DNA of 39,051 bases from an uncultured Azospirillum sp. (GTDB taxonomy: Bacteria; Pseudomonadota; Alphaproteobacteria; Rickettsiales; UBA3002). The stretch is taken from positions 3,329 through 42,379 of the forward strand of contig CAZUOS010000001.1 of the NCBI GenBank assembly GCA_964621415.1, read 5' to 3'. Position numbers and translations under genes: made by a program. The notes beneath the pieces are model-generated. The model worked only from the letters and a program-made list of their open reading frames with translations. It ran no database searches and had not been told where the DNA came from. Of this stretch, positions 1 through 39,051 are shown in pieces (positions within the stretch are counted from its first letter, which is position 1; the number at the start of each line of letters is the position of its first letter).

Positions 1-110
1 ACGGCGAGGAGTGAGCTGACCGGCATGCCGACCATTGGAGCGTTTCCCCCGATCGGGATCGCTCCAATGAGGACCATGACCAGGAGAATGATCAGAATAA
101 TCGTTAGCAT
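1..110 (-). CDS. partial CDS (first 36 codons, runs off the left edge): small hydrophobic membrane protein
   Basis: ATG at 110..108 overlaps the TAA of the upstream ORF by 1 nt (TAATG). Translation MLTIILIILLVMVLIGAIPIGGNAPMVGMPVSSLLA looks like a TM helix. The frame stays open to position 1. Confidence 0.35.
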   Translation of the reverse strand, partial: MLTIILIILLVMVLIGAIPIGGNAPMVGMPVSSLLA

Positions 111-499
111 TAACGTGTCTCCCTCTTCAGTTTGTTCGCCACGCCCAATGCGGCGCCATAACCGAACAGAGCGGTAATGATCCAACCGGACCACTCATCG
201 AGGGGCGGCGGAAGGTCCCCGATTTTCCAGACCTGAGGCGCCATGCAGGTATCGCACCAGAAGACGGCATGGGCGCAGGCCATCGTGAACCAGAAACCAA
301 GCGGGATGACGAACAGGAGCATCAGCCAGCGGCCGGGTCCGTTCATCATATCGACCTGAGCCCTGGCATACCCCTGGATGGCTTCCAGGCGGGCTTTCTC
401 CCGTTCGACCCCGGCGTCGGTCGTCTTATCGATCGTGTCGAGTATCCTCGAGAGGCCGCCCTTGAAGAACCAGCCGATGATTGTCCGGAGGATGATCAT
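110..499 (-). CDS. membrane protein of the lysis cassette (129 aa)
   Basis: Track ORF is 110..574. I prefer the ATG at 499 because it forms an ATGA overlap with the stop of ORF 496..927 and removes an Arg/Pro-rich leader. The N-terminal half is charged; two hydrophobic segments follow (WLMLLFVIPLGFWFTMACAHAVFW; WIITALFGYGAALGV). Confidence 0.55.
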   Translation of the reverse strand: MIILRTIIGWFFKGGLSRILDTIDKTTDAGVEREKARLEAIQGYARAQVDMMNGPGRWLMLLFVIPLGFWFTMACAHAVFWCDTCMAPQVWKIGDLPPPLDEWSGWIITALFGYGAALGVANKLKRETR

Positions 500-927
500 T
501 CGAAATACTCCTCGCCTTCGTGTTCCGGGAGGACCCCTGTCCAGATCGGCTTCAGGATCTCTGGCCAGAGCCAATCCCTGACCCCCAGGATCGCGCCCAG
601 GGCCAGCAGGAAGGCCAGGAGCAGGATCAGGTGGATTGGCCCGGCAATGGGGAAGATCAGGACATAGCCCCTGCGGACACTGACGGGCCAGCCCTCATAA
701 CCCCTTTCCCCCTGCCAGGCGGGCTGTAACCAGGCCCGCCACAGGGTTTCGGCCAGGACCAGGGGGATTATAACCCCCAGGACCAGAAACGCCGCCAGGC
801 ACAGCCTGCACAGCAGGGACAGGGGGAATGACAGGACATAGACCCGCCGAAGCCAGGAGGGCCAGCCCATAACGTTCCACAGATCCCAGAGCATGGTCCG
901 GGGCTCGTCGATCCAGGTTTCGTTCAT
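496..927 (-). CDS. multi-pass membrane protein of the lysis cassette (143 aa)
   Basis: Trp-rich, with several hydrophobic helices (VLSFPLSLLCRLCLAAFLVLGVIIPLVL; IHLILLLAFLLALGAILGV). ATGA start/stop overlaps at both ends. Confidence 0.55.
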   Translation of the reverse strand: MNETWIDEPRTMLWDLWNVMGWPSWLRRVYVLSFPLSLLCRLCLAAFLVLGVIIPLVLAETLWRAWLQPAWQGERGYEGWPVSVRRGYVLIFPIAGPIHLILLLAFLLALGAILGVRDWLWPEILKPIWTGVLPEHEGEEYFE

Positions 928-1187
928 GACTTGAACTTCCCCAGGAGTTTCCCTTTGATCTGCTTGGTCGGCGCCGGTTTCGTGGTGATGTGCCTCAGGA
1001 TGATATTGAGGACGTTGATGCCGACGACCACCCAGGGGGCGTAGATGGGATCGATGAACTCGCGCCAGTCGACGACGGCCATGTAAGCCATGACTTCGGC
1101 CAGGGCGAACCCGATCGCCATAGCCAAGTTGATGACGATCGTCCGCCAGCCTTCGAGGCGAGCCCAGATCCTTTTCAGAATATTCAT
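924..1187 (-). CDS. putative holin (87 aa, two TM helices, basic C-terminus)
   Basis: Hydrophobic segments TIVINLAMAIGFALAEVMAYMAVV and APWVVVGINVLNIIL, with tail KQIKGKLLGKFKS. Lies immediately after the endolysin with an ATGA overlap. Confidence 0.5.
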   Translation of the reverse strand: MNILKRIWARLEGWRTIVINLAMAIGFALAEVMAYMAVVDWREFIDPIYAPWVVVGINVLNIILRHITTKPAPTKQIKGKLLGKFKS

Positions 1188-1876
1188 GGCGAGAAACCTC
1201 CTTTGATCATGGCAACGACAACGGCGATGAAAGCGGCGATGATCGCCGCGATGGCCGCAGCCACGCCGTTCGTCACCCGTTTCTTTTCGACAGGGACCGG
1301 GACCGGGACAGGTTCGGGCTTCGGGAGGACTGGTTCGTCATCCAGAAGCGCCAGAGCCTTTTCGAACTTTTCAGCGTACCCGGCGATCAGGTCCGCATCG
1401 TCCTGGCCGTTCACGACATATCGCATGCCCTTGTAGGTCGCGTAATCCGAAAGTTTCTTCTTGGTGAACCAGCCTTCGGTCATACCCAGGACACAGATGT
1501 GAACGGCTAGCGTTGGGTTCAGCGCCAGGTCCGGCATCTTCACCAGATCCAGGGACTTGTCCATGAGCCCGAGTTCTTTGAGCCGCTTGTCAGCCCGCAT
1601 GTAGTTTTCCAGCCAGGTCAGCTGGACCAGGCCGCGGCCGTAATAGATCTTCCGATACGGACCCGCGGGCTTGCCGTATTCCTTCCCGCGGCCTTTGCCG
1701 TATTCCTCGATCGGCTTCATTGTCCGATCGACTTCGTGCCAGACGGTCGCCAGGATATAGGCGGCGTGACGAAGGGGGATCTTCCGAATGGCCGGCACAA
1801 GAAGATTGAACCCGTCGACTTGCGTCTGGTTCAGTGGTCCGAATTGCCGGCGGACTTCCGCAAAAAATTCTTTCAT
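1184..1876 (-). CDS. endolysin, glycoside hydrolase family 19 (chitinase-like) with Pro/Val linker and C-terminal TM anchor
   Basis: Motifs ATVWHEV...EEYG and YYGRGLVQLTWLENY are typical of GH19-type phage lysins. The C-terminus is PKPEPVPVPVPVEKK followed by AAAIAAIIAAFIAVVVAMI. AGGTGA lies upstream of the ATG. Confidence 0.85.
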   Translation of the reverse strand: MKEFFAEVRRQFGPLNQTQVDGFNLLVPAIRKIPLRHAAYILATVWHEVDRTMKPIEEYGKGRGKEYGKPAGPYRKIYYGRGLVQLTWLENYMRADKRLKELGLMDKSLDLVKMPDLALNPTLAVHICVLGMTEGWFTKKKLSDYATYKGMRYVVNGQDDADLIAGYAEKFEKALALLDDEPVLPKPEPVPVPVPVEKKRVTNGVAAAIAAIIAAFIAVVVAMIKGGFSP

Positions 1877-1884
1877 GAAATCAC

Positions 1885-2268
1885 CTATACGCCCGGGGGT
1901 TCAAAGAAACAATATGTGCCGTCACGTGGATCTCTCCAACCGACATCGTAATCCTTCGCCAGGATACAGATATGGTAATTCAGATCTTCGGACGGTTGAA
2001 CCCGGTCCCAGGGGATCAGATGATCGAATGCTTGAATTCGATAAGGATTGATCTTCTGCGCCTGTTCGAGAGTCAGGCGAACCCGGTATCCATCTTTCTC
2101 AACGGATAAAACCCCCGGAGTGTCGATAGGGAGGACAGCGCAATCGCTACCACCGCAGCAGCCTTTCTTGTGCACGGGATCGACCTTCTGCGAGTACCAG
2201 TCGTGAGCCTGGGCGCTCGGAGGACAGAAACCGAGGAACAAAAAAGCAGCGGCGATAGCGATCCTCAT
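1885..2268 (-). CDS. secreted Cys-rich protein (127 aa)
   Basis: Signal-peptide-like N-terminus MRIAIAAAFLFLGFCPPSAQA|HD, with cluster KKGCCGGSDC. ATGA overlap with the upstream ORF. Confidence 0.6.
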   Translation of the reverse strand: MRIAIAAAFLFLGFCPPSAQAHDWYSQKVDPVHKKGCCGGSDCAVLPIDTPGVLSVEKDGYRVRLTLEQAQKINPYRIQAFDHLIPWDRVQPSEDLNYHICILAKDYDVGWRDPRDGTYCFFEPPGV

Positions 2269-2576
2269 CCTCTTGGTATTCTCCTGTCTTGGCGATCGTC
2301 GTATAACGGCGTTAGCCTCTTTTCGTTTTTGTTGCTGATATCGTCAATCTTCGACTCGATGCGATCGAGCCGGTCCGTCACCGTTCGCAAGTAGTCCTTC
2401 TGGACATACCGATCGTCGGCGAACTGAACGTAGGTAGCGAGCTGCTCCTGAATTTTCAGAGTCATAGTATATTGGTTCTGGAGCCACCATCCTCCGAAGA
2501 AGATGGCGAGACCTGTCACGACGGTCCAGAGTCGCTGTTCGACTCGGGTCGCATACGAGGTTGGTTCATCAGTCAT
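2265..2576 (-). CDS. N-terminally anchored membrane protein with coiled-coil (i-spanin-like topology)
   Basis: TM segment LWTVVTGLAIFFGGWWL followed by a charged helical region (DRLDRIESKIDDISNKNEK). ATGA overlap with gpD-like stop. Confidence 0.55.
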   Translation of the reverse strand: MTDEPTSYATRVEQRLWTVVTGLAIFFGGWWLQNQYTMTLKIQEQLATYVQFADDRYVQKDYLRTVTDRLDRIESKIDDISNKNEKRLTPLYDDRQDRRIPRG

Positions 2577-3688
2577 AGTTCGGGCACTCCGTAACCACCA
2601 AAGTCAAGGTCCGTCGGGGGGACACTGTCTCCGCCAGTGCCACCGGGGATATCGCCCGTCGATGTTCCGTCCCCACCTGTGGCTTGGTCAGCTGCGGCCT
2701 TGCCGGCGGCGCCCGGATATTCGGCGTCGATGATCGTCGTGTACCCCCTCCCATCCAGTTGATGCTGGGCCGACTTGACCCGCCAGGCGCCATCGACGCC
2801 GCTGCGGACCCCAATCACAGCCAGGGTCATCTCCGCGCCGATCGATGGATTGCCGACGATTGAAATAGATAACGACCCCTGGTCTCTCGCCTGGGCGTCG
2901 ATCGTGCTCTGGGCGTCAGCCCCAGCTTCATCTTCGTTGGCCTGGGCGTGCAGCATTTCGTAGTCCGGGCCGACGTCGCTGTCCCCTTCTTTCTCGACGA
3001 TGACCCGTTCGGCTTTCTTCTGGTCCCAGTACGTCGAGAGGACTTTCTTGACCGCCGGCCGGTCCCGCATCTGGCAAGAATAGTCGATCACCTTGTCCTT
3101 GGTGACGACCGCGGCACCCATCGACTGGCCGGACGCCGACTGGGCTTCTCCTTTCTTCGTGAACAGGAGTTTGCCATTCGCCGGCTTGGCCACAGCGTCA
3201 TGCTTGCGGGCCAGGCGGGTGATGAAATGAAGATCGCTTTCTTCAGTCTGGGGGAGATATTCGTATATAAACGAAGCGAGAGACTGGGAAACGGAAGCCC
3301 CGGACAGGCCGTTCCGGCCAGCAATGTCGTTCATGATATCCTGGAGGGTTTTCTTGTCCCAGTATCCAGTCCGAGGTTTCTTCAGATCCTCCCGCATATC
3401 CGCAGCCTTGCCGCGGATCGTCAGCGTCATCGGATAACCTGTCGCTTCGACTTCGTCGACGGTGAACATGCCCATGGGCTGAAGACCGGTTTCCCGATAC
3501 CCCATGGCCACGGACATAAGGGCGCCCTTCTTCGGAATAGCAATTTCGCCATTCCGATCGTCGAGCTGGATCTCGACTGTGTCCGACTGCTTGCCTTCGG
3601 CATCTGTCACGATCAGCGACACGAGGCGATCGTTCAGATTGCCCGTGACGTCGGTGCCGCCGATGGAAATGCTGAAGCTGGGGGTCAT
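2573..3688 (-). CDS. tail protein D (P2 gpD / late control D family)
   Basis: 371 aa. N-terminus MTPSFSISIGGTDVTGNLNDRLVSLIVTD...GKQSDTVEIQLDD and motif EESDLHFITRLARKHDA are typical of gpD-like proteins. Follows gpU and gpX homologues. Confidence 0.85.
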   Translation of the reverse strand: MTPSFSISIGGTDVTGNLNDRLVSLIVTDAEGKQSDTVEIQLDDRNGEIAIPKKGALMSVAMGYRETGLQPMGMFTVDEVEATGYPMTLTIRGKAADMREDLKKPRTGYWDKKTLQDIMNDIAGRNGLSGASVSQSLASFIYEYLPQTEESDLHFITRLARKHDAVAKPANGKLLFTKKGEAQSASGQSMGAAVVTKDKVIDYSCQMRDRPAVKKVLSTYWDQKKAERVIVEKEGDSDVGPDYEMLHAQANEDEAGADAQSTIDAQARDQGSLSISIVGNPSIGAEMTLAVIGVRSGVDGAWRVKSAQHQLDGRGYTTIIDAEYPGAAGKAAADQATGGDGTSTGDIPGGTGGDSVPPTDLDFGGYGVPEL

Positions 3689-3694
3689 AAAAAA

Positions 3695-3913
3695 TCAATC
3701 CCAAAGACGAACGGTCTTTGCTGCCAGGGGGCGTTTGAGTTGCGGCAGAATAATTGTCAGACCCGCTGGAAGGATTTCCGGCTGGTCTGACAGAGCGATG
3801 TGGCGGTTTCGTTCGAGGATGGCCTCGGTCGATCCCGTCGAATAACCGTAAACTTTCCAGGCGATCCAGTCGAGCATTTCGCCCTGGCTGGTCAGATAGG
3901 TCCGTTCGCCCAT
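3695..3913 (-). CDS. tail protein X (P2 gpX-like)
   Basis: 72 aa. Pattern YLTSQGEMLDWIAWKVYG...AILERN..I......LPAGLTIILP is typical of Phage_tail_X. Sits between U and D. Confidence 0.8.
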   Translation of the reverse strand: MGERTYLTSQGEMLDWIAWKVYGYSTGSTEAILERNRHIALSDQPEILPAGLTIILPQLKRPLAAKTVRLWD

Positions 3914-3922
3914 GGCGTCACC

Positions 3923-4330
3923 TCAGAACAGGAAAGAACCAAGGCCGAAAGCGTCGCCGCCATAGGCCTTGATCGATAAAGTGAAGTCGACTTTCCGCGG
4001 GTTCCCTTTGCGATCGAGATACGTCTGCTCATCGCTGACGGACGTGATGCACCAGAGCCCGAAATGGAAACCCGCGGCCGTGACCAGCCGATAGGGTGTC
4101 CCCATCTGGCCGGCCCGCCGCATCCCTTCGAGTTCCCGCATGCCGCCAGTGACGTGCGGATACATCGTGACGGCGATATCTAGGCTTTCGACGCCTGGTC
4201 CCATGTATTGCATCGCCGGCCGGCGGCTGACCCGTTCGACGGGCTGCCACCGGTATTCGAACGACCGCGATAGGGTATGGGGTGCCGGCGCCAGGGTCCG
4301 GAACTGGAATGGTCCGAGTTGCATCAGCAT
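3923..4330 (-). CDS. tail protein U (P2 gpU-like)
   Basis: 135 aa. MLMQLGPFQFRT...LDIAVTMYP...GMRELEGMRRAGQMGTPYRLV resembles gpU. Lies downstream of the tape measure. Confidence 0.8.
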   Translation of the reverse strand: MLMQLGPFQFRTLAPAPHTLSRSFEYRWQPVERVSRRPAMQYMGPGVESLDIAVTMYPHVTGGMRELEGMRRAGQMGTPYRLVTAAGFHFGLWCITSVSDEQTYLDRKGNPRKVDFTLSIKAYGGDAFGLGSFLF

Positions 4331-4331
4331 G

Positions 4332-4469
4332 TCAGCGGCTCTTGAATTTCGCCATCAGGATGATGACAAGGGCAATGAGGAGACCAGCCCCCGCGACGTC
4401 GATCCAGGGGGAGCCTGTGTCGACTTTCACGGGACCAACTTCGACGACCTGTCCATAAGCTTCTGTCAT
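4332..4469 (-). CDS. small membrane protein (45 aa), not in the ORF track
   Basis: My own translation is MTEAYGQVVEVGPVKVDTGSPWIDVAGAGLLIALVIILMAKFKSR. ATG lies 2 nt after the tape-measure stop, and the stop lies 1 nt before the gpU ATG. It exactly fills the 141-nt gap, but there is no clear SD. Confidence 0.35.
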   Translation of the reverse strand: MTEAYGQVVEVGPVKVDTGSPWIDVAGAGLLIALVIILMAKFKSR

Positions 4470-4471
4470 GA

Positions 4472-6433
4472 TTACACCGACTGAGGAACATAACCATCGT
4501 TGAGGGACGTCCGCTGGGCGTTCTTGACCGTGGAAGCGATCATGTTCGCATAGCGGCGGAAGGCAGCTTCGTCAGCCCCCTGAACGTTCATGACGACTGA
4601 TACGCCGCCACCCATCTGGCGAAGGCCAAGGCGGTCACCCTTTCCTTCCGGGTTCGCCGGGGTCAAAGGGACATCGTCCTTTGTCCCCGGGGGAACGACA
4701 TTGAGCTTGTTCGGCAGGTCGTCGATCGTCTTCGGTGTTCCGAACAGATTGAAGTTCAGGCTCTTCGGTTTCCACTCACTGTTCCAGATGTTCTTGATAC
4801 TCTGGAGCATATCGGCGATCGACGCCAGGTTACCACCGAAAGACAAGTCAATGAGTTTCCAGTCGCTATTCCAGAGTTCCCGGATCGACTTCAACATATC
4901 CGCGACCCACTGGAGACCCTGTCCCAGTTTGGCGCCGAGGGATAGCGACCCGCTGCGGATCTCCCCTGGGCGGAGCGGACCCTGTGCCTCGGTCCCGCCA
5001 ACCAGCTTACGGATCATGTCGAGTTCTTTTTTCGTATTTTCGAACAGATCCATACTGGGCATCGACATCGTCAGATCGCCCAGGCCGGCTTCGACCCAGG
5101 ATTTCTTGATCGACTGAGTCCACAGTGCCCATTCGTCCTGGAAGGATTTCAACCCCTTCGACATCTTGAAATCGTCGAGGGCTTTCTGGAAGACGTCCAG
5201 GTTATAAGCGACAAAGGCAATTGCGCCGCCGGCGATCAGGAGGGGAACGGCAATCGATGACAGGCCGCCGATTGCTGCCGCGGCTTCCGTCAGGGCGCCG
5301 CCTTTGGTCACTAGAACGATGGTCCCCAGGGCACCGCCGATTTCCGCCAGGCCCGTCGCGATCCGGAAAGCGTCCGGCAGGAACCAGAGGGCCGCGCCGA
5401 GTTTGAACATCGTCGACGGATCGAGTTCTTTCAGTGGGCCGACCATATCGGATATAGCTCGGGCCATATCCGGGAGAGCGATAGCCAGTTCCTTGCCGGC
5501 TCTCAGAAGATCGATGATCGTCTGGGACGTCTCGCTGGCCCACCGGTCCATGGACCCGTCAGCGACTTTCTGTTCAAGCCAGTCCGTGAACCCGCCAAAC
5601 TGCTGCTTGATATAGGCATACAGGCCGGCGTCGCCGACCTTCTTGCGGAACATTTCGGCCCAGTCGCCGATATTGTCCAGCATGCCTTCCATTGTTCCGC
5701 CGAGGCGTTCCTCGGTGCCGCTGAACTTGGCTTCCAGGACAGACAGAAGCGTCGTGATGATCTTAGCCTGGTCCCGGGTCTTGACAGTCTGCTTCTGCCA
5801 TTTCCCCTTGTCATCGAGCCAGCTGAAAGTCGTCGTCCCTTTCTTCTTGTTCTGGTCGACGAGGATGTTGTATTCCTTCAAAGCCCTGGCGGCGCCAGCT
5901 GCGCCCTGGCCCAGCATGTGGGAGATTTCCGCGACGTTCATTCCCGTCGCGGCGGCCGTATCGGCCATGATCTTCATCTGCTTCGTATTGAAGACGATCC
6001 CACGCTTGGTGCCTTCGAGGAAGGCGTTCATGAAATCTTGTACGCCGAACTTCGTGGACCATGCCGCCAGATCCATCATGGCATCCGCGGCCTGCTTGGC
6101 CCGCTGGGGTCCGAGTTTCTTTTCGATCTGGGCGGCGAACCCTTCGAACTGCATGCCTGTCTTGACGAAGGGTACAGCAATAGCGGCGGCCGCTGCTTTC
6201 AAGACTGCGAACTTGGCGGTCAGCCCAATGACCCCGCGGGTGACTTTCGCCGCCCCGGAGCCAACCTGGTCGAACGCCGCTTTCAGTCTCTTTGCAGAAG
6301 CCGTCGCTTTGTCGGTTTCCTTCGTGATCGTCTTCGCACTGTTCGCGATCCCGCTCATCGACCTTGCTACGTCGCGAGCGGGACCGGAAATACGATTGAC
6401 CATCTGAAGGATGATCTGAACAGGAAAGTCCAT
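4472..6433 (-). CDS. tail tape measure protein
   Basis: 653 aa, Ala/Gly/Lys-rich and helical with a central hydrophobic stretch. Lies immediately downstream of the E/E' chaperone pair, and its ATG overlaps the E' stop (TGATG). Confidence 0.9.
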   Translation of the reverse strand: MDFPVQIILQMVNRISGPARDVARSMSGIANSAKTITKETDKATASAKRLKAAFDQVGSGAAKVTRGVIGLTAKFAVLKAAAAAIAVPFVKTGMQFEGFAAQIEKKLGPQRAKQAADAMMDLAAWSTKFGVQDFMNAFLEGTKRGIVFNTKQMKIMADTAAATGMNVAEISHMLGQGAAGAARALKEYNILVDQNKKKGTTTFSWLDDKGKWQKQTVKTRDQAKIITTLLSVLEAKFSGTEERLGGTMEGMLDNIGDWAEMFRKKVGDAGLYAYIKQQFGGFTDWLEQKVADGSMDRWASETSQTIIDLLRAGKELAIALPDMARAISDMVGPLKELDPSTMFKLGAALWFLPDAFRIATGLAEIGGALGTIVLVTKGGALTEAAAAIGGLSSIAVPLLIAGGAIAFVAYNLDVFQKALDDFKMSKGLKSFQDEWALWTQSIKKSWVEAGLGDLTMSMPSMDLFENTKKELDMIRKLVGGTEAQGPLRPGEIRSGSLSLGAKLGQGLQWVADMLKSIRELWNSDWKLIDLSFGGNLASIADMLQSIKNIWNSEWKPKSLNFNLFGTPKTIDDLPNKLNVVPPGTKDDVPLTPANPEGKGDRLGLRQMGGGVSVVMNVQGADEAAFRRYANMIASTVKNAQRTSLNDGYVPQSV

Positions 6434-6824
6434 CAGGACCTCTCATTGTCAATCTTTAGTGCCGCCTCGTGCCATGCAACGATTTCTTCCCAGTCCAGTT
6501 CAGCGATCTGGGAGGGCGGCCAGTACAAAGACCTGGCCAGCTCGATGCATATTTCCCGCCACCTTAAGGGGCTTTGGCCGTGCGGTCCGTTGGCAAAAAA
6601 GGTTTTGCCTCGGCGAACAGTTCAGTCAGGTCGTCGGCGCCCAGGGCGTCGATGACAATCGGTTCGACGTCACAGATTGAAGCCATGAACGGAAACAAGT
6701 CACCCATCTCTTCCGCATTGAGAGGTAACTTCCCCAGGTCTCGGCCTTTCGGCTTCCGCATGGTCAGCGAGTCGTACACGACCCCGTCAACCGTGACGGG
6801 GTCGGTCAGTTTGATCGTTTTCAT
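6433..6824 (-). CDS. tail assembly chaperone, -1 frameshift product (P2 gpE+E'-like)
   Basis: After T TTT TTG the -1 frame stays open (FFANGPHGQSPLRWREICIELARSLYWPPSQIAELDWEEIVAWHEAALKIDNERS). It ends at TGA 6435..6433, overlapping the tape-measure ATG. Confidence 0.7.
6564..6824 (-). CDS. tail assembly chaperone (P2 gpE-like), zero-frame product
   Basis: 86 aa between tube and tape measure. Contains the slippery heptamer near its 3' end. Confidence 0.85.
   Translation of the reverse strand: MKTIKLTDPVTVDGVVYDSLTMRKPKGRDLGKLPLNAEEMGDLFPFMASICDVEPIVIDALGADDLTELFAEAKPFLPTDRTAKAP
6594..6600 (-). promoter_or_regulatory. programmed -1 ribosomal frameshift slippery site T TTT TTG
   Basis: Zero-frame reading is CCT TTT TTG (Pro-Phe-Leu). 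This is the same heptamer type as the P2 E/E+E' site. Confidence 0.75.
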
Positions 6825-6835
6825 TCAAGGTCCTC

Positions 6836-7339
6836 TTAGAGACCGAGGTTCAGGCGCTGCTCCTGCAACTGGTCGACACCGTTGATGACACGGACGCCGT
6901 TCGTCGGATCCACTTCCAGAAGGACGTCGGCCGCATGCTTCATCTTCATGTAATCGACCGCCAGACCCACGGTCATTCGAGTCTTGGCGCCAGCTTCCCA
7001 GGTATCCGCTACGATGCTCTTGATACGAGCCCGCATATTCACGACGACGGCCCGGGTCGCCCCGTCTTCGCCGGCCAAATGGCCGCGGATGGTATAGGCC
7101 TTGTTCACCCCAGGGGCAAGGCCGAAAAGCTTGAAGATCTGAGGATCGACGCCATTAAGGGTAAACTCGCTTTCGAGTTTTTCCATCCCCAGTTCGACCT
7201 CGAGCGGAATGTCCATTCCGCCGCCCCGGTATTCCTCCAGGCGGAGCCTAAGTTCGGGGATCTTGCAGGTGTCGCCTGATCCGAGCTTCCCTTCACCGTC
7301 AAGCCAGACGACGAAGTTCCGCATGATATTGCTCAACAT
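6836..7339 (-). CDS. major tail tube protein (P2 FII-like)
   Basis: 167 aa. RNFVVWLDGEGKLG...IPELRLRLEEYRGGGMDIPLEVELGMEKLESEFTL matches the FII-family pattern. GGAGAA SD. Confidence 0.9.
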   Translation of the reverse strand: MLSNIMRNFVVWLDGEGKLGSGDTCKIPELRLRLEEYRGGGMDIPLEVELGMEKLESEFTLNGVDPQIFKLFGLAPGVNKAYTIRGHLAGEDGATRAVVVNMRARIKSIVADTWEAGAKTRMTVGLAVDYMKMKHAADVLLEVDPTNGVRVINGVDQLQEQRLNLGL

Positions 7340-7434
7340 AGTCGCGTTCTCCTAGAACGATAGGATGGGGACGCCCTGGAAGGCGCCCCCTTCGGTTCCC
7401 GGTGGATCTGCGCCGGTACAGTTCAGGTAATCGA

Positions 7435-8883
7435 TCAGGCCGACGCGGCGAGTTCGCGGACGACTTCGTCGATCAGTTCCTCGTAGTACTCGACATTACG
7501 GTGCGCCCGGAACGTGAGTCGTTCGAGGGGTGCGGGCGGCTCAATGTCGAAGTCGACATAGAGCTGACCGGCCATCAGGACCGCCGGCGTGTTGAGCGTC
7601 GGATCGATCCACGACTCTCCGCCGATGATCGCCCCCAGGGCTTTCAAGTGGCGGAGATAGGCATTCACACTCTCGGGGATTTCGAGAATGTTGTTCTTGG
7701 TCAGCGGCCGATCAAGCGCCCAGAGGAACGCTGCCTCGACGCTCTCGTAGATCATATCAGCCGTACGGCGGACGGACAGGAACGCCCACAGCGGATCGGA
7801 AGCCGTCGTCCGGTTCCCCCAGAGGCGGAAGCCGTTGTGGCGGATAACCGTCGTCACCTTGTTTTCGTTCAGGTAGTTGCTGTCGGAATTCACATCCGAC
7901 ATACCGAACCCGATCGCCCGGGCCACGCCAGTAATCCCGAAGATTTCCTGGTTCGATGGCGACCACCAGAAGCCCTTTTCCTTGTCCATGCGAGCGATGA
8001 CGCCAGCCGCCCTGGCCGACAGTGGCCTGACGATATTGACGTCGTTGACCGTATCCCAGACAAGGACATTCGGGTCGACGATATAGACACGATCCGAACC
8101 CCAGTCGCCGGCATACGTGACGGCATCGGTGTTCGTCGTGTTCGGACCGTCGGCGATGATGACTGACCGCAGCTGGTTGGCAATCCCCATAAGTTCCGCG
8201 ACGACCGCGTCACGGGCCGAGCCGCGGGTGATCGCCCCGACCTGGGCAGCAGATCCGCCGCCACCCACCAAGGTGACTGTCGGGTCCTCTGTATAGCCTG
8301 TGCCGTTATTGGTCACGGTGATTGCCGTGACTGCCCCAGCCACAACCGTCGCCGTGGCCCTGGCGCCCTTGGCGTTGGCGCCACCGCCCGTGATCTGGAC
8401 TTCCGGGGCTGACGTGTAACCAGATCCGCCGCCCTGAACGGCGATCGTCAGGACACCATTCGTCGTCCGCTGTCCGGTGAACCCGGGGGCGATCAAGATC
8501 CTGGGCGTGACCCCCAGGGCTCCCTTCGCGCCGCGGAAAGCATGGACGCCTTTCGCCAGGGTAACGTCGCCGATGATATTGGAAATCGACTCAGGGGCTG
8601 ACGCACCTTCTGCGACTCGGACAACGACGACCGCGGCACCGATCTGGTCGAAGATATCGTCGATCGCATCCTTGAGCGTACCAGCTGCACCGAGTGAAGC
8701 TGCCTTCCTCGGATCGCCGGTGATCAAGACCGGAGTGTCGAGCGGAAAGATATTGGCGTCGGCATCGGGGGCGGTGCCGATCAGACCGATCACCGAGGAT
8801 TTGATCGTCTGGATCGGACGAATGCCATCCGAGACCTCAATCACCTCGATGCCGTGCAGGAAGTCAAGTGGCATTGTGGTCAT
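7435..8883 (-). CDS. contractile tail sheath protein (P2 FI / Mu L-like) with Gly-rich insertion
   Basis: 482 aa. N-terminus LHGIEVIEV...IGLIGTAP is typical of sheaths. Adjacent to the tube gene. Confidence 0.9.
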   Translation of the reverse strand: MTTMPLDFLHGIEVIEVSDGIRPIQTIKSSVIGLIGTAPDADANIFPLDTPVLITGDPRKAASLGAAGTLKDAIDDIFDQIGAAVVVVRVAEGASAPESISNIIGDVTLAKGVHAFRGAKGALGVTPRILIAPGFTGQRTTNGVLTIAVQGGGSGYTSAPEVQITGGGANAKGARATATVVAGAVTAITVTNNGTGYTEDPTVTLVGGGGSAAQVGAITRGSARDAVVAELMGIANQLRSVIIADGPNTTNTDAVTYAGDWGSDRVYIVDPNVLVWDTVNDVNIVRPLSARAAGVIARMDKEKGFWWSPSNQEIFGITGVARAIGFGMSDVNSDSNYLNENKVTTVIRHNGFRLWGNRTTASDPLWAFLSVRRTADMIYESVEAAFLWALDRPLTKNNILEIPESVNAYLRHLKALGAIIGGESWIDPTLNTPAVLMAGQLYVDFDIEPPAPLERLTFRAHRNVEYYEELIDEVVRELAASA

Positions 8884-8953
8884 CCTTAATTTGAGGAAAG
8901 GTGCTGCAGCAGCCCGCCGCTACAGCTTCGTGTTTTCACGCTGGCGGGGCGTG

Positions 8954-9151
8954 TCAGTTAGGCTTTCCCTGAGCCGCCTTGATCAAGGCAATATCAGGCA
9001 TGTGTGCCGCGGCTTCCGGATTAGCCTTGGTGATCCATTCGACGTTCTCGACACTCAGAAGCGAGTGCGGGATCTTGTCGGACTCGTATTCAGTCCCGTC
9101 GACGTTGATCATCACAGTGCCGTTCGGAAGTTTCATCGTTCCCAGAAGCAT
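8954..9151 (-). CDS. small hypothetical protein (65 aa) downstream of tail fibre
   Basis: ORF fills the gap between fibre and sheath genes. Weak SD and no recognisable motif. Confidence 0.4.
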   Translation of the reverse strand: MLLGTMKLPNGTVMINVDGTEYESDKIPHSLLSVENVEWITKANPEAAAHMPDIALIKAAQGKPN

Positions 9152-9164
9152 GATCCCAATTCCC

Positions 9165-10553
9165 TTACTTGCCGGCGATCCAGTACGGGCCGGAACTATA
9201 ATAAATGAAGTCTACGGCTTCGCCGGCACCCATCGATGATGGCGCCCCAAAGACGTCCGCTCCCGCGCCGCCTTCGACAGTCGTCGTCAGGGCCGTAATC
9301 GCCGACCTAGTGAAGAATTTCATCTTCTGACCGTTTTCGACATCGGTCGTCGGCAGGCGGAGAGTAAGAGCTGCGCTGGTCGACACCCGGTCATAAACGA
9401 CAGTACTGACGGCACTGGTAGGTTGGATAGAACTCCCGCTGGCAGCGTTCGACCGGAGGAAAGTCTCTGTGATGCCGCCGAGGAGTTTGATATTGTTCTT
9501 GCCATTCAGCCGGAGTAGTTCGTTGAAAGACCCTGTGTTGTCCATCACGTAGAACCGAAGACGACCCTGGACCCTTCCGCTCCCAGGGGCGGCGTCTGCT
9601 TCCGCGGAAATCATCGAACTGCGGCGGAAGGACTGGCCGTCCGATCCTGCGAAGGTGATCGATCCCAGCAGGTCACCGCCGTTGATCGAAGACGGGTTCC
9701 CGATCGATCCGCCTCGGGCTCGGGACATGATCAAGCCGAAGGCGTCGACCGAACCCCAGTTGAACAGACCCAGAGTCGAATTGACCGGTGACCCGCCGTG
9801 CGCCTGCATACCCGGAGTTACGGCTGTATCGTCGAAACCCCGGATTGTCTGGATACCAACGCTGTGGTTGAAGACGAAATTTCCGACGCCGAAAATATCT
9901 CCGCCTGTTATAGAGACGTCGACGGAAGACAGATGGTTGATCGTGACTTCGCCCGAAGTTCGATCGATAGAGATTGGTGTATCGAGAAGGGCGCCGGCGT
10001 CGCTGTATCGCCGGACGTAGAAATCGGAACCGCTGTTGTTCCCGCTTTCCCCTGTTGCCGTCAGGCCCAGACCGAAGCGGTTATTACCAGCGGACCGGAA
10101 AGCCAGTGTCCGGTTCGATCCCGGGCCACCGTCGATATAATGAAGCGATGCGCCGCTGCCTGATCCGAAAATCTGGGTCAGCGACCACGTATTGGACCCG
10201 TCCAGCATCGGGATCTTGGCGCCGCTGGTGCCGGTCCCCTTCGTCGCCGCATCGCCGAGGCCGAGGGTGTCTCGCATCGCGGACACCGACGGGTCGTCGA
10301 GAAGGTTCGCTGCGGCGCCCGATACCGAACTCGCTGCCAGTTTCAGATCCAGCGCTGTCTGGAGGCCACTGACGTCCGATATGACATGGGTATGGGAGGC
10401 ATTCGCCTTCGTCGCCAGCCCGGACAGGACCGTCGCGATATCGGTATCGATTGCGGAGAGTGCACTCCGCAACCGATCGACGTCGAGTTCCAGGTCGTTA
10501 TTGGCGTGCGGCAGAGGATAGCTGCGGTTCGCCGTAATATCAAAAGTGGGCAT
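9165..10553 (-). CDS. tail fibre protein
   Basis: 462 aa. N-terminal motif ...KANASHTHVISDVSGLQTALDLK is common in phage fibres. The remainder is Gly/Ser-rich and beta-looking. Confidence 0.75.
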   Translation of the reverse strand: MPTFDITANRSYPLPHANNDLELDVDRLRSALSAIDTDIATVLSGLATKANASHTHVISDVSGLQTALDLKLAASSVSGAAANLLDDPSVSAMRDTLGLGDAATKGTGTSGAKIPMLDGSNTWSLTQIFGSGSGASLHYIDGGPGSNRTLAFRSAGNNRFGLGLTATGESGNNSGSDFYVRRYSDAGALLDTPISIDRTSGEVTINHLSSVDVSITGGDIFGVGNFVFNHSVGIQTIRGFDDTAVTPGMQAHGGSPVNSTLGLFNWGSVDAFGLIMSRARGGSIGNPSSINGGDLLGSITFAGSDGQSFRRSSMISAEADAAPGSGRVQGRLRFYVMDNTGSFNELLRLNGKNNIKLLGGITETFLRSNAASGSSIQPTSAVSTVVYDRVSTSAALTLRLPTTDVENGQKMKFFTRSAITALTTTVEGGAGADVFGAPSSMGAGEAVDFIYYSSGPYWIAGK

Positions 10554-10561
10554 CTCTCACC

Positions 10562-13500
10562 TCAGATCGAGACAGCTCGCATATCCGTAAGGAACGGTCG
10601 AGCCGCCGGAGTACCAGTCAATGTGATCTTCAGTCGGGTCTGAACACCCGTCAGCGGATTACGGCGATATTCACTCTCACTCCAGCCTTCGTTTAGAGGG
10701 ACGGTCGACTGATGGTTCATCGTGTCCCAGTTATCATCGACCTTGTCGTACTGGACAGCCAGTGTCGATCCCGCGGGAGTGATCCGCTTGATGAACATCG
10801 ACAGCCGTACGGCAGTGCCCAGATCGAACGCTCGAGTGACATAGACCCCCGACCCCCTGAGAGATCCCGCAACCAAGAGAACTCCTCGGAGTAGAACGGG
10901 GCTGACTTTCGCTGTCCCCTTGAGGATCGCCCTCAAGACGACGTCTTCTGTAATATAGGACTTCAGCTGCCAGACCTGATCAGGTGCCAGCCGCTTGACC
11001 GTTCCGTTCGCCCGTTCGATTTCAAACTCGATCGTGGCGTCTTCCGTCGGCAGGAAGCAGGCAGCGCGAACCATCAGGTCGGAGCAGTTCGTGACCGAGT
11101 GGGTTCCCAGGTTCACCGTCTTGGTCGTCGGAGCGAAGACCGCAGCCCGTATCCGGAAAGTCAGATCCGACTTCTGGTGCGGGGTCCAGGTCCTGGCGTT
11201 CGATGACGAAAGGAGAACGCCAACCGTGTAAGGCTGAGCCGAAACCCATTTCTGGTTCACGGCATCGAATGCCCCCAGGGTCGCGATCGACAAGGCGTGC
11301 AGAGGATCTTCCGTCTGGAAGACGAAAGCGAACTGCCGGTCGCTTGGCAGGAAAACCGGAGCCCGGAATGTGACTTCGTGCCATTCGTTCAGAACGACGG
11401 TATTCATCCTGACGCGGGTCTGAGCCCAGACGTCGCGAGTCGGAATACCGTTTTCGACAGTCACGATTTCCACGTCGACGGGTTTCGTCGGATCTCCCTT
11501 GGCGCAGAACTTTACGTCGATGCCCGTGATATAACGGGGTTCTTCGACTGAGAAAGTCTGGGCCAGCGGGTCGCGGTTCCCATCGTTGCCACGATCGAAG
11601 ACCCGGAGGACTGTGATCGTCGTCGTGCGCTGGATGGTTTCGGTGATCAGTCGGCCCTGCCCCGTGAAACGGGTCCGGGCTTTCGACCCGCCAAGACCTT
11701 CGGCATACACGATCTTCGTTCCCGCGGCGACGTCCTCGGGAATGGTAAAGGTGCCAGTGATGACGCCCGACCCGTTCGCCGTGATCGTCCCCGGTGGCTT
11801 GACGTCAATGCCATCAAATTCTAGAACATCCAGGATTTCCCCCGGACCGAAATCCTCAATTCGGAAATCAATATCGATCTGGCGGAGGAACTCGAGCTTC
11901 TGGACCTTCTCATCCACGATTTCTTCTTCGGTGACCGTAGTAGAACTGCTGCCACCGGAAACGTGGTTCTGGTTCTGTCCGAAGTTCTGCCAGCCAGGAA
12001 TGGATATCGTCTGCACGAACCGGCGGGTAATATCGGACAAATAGATCGTTGATTTCTCTGTCCAGAAATCCGTTGGAGGATCGATTTCCAGCTGGGCCGG
12101 CGGAGGCGTAAAGTTATCGTACGGGTTTATCTCCATGCAGCCCGTTGCCAGGGTCTGCCGTACGATGATTTCCTCCGTGTAGTCCAGCATGACGTTACCG
12201 GTCATCGGAGCCCGCTTGACTGTCGGATCGATCGCCAGCGTCATGACGCCGTCGAAGACGGCCAGGGTCTGGGTTTCCCCCTCGTCCCGATAGAAATCAT
12301 TGATTAACGGATCGACGAAGACACCCTTCTTGGCAACCGGTTCCCGGCTATCGATATCGGACTTGAGCCGCTCGAGAGCGATCAGATCCAGCATATCGAT
12401 CATACGGCGATACATCCGATCGATATCTTTGAAAGGATACGCCCGGACGCCGTTGTTCTCGACGTCCGGAGTATTCATCCAGTCGTTTCGGATTTCACAC
12501 AGTGCAAGTACGTTCCACGGCGCGATCGGCGGCCGCGGATCGACTTCGTCGGGAATGCCCTTGATATACACGGCCATGCCGCGGCGGTTCAGTCCCAGTA
12601 TGTCGACCCGCGGCAGCTTGTAGGTATAGGTGATCAGCGCCTGGCCGCCGTTGCGGCCGCCGGTTGCCGTCACGGTCTTGTTCGTCGTACCCGACGGATT
12701 AACTTCATCCAGATACCGATACTTGACCGTGTAGCTCGATCCCTGGAGGGGCTCTGCGCCGACTGGCGACCAATCGACGTTGTCAGCTGTCAGCAGGTAG
12801 TCCGAATTCAGGTTATAGACCACAGCCCCCTGTTTCACTTCAACCAGGGACAGGACTGAGTTATTCGACAGATTGTCCTGGCTACCGGAGACACCCTTCG
12901 TGACCGTTTCCGTCGTTTCTTTTTCGATGATCAGTGTAACGACGGACGCCAAAGGGAAATGGTTGAGCGTCATCGTGGACGGACTGGCCCCCAGGGTATG
13001 GACCTCCGCGACGACCTGTTCAAGATCCGGCTCTTCGTCTTCGATGTGCCGGAGGGCGTGCTCACGGGTGAATTTGAAACCCATGATGTTCGCTGTGCCT
13101 TCGCCAATCGCGAAATGCTGGGCGCCTGCCTTTTTGCCCAGGGGCTTGACCCTGCAGCCGTCGACGATGTAGTGGCCGTGGGCGTCGCGGTCATAAACGG
13201 CGATTGCCTGGTTGACCCCCGTCAGATCCGGAGGAGGAGTCTGATCGATGACAACGCCATCTTTCATCAGATAAACGTCGAACAGGTCTCCCTCTTCGCC
13301 GTCACCTGACCAGCCCCAGGTCACGGTCTCGACAAAGCGGGCTGCGCCCGGTTCGCCCTCGGCTTCGCTGCCCGGATGGAGCCCGAGGAGGTCCGGGTCA
13401 TCGGTTTCATCGATGACGCTTGAAGTAATGCGGACACCGATCGTGATTTCACCGACCATCGTCACGCCGTTCAGCGTCTTCTTGGCGACCTGGCGGACGT

Positions 13501-13771
13501 CCCCACGGATATAGACCTCGCCAGCATCGAGCCGAACGACGCCAGTATCCGTATTGACTCGGATATCCGCGCCGGAAATCCGATCGCCGTCTTTCGCGAC
13601 CATGCCAGAGGTCCTGATCCCCCGGCCCGTGATGATCGACTGAAGTTCATTCAGTTCGGCGGCCTGCGCCAGTTTATCTTCGCGAAAGATCAGGCCACTG
13701 AAATCCTCCTTGTCCGTGTGCCGATCATAGGCATTCGGGACGCCCGAAGGATGATTGAAAGGATAAGGCAT
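10562..13771 (-). CDS. large baseplate/fibre-associated structural protein (DUF4815-like by memory of the N-terminal LAQAAELNELQSI signature)
   Basis: 1069-aa ORF between the gpI-like and fibre genes. The family call is unverified. Confidence 0.65.
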   Translation of the reverse strand: MPYPFNHPSGVPNAYDRHTDKEDFSGLIFREDKLAQAAELNELQSIITGRGIRTSGMVAKDGDRISGADIRVNTDTGVVRLDAGEVYIRGDVRQVAKKTLNGVTMVGEITIGVRITSSVIDETDDPDLLGLHPGSEAEGEPGAARFVETVTWGWSGDGEEGDLFDVYLMKDGVVIDQTPPPDLTGVNQAIAVYDRDAHGHYIVDGCRVKPLGKKAGAQHFAIGEGTANIMGFKFTREHALRHIEDEEPDLEQVVAEVHTLGASPSTMTLNHFPLASVVTLIIEKETTETVTKGVSGSQDNLSNNSVLSLVEVKQGAVVYNLNSDYLLTADNVDWSPVGAEPLQGSSYTVKYRYLDEVNPSGTTNKTVTATGGRNGGQALITYTYKLPRVDILGLNRRGMAVYIKGIPDEVDPRPPIAPWNVLALCEIRNDWMNTPDVENNGVRAYPFKDIDRMYRRMIDMLDLIALERLKSDIDSREPVAKKGVFVDPLINDFYRDEGETQTLAVFDGVMTLAIDPTVKRAPMTGNVMLDYTEEIIVRQTLATGCMEINPYDNFTPPPAQLEIDPPTDFWTEKSTIYLSDITRRFVQTISIPGWQNFGQNQNHVSGGSSSTTVTEEEIVDEKVQKLEFLRQIDIDFRIEDFGPGEILDVLEFDGIDVKPPGTITANGSGVITGTFTIPEDVAAGTKIVYAEGLGGSKARTRFTGQGRLITETIQRTTTITVLRVFDRGNDGNRDPLAQTFSVEEPRYITGIDVKFCAKGDPTKPVDVEIVTVENGIPTRDVWAQTRVRMNTVVLNEWHEVTFRAPVFLPSDRQFAFVFQTEDPLHALSIATLGAFDAVNQKWVSAQPYTVGVLLSSSNARTWTPHQKSDLTFRIRAAVFAPTTKTVNLGTHSVTNCSDLMVRAACFLPTEDATIEFEIERANGTVKRLAPDQVWQLKSYITEDVVLRAILKGTAKVSPVLLRGVLLVAGSLRGSGVYVTRAFDLGTAVRLSMFIKRITPAGSTLAVQYDKVDDNWDTMNHQSTVPLNEGWSESEYRRNPLTGVQTRLKITLTGTPAARPFLTDMRAVSI

Positions 13772-13780
13772 TTCTATCTC

Positions 13781-14884
13781 CTAGAAACGGAAGATCATCT
13801 TGACCCGTTCGCGAACGGTCCGGCGGAAGTCGATATTGACCGGGCCGATATCGATACGGGTTCCGCCAGTCAGCTGGGCTTGGTCCAGCCAATGATCACC
13901 GACCTTGGCGTTGACTCGGGTTCCCCCGAAGACCAGCTGGATATTGTCTGCCACATACCCAGACCCGTTCCCGAAGTCCGTCAGGGCTTCAACATAAAAC
14001 ATAGACGGCGAGACCGACGGGCCGTACTGTTCGTCGTTGATCCTGTAGATGCCGGGAGTCTGGTAGTCGACCCCGCGGACAATCCGAGCTCGACGATATC
14101 CGATAACGTCTTCACCGGCTCGGAAAACGACCCGGACCTTTTTAGCGACCAGATTGGAAATCATCAGCTGGGCGCGGGACGCGTTCAGAGGATCTTGCCA
14201 GGATGCGTTGGCGTTGGCCCACGTGTACGGACCCCACATCAGAGAGCTGCCTGTCGGAGCGATCCAGATACCCATCTCCTCAAGAGCGGCCTGGGGGAAC
14301 GGCATATTGAATTCATACGACCGTCCGAAACTCCACTTGGCTTTCCCGTTCGTCCGAGCGCCTGAATACGTCGAATAATTCGTCTGGCTCCACTTCGTCC
14401 AGGACCAATCGAGCGCCCGGACATCGTAGTCACGGAAGCCCCGCCAGAAGAACGACCGAGCCGGCGCCGAGACATTGCACAGATATTCGATATCGTCAAG
14501 CGTAGGTTCTTCGATGGGGATCGCATTCGCGATGTGTTCCATCCAAAGGTTCCACCGCTTGCGACGGGTCGGAAAGTGTTCGATATCGCCGGCCTGGTTA
14601 ATCCAAGTCAACGCCCTTCTGACCGCGGCGAAAGTCCCCCGCTGGCGCTGCCAGGGGAGACCATTCATAATCAGGGTTTCGGGGTCGCCGAAATAACTGG
14701 AGATTTCTCCCAAGCCGAATTCGTAAACCATGAACGGCAGGAACGCCCGCGGGATGCGGCCCAGACCGGGCAATTTGAACCCGTGCATGGACAGCATCGC
14801 TTCGTCGAACTGATCGAAGCGATCCATCGATAGCGACATGGCTTTTTCGAAGTCAGTCGCATTCGGAGGAAGCAGGTGATCCAT
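13781..14884 (-). CDS. baseplate/tail protein I (P2 gpI-like N-terminus with C-terminal extension)
   Basis: N-terminus LLPPNATDFEKAM...FLPFMVYEFGL...WQRQRGTFAAVRRAL is typical of gpI. Follows the gpJ-like gene. Confidence 0.75.
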   Translation of the reverse strand: MDHLLPPNATDFEKAMSLSMDRFDQFDEAMLSMHGFKLPGLGRIPRAFLPFMVYEFGLGEISSYFGDPETLIMNGLPWQRQRGTFAAVRRALTWINQAGDIEHFPTRRKRWNLWMEHIANAIPIEEPTLDDIEYLCNVSAPARSFFWRGFRDYDVRALDWSWTKWSQTNYSTYSGARTNGKAKWSFGRSYEFNMPFPQAALEEMGIWIAPTGSSLMWGPYTWANANASWQDPLNASRAQLMISNLVAKKVRVVFRAGEDVIGYRRARIVRGVDYQTPGIYRINDEQYGPSVSPSMFYVEALTDFGNGSGYVADNIQLVFGGTRVNAKVGDHWLDQAQLTGGTRIDIGPVNIDFRRTVRERVKMIFRF

Positions 14885-15744
14885 TAGAAATTCCTACCCT
14901 TCATCGTCAGGGTAACAGTCCCAAGGGCGATCGCCTTGTTGAACGGCGCCGTCTGATCCGCTCCCGGCGTCTGAACGGTAACCTTCTGGACCCCGCCCCG
15001 CATCAGACGGGAAATGATCCAGGACCGCGTCAGATCGAAACCAAGTCCGCCTTCGGCATACCAGGCGTCACGAAGGTTCTGTTCAAGCCCCTCAAAGACG
15101 GCCTGCGGGGTATCCGGGAGGAGCCAGATATCGGCTGCGATATTGACCGTCTGGAAGACAGCGCTCTCGACGAGGATCGTATCGGATACGAGTCGAACGC
15201 TGTCATCGAGGAGCGAAGCCTCGACCTGATCCAGCAGAGCGTCATCCGGTATGCCGCCATCGTCCGTCGACAGAACGGAGAACCTGACTGTCGGGTCGGT
15301 ATCTTCCCGCCAGACCGCGACCGACCGGACTTTCGGCGACGAAGACATGGCGATGTATTTATACCGAGCGATCGTGCCCCCAGGGGAACGCCCTTGGATG
15401 GCAAGGATGATCCGCTGGCGGAACCTCTCGTCGCTTTCATCGACGAGACGAACCGTGTCATAAAAAGCTCCGAGGTGATCCAGATCCGTGCCGGCGCCGT
15501 AAGCGATCAGGAGGGACCGGGCAGCGTCGTTGACCCGCTGGCGATATCTCATCTCACGATACGCGGTGACCTCGAGCAGTTTGACTGCCGGATCGCTTTC
15601 AAGCGACTGGACGTTGAAATCCGGCCAGCGGGCAATCAGATCCGCTTTCGTCGCAGCGAGGATCGTCTCGAAAGAAATATCTTCAACGAAAGACGGCGTT
15701 CCCAGGGAGGCAACGATGCTTTCAGTGATATGGGGTTCGCTCAT
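14884..15744 (-). CDS. baseplate protein J (P2 gpJ-like)
   Basis: 286 aa. FETILAATKADLIARWPDF...DPAVKLLEVTAYREMRYRQRVNDAARS is the baseplate_J pattern. Confidence 0.85.
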   Translation of the reverse strand: MSEPHITESIVASLGTPSFVEDISFETILAATKADLIARWPDFNVQSLESDPAVKLLEVTAYREMRYRQRVNDAARSLLIAYGAGTDLDHLGAFYDTVRLVDESDERFRQRIILAIQGRSPGGTIARYKYIAMSSSPKVRSVAVWREDTDPTVRFSVLSTDDGGIPDDALLDQVEASLLDDSVRLVSDTILVESAVFQTVNIAADIWLLPDTPQAVFEGLEQNLRDAWYAEGGLGFDLTRSWIISRLMRGGVQKVTVQTPGADQTAPFNKAIALGTVTLTMKGRNF

Positions 15745-16106
15745 AGCCGGAACGTTCCTCGTTCGGTTTCACCGTAGCTGTAGTCGCCAAGGTGCCCACG
15801 GGGGAAATAAATGCCTTCGACAGTCACCGTCATCTTCCCCGGCGTCGCGTCATCGACGATCAGGCGCTGAAGCCTGAACCGAGGTTCCCACCGGTCCAGG
15901 GCATCTGCAGCCGCAGCGATGATCCGGAGGATCGTTTCGTCGTTCATCGGGGCATCGATGAATTCATGTAGGGCGCAGCCATACTGGCGCCGCATGACGC
16001 GAGTGCCAATCGGGGTCGTCAAGATATCCTTGATCGACTGGATGCAGTGCAGCCAATCGGTGACCGTCCCGCCCTGATCCCGCCCGAAGCCAAGGCTGTC
16101 GGCCAT
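15741..16106 (-). CDS. baseplate protein W (GPW/gp25 family)
   Basis: I chose the ATG at 16106 (GAGGAG upstream, just after the stop of ORF 16111..16347) over the track start 16139. Motif SIKDILTTPIGTRVMRRQYGC.L is typical of gp25-like proteins. Confidence 0.85.
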   Translation of the reverse strand: MADSLGFGRDQGGTVTDWLHCIQSIKDILTTPIGTRVMRRQYGCALHEFIDAPMNDETILRIIAAAADALDRWEPRFRLQRLIVDDATPGKMTVTVEGIYFPRGHLGDYSYGETERGTFRL

Positions 16107-16110
16107 AGTT

Positions 16111-16347
16111 TCAGATCTCCTCGCCCGACCGGACACCAATTGTGGTCTTCACGGGGGCTTTCCGCCGTGCGGAGGAGCCCGCTGGCGGGGTTTCCGCGGT
16201 TCCGGGGACTGACCCACCCCCCAGGGGCTCGAGTCGGCCCTGGCGCACCAGATACTTGACCTGGGCAGAGGGAAATTTGACCGTGTCCCCCTTGTTGTAA
16301 TAGGCGGACCCGATCCAGCCGGCTACGAGGATCTTGTACTCGGTCAT
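16111..16347 (-). CDS. small hypothetical protein (78 aa) between V and W
   Basis: GAGGAG SD 8 nt upstream of the ATG. Tightly packed between neighbours, with no recognisable motif. Confidence 0.5.
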   Translation of the reverse strand: MTEYKILVAGWIGSAYYNKGDTVKFPSAQVKYLVRQGRLEPLGGGSVPGTAETPPAGSSARRKAPVKTTIGVRSGEEI

Positions 16348-16359
16348 TGGCGTATCTCC

Positions 16360-16866
16360 TCAGACTGCATAAACCCTAGAAGCCGCTCCCACAGCGGCGT
16401 CGCCGTCACTGTCCAGATCCCCCTTCCGGTGAACCAGCTGACCCCCTTCGCCGCCGAGATGAACGTCAGCATCGAAGACGATCTGATCCGTGCGGAAAGT
16501 AATCTTATCGCCGGTGATCAAAATCGATGTGCCGCCGATTGTCATCTTGTATTCCGACCCTTTGTCATGGGGCGCCCGGTTCTCATTCGAGAACTGGCCT
16601 GCGAAGGCGATCCCCTGGGCAATATCGCCGGACGGGGAAAACATGACGGCGACCTGGCCCTTCGATGGAGGGGTCCAGGTCTTGATCGCGCCGCCGGTAT
16701 CGTGCCACGGCATCCAGCCGGAAAGCAGGTTGCCGTCTTTGATCCGTACGAGGCCTTTATCGTAATCGACTTCCTCGACCTTACCATATCGAACGACGTT
16801 GCGAAGGCGCCGTTCGATTTCAGCGACCCGACGGATCAGTGTCGTTACATCTTGGTCAAGCGACAT
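16360..16866 (-). CDS. baseplate hub/spike assembly protein V (P2 gpV-like)
   Basis: 168 aa. RNVVRYGKVEEVDYDKGLVRIK...SGWMPW...G..KTWTPPSKGQVAVMFSPSGD is the gpV pattern. Confidence 0.85.
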   Translation of the reverse strand: MSLDQDVTTLIRRVAEIERRLRNVVRYGKVEEVDYDKGLVRIKDGNLLSGWMPWHDTGGAIKTWTPPSKGQVAVMFSPSGDIAQGIAFAGQFSNENRAPHDKGSEYKMTIGGTSILITGDKITFRTDQIVFDADVHLGGEGGQLVHRKGDLDSDGDAAVGAASRVYAV

Positions 16867-17440
16867 CTTCGTCTCTCAGGTTGATCCCTCTCGGCGTCAG
16901 ACCTTCGTTGACGTCGAAATTTGCAGGCCAAGTCGTCACGTCATTCAGATCGAAGCCTGCCGGCAACGGCTCACCGAATTCGTCTTCCGCGTAGATCGCC
17001 CGCCCCAGCCTGACATTCTGGTTGAACGCCACCGCGGAAATCGATATGCCGTTCGCCGCCATTTCGACCGTGTGCAGGTTGTCGACCCGGACGACAAGCG
17101 ATGGTCGGGCAGTCGGGATATCGAATGTGCGGAGAGAAATGAATTCCGCCATCGCAAAAGCCAGATCCAGCGCCTGATCCGCGGCTGGCCGAAGAGGTTC
17201 GTCCTTGCAGACACAATAGGCTGCAAGGGAAACCGTGGCATCGAACCGGCCGTCGTTGGCCAGGGGCATGTTCGGAACGCCGAGGATCGATATGAGAACC
17301 GTCGGCGCCGGGGTAATGACCCGCTTGACAGCTTCCAGATCGAACCTGGAAGGAAAATCGCGGACCTGGCGGACGTCAGTGCCTTTGAAATTTTCGGCGA
17401 TATAGGTGATGACGTTCGTTCGATATTCAATCAGGTTCAT
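16856..17440 (-). CDS. tail completion protein (position of P2 gpR / Mu gp37-like)
   Basis: 194 aa between the virion morphogenesis protein and the baseplate genes. The call is positional, with only a weak resemblance to DUF1834. Confidence 0.5.
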   Translation of the reverse strand: MNLIEYRTNVITYIAENFKGTDVRQVRDFPSRFDLEAVKRVITPAPTVLISILGVPNMPLANDGRFDATVSLAAYCVCKDEPLRPAADQALDLAFAMAEFISLRTFDIPTARPSLVVRVDNLHTVEMAANGISISAVAFNQNVRLGRAIYAEDEFGEPLPAGFDLNDVTTWPANFDVNEGLTPRGINLRDEDVA

Positions 17441-17874
17441 GATCCACCACCCAGGGCGCGAGTCATAAAGGCTTCGATCACCTTCTCAATCTCGGACCGG
17501 TTGTCCTGAGACACGCCAATGAATGGGCGCGCAGGCATCTTGCTCGTACCGCCGTGGACATAGCCCGCATAATACGCTGACGGTCCAATCCAAGCCGTGT
17601 CCCCAGATACTTCATAACCGATCGACCGGGCCATATTGCCTGTGACGACCAGAATTTTCTTTCCCTTCTTGCGGGGGCTTTGTGCATACTTCTCGTTGAG
17701 TGGCGGCCATGCCTCGCCGTTTGGTCCATGCGTGTCCTCAAGAACTCGACGCCGGTTCTGGCCGGCAATCACGTTAGCGACGACTTCAAGCAGCTGATCG
17801 GCCTGGATCTGGGTCAGACCGTCGACGGAAGCGATTACTTCTTCCAGGCCTTCGATCTGAACCGTGATTTCCAT
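17437..17874 (-). CDS. virion morphogenesis / tail completion protein (P2 gpS family)
   Basis: 145 aa. ...GEAWPPLNEKYA...KILVVTGNMARSI...YYAGYVHGGTSKMPARPFIGVS matches the pattern. Confidence 0.75.
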   Translation of the reverse strand: MEITVQIEGLEEVIASVDGLTQIQADQLLEVVANVIAGQNRRRVLEDTHGPNGEAWPPLNEKYAQSPRKKGKKILVVTGNMARSIGYEVSGDTAWIGPSAYYAGYVHGGTSKMPARPFIGVSQDNRSEIEKVIEAFMTRALGGGS

Positions 17875-18281
17875 TAGCTACGTTCCCACTGCATTGTCCC
17901 GGCTGTCAGGACAACCCCGCCGGCTGGAGGTTCTTCATCCTCCGGAAGACCGATCCCCAGATCGCCGTTTGCGATCATCGTCAGTCGCTTGATGCAGTCT
18001 TCGTATCGTCGCCTCATCTCTTCCGTACGGGCATCATCCATGGGCGTCATTCGATAGACGGCCATGTCGATACAGAACTGCTTGAACATGGGAGGCACGG
18101 GGGAAAGGGGGAGAACATATCGCTGGGAGATGAACCCGTTGATTTCCTCCGTGCTGGCTGTGAGCGCGGCCGCAATGACCGCATCCTCTGCCCGACCGTC
18201 GTTATCGCGATCAGCGATCAAGTCGAGCAGAGTCGGCCCATAAAGGGCCATGATATCAGCGCGGGCCGCGTAATTGGTCAC
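17874..18281 (-). CDS. head-tail connector protein (DUF1320 / Mu gp36-like)
   Basis: 135 aa. ...DLIADRDNDGRAEDAVIAAALTASTEEINGFISQRYVLPL is the DUF1320 signature. Confidence 0.75.
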   Translation of the reverse strand: MTNYAARADIMALYGPTLLDLIADRDNDGRAEDAVIAAALTASTEEINGFISQRYVLPLSPVPPMFKQFCIDMAVYRMTPMDDARTEEMRRRYEDCIKRLTMIANGDLGIGLPEDEEPPAGGVVLTAGTMQWERS

Positions 18282-18601
18282 TTGTTTTCAGTGTCCTGAA
18301 GCATGGAAATGAGTTTCGCCCGGCTCGTCCTGTCGTTGACCGCCAGGTTACGAGAGGCTGCCAGGGTCCGGAGTTCTTCGATAGTCATCTTGTCGAGGTC
18401 CGGCGGAGTGGGATTAGAAGCCCCGTCACCGGAACTGGCGCCAGTATCCGCCGCATTCGTCTGTTCATTCTCCGTCGTCGATTGTGTCTCCGCCGGGACA
18501 CTGTCCTCGATACGAAATCCCAACCCTTTCAGTTCTTCGATCTTCGCCGGGTCGGAAACGTCGATCTTGTGGCCGTCGCTATCACGAATGAGAATTGCCA
18601 T
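18278..18601 (-). CDS. small acidic protein with C-terminal SAP/Rho-N-like helix pair
   Basis: 107 aa with C-terminus MTIEELRTLAASRNLAV...RAKLISML. GAGGAG SD. First gene after the post-capsid terminator. Confidence 0.6.
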   Translation of the reverse strand: MAILIRDSDGHKIDVSDPAKIEELKGLGFRIEDSVPAETQSTTENEQTNAADTGASSGDGASNPTPPDLDKMTIEELRTLAASRNLAVNDRTSRAKLISMLQDTENK

Positions 18602-18619
18602 TCTCTTCTCCTCTTGGTT

Positions 18620-18651
18620 AAAAGACCCGGCGGAGGTTATCCCTCCGCCGG
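18620..18651 (-). terminator. rho-independent terminator/attenuator after the coat gene
   Basis: Minus strand reads CCGGCGGAGG-GATAA-CCTCCGCCGG followed by GTCTTTTAA: a 10-bp GC stem (18627..18636 / 18642..18651), 5-nt loop and T-run. Confidence 0.8.
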
Positions 18652-18671
18652 TCGTACAATCTCAGCTGGGA

Positions 18672-19844
18672 TCAGCCGAGCATGCGGGCTGCCAGTTCGG
18701 CGCGGAGCGTCTTGACACCGAAGAGGATATCAAAGCGCCAGTGCCTGGTGGCCTTGCCCGGCTCACGCCAGGTTTCCAGACGGAGCGGAATACCCGTCAC
18801 CGGGTCCGTCGCGACGGAAATCGTGGACGACTCCGAGCTTTCCGAGGTCAGCGTGCGGGCCGCGAACATGAACGCGTTGCGGTGGAACGCCAGATTGATC
18901 CCGTAAGTCGTTCCGGACGACGGCTTCGTGAAGGTAAGTCCCTTCGCGGTCGGGAAACCACCGGTCGGAGCTGCGGGATAGAACGAGATGGAAGCAAAGG
19001 CTCCACCCACCGCCGCTACGTCTGCCGTCACGACGAACTGCATCGCCGTGCCGTCTGCGTAGTTCACGTCGGCCACGGTGAACGTATCACCCTTTTTCAG
19101 GGTATTGGTTCCCGTGAAACCGTTCGCGGCCATGGTCGTTGCGCCGGCAGCGACGGCGCCATTGACAGCACCGGTCGCTTCAGCTGCGGCCGTGCCGATC
19201 GTGTGGCGCGGCATGAGCTGATCCGAGAAGGTCTCGAAACCGAACTTGCGACCGAGGGAAGCTTCCACCAGTGCCTCGGTCGAACCGGTCTTCGCGGCGT
19301 CGGCGTAGAGGATGATGAACTTCGCTTCCGCGTTGATATCCAGGACCAAACGACGGTTCTGGAGAGGAACAAGGTTGCGCTGAAGGACGGCACGGACCGC
19401 GACGATATCGTCCGACGCATCCGGAGTCGAACCGGCGGTGCCGGCCGAATACGGAATGTCCTTGTAGAGTGCGACCAGTTCCTTGTCGACGGCGTTGGCC
19501 AGAGCCTTGATGGCGCTGTCCGCGGCAGAGGGAAGAACGCCGGACGTCACCGTCTCGCGCATTTCCTTGTCCGTCATCTTGAACTGCTTGTACTTCCACT
19601 TGTCGAGAACGATATCGACTTTCGGATCCTTCAGGTCAGTCGCCGAAGATCCGTTGTCGGTATCCATGTCGCCAGCTTCACCGAGATCCTGCGGCAGCGG
19701 GACGCGGATGGTGGCGTTCTGTTCCGCCGCTTCCGCGGCGAAGTCTGTAGACACGAGGGCCGGCATGACGCAGGCTTCACGGAGAACCGGAAGGGCTGCA
19801 GGCATGATGATCGTGTCCATCAGGTCCTGAAGGTCGTTTGACAT
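18672..19844 (-). CDS. major capsid protein (P22 coat protein family)
   Basis: 390 aa. ...INLAFHRNAFMFAARTL...DPVTGIPLRLETW resembles P22 gp5-like coats. Preceded by the scaffold gene. Confidence 0.9.
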   Translation of the reverse strand: MSNDLQDLMDTIIMPAALPVLREACVMPALVSTDFAAEAAEQNATIRVPLPQDLGEAGDMDTDNGSSATDLKDPKVDIVLDKWKYKQFKMTDKEMRETVTSGVLPSAADSAIKALANAVDKELVALYKDIPYSAGTAGSTPDASDDIVAVRAVLQRNLVPLQNRRLVLDINAEAKFIILYADAAKTGSTEALVEASLGRKFGFETFSDQLMPRHTIGTAAAEATGAVNGAVAAGATTMAANGFTGTNTLKKGDTFTVADVNYADGTAMQFVVTADVAAVGGAFASISFYPAAPTGGFPTAKGLTFTKPSSGTTYGINLAFHRNAFMFAARTLTSESSESSTISVATDPVTGIPLRLETWREPGKATRHWRFDILFGVKTLRAELAARMLG

Positions 19845-19888
19845 AATTTATTCATCTCTGAGAAGTGCCGGTCATCCGGCGGTTGGGG

Positions 19889-20713
19889 TTACGACGCGAC
19901 CCGGATCTTCCCAGCCATCTTGTCCTGAAGAAGCTGCTTGCGCTCTTCCGGTTTGGCTGAAGAAATCTTGGTCTGCCACTCTGAAAGACTATAGGACTTG
20001 ACCGCTCCCCGAGGAGGCCGCTGCTGGCCGCCTTCCGAGCCCGATCCACCCTTCTCTTCAGCTTCGAACGCCGATGCGAAATCATCAGACTTCTTCATCT
20101 GCTGCACGAACCCTCCGATATCAAGGTATCCGCCCTTTCCGTCAGACATAGGCTCGCCGTCACTATCGACGACGCGCACAAGGTAATCGCCGTTCTCTTC
20201 GACCACACGACAGTTTGCCCTGACGTGCGGGAGCAAGAGCTTAACGTTGCCCTTGGCTTCCGCAATCGCGGACTTCGCTGCGCTCTCGACCAGATACCGT
20301 TCCAAGGAACCACGCATGGTCCCGACTTTGTCTTCCGCGGCTTTCACCTTAGCGGTGGACGCGATTTCAAAATCGGACTTCCATTTGTCGAACTGCTTGG
20401 TGGCGTCACCCTTCTCGTCGATCAGTTTCTGCAGGTCGGACTTTTCTTTCGTCCAAATGCCTTCCTGTTCGGCGAGCTTCGTCTTCAAGGCTTCCGGGCT
20501 TTCCGCTATGGCCTTCCATCCGCCGAGTTCGCGTTCAGCATTCTGGGTACGCTTCCGCTCTTTCTGGACGGTTTCATTGAGTGTGGTGCGCTCGGCGTAG
20601 AACTTGCGGAGGCCGGGGATCAGCGCGATAACGCCATCCTTTTCCTCATACAAGCCCTGAAACTCCTGCGGGACCTCATCAATTGCCTTGACGGTTTCGG
20701 GGAAGTCAAACAT
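19889..20713 (-). CDS. scaffolding protein
   Basis: I prefer the ATG at 20713 (GGAGGA SD 5 nt upstream) over the track start 20764. The protein is helical, charged and coiled-coil-like, and lies directly upstream of the coat gene. Confidence 0.75.
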   Translation of the reverse strand: MFDFPETVKAIDEVPQEFQGLYEEKDGVIALIPGLRKFYAERTTLNETVQKERKRTQNAERELGGWKAIAESPEALKTKLAEQEGIWTKEKSDLQKLIDEKGDATKQFDKWKSDFEIASTAKVKAAEDKVGTMRGSLERYLVESAAKSAIAEAKGNVKLLLPHVRANCRVVEENGDYLVRVVDSDGEPMSDGKGGYLDIGGFVQQMKKSDDFASAFEAEEKGGSGSEGGQQRPPRGAVKSYSLSEWQTKISSAKPEERKQLLQDKMAGKIRVAS

Positions 20714-20818
20714 TTTAGTCCTCCGTTTGCAGGCCTCACGCCTGCGGCTCGCGGCTGGCCTCACGCCTCACCGCTCTTGTATTAACTGGGTTTCCCCAGC
20801 ATTCCGAGATATTCGGAA

Positions 20819-23800
20819 TTAGATGCCGATCAGTTGGACTGACGGCGAGCCGATCCTCTGGCGAAGAACAAGCTTCGACAGTGGATCGCCTTCGATCAGG
20901 TACTCATTCATCGACGCCTGGATGGTCCGCATCCTGACGACTTGTACTGGCAGACCCCCGATGGCATAAGAAGCGGGCAACGCCATTTGGTGTGTGCCGA
21001 ACTTCAGAGCCGGGTCTGTCCCCTGGATGGAAAGGCTGCCAGGGGCAAGAGAAAGAACCCGGGACCGTTTGACGGTTGCCGGGGAACCTGTCACGTAGTG
21101 ACCAAGCCCCTGGGCAACGATCCGGCGACCCCGAAGGGCTGCCGTTGCCGATCCCTGGACAGTATAGGCTGTGCCCGCGGCCTGCAGGCGACGCCGGAGC
21201 AGGGTCCGGGCTGTCTGGCCTGTTACCACATGGGCGCCGGCTGCGGCGGCCGCCAGGCGCGTCCTCCGCACGGCTGTCGGTGCGCCGTTCAGGGTGTAAG
21301 CGACTGAAGACGCGACGATCCGCCGGGACCTGACTAGAGAAGCCGGAGTTCCCGTGAACGAATACGAGGAACCATCGGCTGTGACTAGCGGGTTCGTCAG
21401 GGTCCGAAGAACGACTGACGATCCCTGGATGACCAAGCCATGAGATGCGGCTTGAACCACCCGGCCACGACGAACGGAAACCGCGGACCCGGCTGTCACA
21501 TACAGCGGGCCAAGGGCTGTAACGATAAGCCCGCGGCGGAACCCCGCGGTATTCCCCGCCAGGGCATAGGCTCCGCCGCTAAGGTCCATGGCACTGACGA
21601 CCGTTTTACGGAGCGTCGACGGACTGCCAGCAACGGCATACGCCGCCGGGGAAGCCAGAACAGACCGACCATGGAGACACGCAACGTCTGAGCCGGTCAG
21701 CTCATACTGGCCCAGGGAAGCCAGAACGTACGTGCCCTTTAAGAGCTCCGCCGTTCTTCCGGTCCATTGGTATGTCCCCGGATCGACGTGGAATGTCCCC
21801 GTCAAAGCGAGAGTGACCGGTGTCCCTTGGATCGTGTATACTGCTGGTGCAGGGAGGACGCCCCAGACTCGTACACAACCCACGCCGTCCACGGAATACA
21901 CCGTGGGCAGACTGCGGAGAAACTTCGTCGTTCGATACGGGGTCGCCGGAGAACCGGAGACCTCGTAAGTGACGCCGCTTGCAATAATACCCCGTTCGGA
22001 ATAGATTTCCGTCGGAGTGATTTCGTAGAGTACCGACTCGGCGTCGATACTCTTCAACGGCATTGCAGCGACGCCATCGATTTCGTAAACCCCGGGGAAA
22101 GCCTTCTTCGGCTGTCCGCGAACCAGGTCCACAGGGGTCGACTCGACGGCATAGTTCGTCGACGACGGGATGATCCCCCGGAGATAAACCGGAGAATTGA
22201 CGTCGATTGCGTAGACGTTCGGCAGCGCCTTGATCAGTTTCGTCGACCGGTACGGCGTTGCAGCCGTCCCGCCGATCGAATAAGATCCTCCGGAAAGCCT
22301 CAGGCCCTTTTCGATCGAAACTTCTGCCGTCGTAAATTCATACGAATGAACGCCGGCATAGATACCCCTGGCGCGCCAGGCATTGACACCGTTGACCTGG
22401 TACCCGGACGGCATCAAGACGATGGTCTTCCCCAGGCCGATCTTCAGAAGGCCTGCAGAAGCTCCGTTCACTGAATACCCGGCCGATGCAGCCGTGATCC
22501 GACGGGCCAGGTGACGAAGCGTAACCGCGGCGCCAGTGATCGCGAAAGAAGCCCCTGCTGCAACCATCGACTGGCCGCGGCTCATGATCGCCGAAGCACC
22601 GATGATCGAGTGGATATTTTCTTCCGCGACGACCTTGCGTCCCCGGGCGACGATAGCCGCTGTCCCGGCCGTCGTGTAAGACGATCCGAGCAAAGCAGGC
22701 TTCATCGTACGACGAAGCGTAGATGCGACACCGACGATCGCGTATTCCGCCCCCAGGGCGTCGATCTTCTTGATCGACCCAAGAGAAACCGGTGTTCCGC
22801 TGATCACGAACCCAGCGCCCTGGGCAGCGATCAGGCGGCCGCGTTCGAGTGACGATACGGCGCCGCTGATATTATACGCAACGGACCCGGCCAGGACCTT
22901 GCGAGCCGAGATATGCGGCGTCGCTGCAGCCCCGACGATCCCGTACGAAGACGGAGCGCCGGCCAGGCTCCTTCCCAGGAGTGTCGTGGGTACGGTTCCT
23001 GTCAAGGTGTACCCGGCCGGCGCGGCGATCAGCTTGCGGGACCGGAGTAGTGCGGCGGCAGATCCGGTAATCGCATAAGAGGCTGCACCGAGCAGCAGGC
23101 TTCGGGCGCCATTAAAGCTGACCGCAACTCCTTCGATCGTATAAGCGACCGATGCAGCAACGACGACCCTGCCAGCTTTCAGACTTACGTCGGAACCTGC
23201 GATCGTATAGGACGATCCCAGAACTGTCAGGGGGTATCCCCGGCGCGTCGTTACGTCGCTGCCGGTCAGTGCGTAGGAAGATCCCTCTGCGATAACGGCT
23301 TTCACGGACCCCAGCGTGACCGGAGAACCCGTGATGTTATACGCAACTGAACCAAGCGCGATCCGGTATGCCGTGATCTTCGGCGTTACCGCGGACCCCG
23401 TGATCGAATAGGACGTCCCCAGGGCGTCGACTTTCTTAATCGACCCCAGGAGGACGTTAGATCCCGTCAGAGCATACAAAGAAGTCTCTGCAACGATCTT
23501 AAGCCCGCGCTTAAGAGAAGACGCCGCCCCGTTAATCGTGTAAGACGATCCAAGAGCGATGATCTTCCTTGCCGAAATCTTCGGCGTTGCCGCCGAACCA
23601 TTCAGGCTGTACGAAGCCCCGGCAATCTGGATACGATACGCCGTGATTTTCGGCGTCATCGCTGAACCAACGATGGAATACGACGACCCGATCGCAGCGA
23701 TCCGGCGGCCGTATTTCAAAGTGACTGCTGTCCCTCCGATCGCGTAAGACGATCCAGCAGCGACGACTTTGAAACCACGTTCCAGCGATGACGCCGTGCC

Positions 23801-24883
23801 CCCCAGGGCATACGAAGCGCCAGCGATAGCGATCTTCCGTCCGATCTTCGTCGTAACGGCAGATCCATTCAGCGAATACGAAACGCTGTCGGCGATGACC
23901 TTGAACCCGCGTTCAAGGCTCGCCAGGGCGCCCGTGATCGAATAACTGGACCCGTCGGCAATAACAGTCTTTGCCGTCGACCCGCTCTTGGTCAGCGTGA
24001 CGTCGGAACCAGAGATCGCATAAGATCCGCCGGAAGCAACGACGCCGAAGGCACGATATGCAGCGTTGCCATCCAGCTCATAGGCTGTCTGGACGCCAGC
24101 GGCCTCGCGGCCATATTCAAGCGAAGCGGCTCCGCCCGTTAGAGCGTACGAAGATCCGTCCGCTGCCAGGGTCCTCGCCGAAGCGGTGACCTGGAGCATG
24201 AGCCAGTTGATTGCCGTATCACGAGCAGTGCCGCTTGTGATCGTCGGGTTATAGGTCTGGCTGCCCGTCGCAGTAATGATTTTATACTGCGCCGAAACGG
24301 TCATCGTCGACGCGTCTGCGCCGCCGTCAGCTAGTGCCGTGCTGGCCGTCGCATTTGACCAAGATCCGCCGGTCGTGTCCCCGTCTCCGGTAACGCCATC
24401 GTCCGTTTCAACGGCCAGGGCGCCGAACAGGAGGTTGCCGATTTCGTTATTGGCAGCCTTCGTAACCGTCGGGGCGTTCTTATTGGCGCCAGTACCCGTA
24501 CCAGCTGCAACGACGCTGATCGTTTCCCCCGATCCCGGAGAAACGACGAAGACGACCACGGCCTTCTGGGCAACGTTCGGGTTGAAGTTGACCTGAACGG
24601 TTCCGTTCGACAAAGCCGACGTGACAGGCGCCGTGAAGAACGCCAGTGTGGCGCCATCACCAGCCACGGCGCCAGGGGTATAGTTGATTTCACCCCGCTT
24701 CGTATAGGTATTGGACCCATCCGAAGCGGTTGTGATCGACGAAGTGCCGGACGTATTCGAATTCGCGGCGGCGACCACGACGACAATCATGTCGCCGATC
24801 GCCGCATTCACCGAGCCAACGGTTATGTTACCGCTCGTCGTGGTCGACTGGTTCGTGAGCGGTGTGGCAACCGAGAAGGCCAT
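20819..24883 (-). CDS. 1354-aa tandem-repeat protein (N-terminal ~240-aa globular domain plus ~45-50 degenerate 22-23-aa repeats)
   Basis: Single long ORF. The repeat unit is roughly G-[AS]-S-Y-x-[IL]-x-G-x-x-[AV]-x-L-x-x-G-R-[KR]-[IV]-x-A. Confidence 0.8.
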   Translation of the reverse strand: MAFSVATPLTNQSTTTSGNITVGSVNAAIGDMIVVVVAAANSNTSGTSSITTASDGSNTYTKRGEINYTPGAVAGDGATLAFFTAPVTSALSNGTVQVNFNPNVAQKAVVVFVVSPGSGETISVVAAGTGTGANKNAPTVTKAANNEIGNLLFGALAVETDDGVTGDGDTTGGSWSNATASTALADGGADASTMTVSAQYKIITATGSQTYNPTITSGTARDTAINWLMLQVTASARTLAADGSSYALTGGAASLEYGREAAGVQTAYELDGNAAYRAFGVVASGGSYAISGSDVTLTKSGSTAKTVIADGSSYSITGALASLERGFKVIADSVSYSLNGSAVTTKIGRKIAIAGASYALGGTASSLERGFKVVAAGSSYAIGGTAVTLKYGRRIAAIGSSYSIVGSAMTPKITAYRIQIAGASYSLNGSAATPKISARKIIALGSSYTINGAASSLKRGLKIVAETSLYALTGSNVLLGSIKKVDALGTSYSITGSAVTPKITAYRIALGSVAYNITGSPVTLGSVKAVIAEGSSYALTGSDVTTRRGYPLTVLGSSYTIAGSDVSLKAGRVVVAASVAYTIEGVAVSFNGARSLLLGAASYAITGSAAALLRSRKLIAAPAGYTLTGTVPTTLLGRSLAGAPSSYGIVGAAATPHISARKVLAGSVAYNISGAVSSLERGRLIAAQGAGFVISGTPVSLGSIKKIDALGAEYAIVGVASTLRRTMKPALLGSSYTTAGTAAIVARGRKVVAEENIHSIIGASAIMSRGQSMVAAGASFAITGAAVTLRHLARRITAASAGYSVNGASAGLLKIGLGKTIVLMPSGYQVNGVNAWRARGIYAGVHSYEFTTAEVSIEKGLRLSGGSYSIGGTAATPYRSTKLIKALPNVYAIDVNSPVYLRGIIPSSTNYAVESTPVDLVRGQPKKAFPGVYEIDGVAAMPLKSIDAESVLYEITPTEIYSERGIIASGVTYEVSGSPATPYRTTKFLRSLPTVYSVDGVGCVRVWGVLPAPAVYTIQGTPVTLALTGTFHVDPGTYQWTGRTAELLKGTYVLASLGQYELTGSDVACLHGRSVLASPAAYAVAGSPSTLRKTVVSAMDLSGGAYALAGNTAGFRRGLIVTALGPLYVTAGSAVSVRRGRVVQAASHGLVIQGSSVVLRTLTNPLVTADGSSYSFTGTPASLVRSRRIVASSVAYTLNGAPTAVRRTRLAAAAAGAHVVTGQTARTLLRRRLQAAGTAYTVQGSATAALRGRRIVAQGLGHYVTGSPATVKRSRVLSLAPGSLSIQGTDPALKFGTHQMALPASYAIGGLPVQVVRMRTIQASMNEYLIEGDPLSKLVLRQRIGSPSVQLIGI
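20864..24166 (-). repeat. coding tandem-repeat array (period ~66-69 nt, degenerate)
   Basis: Examples: GSSYSITGALASLERGFKVIAD / SVSYSLNGSAVTTKIGRKIAIA / GASYALGGTASSLERGFKVVAA / GSSYAIGGTAVTLKYGRRIAAI. Boundaries are approximate. Confidence 0.75.
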
Positions 24884-24889
24884 TAAGGG

Positions 24890-27019
24890 TTATCCGATTT
24901 CGAAGATCGTCACATCGTCGTGGCAAGTGAAGTCGACCTGGCTTACGTTTCCACCGCCGCCGGCCGTCGTCCAGGCCAGCGTCTCTTGAGAAAGAGCCGC
25001 CCTGGTGTAAGGCCGGGTGTAACGAACGGGTTTCGACGTCGGGAGGTTCAGCCGGATATTCCTCGAAGTGAAGGAGTTCCCGACAGGCGCTGTCCGTTTC
25101 CAGGACTCGCTGTTCCTCCAGACCGGCAGAAGCCACTTTCCATCAGACCGCTGATAAAGCTGCCAACGGATCGTGCCATCATATTGGCCGACTGTCCCGC
25201 CGTCACTGAACGAGTATTCGAGGTTCGTCTTGTTGAACGTCCTCGCCGTTCCGGCACCGTCCCACATCGCCTTCAGCGTCAGGTACATGATGTACCAGAG
25301 CATGCGACGAGTGAACGTATAAACTCCACCTGCTTGGCTGAAGGCCAGGAGGCCATAAACCTTACCAGGGGAAGTCGGGAGGTTCGGAAGCTCGTGCGCG
25401 TTATCGATCATCTCGAACGCGTTGAAGCCAGTGATCCCCCACCACTGATAGTCGAACATGGACCGCTGGTAATACTTGCAGCGGGCTTCTTCCGTCAGGA
25501 AACGGACTGTGAAGCTGCGGCCGTCTGTGCCGCCGAGTTCCCAGCCTTCTTCCGTGATCTTGACTTTCTTCGCCGGATCGAGATTGACCAGTTCCTTGTA
25601 CTGGGCCATCAACTTCGTGATGTGTATCGTCACATCGTTCGATCCACCTTCGTCCAACAGGCCGTCGGTCTCACCTGCAACGTCCGGCATGTTGCCGCCG
25701 GTGTACAGGTGGAGGTTCGGCCAATCGACCAACGGAACCACGTCACGAGTCCACTGCCTTCCGTTCGGGTTCGTATAAGGCTGGAAAGTGTCATAGTACA
25801 TGACCCCCGCCTGGTTCGCCCGAGCCGTCGTATGGACATAACCTTCATACAGGACACTGCGGATCTTCTGGATCAGACGAGACCACGGAGACCAGGAACC
25901 AATCGTCAGATCCGTCGGCCAGTTCGGGTATTTCGTCATGTTGCGGATTTCATGGCAGATCACATACTGGTGATCGATCACGTAACCGCGCCAGCCGTCC
26001 GGCGACCCTGGCCGAGGATCGTACATCGGTTCGTCCGGGTTATTGGGCTCGTTCAGACCCGCAAAGGCATTCATCGCCTCTTTATAGTAATTGTAACACC
26101 GCTCGATGATCGTCTCGGCGCCGATTGCCGTTCCAGAAAACTGGTTCAAATCCGTCAGTGTGCCGTTGATCCTGACGCCATAATCATCATACATCTTCTG
26201 GATGATCTGGGCCGTCATATTCGTCGAGTTGTCAGGGCAGCCGCAAGTCGAACGGACGAGTTTCATCCCTACGCTGGCCAACGGCGCGAAGTGCCCCAAA
26301 TACCAGCCGGACGTATCGTACGACCCTGTGTTCGCTCCGTTCGCCGTACGATACGCCATATAAGGATCGCCAGACCGACGAGTCAGATACATCTGAAGCA
26401 TCTGGCCGTCGGAAAATTCGATCGCCCGCTTCGGAACGAAGTTTGGATCTGGCGGAACGACGACGTCATCCAGGGTCGAGTCGGTAAAGACTGCCGACGG
26501 CGGACCGAACGTCGATCCGTCCGTGGCGCGGATACGGAAATCAAAAGCCGTACCCGGAAGCAAGACCCCAACGGTTCCCTGGGTCGTCGTCGACAAGTCC
26601 CGCCAGTTATTGGCCGCGTTCACGTCGACCTGGTATTTCGTGGCACCCGGAACGGCGTTCCAGCTCAGGGTGACCGAAGTCGTCGTGCGGCTGACCCGAG
26701 CGACGCCCGTGACCTGGGCCAGTGAAACGGACCCGGTGATCGTGAATGTGAACGAGGCATCCAGGGTCCTCCCAGTTTCCAGTTCCGTCATTCGAACCGT
26801 GCAATTATAAGTCCCGGCCACGTCGCTGATCAGGCTCAGTACCGCGTCGATGATCTGCATGTTCGCAGACCCCGATACGATCCCATAGACGACCCCGGGC
26901 GTGTTCGACTTCAGGACAATCGAAGGATCCGAACCAGCAACGGCGTCCACAGTCAAAGAACAGGTGAACGCCAGAGGGATGACTTCGCGACCGACCCGAA
27001 GCTTATAGAACCGCGTCAT
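24890..27019 (-). CDS. Ig-like + FN3 + putative clan GH-A (TIM-barrel) glycoside hydrolase; candidate polysaccharide depolymerase
   Basis: 709 aa. FN3-like SVTLSWNAVPGATKYQV (aa ~115-130). AFAGLNEPNN (Glu324) resembles the NEP acid/base motif, and KITEEGWE (aa 488-495) resembles the nucleophile motif ~166 aa later. ATGA overlap with the upstream gene. Confidence 0.65.
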   Translation of the reverse strand: MTRFYKLRVGREVIPLAFTCSLTVDAVAGSDPSIVLKSNTPGVVYGIVSGSANMQIIDAVLSLISDVAGTYNCTVRMTELETGRTLDASFTFTITGSVSLAQVTGVARVSRTTTSVTLSWNAVPGATKYQVDVNAANNWRDLSTTTQGTVGVLLPGTAFDFRIRATDGSTFGPPSAVFTDSTLDDVVVPPDPNFVPKRAIEFSDGQMLQMYLTRRSGDPYMAYRTANGANTGSYDTSGWYLGHFAPLASVGMKLVRSTCGCPDNSTNMTAQIIQKMYDDYGVRINGTLTDLNQFSGTAIGAETIIERCYNYYKEAMNAFAGLNEPNNPDEPMYDPRPGSPDGWRGYVIDHQYVICHEIRNMTKYPNWPTDLTIGSWSPWSRLIQKIRSVLYEGYVHTTARANQAGVMYYDTFQPYTNPNGRQWTRDVVPLVDWPNLHLYTGGNMPDVAGETDGLLDEGGSNDVTIHITKLMAQYKELVNLDPAKKVKITEEGWELGGTDGRSFTVRFLTEEARCKYYQRSMFDYQWWGITGFNAFEMIDNAHELPNLPTSPGKVYGLLAFSQAGGVYTFTRRMLWYIMYLTLKAMWDGAGTARTFNKTNLEYSFSDGGTVGQYDGTIRWQLYQRSDGKWLLPVWRNSESWKRTAPVGNSFTSRNIRLNLPTSKPVRYTRPYTRAALSQETLAWTTAGGGGNVSQVDFTCHDDVTIFEIG

Positions 27020-28125
27020 GAGGGCGCTCCATAAACGACAGCGACGAGACGAGTATTGGCGCCGTCCAGGGCGTCACCAACCACGTCGCGCCACTCGTTG
27101 CCGATCGTCCGGCCAGTGATATTCCCGCCACCGGCGTTGTCGAAGATCCCGGCAACCATGTGGTTGGCCGAGACGACCTGGTTCTGATCGTCGTAGCTTT
27201 CCGTGTAGCCCAGCGGGACGGAATAAAGATCCGTTGAGTTTGTTGCACCTGCTGCGACGAAGACGGCTTCGTTCGCATCGACGTCGATTGTACTGGACAA
27301 GGGGTTCGCAGAAACCGATCCAACTTCGATGACTTTCGCCGTCGCGGTGCGGCTGTGGAACTTGCCGGAGATTGCGGCCCGCGGAACGGTATCGGCGCTG
27401 ACGACCAGTGTCACATAGAGTTCCGTCCAAGCCTGCGGGATTGCGGCATCCCACATCGACATGTAATTCGAGCTGGCTGTATCGGCAACTGTACCGGTCC
27501 CGGCCCGTTCCGTCATCGACACATAATTCGTATGGGCTGTCCGATCAGCGTCCGTCGGGTAAAGATAGACAGCCGTATGTTTCGCCGCAACGCCATTGGT
27601 CAGGGCTTCCAGGGTGAATTTCTGGCGGCTGTCCCCAGCGTATGCCAGAGAAATGGCAGCGAAGTTCGCCATGCCATACGTCAGGCCATTGCCCAGGACC
27701 GCGGCAGCCGTCGTCGTGACCTGTTTTGACGAAGGCGCATAGGCGTCAGCCAGTGTGCCGCTGGTCACGATGCCAAGGACCACGCTGTCGATCGCCTTCG
27801 TGCCGTCGGCGTTCGTCGCGTAGAGAGTATAACCGATCAGATAACCGACTTCTGGAGCAGCTAGAGCTTGAGTCTGGGCAGTGCCCAAATTCGTCTTTGA
27901 ACCGACATAAATGTCGACGCCGTTCCAGCGCACGACAACGCCCGCATTCGACAGCGGGTCGACTTTCCACCACTGGTATGCATAAGACGTCGGGTTATTC
28001 GATGCGGTGCCATGGTTCGCCGTCAGGGTCTGACCCGACTGGGCTGAACCAGACGGTGTCGGCCGCACAGAAAACTGGGGAACGCCGCCAGCGACGCCGA
28101 TGCGAAGTCCGAGTTTGCGGGTCAT
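27016..28125 (-). CDS. hypothetical structural-looking protein (369 aa)
   Basis: I prefer the ATG at 28125 (ATGA overlap with the stop of ORF 28122..28451) over the TTG at 28137. Thr/Ala/Gly-rich and beta-looking, with a SYAYQWW motif. Confidence 0.6.
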   Translation of the reverse strand: MTRKLGLRIGVAGGVPQFSVRPTPSGSAQSGQTLTANHGTASNNPTSYAYQWWKVDPLSNAGVVVRWNGVDIYVGSKTNLGTAQTQALAAPEVGYLIGYTLYATNADGTKAIDSVVLGIVTSGTLADAYAPSSKQVTTTAAAVLGNGLTYGMANFAAISLAYAGDSRQKFTLEALTNGVAAKHTAVYLYPTDADRTAHTNYVSMTERAGTGTVADTASSNYMSMWDAAIPQAWTELYVTLVVSADTVPRAAISGKFHSRTATAKVIEVGSVSANPLSSTIDVDANEAVFVAAGATNSTDLYSVPLGYTESYDDQNQVVSANHMVAGIFDNAGGGNITGRTIGNEWRDVVGDALDGANTRLVAVVYGAPS

Positions 28126-28451
28126 CCGATTTCCCAAACTGGCCGAACATCACCGCCGCCGAGACAGAAGCGGACGTGGCAGGCCTCGCACACCTTGCAG
28201 TAGAACTTGTAAATATTCGGAGCCCCTTCTGCCTGACGGGCGGAATTGGAGAACCAAGCTTCTATGTCAAGGTTCTCCGCTTCCCGGCAGCATGGGTTCG
28301 GAGCTACTTCCTGAAGACGCCCGAGATACTTTTCCGGCAGCATGAACTGGACTGTCGGAAGAGAAACCCGCTTACACGCCAGGATATGCGTCGAGTCGAG
28401 CGGCACATAGGCTAGCGTCCGCGGGGCATTTGAAAGATGGGCGTCACTCAT
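28122..28451 (-). CDS. Cys-rich hypothetical protein (109 aa)
   Basis: ORF with cluster YCKVCEACHVRFC plus CC at aa ~54-55, so possibly metal-binding. No SD; it would be translationally coupled. Confidence 0.45.
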   Translation of the reverse strand: MSDAHLSNAPRTLAYVPLDSTHILACKRVSLPTVQFMLPEKYLGRLQEVAPNPCCREAENLDIEAWFSNSARQAEGAPNIYKFYCKVCEACHVRFCLGGGDVRPVWEIG

Positions 28452-28456
28452 GGAAA

Positions 28457-28888
28457 CTAGACCAGCGTGAAGATATTGGCGCCGAAGTCGACGGTGAACG
28501 TTTCGCCGTTGCCCAGCGTGAACGCCGCGCCGTAATCCCAGTCAGCGATCAGCGGGTCGGCCGGCGAGGTCGGCGTGTCATTGTAGAGAGCGACATAGCG
28601 GCCGGACGTCCAGTCCGCAGCGCCTGCGGTCCACGTCTGATCCGTTCCGACCAGTGTGAACGTGCCACCCGACCGGGTGCCGTTGTTGCCGATACCGATG
28701 CCGCCCGCGGAATAGCCGGTGCCCGTGACCTGTGTGAGGTCCGCGAGAACGGTGTCCGTAGCGACGACAGGGGCGTCCGAATGGATCGCCACCTTGAGAG
28801 CATCCGCGGCGCCGCCTGTGCCGAGAAGGTCATGAACCTTTCCTGCCAGGTGCTCCGGGAAAATCTCATACTTGACATAAGAGGCCAT
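28457..28888 (-). CDS. hypothetical protein (143 aa)
   Basis: GGAGAA SD. Gly/Thr-rich and beta-looking. Confidence 0.6.
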   Translation of the reverse strand: MASYVKYEIFPEHLAGKVHDLLGTGGAADALKVAIHSDAPVVATDTVLADLTQVTGTGYSAGGIGIGNNGTRSGGTFTLVGTDQTWTAGAADWTSGRYVALYNDTPTSPADPLIADWDYGAAFTLGNGETFTVDFGANIFTLV

Positions 28889-28908
28889 TGAGCTTCTCCT
28901 TTAGAGGA

Positions 28909-29376
28909 TCATCGATAGTCAAAACCCACCGCATCGACGAAGATCGTCGATCCGGCGTCGGTCGTGGACAGAACGAAACGATCTTTCGCCCCTGCCCCTT
29001 GGGTTAGCGGCATGATGATGCCGCCTTGCCAAAGCGAACCGGCAGGCCACGACAGAACGTTGAAGTTGCCGGTATTGATTGTCTCGAGAGTCAGGCGGGC
29101 GAGTCGGTTCGCCACGGGCCAGCCCTCGACGGAAAGCGAAGTGATATCGCCGAGAAGAGTCAGGCGGACGTGTTTGCCTGCGGAATAAACCAGGGTCACG
29201 CCACCCTGTGCAGACACGTCCTGGACGGCCGCCAGCCAGGGGTCTGGCCCAGCAGGTCCTTCAGGTCCGATCCTGCCCCGTGGCCCGATACGTTCGACCC
29301 TGAGAGCCACGCCAGGAACGGATGGGAACTTGATGCGGACCCGTCGGCGGTCATACTCGATCCGGGTGACCGTCAT
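28909..29376 (-). CDS. hypothetical protein with short collagen-like segment
   Basis: GPRGRIGPEGPAGPD gives five G-X-Y triplets. ATGA overlap with the upstream gene. Confidence 0.6.
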   Translation of the reverse strand: MTVTRIEYDRRRVRIKFPSVPGVALRVERIGPRGRIGPEGPAGPDPWLAAVQDVSAQGGVTLVYSAGKHVRLTLLGDITSLSVEGWPVANRLARLTLETINTGNFNVLSWPAGSLWQGGIIMPLTQGAGAKDRFVLSTTDAGSTIFVDAVGFDYR

Positions 29377-29723
29377 TTGAAGGGCTCCGTAAATTCGATG
29401 GCTCCGAACCAGAACCGTTTCCGTTCGCCTGGCCGGATGATGTGAAGAACATGGAAGTGCCGGCCAAGGGGGAAGTCCTTGACCATATCATAGGGAACGG
29501 CGATCGAAAAGACGTTGTCGTGTTCTTCGTCCTTCACGATCATCCCATTGCCTGTCGTGGCAAACAGGATCACCCCGTCAGCCGGAGGGACGGGGTCATC
29601 TAATTTCACGGTCAGTTCAAGATCCGCATCAGCCAGAGACACGGGCTTGTTCGTCGTATCGGTGACCCAGAAAGAGTCATCCCAATCGGCGTCAGTCGCG
29701 ACTCGAAAATCGACGATCAGCAT
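29373..29723 (-). CDS. hypothetical protein (116 aa), Ig-like/BppU-like look
   Basis: ORF in an operonic position after the 29749..29789 hairpin. Confidence 0.55.
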   Translation of the reverse strand: MLIVDFRVATDADWDDSFWVTDTTNKPVSLADADLELTVKLDDPVPPADGVILFATTGNGMIVKDEEHDNVFSIAVPYDMVKDFPLGRHFHVLHIIRPGERKRFWFGAIEFTEPFK

Positions 29724-29748
29724 GTGTCTGCTTTCTAAAAGAATTGGC

Positions 29749-29789
29749 GCCCCGCTTCAGGGGAGGAAGAGACATGAAGCGGGGCTTTT
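29749..29789. terminator. GC-rich hairpin with flanking T/A runs (bidirectional terminator-like)
   Basis: GCCCCGCTTCA (29749..29759) and TGAAGCGGGGC (29775..29785) form an 11-bp stem with a 15-nt loop. TTTT follows directly on the + strand, and ...TTCTTTT lies 8 nt after the stem on the minus strand. Confidence 0.55.
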
Positions 29790-29838
29790 GTTCGAACTCA
29801 CCAAGCCCGGAGAAGGCTTTCCTCCATTCGAACCCGGT

Positions 29839-30177
29839 TCAGGCGTCCAGCATTTCCTTTGCCAACGGAGCGCCATCAAAAGCGAAGAACGGCTGGGTGC
29901 GGCCGTCGATATAAACCGATGCCGCGACGACAAGACCTTCCGCGCCAATGACGTGGCAGGGAACCTGCTCACCGGCGATAGTATAAGTCCCGCGGTAAAG
30001 CCTGAAAACAATTACGTCGCCTGGCGTGGCGATCTGCTGTGGGGACACGCGCCTATCACCGTTGCGGAAGGCTGGCGTCTGGAACGTATCGCCGTTGATC
30101 CACGGCGAGTGTTTCATCCCTGATGCCCAGCTGTCGAATATCTCATTCAGTTCCGCGGCGCGGGCTAGGTTATTCAT
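29839..30177 (-). CDS. hypothetical protein (112 aa)
   Basis: GGAG SD 8 nt upstream of the ATG. No recognisable motif. Confidence 0.55.
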   Translation of the reverse strand: MNNLARAAELNEIFDSWASGMKHSPWINGDTFQTPAFRNGDRRVSPQQIATPGDVIVFRLYRGTYTIAGEQVPCHVIGAEGLVVAASVYIDGRTQPFFAFDGAPLAKEMLDA

Positions 30178-30201
30178 TTCGGTTTCTCCGGTTAAAGGGT
30201 C

Positions 30202-30233
30202 GGCCGCGGATCTGGCTTAAGCGATCCGCGGCC
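30202..30233 (-). terminator. 11-bp GC hairpin after the FN3 protein gene (weak terminator/attenuator candidate)
   Basis: GGCCGCGGATC (30202..30212) pairs with GATCCGCGGCC (30223..30233). The minus-strand tail GACCCTTTAA is only weakly U-rich. Confidence 0.35.
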
Positions 30234-30252
30234 TAGACAAGCGACTGTTCTG

Positions 30253-30882
30253 TTACGGAGTCGGCGGTGCCGCGTCGGTCGTGAACGATACTGCGGCAGC
30301 GCCAACGTTCGACGTGTTGCCCCAGCGGTCCACCTGGACGACGCGGAAGTAATATGTCTGTTCGGGCTCCAGATCCACAAACGATATTGACTGAGTCGTT
30401 CCGGCCGTTGCATCGGCAACCCCGGACGCCGCGGCCGCCGTATTGTCATGCATGTGACCATCTTTGATCTGTTGAGCCGTCACGGCGTCTGCCGCGAGGG
30501 ACAAGATCCAGTGGTGTTTGCCAGCGCCTTCGGTTGTATCGAAGACCCCCGTGCCACCGTTGTGGCCCAGTTTCGTCGCGGCGACGTTCGACAGGACCGG
30601 CGCCGTCGTATCCGCATAAAGGATCGTCAGTTCAACGATGCCATCCGTGGGCTGATCCGCCCGGGCGAAAACTTTGTCCGATGCCCCCAGGGTCGTGAAC
30701 GTAATTTCGTCGGAGCTGTCGCGATCGATCATGACATAATCGTTCGTATTGAGATCCGGAACTGTCGTTCCGACATGGATACGGACGCCGGATGACCGCT
30801 TGCGGCGGAGGATCACGGCGGCTGTGCCCGAGGCGACCTCCTGCCATTCGGACGCCGTCAGGGCAACGGATAAAGTCTTCAT
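30253..30882 (-). CDS. hypothetical protein with C-terminal FN3-like domain
   Basis: 209 aa. ...LEPEQTYYFRVVQVDRWGNTSNV is FN3-like. GGAGGA SD. Confidence 0.65.
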   Translation of the reverse strand: MKTLSVALTASEWQEVASGTAAVILRRKRSSGVRIHVGTTVPDLNTNDYVMIDRDSSDEITFTTLGASDKVFARADQPTDGIVELTILYADTTAPVLSNVAATKLGHNGGTGVFDTTEGAGKHHWILSLAADAVTAQQIKDGHMHDNTAAAASGVADATAGTTQSISFVDLEPEQTYYFRVVQVDRWGNTSNVGAAAVSFTTDAAPPTP

Positions 30883-30995
30883 ACCGATCCTCCATAGACA
30901 TAAGCCAGAATGGCCGTTGCGACGAAGACGCCAACGATGGCCAGAGTGGCAATAGCGATAACGGCGCGGGAAACCCGAACAGGTTCTTCAGTCAT
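30879..30995 (-). CDS. small membrane protein (38 aa), not in the ORF track
   Basis: My own translation is MTEEPVRVSRAVIAIATLAIVGVFVATAILAYVYGGSV. Its TGA overlaps the ATG of the next gene (ATGA), and its start overlaps the upstream gene by 8 nt. Confidence 0.35.
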   Translation of the reverse strand: MTEEPVRVSRAVIAIATLAIVGVFVATAILAYVYGGSV

Positions 30996-31215
30996 CTTCG
31001 TTCACCACGATCGTGTCAGTCGCGGTCTTCGTCAGGAGGATCGCGGCCATGCAAAGTTCAGACGCTTTCATCTGCGACCAATCAATGTCCATCGTATCGT
31101 CATCCCACTGAATGATAACCGCGACGTTCTTGATCCGATCAAGTTTTCCTAAGGTCCGATGAAGGACGACTTCGGGAGTGAGTGTCGTTCCCGGCAGATG
31201 TTTGACTTCACCCAT
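30988..31215 (-). CDS. hypothetical protein (75 aa)
   Basis: I prefer the ATG at 31215 (GGAG 9 nt upstream, TGATG overlap with the Mu F-like stop) over the track start 31233. Confidence 0.5.
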   Translation of the reverse strand: MGEVKHLPGTTLTPEVVLHRTLGKLDRIKNVAVIIQWDDDTMDIDWSQMKASELCMAAILLTKTATDTIVVNEDD

Positions 31216-33059
31216 CAGAGTTTCTCCGGCCATAGTCTTACCCAGGCGGCGTAGTCCCTCTGTTTCAATTCGTCAAGCGTTAACGCTTTGCCATCCACAC
31301 TGAAACTACCGAGTGGCACCCCGCCGGATTTCCACAACGTATATCGAGCGTCGCCCAACGTATCCCGCTGGGTTTCTTCGTCCTGTTCACTGAGCCAGTT
31401 CTCATAAGTCGGTTCGGCTTCGACCGGCGACCCGACGGGGATGGTTTCTATTGTACACCTGCAGTTACCTGTAGTAATACCATCGGCAACGATCAGATGG
31501 TTTTCCGTTTCGAGGTTATAGACATGTCCATGAAAATCGCGACGACCCACAAAGACTATATCATCAAAGAATACCTCGCCGGGAAAGGCACAACACAGAT
31601 CAGCGGCTATCTGGGCATTCATCGGATATCCGTCCGAAGGATCCTTCAGCTGAACGGAGTTCAGATCCGAAGCCGCAGCGTAGCCATGTCCCTCCGAATG
31701 AAAAACTCGACCCCCGAACAACGGCAGGCCCTCACCAAGAAAGCCCATGACGCTGTCCGCGGAAAGAAAGGAAAGAAACGGACCCTGGAGTCTCGTCTCA
31801 AACACGCTCTCACCAGAGAACGGCGTGGATCGCAATTCCACTTGTCCCCTGGCGAAAAGATCTTCTCTGCAACGCTGGCAGACCTTGGCCTGGTTGGTAT
31901 CCCCGAAAAAGCGATCGGTCCATACAATTGCGACTTCGTGTTCGGTTCCGTCGCCGTGGAAATCTTCGGCGGCGGTTGGCACGATGGCAGTATTACGTCC
32001 GCCAGGAACCAAGAACGGGTCCGCTATATCTTGAATGCGGGCTACTCGTTGCTGATGATTTCCACGAGTAGGCATACTATGACCCCGGAGGTCGCAAAGT
32101 ACGTGGCAAGTCTCATCAAGCGCTTGCGCCGGAAGCCACCCGCGATCCGTGAATACCGGATGATTTGGGGTGCAGGCGAGTTCGAAACCCGAGGCCGTGC
32201 GGATGACGACGAGCTGTCCCTTAAATTTCCTCTTCGCCGCAGCCGTGATCGGCTGGGTCGTTACAAGGGTATCCCCCGGTAGACAATTAAAATGGATTGG
32301 CGGTCGCGGCCCTTCCCCCACCGGGAATATCTCACCCGCCAATTCGGCGCAGGCCAAGCATGCTCGGCTATCAAGTGTCGTAATCCACCGGACCCCTTCG
32401 AACAGGTCCGGGTTCTCTTTCGCGAATGCCTCGTGGCTCTCGTTATGAGCCGAAGCGGTTGCGGTCCTGACCGCGGCTTCGAGCATCCGCCGGCTGACAG
32501 CGAATGCGCCGTCTTTGTAAGACAGCGACTTCGTTCCGGAGACCCGCTTGACGATCTGGTCCATGGACTCGCCCTGGACCAGACCCATCGTGACGGCGTC
32601 ACTGATACGCTTCTGCGAAGAAGCGCTCAGATCGTCGAACCAGGTCTTCAGAAGCCGGCCCTGGAACGGCTTGTTGTCGACCGCGGCTTCGAGCAGCCGC
32701 GACGTGGGAACGTTGAACTTGACACCGATCGTTGCCTGAGTCGCTGCCAGGGTCTTGGCGAATTCTCCTTCGCTCTTGGCCAGATCGACGAGTTCTTTCC
32801 GCGTCCCTTTATACATGGCGCGATGGGCGGCCACGTTGATCTTCTTGATTTCAGCGAGGAGTTTCTCCAGCTGACGACGGGTCGCGGCGCCGTAGCCAGC
32901 CTCGGTATCGTGGGAAGCCAGCCACTTCAGAAGCTTCCGTTCGATATCCGCCTCGGCCTTATCGAGGATAGCGGCGATCTTACGGATAACCCCCGTCGCG
33001 AAACGCTCGACCCCAATGCGATGGAGGATCTGGGCATCAAGCTTCGGGGACGTTGCCAC
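31215..33059 (-). CDS. head morphogenesis protein (Mu F / SPP1 gp7 family) interrupted by an in-frame intein
   Basis: 614 aa with a GTG start. The family motif is split as PPIHFN / intein / CRCT. Lies directly downstream of the portal gene. Confidence 0.9.
   Translation of the reverse strand: MATSPKLDAQILHRIGVERFATGVIRKIAAILDKAEADIERKLLKWLASHDTEAGYGAATRRQLEKLLAEIKKINVAAHRAMYKGTRKELVDLAKSEGEFAKTLAATQATIGVKFNVPTSRLLEAAVDNKPFQGRLLKTWFDDLSASSQKRISDAVTMGLVQGESMDQIVKRVSGTKSLSYKDGAFAVSRRMLEAAVRTATASAHNESHEAFAKENPDLFEGVRWITTLDSRACLACAELAGEIFPVGEGPRPPIHFNCLPGDTLVTTQPITAAAKRKFKGQLVVIRTASGFELACTPNHPVFTDRGWLPAQALDETCHVLCDLRGHSMPTRGNHQQRVARIQDIADPFLVPGGRNTAIVPTAAEDFHGDGTEHEVAIVWTDRFFGDTNQAKVCQRCREDLFARGQVELRSTPFSGESVFETRLQGPFLSFLSADSVMGFLGEGLPLFGGRVFHSEGHGYAAASDLNSVQLKDPSDGYPMNAQIAADLCCAFPGEVFFDDIVFVGRRDFHGHVYNLETENHLIVADGITTGNCRCTIETIPVGSPVEAEPTYENWLSEQDEETQRDTLGDARYTLWKSGGVPLGSFSVDGKALTLDELKQRDYAAWVRLWPEKL
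31464..32285 (-). mobile_element. intein (274 codons, aa 259-532 of the Mu F-like protein)
   Basis: Starts CLPGDTLV (Cys1 codon 32283..32285). Block B is ACTPNH. Ends HVYNLETENHLIVADGITTGN (Asn codon 31464..31466) followed by Cys+1. Confidence 0.85.
31524..32282 (+). CDS. homing endonuclease candidate: N-terminal HTH + Vsr/DUF559-like PD-(D/E)xK nuclease, encoded antisense inside the intein
   Basis: HTH is GTTQISGYLGIHRISVRRIL. Nuclease core is IGPYNCDFVFGSVAVEIFGGGWH...RVRYILNAGYSLLMI. GAGG lies 8 nt upstream of ATG 31524; alternative starts are 31497 and 31530. The last ~50 codons are probably just read-through antisense to intein blocks A-B. Confidence 0.7.
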   Translation: MSMKIATTHKDYIIKEYLAGKGTTQISGYLGIHRISVRRILQLNGVQIRSRSVAMSLRMKNSTPEQRQALTKKAHDAVRGKKGKKRTLESRLKHALTRERRGSQFHLSPGEKIFSATLADLGLVGIPEKAIGPYNCDFVFGSVAVEIFGGGWHDGSITSARNQERVRYILNAGYSLLMISTSRHTMTPEVAKYVASLIKRLRRKPPAIREYRMIWGAGEFETRGRADDDELSLKFPLRRSRDRLGRYKGIPR

Positions 33060-34485
33060 CTAAGGACTCGCTTTCGATCATCAGTTTTTCTTTTTCGTCG
33101 TCGAAGTCCGGGTTCAGAACGCCGCGGCGTTTCATCTCAAGCCAGAACGTCTCCCGGCTGATTTCCCCGGTCGCCCTCATCTTCAGCAGCGAGTCGATTT
33201 CACTCTTCGCTGTCAGCGACAATCCGAAGTCACGGTTCACGGTCACCGTGGCCTTGGACTCACTCCCCAGCCATTCTTCGGTCAGCGCAAGCGCCTGATT
33301 GAGAGCGTCGTTCAGATTGATCGCCGCTTTCTCGATCGACGTATGAGCCCTGGACTCGTCGATCGACCGGGCTGTGGCTGTAACGCCGCCGGTGTCAGCG
33401 ATGACGGGCTGCAGGCCCATGACCCGAAGTTCGTCCGTAAGGACTTCCAGGTCCTTCTGGCCCTGAGCGATCGCCGTGCCCTGGACTTCGACCCAGTACC
33501 ATTTGCCCTGGGCGTCTTCCGTGAAAAGCAGCGTATAAGGACCGAACGCCGGCTTCTCATCTGCTTTGAATTCAGGCTTCGCTCCAGCAACGGCCAGAAT
33601 GGGGAACCTGGACGCCGTCAGGATATTGCGCTGGTCTGACGACGACTGGTAATGCTCGATCTGTTTGAAGCCCAGATCCAGAAACAGGGGCTTGACCGTT
33701 CCGTCTTGGCGGCGCCGTCCGGCAATCACCGGAACGAATGGCAAGCGGCTGATCGTGAAGACGCCTTCCTCATCGACGACCCAGGTCTGTTCGCCCTTCT
33801 CATTCACCGACTGGCGATACAGCCGCCATGATGGCTGGCCCAGATCGTTGAAGAAAAGCTCGCGGACCCGTCGCGTCACCGACTCGGTAAAGACACCGGG
33901 GATCGGCTCGTCGTGTGTCTCTTCCAAGATCCTGGCATATACCATCCGGATCTTGCCGTCATCATGAATGCTGAAGTAGCAGGACAGGACGTTCTCCGCC
34001 GTGACCTGGACCCAGTAAGGACGGGCATTCGATTTCTTCACATCCGCGATCGTCGGCTTACGGCCCGGAGGAGCGATCGCCGACGACTTGGGGTAATCAA
34101 CGAAAATATACCCCAGGCCAGCAACGACCGAGTCCTCAAAGACGTCCGAAGCGAACTTGTGCAGGTCATTGCCGTTCAGATCGACGTCGGCCATGATCCC
34201 TTCAAGTTCCGGCGACGCGTCTTTCAGCGTCACATTCCGGCGGAACGGCATGGCTGAGACGTTCCGAACGGCGTCTTCGAAATAGTTCGTCAGAACGGCG
34301 CGAGCCAAACGGTTGGCGTAAGACGTAGCCGTTTCCGAGTCGTACTTCGGCAGATAGGTTTCGCCCGCGGCCCGCATCTGGCGGGTTCCCGCCATCAGTA
34401 TCCGCAGCATAGACCAATCTGCCGACATGGCGCTGTGCGCTGCCGACGGAGTGTCCGGGGTAAGTGTGACGGGTTCAGCAGCCAC
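33037..34485 (-). CDS. portal protein
   Basis: 482 aa between terL and the Mu F-like gene. ...WSMLRILMAGTRQMRAAGETYLPKY... resembles DUF4055-type portals. The GTG start is uncertain (alternative ATG at 34428). Confidence 0.8.
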   Translation of the reverse strand: MAAEPVTLTPDTPSAAHSAMSADWSMLRILMAGTRQMRAAGETYLPKYDSETATSYANRLARAVLTNYFEDAVRNVSAMPFRRNVTLKDASPELEGIMADVDLNGNDLHKFASDVFEDSVVAGLGYIFVDYPKSSAIAPPGRKPTIADVKKSNARPYWVQVTAENVLSCYFSIHDDGKIRMVYARILEETHDEPIPGVFTESVTRRVRELFFNDLGQPSWRLYRQSVNEKGEQTWVVDEEGVFTISRLPFVPVIAGRRRQDGTVKPLFLDLGFKQIEHYQSSSDQRNILTASRFPILAVAGAKPEFKADEKPAFGPYTLLFTEDAQGKWYWVEVQGTAIAQGQKDLEVLTDELRVMGLQPVIADTGGVTATARSIDESRAHTSIEKAAINLNDALNQALALTEEWLGSESKATVTVNRDFGLSLTAKSEIDSLLKMRATGEISRETFWLEMKRRGVLNPDFDDEKEKLMIESESLGGNVPEA

Positions 34486-34497
34486 TTGGTCTATCCA

Positions 34498-36915
34498 TTA
34501 TATGAGCTGACCGGCAATCCCGCCGGACCTGGACTTTTCAAACAGAGTATTGAACGCGTCGGCGGCAGAGTCGACCTGATCGTCGTTCTTACCGAACGGG
34601 AAATGCCTCAGTTCATTCGTGAACGGGTAATTCCAGTCGCCCCGCTTCATCATCACGGACCCAACGTTGACCTGAGCCGCGAAAGGTTCGGCCCTTGTCA
34701 CTTTGTCTCCGCTCACAGGAGCGCTGACAACGGAAAACCCTCCCAGGGCGCGAGTCAGATACGTGATCTGGGCTTTGCCTGCCTGGCCCGGATCTTGGGG
34801 AAGCTTGATCTTCACCCGCGGGCCGTCGAGCTTTGCCGTCGAGACGATCCGTTCTTCGACCTGATCGGGCGTTCCCTGGAAACGAGTGACGTCCTTGATC
34901 ACGAACCTGTTCGCCGGGGTCTTGCCGATCAGCGTACCGACTGTCCAGTCGCCGTCGTTCTTCGTCGCTGCGAGATCCCAAGCCCGAACCCATTGGAGGA
35001 CGCCTTCGGTCGAGTCGACGACCTCGATCTTGTCCGGCTTGAAGATACCGCCGGCCGGGGGAACGGGCTTCTGCTGGTACTGCGAAGAGAACGACCACGG
35101 CTTCGCTTCCTGCATACGGAGGAGATCCTCAACGGAGTGTTTCTCTTCCCACAGGGCCGTGCCGTCCTCCTGAAGCGCCGGGAGATTGATATGGTCCCAG
35201 TGCTCGCCGTTTCCGCCAGCCAGAAGCCAGCCTGCCAAATCCTCTTCATGCAGACGCTGCATGATCAGAATGATCGGCGTATCCTTCGTGTTCTTTCTTG
35301 ACTCCAGCGTGTCCTGGAACCAGCGGATGACCTGCGGCCTGATCACATCCGAGTCTGCTTCCCCCGGCTTGTGGGGATCGTCAATAATTATACAATTAGA
35401 AACTAGAACTGGCTTTTGGGCCACGTAAAAGTTATTATTGTTCCTCACTTCCAAACAGAAGGTATGATCAACATGGCCAATACGACGAATGAAAACTGGA
35501 TGCCGGTCCCAGGATTTGAAGGATTTTACGCTATCAGTGATCAGGGGAATATCAAAAGCCTTGACAGAACTATCATTCACAAAAACGGTATTTCTCAAAA
35601 AATCGCCAGTCGTATCCTGGTCCCGAAAATCAGTAAAAAGTATCTCCGGGTCACACTGTCCAAGAATTCCAAACTCCATTTTGTTTTCATTCACCAACTT
35701 GTCCTGAAAACTTTCGTTGGCCCTCGGCCACCGGGAATGGAAACCCGACACCTTGATGGGGATTACTTCAACAACCGGCTCGCAAACCTCGCTTATGGAA
35801 CCAAGTCCCAAAACATGCAAGACGCTATCAGACACGGGACATTCCCGCTTCTCGAACGGCGACCCGGCGCCAAACTTACACGAGACCAAGTTATCCAAAT
35901 TTTCACGAGTCAACAGTCGCCGATTGAACTCGCTAACAAATTCGGTATCGTCCCAGGCGTTGTTCGCCAGATTAAACTCCGGCAGACATGGGTAACCATC
36001 ACGAAAGACCTGCCCGACCCCATTTGGAATTTCAAGCCCAAACATTCCGAAGACGTCATCGCAATCGCCAGCGATCTGACGATCAGCCGAAAAGAAGCTA
36101 TGACAAGAACCGGGCTGACCCTGGCTCAACTCAAACATATCCGGAAGAAGAGTCGTGTCCGATAAATACTGAGCTTCCATCCAGCCTTGTGACGTAAAAA
36201 TCTTATGATTAGGCGTACACTGGAAAACCGTCCCATCGCTTAATGTAACTTCCAATATCTCATTCGGAGGATTATGCCACAACGTATCGACAGGCTGGAG
36301 TTCTTCCTGACCCGTCTGAAAATTATATGACCAAACGCGGATATCCTCTCCACGTGTAACGATATCCCCGATCTTTATCAGTCCCTTTTCCGTGTGAACC
36401 AATTCATCATAGGGGAAACAGCCACCGAAGCCCGGCCGGACCTTTCCCGCGCCATAGCCTGTAATGGTACCCTGAGCACCTGCGGCATAGACACAACCGC
36501 CAGCCGTGGTACGCCATTCGTCTTTGGCCTGCGTATCATCCCGCAGTCCCACATTCGGGAACAGGAGGTGATAGTCCTCGTGCATGGCGATCTCCCGGGC
36601 TTGCCAGGAGTTCGTTGCAGCGAGGCGGGCTGCATAGGACGTATGAATGAATTCGGCGTCCGGCGCCATTCCGATCCCCCAGGGGATGAAGTTGACGACG
36701 GCCAGTTCGGTCTTCGAATAACGAGGCGGCAGGTTGATGACCAGCCGGCTCGTTTCGCCGCGGAACACTTTCATCAGCGCATCGCATATCATCTTGTGGT
36801 GCGGCGCCTGATGCCACTTGAAGCCATGACGGGCTTTGAACATGTAGCGGACGAAGTAATAGTAGTCTTCCCTCGCCAGCTTCTGTGCGATCAGCAGTTC
36901 TTCGCGGGTCATCAT
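34498..36915 (-). CDS. terL: terminase large subunit interrupted by an in-frame intein
   Basis: 805 aa. The ATPase N-terminus carries LPPRYSKTE (Walker A-like), and the Walker B-like strand is split as GFGG / intein / CIIIDDPHKP. ATGA overlap with terS. Confidence 0.9.
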   Translation of the reverse strand: MMTREELLIAQKLAREDYYYFVRYMFKARHGFKWHQAPHHKMICDALMKVFRGETSRLVINLPPRYSKTELAVVNFIPWGIGMAPDAEFIHTSYAARLAATNSWQAREIAMHEDYHLLFPNVGLRDDTQAKDEWRTTAGGCVYAAGAQGTITGYGAGKVRPGFGGCFPYDELVHTEKGLIKIGDIVTRGEDIRVWSYNFQTGQEELQPVDTLWHNPPNEILEVTLSDGTVFQCTPNHKIFTSQGWMEAQYLSDTTLLPDMFELSQGQPGSCHSFFSADRQIAGDCDDVFGMFGLEIPNGVGQVFRDGYPCLPEFNLANNAWDDTEFVSEFNRRLLTRENLDNLVSCKFGAGSPFEKRECPVSDSVLHVLGLGSISEVCEPVVEVIPIKVSGFHSRWPRANESFQDKLVNENKMEFGILGQCDPEILFTDFRDQDTTGDFLRNTVFVNDSSVKAFDIPLITDSVKSFKSWDRHPVFIRRIGHVDHTFCLEVRNNNNFYVAQKPVLVSNCIIIDDPHKPGEADSDVIRPQVIRWFQDTLESRKNTKDTPIILIMQRLHEEDLAGWLLAGGNGEHWDHINLPALQEDGTALWEEKHSVEDLLRMQEAKPWSFSSQYQQKPVPPAGGIFKPDKIEVVDSTEGVLQWVRAWDLAATKNDGDWTVGTLIGKTPANRFVIKDVTRFQGTPDQVEERIVSTAKLDGPRVKIKLPQDPGQAGKAQITYLTRALGGFSVVSAPVSGDKVTRAEPFAAQVNVGSVMMKRGDWNYPFTNELRHFPFGKNDDQVDSAADAFNTLFEKSRSGGIAGQLI
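35395..36420 (-). mobile_element. intein (342 codons, aa 166-507 of TerL)
   Basis: Starts CFPYDELV (Cys1 codon 36418..36420). Block B is QCTPNH. Ends HTFCLEVRNNNNFYVAQKPVLVSN (Asn codon 35395..35397) followed by Cys+1. Confidence 0.85.
35473..36165 (+). CDS. NUMOD4/HNH (HNH_3-type) homing endonuclease encoded antisense inside the terL intein
   Basis: MANTTNENWMPVPGFEGFYAISDQGNIKSL, then HQLVLKTFVGPRPPGMETRHLDGDYFNNRLANLAYGTKSQN, then an HTH-like KLTRDQVIQIF...LANKFGIVPGVVRQIKLRQTW. GAAGG lies 10 nt upstream of the ATG (alternative ATG 35464). The segment is locally A/T-richer. Confidence 0.85.
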   Translation: MANTTNENWMPVPGFEGFYAISDQGNIKSLDRTIIHKNGISQKIASRILVPKISKKYLRVTLSKNSKLHFVFIHQLVLKTFVGPRPPGMETRHLDGDYFNNRLANLAYGTKSQNMQDAIRHGTFPLLERRPGAKLTRDQVIQIFTSQQSPIELANKFGIVPGVVRQIKLRQTWVTITKDLPDPIWNFKPKHSEDVIAIASDLTISRKEAMTRTGLTLAQLKHIRKKSRVR

Positions 36916-37493
36916 ACGTCGTTCAGAAGTCGGCTTGAGACTTCTTCATACTGATCCGATGTGATATTGATCACGAACTGGCGACGGTTGTCGATCATCG
37001 TCGGGTCCGCCTTCTCGCCGTAACGCTTCGGCGCCAGCTTCGACGCGAGCCACTGGAGGTTCCGGATCTGGGCAGAGACACGCTGGTAGTTTGCGTCATT
37101 CATTTCGTCGGTCAGCTCGCGGATCTGATCCATGACGGCATCTTGCTGGAAATCTCGCGCCTGCTTGATACGCACAGAGACTTCGCCTTCGGGGTCTTTC
37201 GCCATGGTTTTATAAAGATCTTTTGTGGACGGCATATCCCGTGGTGCGCAGACTTCGCCAATCCCCAAACCCATGACCAACCCCTCGCAAACCTTATCCA
37301 GCATGCCAGGGTCGGTGATCTTCGGCCTGCGGCCAACAGGACGGATCTGGACGCCCTTGGCCAGCCTGTATCCCGAATACGTCAGGTCGCTGATTGTCTC
37401 CGACGGTTCCTCGCCGTCGAAGTACCCATCGCGAGTGACCGTGCGCCGCCGGCGCCGTTCCGTATCTCCTGGCTTTGTCTTGGTGTGCTTCAT
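36912..37493 (-). CDS. terS: terminase small subunit
   Basis: HTH-like ...KVCEGLVMGLGIGEVC.. and C-terminal ...IRNLQWLASKLAPKRYGEK are typical of terS. Lies directly upstream of terL. The start is uncertain (ATG 37493 versus GTG 37520). Confidence 0.75.
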   Translation of the reverse strand: MKHTKTKPGDTERRRRRTVTRDGYFDGEEPSETISDLTYSGYRLAKGVQIRPVGRRPKITDPGMLDKVCEGLVMGLGIGEVCAPRDMPSTKDLYKTMAKDPEGEVSVRIKQARDFQQDAVMDQIRELTDEMNDANYQRVSAQIRNLQWLASKLAPKRYGEKADPTMIDNRRQFVINITSDQYEEVSSRLLNDV

Positions 37494-37598
37494 CTGAGTA
37501 TGCCTGACGGACCCAACCACGTGATGTGGCCTGGGTTATAGGCTATCCCGGGATATCCGAAATAGCCGACCGCGACACGGCGAAACTGGGTCTGGGTC

Positions 37599-38141
37599 TT
37601 AACCCACAGCCGCTGCAGCCACTACGTTCCTTGCCGGTACGCGGACTTCGCGTACAGACCCCAGCATGGTGACGTAGACGCTTGCTTCTTGTCGATTGAT
37701 TGAAGCCAGCTGGACCAGGAAGCCATCCAGTATCCGGTCCGGCCAGTTGATCCGCACCCAGTCGCCGACCTTGAAGGCGCCAGTGGTCGCGGGCTTCGTG
37801 AAATCCGTGTCCCTGACACAGCCGTCCGGGTCGGCCATCCTTCTGATGGCGTCGACGACCGTGTCCGGGATTGAAATGGGGGTGCCGTCGATCGATACGA
37901 CGGCGAGGACGTCCGGTATGGTCTTCAGGTACCAGACCCAGTATGGCTCCACCCGGGCGAACAGGTACTGGGTGAACAGAGCCCGTTCTGTCTTGACCAG
38001 CCGGGACTTCCGGAACCTGCGGACCCGCTTGACCTCCCGGATGAAGGGGAAGAACACAGGCGTGGCTGGGCTATCCGATTTGATCCGGTCTGCCACGGAC
38101 CTTTCGGCGTTCGGTCGCGAATATACAGCCAGCCAGGACAT
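37599..38141 (-). CDS. NusG-like transcription antitermination protein (NGN + KOW)
   Basis: I prefer the ATG at 38141 (GGAG 6 nt upstream). NGN-like WLAVYSRPNAERSV...ALFTQYLFARV. KOW-like FKVGDWVRINWPDRILDGFLVQL...VYVTMLGSVREVRV. Confidence 0.8.
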   Translation of the reverse strand: MSWLAVYSRPNAERSVADRIKSDSPATPVFFPFIREVKRVRRFRKSRLVKTERALFTQYLFARVEPYWVWYLKTIPDVLAVVSIDGTPISIPDTVVDAIRRMADPDGCVRDTDFTKPATTGAFKVGDWVRINWPDRILDGFLVQLASINRQEASVYVTMLGSVREVRVPARNVVAAAAVG

Positions 38142-38356
38142 GTTGAGCTCCACGGTATATCCAAAGTTCGCGGAGAGGGAAACAAAATTATTTACATATA
38201 AATAGCGCCGTGGTACCCTCCAACCAGGACCTCGGAATAGGGGTCCATTTCTGTTTCTAGGCCATCCGCACCTTTTCCGCATCTTTTGAAAAAACAAAGG
38301 TGCAAGCCAAATCGTACAGTAAACTGAATGGTTTAGCAGAAACAGAAATAAATGAC

Positions 38357-38611
38357 AGTCGCTCCTAAGATGCGACTCCTTTCCCCAGGCCTTTCAAGGG
38401 GTTAGCTCCCGAGTCGCATCATGTAATCCGAAAACGCGCATATAGCGGTATAACATATTCCCAGGGGGAGCCCTGCCATGGGGGTGTATTATATGTATAT
38501 ATATATATTAATAAATTATATTAGTATTAAAAAAGTAATTACAAGATGCGACTCAGGACTCAACCCCCTGGAAACAAAAGGAAAAAGTGTTGCATCTAGG
38601 GGAGCGACTCC
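38357..38611. repeat. cluster of GCGACTC-core repeats in both orientations
   Basis: AAGATGCGACTC occurs at 38367..38378 and 38543..38554. Its inverted copy GAGTCGCATC is at 38411..38420. AGTCGCTCC at 38357..38365 is the inverse of GGAGCGACT at 38601..38609. Confidence 0.6.
38486..38541. promoter_or_regulatory. near-pure A/T tract with (TA)n run; candidate unwinding element or promoter/UP region
   Basis: tattatatgtatatatatatattaataaattatattagtattaaaaaagtaatt sits in otherwise GC-rich DNA and is flanked by the repeats above. Function is not established. Confidence 0.35.
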
Positions 38612-38840
38612 CCCTGGCAGCATTTCTGCTAAGTCCTTGATTTCAAACCGATCCGCAGCTCGCACCCAGGGTTTTTGAGAAGTGGCGACTTTCGTATAAT
38701 AATCAGCCCTCTGATCAACCGTGAGTCCGCGAATTCAGGTCCTTTTCCAGGGCACCACCAACCTAAAGGTCATCGCGGCGCGCGGCGAGCGCCCCGCGGG
38801 AAGGGTCCAGAAGGGTCTAAATACTGAAATTGCCCCGTGA

Positions 38841-38893
38841 CGCGTCGCGGGGACTTTTCAGTCCGCGGAGCGCCGGCGCGTCGCGGGGACTTT
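38841..38893. repeat. 17-bp direct repeat CGCGTCGCGGGGACTTT x2
   Basis: Copies lie at 38841..38857 and 38877..38893 (36-bp period). The first copy is part of the imperfect palindrome CCCCGTGACGCGTCGCGGGG. Confidence 0.6.
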
Positions 38894-39051
38894 GGTTGGC
38901 TTGAGTCCCGAGGGGGCATTCCCTAAGGGCTGCCAGCTTTGCGGAGCTTGCGCCTGGCGGCGATCCCGCTGGACCCCAAGGGGGTAATCCCCCGGACCCC
39001 TGGAAGCCCCCAGGGGGCACGCACCAGGCGAAGGGTGCGACCTTCGCGGGG

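Follow-up and report, generated by a model that had tools for sequence, protein, structure and literature searches.

A Mu F-like head-gene intein overlapped by an antisense gene for a predicted Vsr-like homing endonuclease

Can the same stretch of phage DNA encode a protein-splicing element on one strand and a homing endonuclease for it on the other? The question is raised by a head morphogenesis gene within 39,051 nucleotides of DNA from the assembly of an uncultured Azospirillum sp. (this whole stretch is hereafter the window), where the original prediction, made without database searches, saw an intein almost entirely overlapped by an antisense gene. Our analysis suggests that the locus is very likely a composite mobile element in which the homing endonuclease of a class-1 intein, inserted in a Mu F-like gene, is read from the complementary strand and not fused in frame, and that the antisense nuclease probably spreads the intein.

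The host gene (31215..33059, minus strand) encodes a Mu F/SPP1 gp7-like head morphogenesis (minor capsid) precursor of 614 residues, intein counted in. Family searches assign it to Phage_Mu_F (E 7.8e-10) and phrog_241 (E 1.6e-91), and NCBI holds an identical protein (P0063). The minus-strand frame reads ...GPRPPIHFN / CLPGDTLV...ACTPNH...HVYNLETENHLIVADGITTGN / CRCTIETIP, with the insert at residues 259-532. Alignment to intein-free homologues delimits the N-extein (residues 1-258, ending ...GPRPPIHFN; 32286..33059, minus strand) and, together with the reading of the ORF, the C-extein (CRCTIETIP..., 82 residues plus stop; 31215..31463, minus strand). Between them lies a class-1 intein of 274 residues, from Cys259 to Asn532 (31464..32285, minus strand), supported by these homologues, by 62 aligned relatives, and by the intein models TIGR01445 for the N-terminus (30.2 bits, cut-off 24.5) and TIGR01443 for the C-terminus (19.0 bits, cut-off 15.6); the match to PF14890 is weak. 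It has the class-1 residues Cys259, T297-P-N-H300 in block B, and Asn532 followed by Cys533. The insertion point is the conserved H-x-N/C-R-C motif of the Mu F protein, and ...GPRPPxHIxCRSTT... is uninterrupted in the intein-free P0104, P0105, P0137, P0144, P0159 and P0162. The predicted split of the 614-residue ORF by a 274-residue insert is thus confirmed by the reading, the TIGR models and the intein-free alignment. A split-intein or fractured-gene layout was ruled out, the ORF being single and continuous.

Within the intein, the N-terminal splicing region, from block A (CLPGDTLV) to block B (T297-P-N-H300, 32160..32171), spans 32160..32285 on the minus strand and is modelled by AlphaFold (AF2) with pLDDT 67-90. 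The C-terminal blocks F/G (G511-HVYNLETENHLIVADGITTG-N532; 31464..31529, minus strand) are constrained in the sense frame. The sense-frame middle (residues 351-493; 31581..32009, minus strand) is free of stops and without confident fold or family match: the Pfam scan returned no match and pLDDT is 29-45, in line with the original reading, which recognised no nuclease motif there. The intein ends in ...TTG-N, with Gly and not the usual His as penultimate residue, whereas nearly all related inteins end in H-N or S-N. A penultimate His is common in inteins without being obligatory, and Gly is tolerated in some. Because the host gene is essential and the splicing blocks are conserved, we predict that the precursor splices into a 340-residue Mu F protein and a free intein of 274 residues.

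The plus strand of the same DNA is open over 31497..32282. From its ATG at 31524 to its TAG it encodes 252 residues (31524..32282) that lie wholly within the intein, and all of these positions had been correctly predicted. This product has 62 diverged protein homologues, at 32-45% identity and down to E 3e-54. Its residues 13-42 (31560..31649, plus strand) form a helix-turn-helix (HTH) DNA-binding module, matched by HTH_23 (E 0.0037) and by the phrog_1303 DNA-binding protein (E 8.8e-5), and the helices H7-43 are modelled with pLDDT above 90. Residues ~105-203 (31836..32132, plus strand) correspond to a Vsr-like nuclease core, as indicated by invariant columns, the fold match and the alignment to 3HRL. 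D137 (31932..31934), E146 (31959..31961) and H153 (31980..31982), all on the plus strand, are invariant in our family alignment (A1), and at least 90% of members have W152; the alignment has 16 invariant residues, and the window nuclease keeps 16/16. Their spacing fits the description of Vsr-like/EDxHD enzymes by Dassa et al. 2009 (PMC2677866), which includes an Asp (Vsr D51), an extra Glu (at the position of Vsr F62), W68-H69 and D97; no invariant acidic residue equivalent to Vsr Asp97 was identified in the nuclease family.

The AF2 model of the nuclease (pLDDT 85.5) has as top Foldseek match 3R3P, the catalytic domain of I-Bth0305I (E 6.5e-4, probability 1.00, TM 0.62 on target), as expected from the Vsr-like fold that was predicted, with 3HRL at rank 7. 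Searched against the PDB, the family profile finds 3HRL (E 0.0012) and 3R3P (E 0.03); a search of PDB sequences with the single sequence gave nothing useful. Among 30 family members, Pfam recognises the Vsr-like MTES_1575 in 22 (best E 1.1e-9), DUF559 in three, Vsr in one, and several HTH families. The window nuclease itself matches no Vsr-type Pfam model, only HTH_23 at E 0.004. The Vsr-like assignment therefore comes from homologues, profile search and predicted fold, not from the Pfam matches of the window sequence; on the former the proposed HTH and Vsr/DUF559-like identity stands, although the window sequence falls below the Vsr-type models. The plus-strand ORF is a real, conserved gene for an HTH and Vsr-like nuclease, whose activity we predict from sequence and model.

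How widely is this arrangement conserved? Of 165 related viral loci, 164 combine an open antisense frame with an intein inserted at this Mu F position (84/85 and 80/80 in two nuclease subfamilies), as the original prediction led one to expect of related inteins, and the GC content of the loci keeping it open ranges from 42 to 72%. The N-exteins of these loci are Mu F-like by Pfam scan, which we used because a narrow HMM built from the N-extein of the window was too specific (25/85 exteins recognised). Over 62 unique inteins the summed log10 P(open) is -106, and TTA, CTA and TCA codons make up 0.077% within inteins against 1.38% in exteins. The homology and conservation of the plus-strand ORF are far beyond chance.

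Sense and antisense codons are aligned (register 0), with each first position opposite a third position, and variability among the aligned relatives can be read for both frames. Sense position 1 is less variable than position 3 in the N-terminal splicing region (0.32-0.47 against 0.46-0.56) and in blocks F/G (0.36-0.40 against 0.56-0.63), and more variable than position 3 in the intein middle. The constraint switches exactly at the borders of the splicing domain, whichever frame was used to build the alignment. In the sense frame only ~60 codons at the N-terminal end and ~30 at the C-terminal end, those of the splicing regions, are constrained, and across the intein middle the frame under purifying selection is that of the plus-strand nuclease. 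The cost of the overlap is minimised because the product of each strand is constrained in a different segment. The nuclease ends in a tail (residues 204-252; 32133..32279, plus strand) whose sequence largely mirrors the N-terminal splicing domain in reverse: CLPGDTLV gives GRYKGIPR when read antisense, and TPNH gives MIWG.

Even the translation signals of the nuclease gene are embedded in splicing residues, in line with the original claim that the splicing blocks themselves are double-coding. Its Shine-Dalgarno GAGG (31512..31515), 8-nt spacer and ATG (31524..31526) occupy 31512..31526 of the plus strand, antisense to block F: the GAGG is the antisense of Asn515-Leu516 (AAC CTC) and the ATG that of His512 (CAT). 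The TAG stop (32280..32282, plus strand) is the antisense of Leu260 (intein Leu2, CTA) and adjoins the Cys259 codon (32283..32285). Codon choice at these residues is strongly biased in the relatives: the block-F His is CAT in 33/43 (34% in the background, p 1.4e-8), the block-F Leu is CTC in 45/61 (background 25%, p 3e-15), and where intein residue 2 is Leu, 43 of 49 codons are CTA or TTA (background 10.5%, p 7e-36). A co-adaptation reading pairs the block-F His with ATG/GTG, Asn-Leu with GAGG, and Leu2 with TAG/TAA.

It may be, with the chances about even, that intein and antisense gene are co-adapted as one double-coding module, in which signals are hard-wired into splicing residues, synonymous codons are selected for expression of the other strand, and the same logic applies to the terminase intein of the operon. 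In that event, inteins of many phage groups would carry their nucleases as antisense homing-endonuclease genes, a general solution that annotation under-reports. That terminase intein holds an antisense NUMOD4+HNH ORF, which bears out the suggestion of a second composite in the operon. The start of the NUMOD4-HNH ORF is also the antisense of the block-F His.

How might such an element spread? The insert must stay free of stops because the minus strand is translated through all of it, and the nuclease would be made from a separate antisense transcript. In co-infection, it would cut the intein-less allele around ...CCA ATC CAT TTT AAT/TGC AGG TGT ACA..., the putative empty target site being 5'-GGGCCGCGACCGCCAATCCATTTTAAT|TGCAGGTGTACAATAGAAACCATC-3'. 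Recombinational repair would then copy intein and nuclease gene into the cut allele, and the occupied allele would be immune because the insert splits the target site. The likeliest origin would be the invasion of a mini-intein, in reverse orientation, by a free-standing Vsr-like homing endonuclease gene, which may have been tolerated because a codon-aligned antisense frame requires only the avoidance of TTA, CTA and TCA. Two loci represent life-cycle stages of the element: one has an intact intein and a broken nuclease ORF (L073), while in the other the nuclease is intact and the neighbouring Mu F junction is uninterrupted, making it a free-standing relative (L030). In Salmonella and E. coli phages that are close relatives of one another the insert is sporadic, with an empty site in most and the insert in a minority. 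Homologue searches returned no intein-less allele closely related to the phage of the window, nor close relatives of its lineage.

Alternatively, the nuclease of the window phage might be a silent relic in a vertically inherited intein, its ORF still open merely for want of time to decay. A scan of 30800..32700 found no sigma-70-like promoter or terminator, though that consensus may not be the host's, and decay does occur in the family, both in L073 and in a Salmonella Jerseyvirus copy without the conserved His (GGGWAC). Gosselin, Arsenault & Gogarten (2025, bioRxiv 10.1101/2025.01.02.630785) also report that some VSR-like clusters look vertically inherited. Yet the window copy retains every invariant residue and an intact ATG, Shine-Dalgarno and stop, and an unselected antisense ORF would gather stops, because changes that are synonymous for the intein can create them. 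We thus regard a relic as unlikely. It is more improbable still that the nuclease is expressed for something other than homing, such as phage exclusion or cleavage of another site, with the intein as a safe harbour: free-standing relatives exist (L030) and Vsr-like homing endonucleases are found in several contexts, but in 164 loci, from both intein subfamilies, this nuclease goes with a single insertion site in a single gene family, the pattern expected if that site is its target. Finally, there is hardly any chance that the ORF is an accident of GC-rich DNA or that the sense-frame middle is the true endonuclease, given for the former the homologues, Pfam matches, confident fold, openness in genomes of 42% GC and variability concentrated at sense position 1, and for the latter the lack of a family match and pLDDT below 50. 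In the window alone, at 58% GC, an open antisense frame is not significant: local codon usage gives a probability of ~0.14-0.23 over 252 codons, other antisense ORFs of 500-600 residues without family match are present, and a GC-driven accident would be plausible, so it is the comparative data that refute it. An endonuclease or linker domain in the sense-frame middle is ruled out by Pfam, the variability pattern and pLDDT.

The composite of intein and antisense homing endonuclease has implications beyond this locus. The layout is widespread, beyond the handful of Gordonia phages described: we count it in 126 GenBank phage records, among them those of Salmonella, Pseudomonas and Klebsiella phages, and in IMG/VR the two nuclease subfamilies match 506 and 249 stretches, in partly overlapping sets. 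Few natural cases of long antisense double coding in bacteriophage (about 750 nt here) are as clear. The composite supports the view that free-standing nuclease genes invade inteins and thereby provide them with homing endonucleases. Annotation of such loci routinely goes wrong, as gene callers drop one of the two overlapping genes, be it the nuclease ORF or the head gene with its intein. In practical terms, such elements may offer compact, separately encoded site-specific nucleases, if active as predicted, and inteins that tolerate an unstructured insert of ~140 residues.

The original prediction implied that the layout was without precedent, which does not hold. Gosselin et al. (bioRxiv 10.1101/2025.01.02.630785) list "MuF-like minor capsid, VSR -1 ORF" inteins in the Gordonia phages Angelicage (the exemplar), Vivi2, Affeca, Fosterous and Malisha. 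The window nuclease is homologous to the Angelicage element (32% identity over 213 residues, E 1e-29), and the locus shares with the Gordonia inteins the host gene family, the insertion site (...N/C...N/CRC), the codon-aligned antisense frame and the Vsr/3R3P fold; by host gene, antisense ORF, fold and homology it belongs to the antisense VSR-like HEN type of MuF-like inteins. It differs in that the window is not from an actinophage (58% GC), its terminase being only distantly similar to those of Bordetella, Acinetobacter and E. coli phages, and in the reach of the nuclease ORF, which runs from block F to residue 2 and so covers nearly all of the intein. A word search of the preprint's main text found no mention of start codons, ribosome-binding sites, promoters or Salmonella, and its accessible part has no per-position selection map, no distribution outside actinophages, and no antisense NUMOD4-HNH type among the non-canonical inteins listed.

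Other known systems share some of these traits. Antisense LAGLIDADG endonucleases have been reported since Gorbalenya 1998 in the Synechocystis dnaX intein (see also Gogarten 2002; both as cited in later work), and Phillips et al. (bioRxiv 2026) describe an out-of-frame dnaX homing endonuclease. These systems likewise encode the endonuclease within the intein DNA, out of the intein's frame or on its other strand, and show the same frame-dependent selection pattern, but their enzyme is LAGLIDADG and not Vsr-like, and the host gene is cellular. Vsr-like homing endonuclease genes standing free beside split inteins, in fractured genes, were described by Dassa et al. 2009, as the original prediction correctly stated (PMC2677866). 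There, as in I-Bth0305I (PDB 3R3P), the same nuclease superfamily is partnered with phage-gene inteins as a separate polypeptide, but the host gene lies in two ORFs with a split intein, whereas the window has a continuous frame and opposite-strand double coding. The ShiLan-type hidden HNH insertion in phage methylases (Arsenault et al. 2025, PMC11855218) is likewise an in-frame insertion with a nuclease ORF concealed in a second reading frame, but on the same strand and without a splicing domain, in contrast to the bona fide intein and opposite-strand ORF seen here. The window element is not categorically new; it is a new, well-supported example of a rare layout reported in a 2025 preprint.

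Our results leave little doubt that the element is an intein with a Vsr-like nuclease gene encoded antisense to it, which was the overall interpretation of the original prediction. The minus-strand ORF at 31215..33059 encodes 614 aa, in translation ...GPRPPIHFN / CLPGDTLV...ACTPNHPVF...GHVYNLETENHLIVADGITTGN / CRCTIETIP..., and re-reading found everything stated of this ORF, its insert, the plus-strand ORF and the latter's ATG, GAGG and TAG to be correct. The flanks of the insert belong to a Mu F/SPP1 gp7-like head morphogenesis protein (PF04233, E 7.8e-10; phrog_241, E 1.6e-91) and the insert itself is an intein (TIGR01445, 30.2 bits, cut-off 24.5; TIGR01443, 19.0 bits, cut-off 15.6), with a match to PF14890 below threshold. 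Intein-free homologues (database proteins P0104, P0105, P0137, P0144, P0159 and P0162) read contiguously through the site as ...GPRPPxHIx-CRSTT..., which places the intein at residues 259-532 (31464..32285) and gives the expected ligated product of 340 aa. No close relatives of the window's own lineage were found: the closest Mu F match to the window protein has 54% identity, and even the nearest phage genomes resemble it only remotely. Matches resembling the window intein also occur in three proteins, P0156, P0152 and P0169, whose extein domains differ (portal PF04860; PF18760/PF23474; Phage_min_cap2), through either fusion to Mu F or possibly extein switching.

The plus-strand ORF spans 31497..32282, with an ATG at 31524 and GAGG 8 nt upstream, and its frame is codon-aligned with that of the intein. 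By itself this open frame is unremarkable, as 252 antisense codons would stay open by chance with P about 0.14-0.23 in a window of 58% GC, and the case for a gene is built on other evidence. Two long antisense ORFs without Pfam matches, one inside a fibronectin-domain gene (24920..26725, +, 601 aa) and one inside a P22-like coat gene (18303..19841, +, 512 aa), most likely arose by chance from the GC content and provide a useful internal control. The nuclease has 62 homologues (32-45% identity, E down to 3e-54). Sixteen positions are invariant, with D137, E146 and H153 among those falling in the pattern AIGPYNxD...VAVEhFGGxWH. Of 30 members scanned against Pfam, 22 matched MTES_1575 (a Vsr-like restriction-endonuclease fold), 3 matched DUF559 and 1 matched Vsr, alongside assorted HTH families; the window nuclease itself reached no more than HTH_23 (E 0.004) and, in PHROG, a 'DNA binding protein' (E 8.8e-5). 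An AlphaFold model derived from the family alignment (mean pLDDT 85.5) combines a helical/HTH part at the N-terminus with an alpha/beta core. Its closest fold match in the PDB is 3R3P, the catalytic domain of the homing endonuclease I-Bth0305I (E 6.5e-4, probability 1.00), and the DUF559-like 3HRL ranks seventh. Against PDB sequences, the family profile matched 3HRL (E 0.0012) and 3R3P (E 0.03). Homologues, family Pfam matches and the Vsr-like fold support the predicted HTH and Vsr/DUF559-like nuclease.

Related inteins keep the antisense frame open, as the original prediction needs. An IMG/VR scan gave 506 stretches with nuclease relatives, and we fetched 80 loci, to which four Logan loci (one homologue), one ENA locus and the window were added. 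At 84/85 loci of this first set the codon-aligned antisense frame is open along the whole nuclease, as part of a 400-1400-aa ORF reading ...PPxH(P)N/CLPGDxLV...GHVYNLET..GWY.ANGI.THN/CRC.... Clustering at 80% nucleotide identity divides the 62 unique inteins of this set into 61 groups; their GC ranges over 42-72%, and their N-exteins are Mu F-like by Pfam (Phage_Mu_F in 38/62, Phage_min_cap2 in 3, portal fusions in 5). Codons that would create antisense stops (TTA, CTA, TCA) make up 0.077% of codons inside inteins versus 1.38% in exteins, and the summed log10 probability that chance alone would leave all these frames open is -106. A second scan, started from the nuclease subfamily that diverges most, found the frame open in 80/80 loci, whose inteins occupy the same Mu F site and form a separate subfamily (...C[LIV]LPGT...VYDLQT...SSN/C...). 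This subfamily, with block A C[LIV]LPGT and block F VYDLQT, goes with the nuclease C-terminus GRFxxR. The element is present in 126 GenBank phage records (Salmonella 64, Pseudomonas 15, Gordonia 11, Klebsiella 8, Escherichia 6, Vibrio 4, and others). Phage records (H1-H40) usually label it only 'head morphogenesis protein', and the nuclease gene is lost. At the Logan loci L002-L005 (SRR255284xx) a 298-aa nuclease ORF is called and the overlapping 514-aa intein-bearing Mu F ORF is not; at locus L001, which reaches the contig end, the nuclease is the sole gene listed over the stretch. Annotation therefore loses one of the two overlapping genes either way.

The expression signals of the nuclease are embedded in the splicing blocks. 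Read on the opposite strand, the block-F His512 codon CAT gives the nuclease ATG (31524..31526), Asn515-Leu516 (AAC CTC) gives GAGG, and the Leu260 codon CTA, which adjoins the Cys259 codon, gives TAG. Across the 62 unique inteins, with extein codons as background, the block-F His is CAT, giving ATG, in 33/43 cases and CAC, giving GTG, in the other 10 (background 34% CAT, p 1.4e-8); the Leu of Asn-Leu is CTC in 45/61 (background 25%, p 3e-15); and Leu2 is CTA or TTA in 43/49 Leu cases (background 10.5%, p 7e-36), these p-values overstating independence because the sequences are related, although the set is highly diverged.

Codon alignment of the two frames puts the third position of each opposite the first position of the other, so that variability by position reveals which frame is constrained. 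Threading codons onto intein-protein or nuclease-protein alignments gave the same picture. Over the first ~60 intein codons sense position 1 is less variable than position 3 (0.32-0.47 versus 0.46-0.56), as over the last ~30 (0.36-0.40 versus 0.56-0.63), whereas the middle ~170 codons are more conserved in antisense (position 1 0.51-0.69, position 3 0.27-0.59; protein identity 0.28-0.67 antisense versus 0.15-0.39 sense). Hence the intein frame dominates at both ends, where the splicing blocks lie, and the nuclease frame in between. This fits the AlphaFold model of the precursor, in which confidence is high for the exteins and splicing regions, whereas pLDDT is 29-45 over residues 351-493, opposite nuclease residues 20-162. 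The C-terminal tail of the nuclease largely mirrors the intein N-terminal domain, GRYKGIPR plus stop being the antisense of CLPGDTLV, and MIWG that of TPNH.

The nuclease would be expressed, cut the empty HFN/CRC site and drive homing of the window copy, as family behaviour and the intact ORF suggest, and we regard an antisense-nuclease intein acting as a homing element as the probable account. Its main rival, a still-intact but silent relic nuclease, seems rather unlikely. A sigma-70-like promoter for the nuclease was sought over 30800..32700 and none was found. Locus L073 (IMGVR_UViG_3300033233_001346) retains an intact intein, both in its sense frame and in its splicing blocks, and has a broken nuclease ORF (71 aa stop-to-stop); this looks like decay of the nuclease, a stage that a homing cycle would be expected to include. 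That the nuclease has another target is a minor rival of slight probability. Queried with the in-silico intein-less site of Salmonella phage PK1, most of 60 sampled rows of 422 related phage records had an uninterrupted site (79-88% identity), and three (PK1, sidste and nctD30) had the insertion; among Salmonella records the nuclease occurs in 64 versus 315 for the Mu F homologue. Such a sporadic distribution is what a mobile element, or one that is often lost, should show. The Jerseyvirus nuclease of PK1 (PV360690.1, 2444..3253, +; VAVEVFGGGWACTD) has no family-invariant His after Trp; the enzyme could be inactive or diverged, even though the intein occurs sporadically in that group. Chance or sense-frame explanations are excluded as having next to no likelihood.

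At locus L030 (IMGVR_UViG_3300012005_000094, 2808..3675, +) the nuclease ORF is intact and its antisense frame has stops; the adjoining Mu F gene reads uninterrupted (...FIHPG-CRCS...) without an intact intein, and a decayed remnant of the intein N-domain lies beneath the nuclease tail. The nuclease is thus free-standing or escaped there, and may be an escapee from an intein or an ancestral-like free-standing form, which is relevant to which came first.

The operon contains a second intein/antisense-nuclease composite. The terminase large subunit gene (34498..36915, -) contains an intein at residues 166-507 (35395..36420), reading GFGG/CFPYDELV...CTPNH...GHVDHTFCLEV...VSN/CIIIDDPH. Codon-aligned within it lies an antisense ORF (35464..36165, +) with NUMOD4 (E 5.5e-14) and HNH_3 (E 5.9e-11) matches, both above Pfam cut-offs. 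Its ATG is the antisense of block-F His484, with AGAAGG upstream, and its stop that of Leu251, after block B. Four relatives (L167-L169 and L171; 51-53% identity) share this layout, and two more distant ones (L170 and L172) are free-standing. Antisense HNH genes are absent from the non-canonical intein types listed in a 2025 survey (Gosselin, Arsenault & Gogarten, bioRxiv 10.1101/2025.01.02.630785), and our literature search returned no other report.

That preprint lists 'minor capsid, MuF-like ... VSR -1 ORF' for Gordonia phages Malisha, Vivi2, Angelicage, Affeca, Fosterous and others, and matches the homing endonuclease (HEN) of these MuF-like inteins to Vsr (1CW0) and, by HHpred, to 3R3P. 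The Angelicage intein (...VIN/CFVAD...ARN/CRC) has a codon-aligned antisense frame like that of the window, and its antisense protein is 32% identical to the window nuclease over 213 aa (E 1e-29). Earlier work had noted LAGLIDADG HENs encoded antisense (Gorbalenya 1998; Gogarten 2002) and had shown frame-specific selection for the cyanobacterial dnaX intein. Dassa et al. (2009) described Vsr-like homing endonuclease genes standing free at fractured genes with split inteins. The kind of element is therefore known, though recently described, and the window offers a further example that adds some mechanistic detail. In the preprint's main text, searched by word, start codons, ribosome-binding sites and promoters go unmentioned. 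Relative to that text, our analysis adds an abundant family far outside actinophages, start, Shine-Dalgarno and stop signals set within the intein and marked by codon bias, and a per-position map of which frame is selected where.

Follow-up and report, generated by a model that had tools for sequence, protein, structure and literature searches.

Inteins whose homing endonuclease is encoded on the strand opposite to the host gene have been published previously (Gorbalenya 1998, as cited in bioRxiv 10.1101/2025.01.02.630785), and the accessible text of that preprint, by Gosselin, Arsenault and Gogarten, reports antisense LAGLIDADG and VSR-like endonucleases in the minor capsid and TerL inteins of actinophages. 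The two elements described here resemble those inteins, as presented in that text, in consisting of a contiguous MuF/minor capsid or TerL intein with an opposite-strand nuclease ORF between the splicing blocks, in having an intein-frame middle without a recognisable fold, in the assignment of a Vsr/EDxHD-like identity through 3R3P, and in their sporadic distribution. They differ in that the survey, in the same portion, reports HNH nucleases only in frame, whereas our TerL element carries an antisense NUMOD4-HNH nuclease; furthermore, the published cases there are from actinophages, whereas the present elements occur also in Jerseyviruses, BUCT618, Aaphi23 and phages of Vibrio, Pseudomonas and Helicobacter. 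No discussion of codon register or of TTA/CTA/TCA avoidance was found in the accessible part of the preprint.

Fractured genes, in which split inteins flank a free-standing Vsr-like endonuclease gene (Dassa et al. 2009, cited in the accessible text of bioRxiv 10.1101/2025.01.02.630785), likewise tie this nuclease superfamily to an intein, the free-standing nuclease being presumed to be an invader. In contrast, the host ORF is continuous in both of our elements, since the nuclease gene has no stops in its antisense frame, and no split of the host gene into two ORFs (fractured gene or split intein) was found in the ~95 loci examined. The geometry is that of frame −1 antiparallel ORFs, for which it is a textbook property that every stop faces a TTA, CTA or TCA codon, and in which long antiparallel ORFs are concentrated (bioRxiv 10.1101/724807). 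Such ORFs are mostly non-coding shadows, whereas in the intein linkers described here it is the antisense gene that is selected and the host-frame peptide that is the passenger, and over the N-terminal splicing domain of the MuF intein both strands appear to be selected. Finally, a cyanobacterial dnaX intein carrying an out-of-frame (+2) LAGLIDADG endonuclease (bioRxiv 10.64898/2026.09.14.751524) shares with our elements a probably disordered in-frame middle, an overlapping nuclease ORF and frame-dependent dN/dS; its overlap, however, involves a shifted frame of one and the same strand, rather than being antisense and in register. The HNH-type antisense example, the register rule and the proposed dual coding across the whole MuF intein are apparently new.

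Two inteins and their antisense nuclease genes

In the window (the whole 39,051-nucleotide stretch of DNA that was analyzed), the first intein host is the terminase large subunit gene (TerL; 34498..36915, − strand). Its 805-residue precursor matches PHROG 38 at 3.7e-103 and Terminase_6C at 4.7e-15, and the gene is collinear with 13 TerL homologues bearing the same element. The intein (35395..36420, − strand; residues 166–507, GGC/FPYDE ... VLVSN/CIIIDDPH, with slashes at the splice junctions) is inserted directly ahead of the Walker B-like IIIDDP motif, and is recognized by the Pfam profile Intein_splicing (PF14890, 38.8 bits against a cutoff of 35.8), by a Hint match, and by the splice motifs Cys1, block B TPNH and a terminal Asn followed by Cys+1 (SN/C). 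Antisense to its linker, and in codon register with it, lies a homing-endonuclease gene (35473..36165, + strand, within an ORF open from 35416) of 230 codons plus stop. Its product contains NUMOD4 (5.5e-14, 52.6 bits, cutoff 23.4) and HNH_3 (5.9e-11, 42.3 bits, cutoff 24.8) domains and matches PHROG 1492 at 8.8e-49; H93, N101, N105 and H121 are invariant, and the catalytic His and Asn residues are retained. A Shine–Dalgarno-like GAAGG (35458..35462, + strand) stands 10 nt before the ATG, which is itself the complement of a conserved His codon (in G-H-V-D) just upstream of block F of the intein. The AGG-type motif and the ATG opposite this His are kept in 11 of 12 nested HNH relatives.

The second host is a MuF-like head morphogenesis gene (31215..33059, − strand; 614-residue precursor; Phage_Mu_F at 7.8e-10, PHROG 241 at 1.6e-91). 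Its intein (31464..32285, − strand; residues 259–532, HFNC/LPGD ... TTGN/CRCT) interrupts a conserved H-x-N-C-R-C motif, at the same site in all the aligned relatives. The PF14890 match (E 1.2e-4, 22.4 bits) falls under the Pfam gathering cutoff, and the splice motifs Cys1, TPNH and GN/C are present, so we count it as an intein. The penultimate His typical of inteins is absent from both (SN in TerL, GN in MuF). Antisense to the MuF intein, in register and almost co-extensive with it, is a gene for a helix-turn-helix (HTH) plus Vsr/EDxHD-like (PD-(D/E)xK) homing endonuclease (31524..32282, + strand, within an ORF open from 31497) of 252 codons plus stop. A single-sequence PDB search with the ORF from 31497 returned only noise, and a family profile was needed to obtain the matches to 3HRL (2.2e-5), I-Bth0305I (3R3P, 0.009) and Vsr (1CW0, 0.25); PF18741 is matched by 35 of 51 family members. 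The top Foldseek matches of the AF2 model (pLDDT 86.5) are 3R3P (prob 1.0, TMt 0.63) and 1VSR (prob 1.0, TMt 0.58), and in the family E111, D137 and E146 are invariant and H153 and H158 near-invariant. Fold, profile match and conserved acidic and His residues together place the nuclease in the Vsr-like/EDxHD (I-Bth0305I) family.

A Shine–Dalgarno-like GAGG (31512..31515, + strand) precedes the ATG at 31524 by 8 nt, and the start motif is made from the antisense of block F of the MuF intein (H-V-Y-N-L-E read as E-V-I-D-M). It is kept in at least 32 of 75 relatives (AGG in 30 of these 32) with a broad regular expression and in 17 of 70 loci with a strict one; the count is a lower bound because many matches start 3′ of extra N-terminal HTH repeats. 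Both + strand ORFs are therefore genuine nuclease genes and, with an HNH fold in one and a Vsr-like PD-(D/E)xK fold in the other, mutually unrelated, as the initial annotation had proposed. The antisense arrangement, an opposite-strand nuclease ORF inside a contiguous intein whose frame remains open, is found in the window, where a single uninterrupted host ORF spans each element, and in the relatives. GC content is 0.48 and 0.55 in the nuclease regions versus 0.58 in the phage. A megablast search of 31000..37000 against the phage collection gave no match, so the phage in the window lacks a close cultured relative.

Codon register and its origin

Recomputation of the frames bears out the exact codon register claimed for both pairs: the low coordinates of the codons are 1 mod 3 for both TerL (34498..36915, −) and the HNH ORF (35416/35473..36165, +), and 0 mod 3 for both the MuF-like gene (31215..33059, −) and the Vsr-like ORF (31497/31524..32282, +). 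A recount likewise agrees that TTA, CTA and TCA occur 0, 0 and 0 times in each nuclease ORF, Leu being encoded by TTG, CTT, CTC or CTG and Ser by TCT, TCC, TCG, AGT or AGC. This absence is logically the same thing as an intact host ORF over an in-register antisense gene, and is not an independent observation. The + frames do end, as had been noted, at TAG or TAA opposite Leu codons of the host frame (TerL L504, CTA; TerL L251, TTA; MuF L260, CTA), although this follows by construction.

The in-register frame had also been said to be one that can be kept open by synonymous choice alone; this holds, and it is the sole antisense frame for which it is always possible. The minimum number of unavoidable stops in register is 0 for the HNH gene, the Vsr-like gene and a third class of nuclease, the antisense LAGLIDADG of Gordonia phage Lennon, which is also in register; in the two off-register frames the minima are 4 and 2, 0 and 1, and 2 and 2, respectively. 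Off-register antisense frames are thus mostly not openable through synonymous change, and they were open in 0 of 20,000 resampling draws. The Lennon ORF was identified by an I-MsoI LAGLIDADG motif match, PHROG 5046 and its published assignment; a Pfam search of it gave no match.

The same arrangement recurs in relatives: all 93 distinct related nested copies are in register with 0 TTA, CTA or TCA codons, at GC3 values down to 0.19. For the HNH element, 13 copies (10 distinct in IMG/VR, plus Escherichia phage BUCT618 and L005) are antisense and in register at the same site of TerL homologues, with none of the three codons in 2304 (GC3 0.19–0.67). For the Vsr-like element, the best 80 IMG/VR loci are all nested in register, again with 0 such codons, as are copies in Jerseyviruses, Aaphi23 and phages of Vibrio, Pseudomonas, Helicobacter, Idiomarinaceae and Gordonia. 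Single-protein searches of IMG/VR for close relatives gave few loci and alignment-based scans were needed; at least 561 matches to the MuF element were confirmed among the first 600 candidate stretches. Each nested family probably has a single origin, so the register rule rests on ~3 independent events. The initial annotation's proposal would have been weakened had free-standing relatives equally lacked the three codons, but in 57 free-standing HNH relatives they make up 2.08% of codons; the in-register antisense frame is open in just 7 of the 57, and the other antisense frames in 0 of 57. This comparison is limited to HNH because no close free-standing Vsr-like homologues were found among the best 80 IMG/VR loci or the phage records listed.

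Each locus is very probably a mobile intein with its homing endonuclease encoded separately on the opposite strand instead of as a domain within the intein frame, the register reflecting a viability filter together with purifying selection. TerL or MuF would be translated straight across the element, and the HINT splicing halves at its ends would excise the intein; that both precursors splice is suggested by TerL and MuF being essential and by their splicing blocks being conserved (host p3/p1 1.7–2.2 in the splice domains). The middle of the intein would be the antisense translation of the nuclease gene, a passenger loop required only to contain no stop codon. For both elements we infer expression from the + strand, DNA cleavage and homing: the nuclease would be translated from its own Shine–Dalgarno sequence and ATG and would cut intein-less alleles in co-infecting phages, repair then copying the whole element. 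A stop in the intein frame would knock out an essential gene, so that a nuclease insertion or inversion would survive only with its antisense frame open. Frame −1 is unique in that every one of its stops faces a codon with synonymous alternatives (Leu TTA or CTA, Ser TCA); the exact register would thus be selected as the sole alignment that can be kept stop-free, and register and missing codons together would be the signature of filter plus purifying selection. Since translation of TerL and MuF has to run across the intein, there is in effect no other register available, and no common mechanism of origin is needed.

It is improbable, then, that the register was set by a special origin, whether codon-boundary inversion of an in-frame endonuclease domain or register-specific nuclease insertion. 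In-frame HNH inteins do exist (reported in the accessible text of bioRxiv 10.1101/2025.01.02.630785), all three nuclease classes are in register, and an inversion keeps length and therefore the downstream frame; however, an in-register outcome is expected from just a third of inversions, which leaves the viability filter necessary, and the filter alone predicts ~100% in-register outcomes. The nested HNH gene, moreover, has its own start and Shine–Dalgarno sequence and is most like free-standing NUMOD4-HNH genes, including a full-length one (L083) with 14 TTA, CTA or TCA codons. The initial annotation had taken the solution shared by two unrelated genes to suggest either selection or a common mechanism of origin; the relatives favor selection, and the closure of the off-register frames in every resampling draw and every free-standing gene makes a common mechanism unnecessary.

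Of the three antisense registers, just one is compatible with an uninterrupted host protein; this explains how antisense nuclease genes can exist within inteins and lets the register of any such element be predicted. A simple rule also follows for annotating nuclease genes overlooked by gene callers, these being unannotated in almost all the Jerseyvirus and BUCT618 records examined. The antisense architecture now includes an HNH-type nuclease and reaches beyond actinophages to many phages of Proteobacteria. Because changing a Leu or Ser codon in one frame makes a stop in the other, the nuclease could be knocked out while the intein is barely altered, or the intein broken with the nuclease protein unchanged.

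Selection on the nuclease frames and chance expectation

Over the HNH stretch, dN/dS is 0.13–0.15 in the nuclease frame versus 0.8–1.3 in the intein frame, and over the linker stretch of the Vsr-like element the values are 0.26 and 0.90, respectively; LSPA1 and PK1, with 8 differences within the gene, were too alike for substitution analysis. The host-frame p3/p1 ratio is 0.57 over the HNH stretch versus 1.9–2.2 in the exteins and splice domains. Selection thus acts on the nuclease frame and not on the linker peptide. The linker is probably unstructured, judging from its dN/dS of ~1, its lack of domain matches and published models of related elements.

These values also make it very unlikely that the nuclease genes are decaying relics in inteins that are now inherited vertically, their frames open merely through constraint on the intein frame. 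Decay does occur in some relatives (the nuclease of L010 is truncated), and a scan for sigma-70-like promoters upstream of both nuclease genes found none; but an open + frame is not required by the intein frame, the catalytic motifs are intact, and the + frame is under purifying selection while the linker peptide evolves neutrally. The distribution is also that of a sporadic element: among Jerseyviruses it is present in 58 of 451 records, scattered among phages 87–88% identical, with intein-less alleles in close relatives. Cultured carriers of the Vsr-like element include Salmonella phages LSPA1 and SE1, whereas Salmonella phages ER2 and RA140 have intein-less MuF genes.

In synonymous resamplings with the codon usage of the phage, in which TTA, CTA and TCA make up 0.74% of 9649 extein codons, the in-register frame was open in 18.5% of cases for the HNH gene and 11% for the Vsr-like gene; with each host gene's own extein usage the probabilities are 0.26 and 0.05, and with the usage of free-standing HNH homologues 0.0025–0.034 (P-values follow the formula of bioRxiv 10.1101/724807). 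An estimate of avoidance from the nucleases' own usage of A-ending codons (P 7e-4 and 1e-4) was set aside as inflated, because the phage generally under-uses CTA and TCA relative to other A-ending codons. Codon absence within the window is therefore, by itself, weak evidence (P 0.11–0.26), and evidence of codon selection comes from AT-richer relatives. Shuffling with phage usage, which the initial annotation had named as a possible refutation, finds the open frames fairly ordinary in this genome. Among the relatives, probabilities of carrying none of the three codons, given the extein usage of each host gene, fall to 5e-7 (L025), 2e-6 (L018), 2e-10 (L012) and 1.5e-6 (L015). Across the nested relatives, avoidance far exceeds chance.

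The earlier caveat that GC-rich genes here give long spurious in-register ORFs holds: the + strand ORFs 18303..19841 and 24920..26725 (512 and 601 codons), opposite major head and tail genes, have no family matches and are consistent with chance frame −1 shadows, from which the two nuclease ORFs are distinguished by homologues and by purifying selection in their own frame. That the nuclease ORFs or their register are biologically meaningless, in a 58% GC phage where the in-register frame is often open (P 0.11–0.19) and such shadows exist, is nonetheless scarcely credible, given their strong nuclease family matches, a + frame dN/dS of 0.15–0.26, and the persistence of the arrangement at GC3 0.19–0.4, where chance openness is 1e-4 to 1e-10.

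Possible dual coding of the MuF element

A further reading, to which we give slightly less than even credence, is that the MuF element is ~820 bp of selfish DNA that is protein-coding on both strands over nearly its whole length, with the nuclease starting opposite the His codon of block F and stopping opposite Leu2. Over some 72 codons the folded N-terminal HINT domain would then share its DNA with structured C-terminal sequence of the Vsr-like nuclease; purifying selection would act in both frames, neither of which would use codons that put a stop in the other, and antisense intein nucleases in general would follow a 'frame −1 only' design rule. If so, few cases of long antisense dual coding in bacteriophages would be better supported or more widespread, and the element may serve as a natural, abundant model of genuine antisense dual coding.

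In the segment concerned, 32067..32282, the − strand encodes the N-terminal splicing domain of the MuF intein and the + strand carries the last 72 codons of the Vsr-like gene. Across 71 loci this segment contains 0 stops in the + frame, versus 91 expected from extein codon usage, and the host p3/p1 ratio within it is 1.06, versus 1.85 in the non-overlapped N-terminal splicing domain of TerL. The Vsr-like stop codon (32280..32282) is the complement of Leu2 (CTA) of the MuF intein; it lies opposite intein residue 2 in 47 of 76 loci, and always within −7..+16.

Nuclease ORFs antisense to two phage inteins

The minus strand of the window carries the late operon of a phage, which includes TerS, TerL (34498..36915), the portal gene (33037..34485) and a MuF-like head morphogenesis gene (31215..33059); TerL and the MuF-like gene are each interrupted, in frame, by an intein on the same strand. 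The TerL intein spans residues 166-507 (nt 35395..36420; GGC/FPYDE ... VLVSN/CIIIDDPH) and the MuF intein residues 259-532 (nt 31464..32285; HFNC/LPGD ... TTGN/CRCT). In Pfam searches both inteins gave intein/HINT signal at their termini alone, and the middle of either gave no match. On the plus strand, the TerL intein encloses an HNH ORF (35416..36165, probable start ATG 35473) with NUMOD4 (5.5e-14) and HNH_3 (5.9e-11) domains and a match to PHROG 1492 (8.8e-49). The MuF intein encloses a Vsr-like ORF (31497..32282, plus strand, probable start ATG 31524), which, searched as a single sequence, gave no more than a weak HTH. Its family profile, made from 51 members, matched the DUF559-type nuclease 3HRL (2.2e-5), the homing endonuclease I-Bth0305I (3R3P, 0.009) and Vsr (0.25); PF18741 was matched by 35 of the 51 members, and the AlphaFold2 model (pLDDT 86.5) found I-Bth0305I and E. 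coli Vsr as its best Foldseek matches. The two ORFs are unrelated nuclease folds, each antisense to an intein. Both nuclease regions are lower in GC (0.48 and 0.55) than the phage (0.58), and a scan of 30900..36600 revealed no sigma-70-like promoter upstream of either gene. Another GC dip, 0.53 against about 0.58-0.60, lies at the end of the window (38001..39000).

The initial annotation had placed both nucleases in exact codon register with their host genes, and its arithmetic is correct: TerL codons and the HNH ORF share 1 mod 3, and MuF codons and the Vsr-like ORF share 0 mod 3. TTA, CTA and TCA, which read as stops in the in-register antisense frame (frame -1), are absent from both plus-strand ORFs, as had been noted, and the bounds of these ORFs are stops opposite TerL L504 (CTA), TerL L251 (TTA) and MuF L260 (CTA). 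Once the register is given, the absence of the three codons and the uninterrupted host ORF are one and the same fact.

Chance and selection in the avoidance of three codons

The three codons account for 0.74% of the 9649 extein codons in the phage genes, and null models were used to obtain the probability that the in-register antisense frame stays open. With synonymous resampling under phage codon usage (20,000 draws) this probability was 0.185 for the HNH and 0.110 for the Vsr-like ORF; under the usage of the host gene's own exteins it was 0.26 and 0.05, respectively. The pattern in the window thus exceeds chance only weakly, and for the window alone the absence of the codons is not statistically decisive. 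Under the usage of all 57 distinct free-standing HNH homologues the values fell to 0.004 and 0.0013 (0.0025 and 0.0007 for homologues with GC3 of 0.45-0.65; 0.034 and 0.016 for GC3 of at least 0.65), each second value being obtained for the Vsr-like protein with the codon table of the HNH family. The caveat that long spurious ORFs arise here in the same register was also well placed: two frame -1 shadow ORFs on the plus strand, 18303..19841 (512 aa) and 24920..26725 (601 aa), run in register with the major head gene (18672..19844, minus strand) and a tail gene (24890..27019, minus strand), respectively, and have no family match (PHROG), unlike the opposing minus-strand ORFs.

The relatives of the two nucleases are decisive here. 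A tblastn search detected an HNH relative (50% identical) in Escherichia phage BUCT618, antisense to the TerL CDS. An alignment-based IMG/VR scan gave 80 loci, among which 10 distinct HNH copies lie inside TerL homologues at the position seen in the window; all keep the register, and TTA, CTA and TCA are missing from their 2304 codons although GC3 descends from 0.67 to 0.19. The free-standing homologues, in comparison, use TTA, CTA or TCA at 2.08% of codons; only 7 of the 57 lack them all, the in-register antisense frame is fully open in 7/57, and the off-register ones in 0/57. A free-standing, full-length NUMOD4-HNH protein at locus L083 (IMGVR_UViG_3300029288_000080, 2501..3280; 32% identity over residues 7-225) has 14 of these codons in 260, in contrast to the nested clade. 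Vsr-like copies lie antisense in the MuF gene (same site, H-x-N-C/R-C) of about 60 Salmonella Jerseyviruses, and also in Aaphi23, phages of Vibrio, Pseudomonas, Gordonia and Idiomarinaceae, and a Helicobacter prophage. Of the first 600 candidate stretches from IMG/VR, 561 proved to be relatives, and the best 80 loci are all nested in register with none of the three codons. Measured against the extein usage of each host, the probability of finding zero such codons is 5e-7 (locus L025), 2e-6 (locus L018), 2e-10 (Vibrio phage L012), 4.5e-6 (Aaphi23) and 1.5e-6 (Helicobacter prophage L015, 36% GC). The codons are thus not missing to the same degree from free-standing relatives, and their avoidance in nested nucleases is selected. 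The leucine share of the nested nuclease also lies below that of the host exteins in the AT-rich loci L015 (3.6% vs 10.9%), L012, L121 and L163, so stop avoidance may act on amino-acid composition in addition to codon choice.

Constraints on the antisense register

The initial annotation had proposed selection or a common mechanism of origin for the shared register. Synonymous resampling left neither off-register antisense frame open in any of 20,000 draws, and a dynamic-programming search showed that these frames usually hold stops that synonymous recoding cannot remove: 4 (frame a2a3/b1) and 2 (frame a3/b1b2) for the HNH ORF, 0 and 1 for the Vsr-like ORF, and 2 and 2 for the LAGLIDADG-type ORF of Gordonia phage Lennon, against 0 in register for all three. 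The Lennon ORF (L178:1510..2220, minus strand), antisense to a MuF intein, is an independent third class and is also in register with its host gene (L178:526..3636, plus strand), both at 1 mod 3. Given that the essential host protein must remain uninterrupted, only in-register insertions or inversions could survive, and a viability filter together with purifying selection accounts for the pattern. The shared register then follows as a necessary consequence, and a special mechanism of origin is not required. The observation holds in full and its interpretation in part, selection being upheld and a common mechanism unnecessary. For antiparallel ORFs, this frame geometry is already well established (bioRxiv 10.1101/724807).

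Strand-specific selection, possible dual coding and distribution

Substitutions in the HNH family cluster at the third position of nuclease codons (for example, 16/10/50 across the three positions between loci L021 and L022); the nuclease frame has a dN/dS of 0.13-0.15, compared with 0.8-1.3 for the intein frame. The host-frame ratio of third- to first-position changes (p3/p1) is 2.09 in the TerL N-extein, 1.85 in the N-terminal and 2.16 in the C-terminal splicing domain, and 1.94 in the C-extein, but 0.57 in the linker antisense to the HNH gene, identifying the linker peptide as a passenger. For the Vsr-like family, the linker yields dN/dS values of 0.26 (nuclease frame) and 0.90 (intein frame).

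The HNH ORF is essentially limited to the linker, with a few codons overlapping block F at its start and a variable end near that of the N-terminal splicing domain; the Vsr-like ORF, in contrast, is nearly co-extensive with the MuF intein. Its start signals (31512..31526) arise from the antisense of conserved intein residues: the ATG pairs with the His codon of block F, where H-V-Y-N-L-E becomes E-V-I-D-M when read antisense, and a GAGG 8 nt upstream is formed from the block F N-L codons. Its stop (32280..32282) pairs with the CTA codon of intein Leu2. Among 76 related loci, 47 have the stop opposite intein residue 2, and it never falls outside -7..+16 relative to the intein start, so the plus frame is open across the whole N-terminal splicing domain at every locus; across 71 loci, AT-rich ones included, this stretch holds 0 stops where about 91 are expected from extein codon usage. 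In the 72-codon overlap between this domain and the nuclease C-terminal tail (32067..32282), host p3/p1 is 1.06 (host p3 0.36), compared with 1.85 for the non-overlapped TerL N-terminal domain and 1.56 for MuF exteins, and the AlphaFold2 model is confident up to about residue 225. Both strands of the overlap appear constrained, which points to true dual coding.

Antisense intein nucleases are known, and the MuF/Vsr-like element is a case of this architecture: a recent preprint (Gosselin, Arsenault & Gogarten, bioRxiv 10.1101/2025.01.02.630785), which cites Gorbalenya 1998 and Dassa 2009, describes actinophage minor capsid and TerL inteins with antisense LAGLIDADG and VSR-like nucleases and proposes that a free-standing nuclease invaded an intein. 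A dnaX intein shows similar frame-dependent dN/dS, although its nuclease occupies the +2 frame rather than the antisense register (2026 preprint, bioRxiv 10.64898/2026.09.14.751524). Within the accessible parts of the related literature, no description was found of a TerL intein with a NUMOD4-HNH nuclease in antisense, of antisense-nuclease inteins spread among phages of Proteobacteria, of the frame -1 rule and its quantitative basis, or of dual coding across a whole intein with reciprocal stop avoidance.

The MuF gene of Salmonella phage LSPA1 matches 451 phage records, only 58 of which contain the intein, and the Jerseyviruses ER2, RA140 and RA112, which are 87-88% identical, possess alleles without it. 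The MuF intein at locus L010 (IMGVR_UViG_3300036760_000785, 3001..3378) lacks the HTH region of the Vsr-like ORF, of which just the C-terminal half is left, and looks like a decaying element en route to a mini-intein. Lennon (LAGLIDADG-type) and Gordonia phage Affeca (Vsr-like) carry different antisense-nuclease inteins at the same MuF site, with N-exteins 99% identical. These patterns fit gain by homing followed by decay, cleavage and homing themselves being inferred. The Affeca MuF protein has 1083 aa and may hold more than one element. In nearly all Jerseyvirus-like records the nested nuclease lacks annotation, and the MuF host gene is labeled 'NAD+--asparagine ADP-ribosyltransferase' or 'structural protein'.
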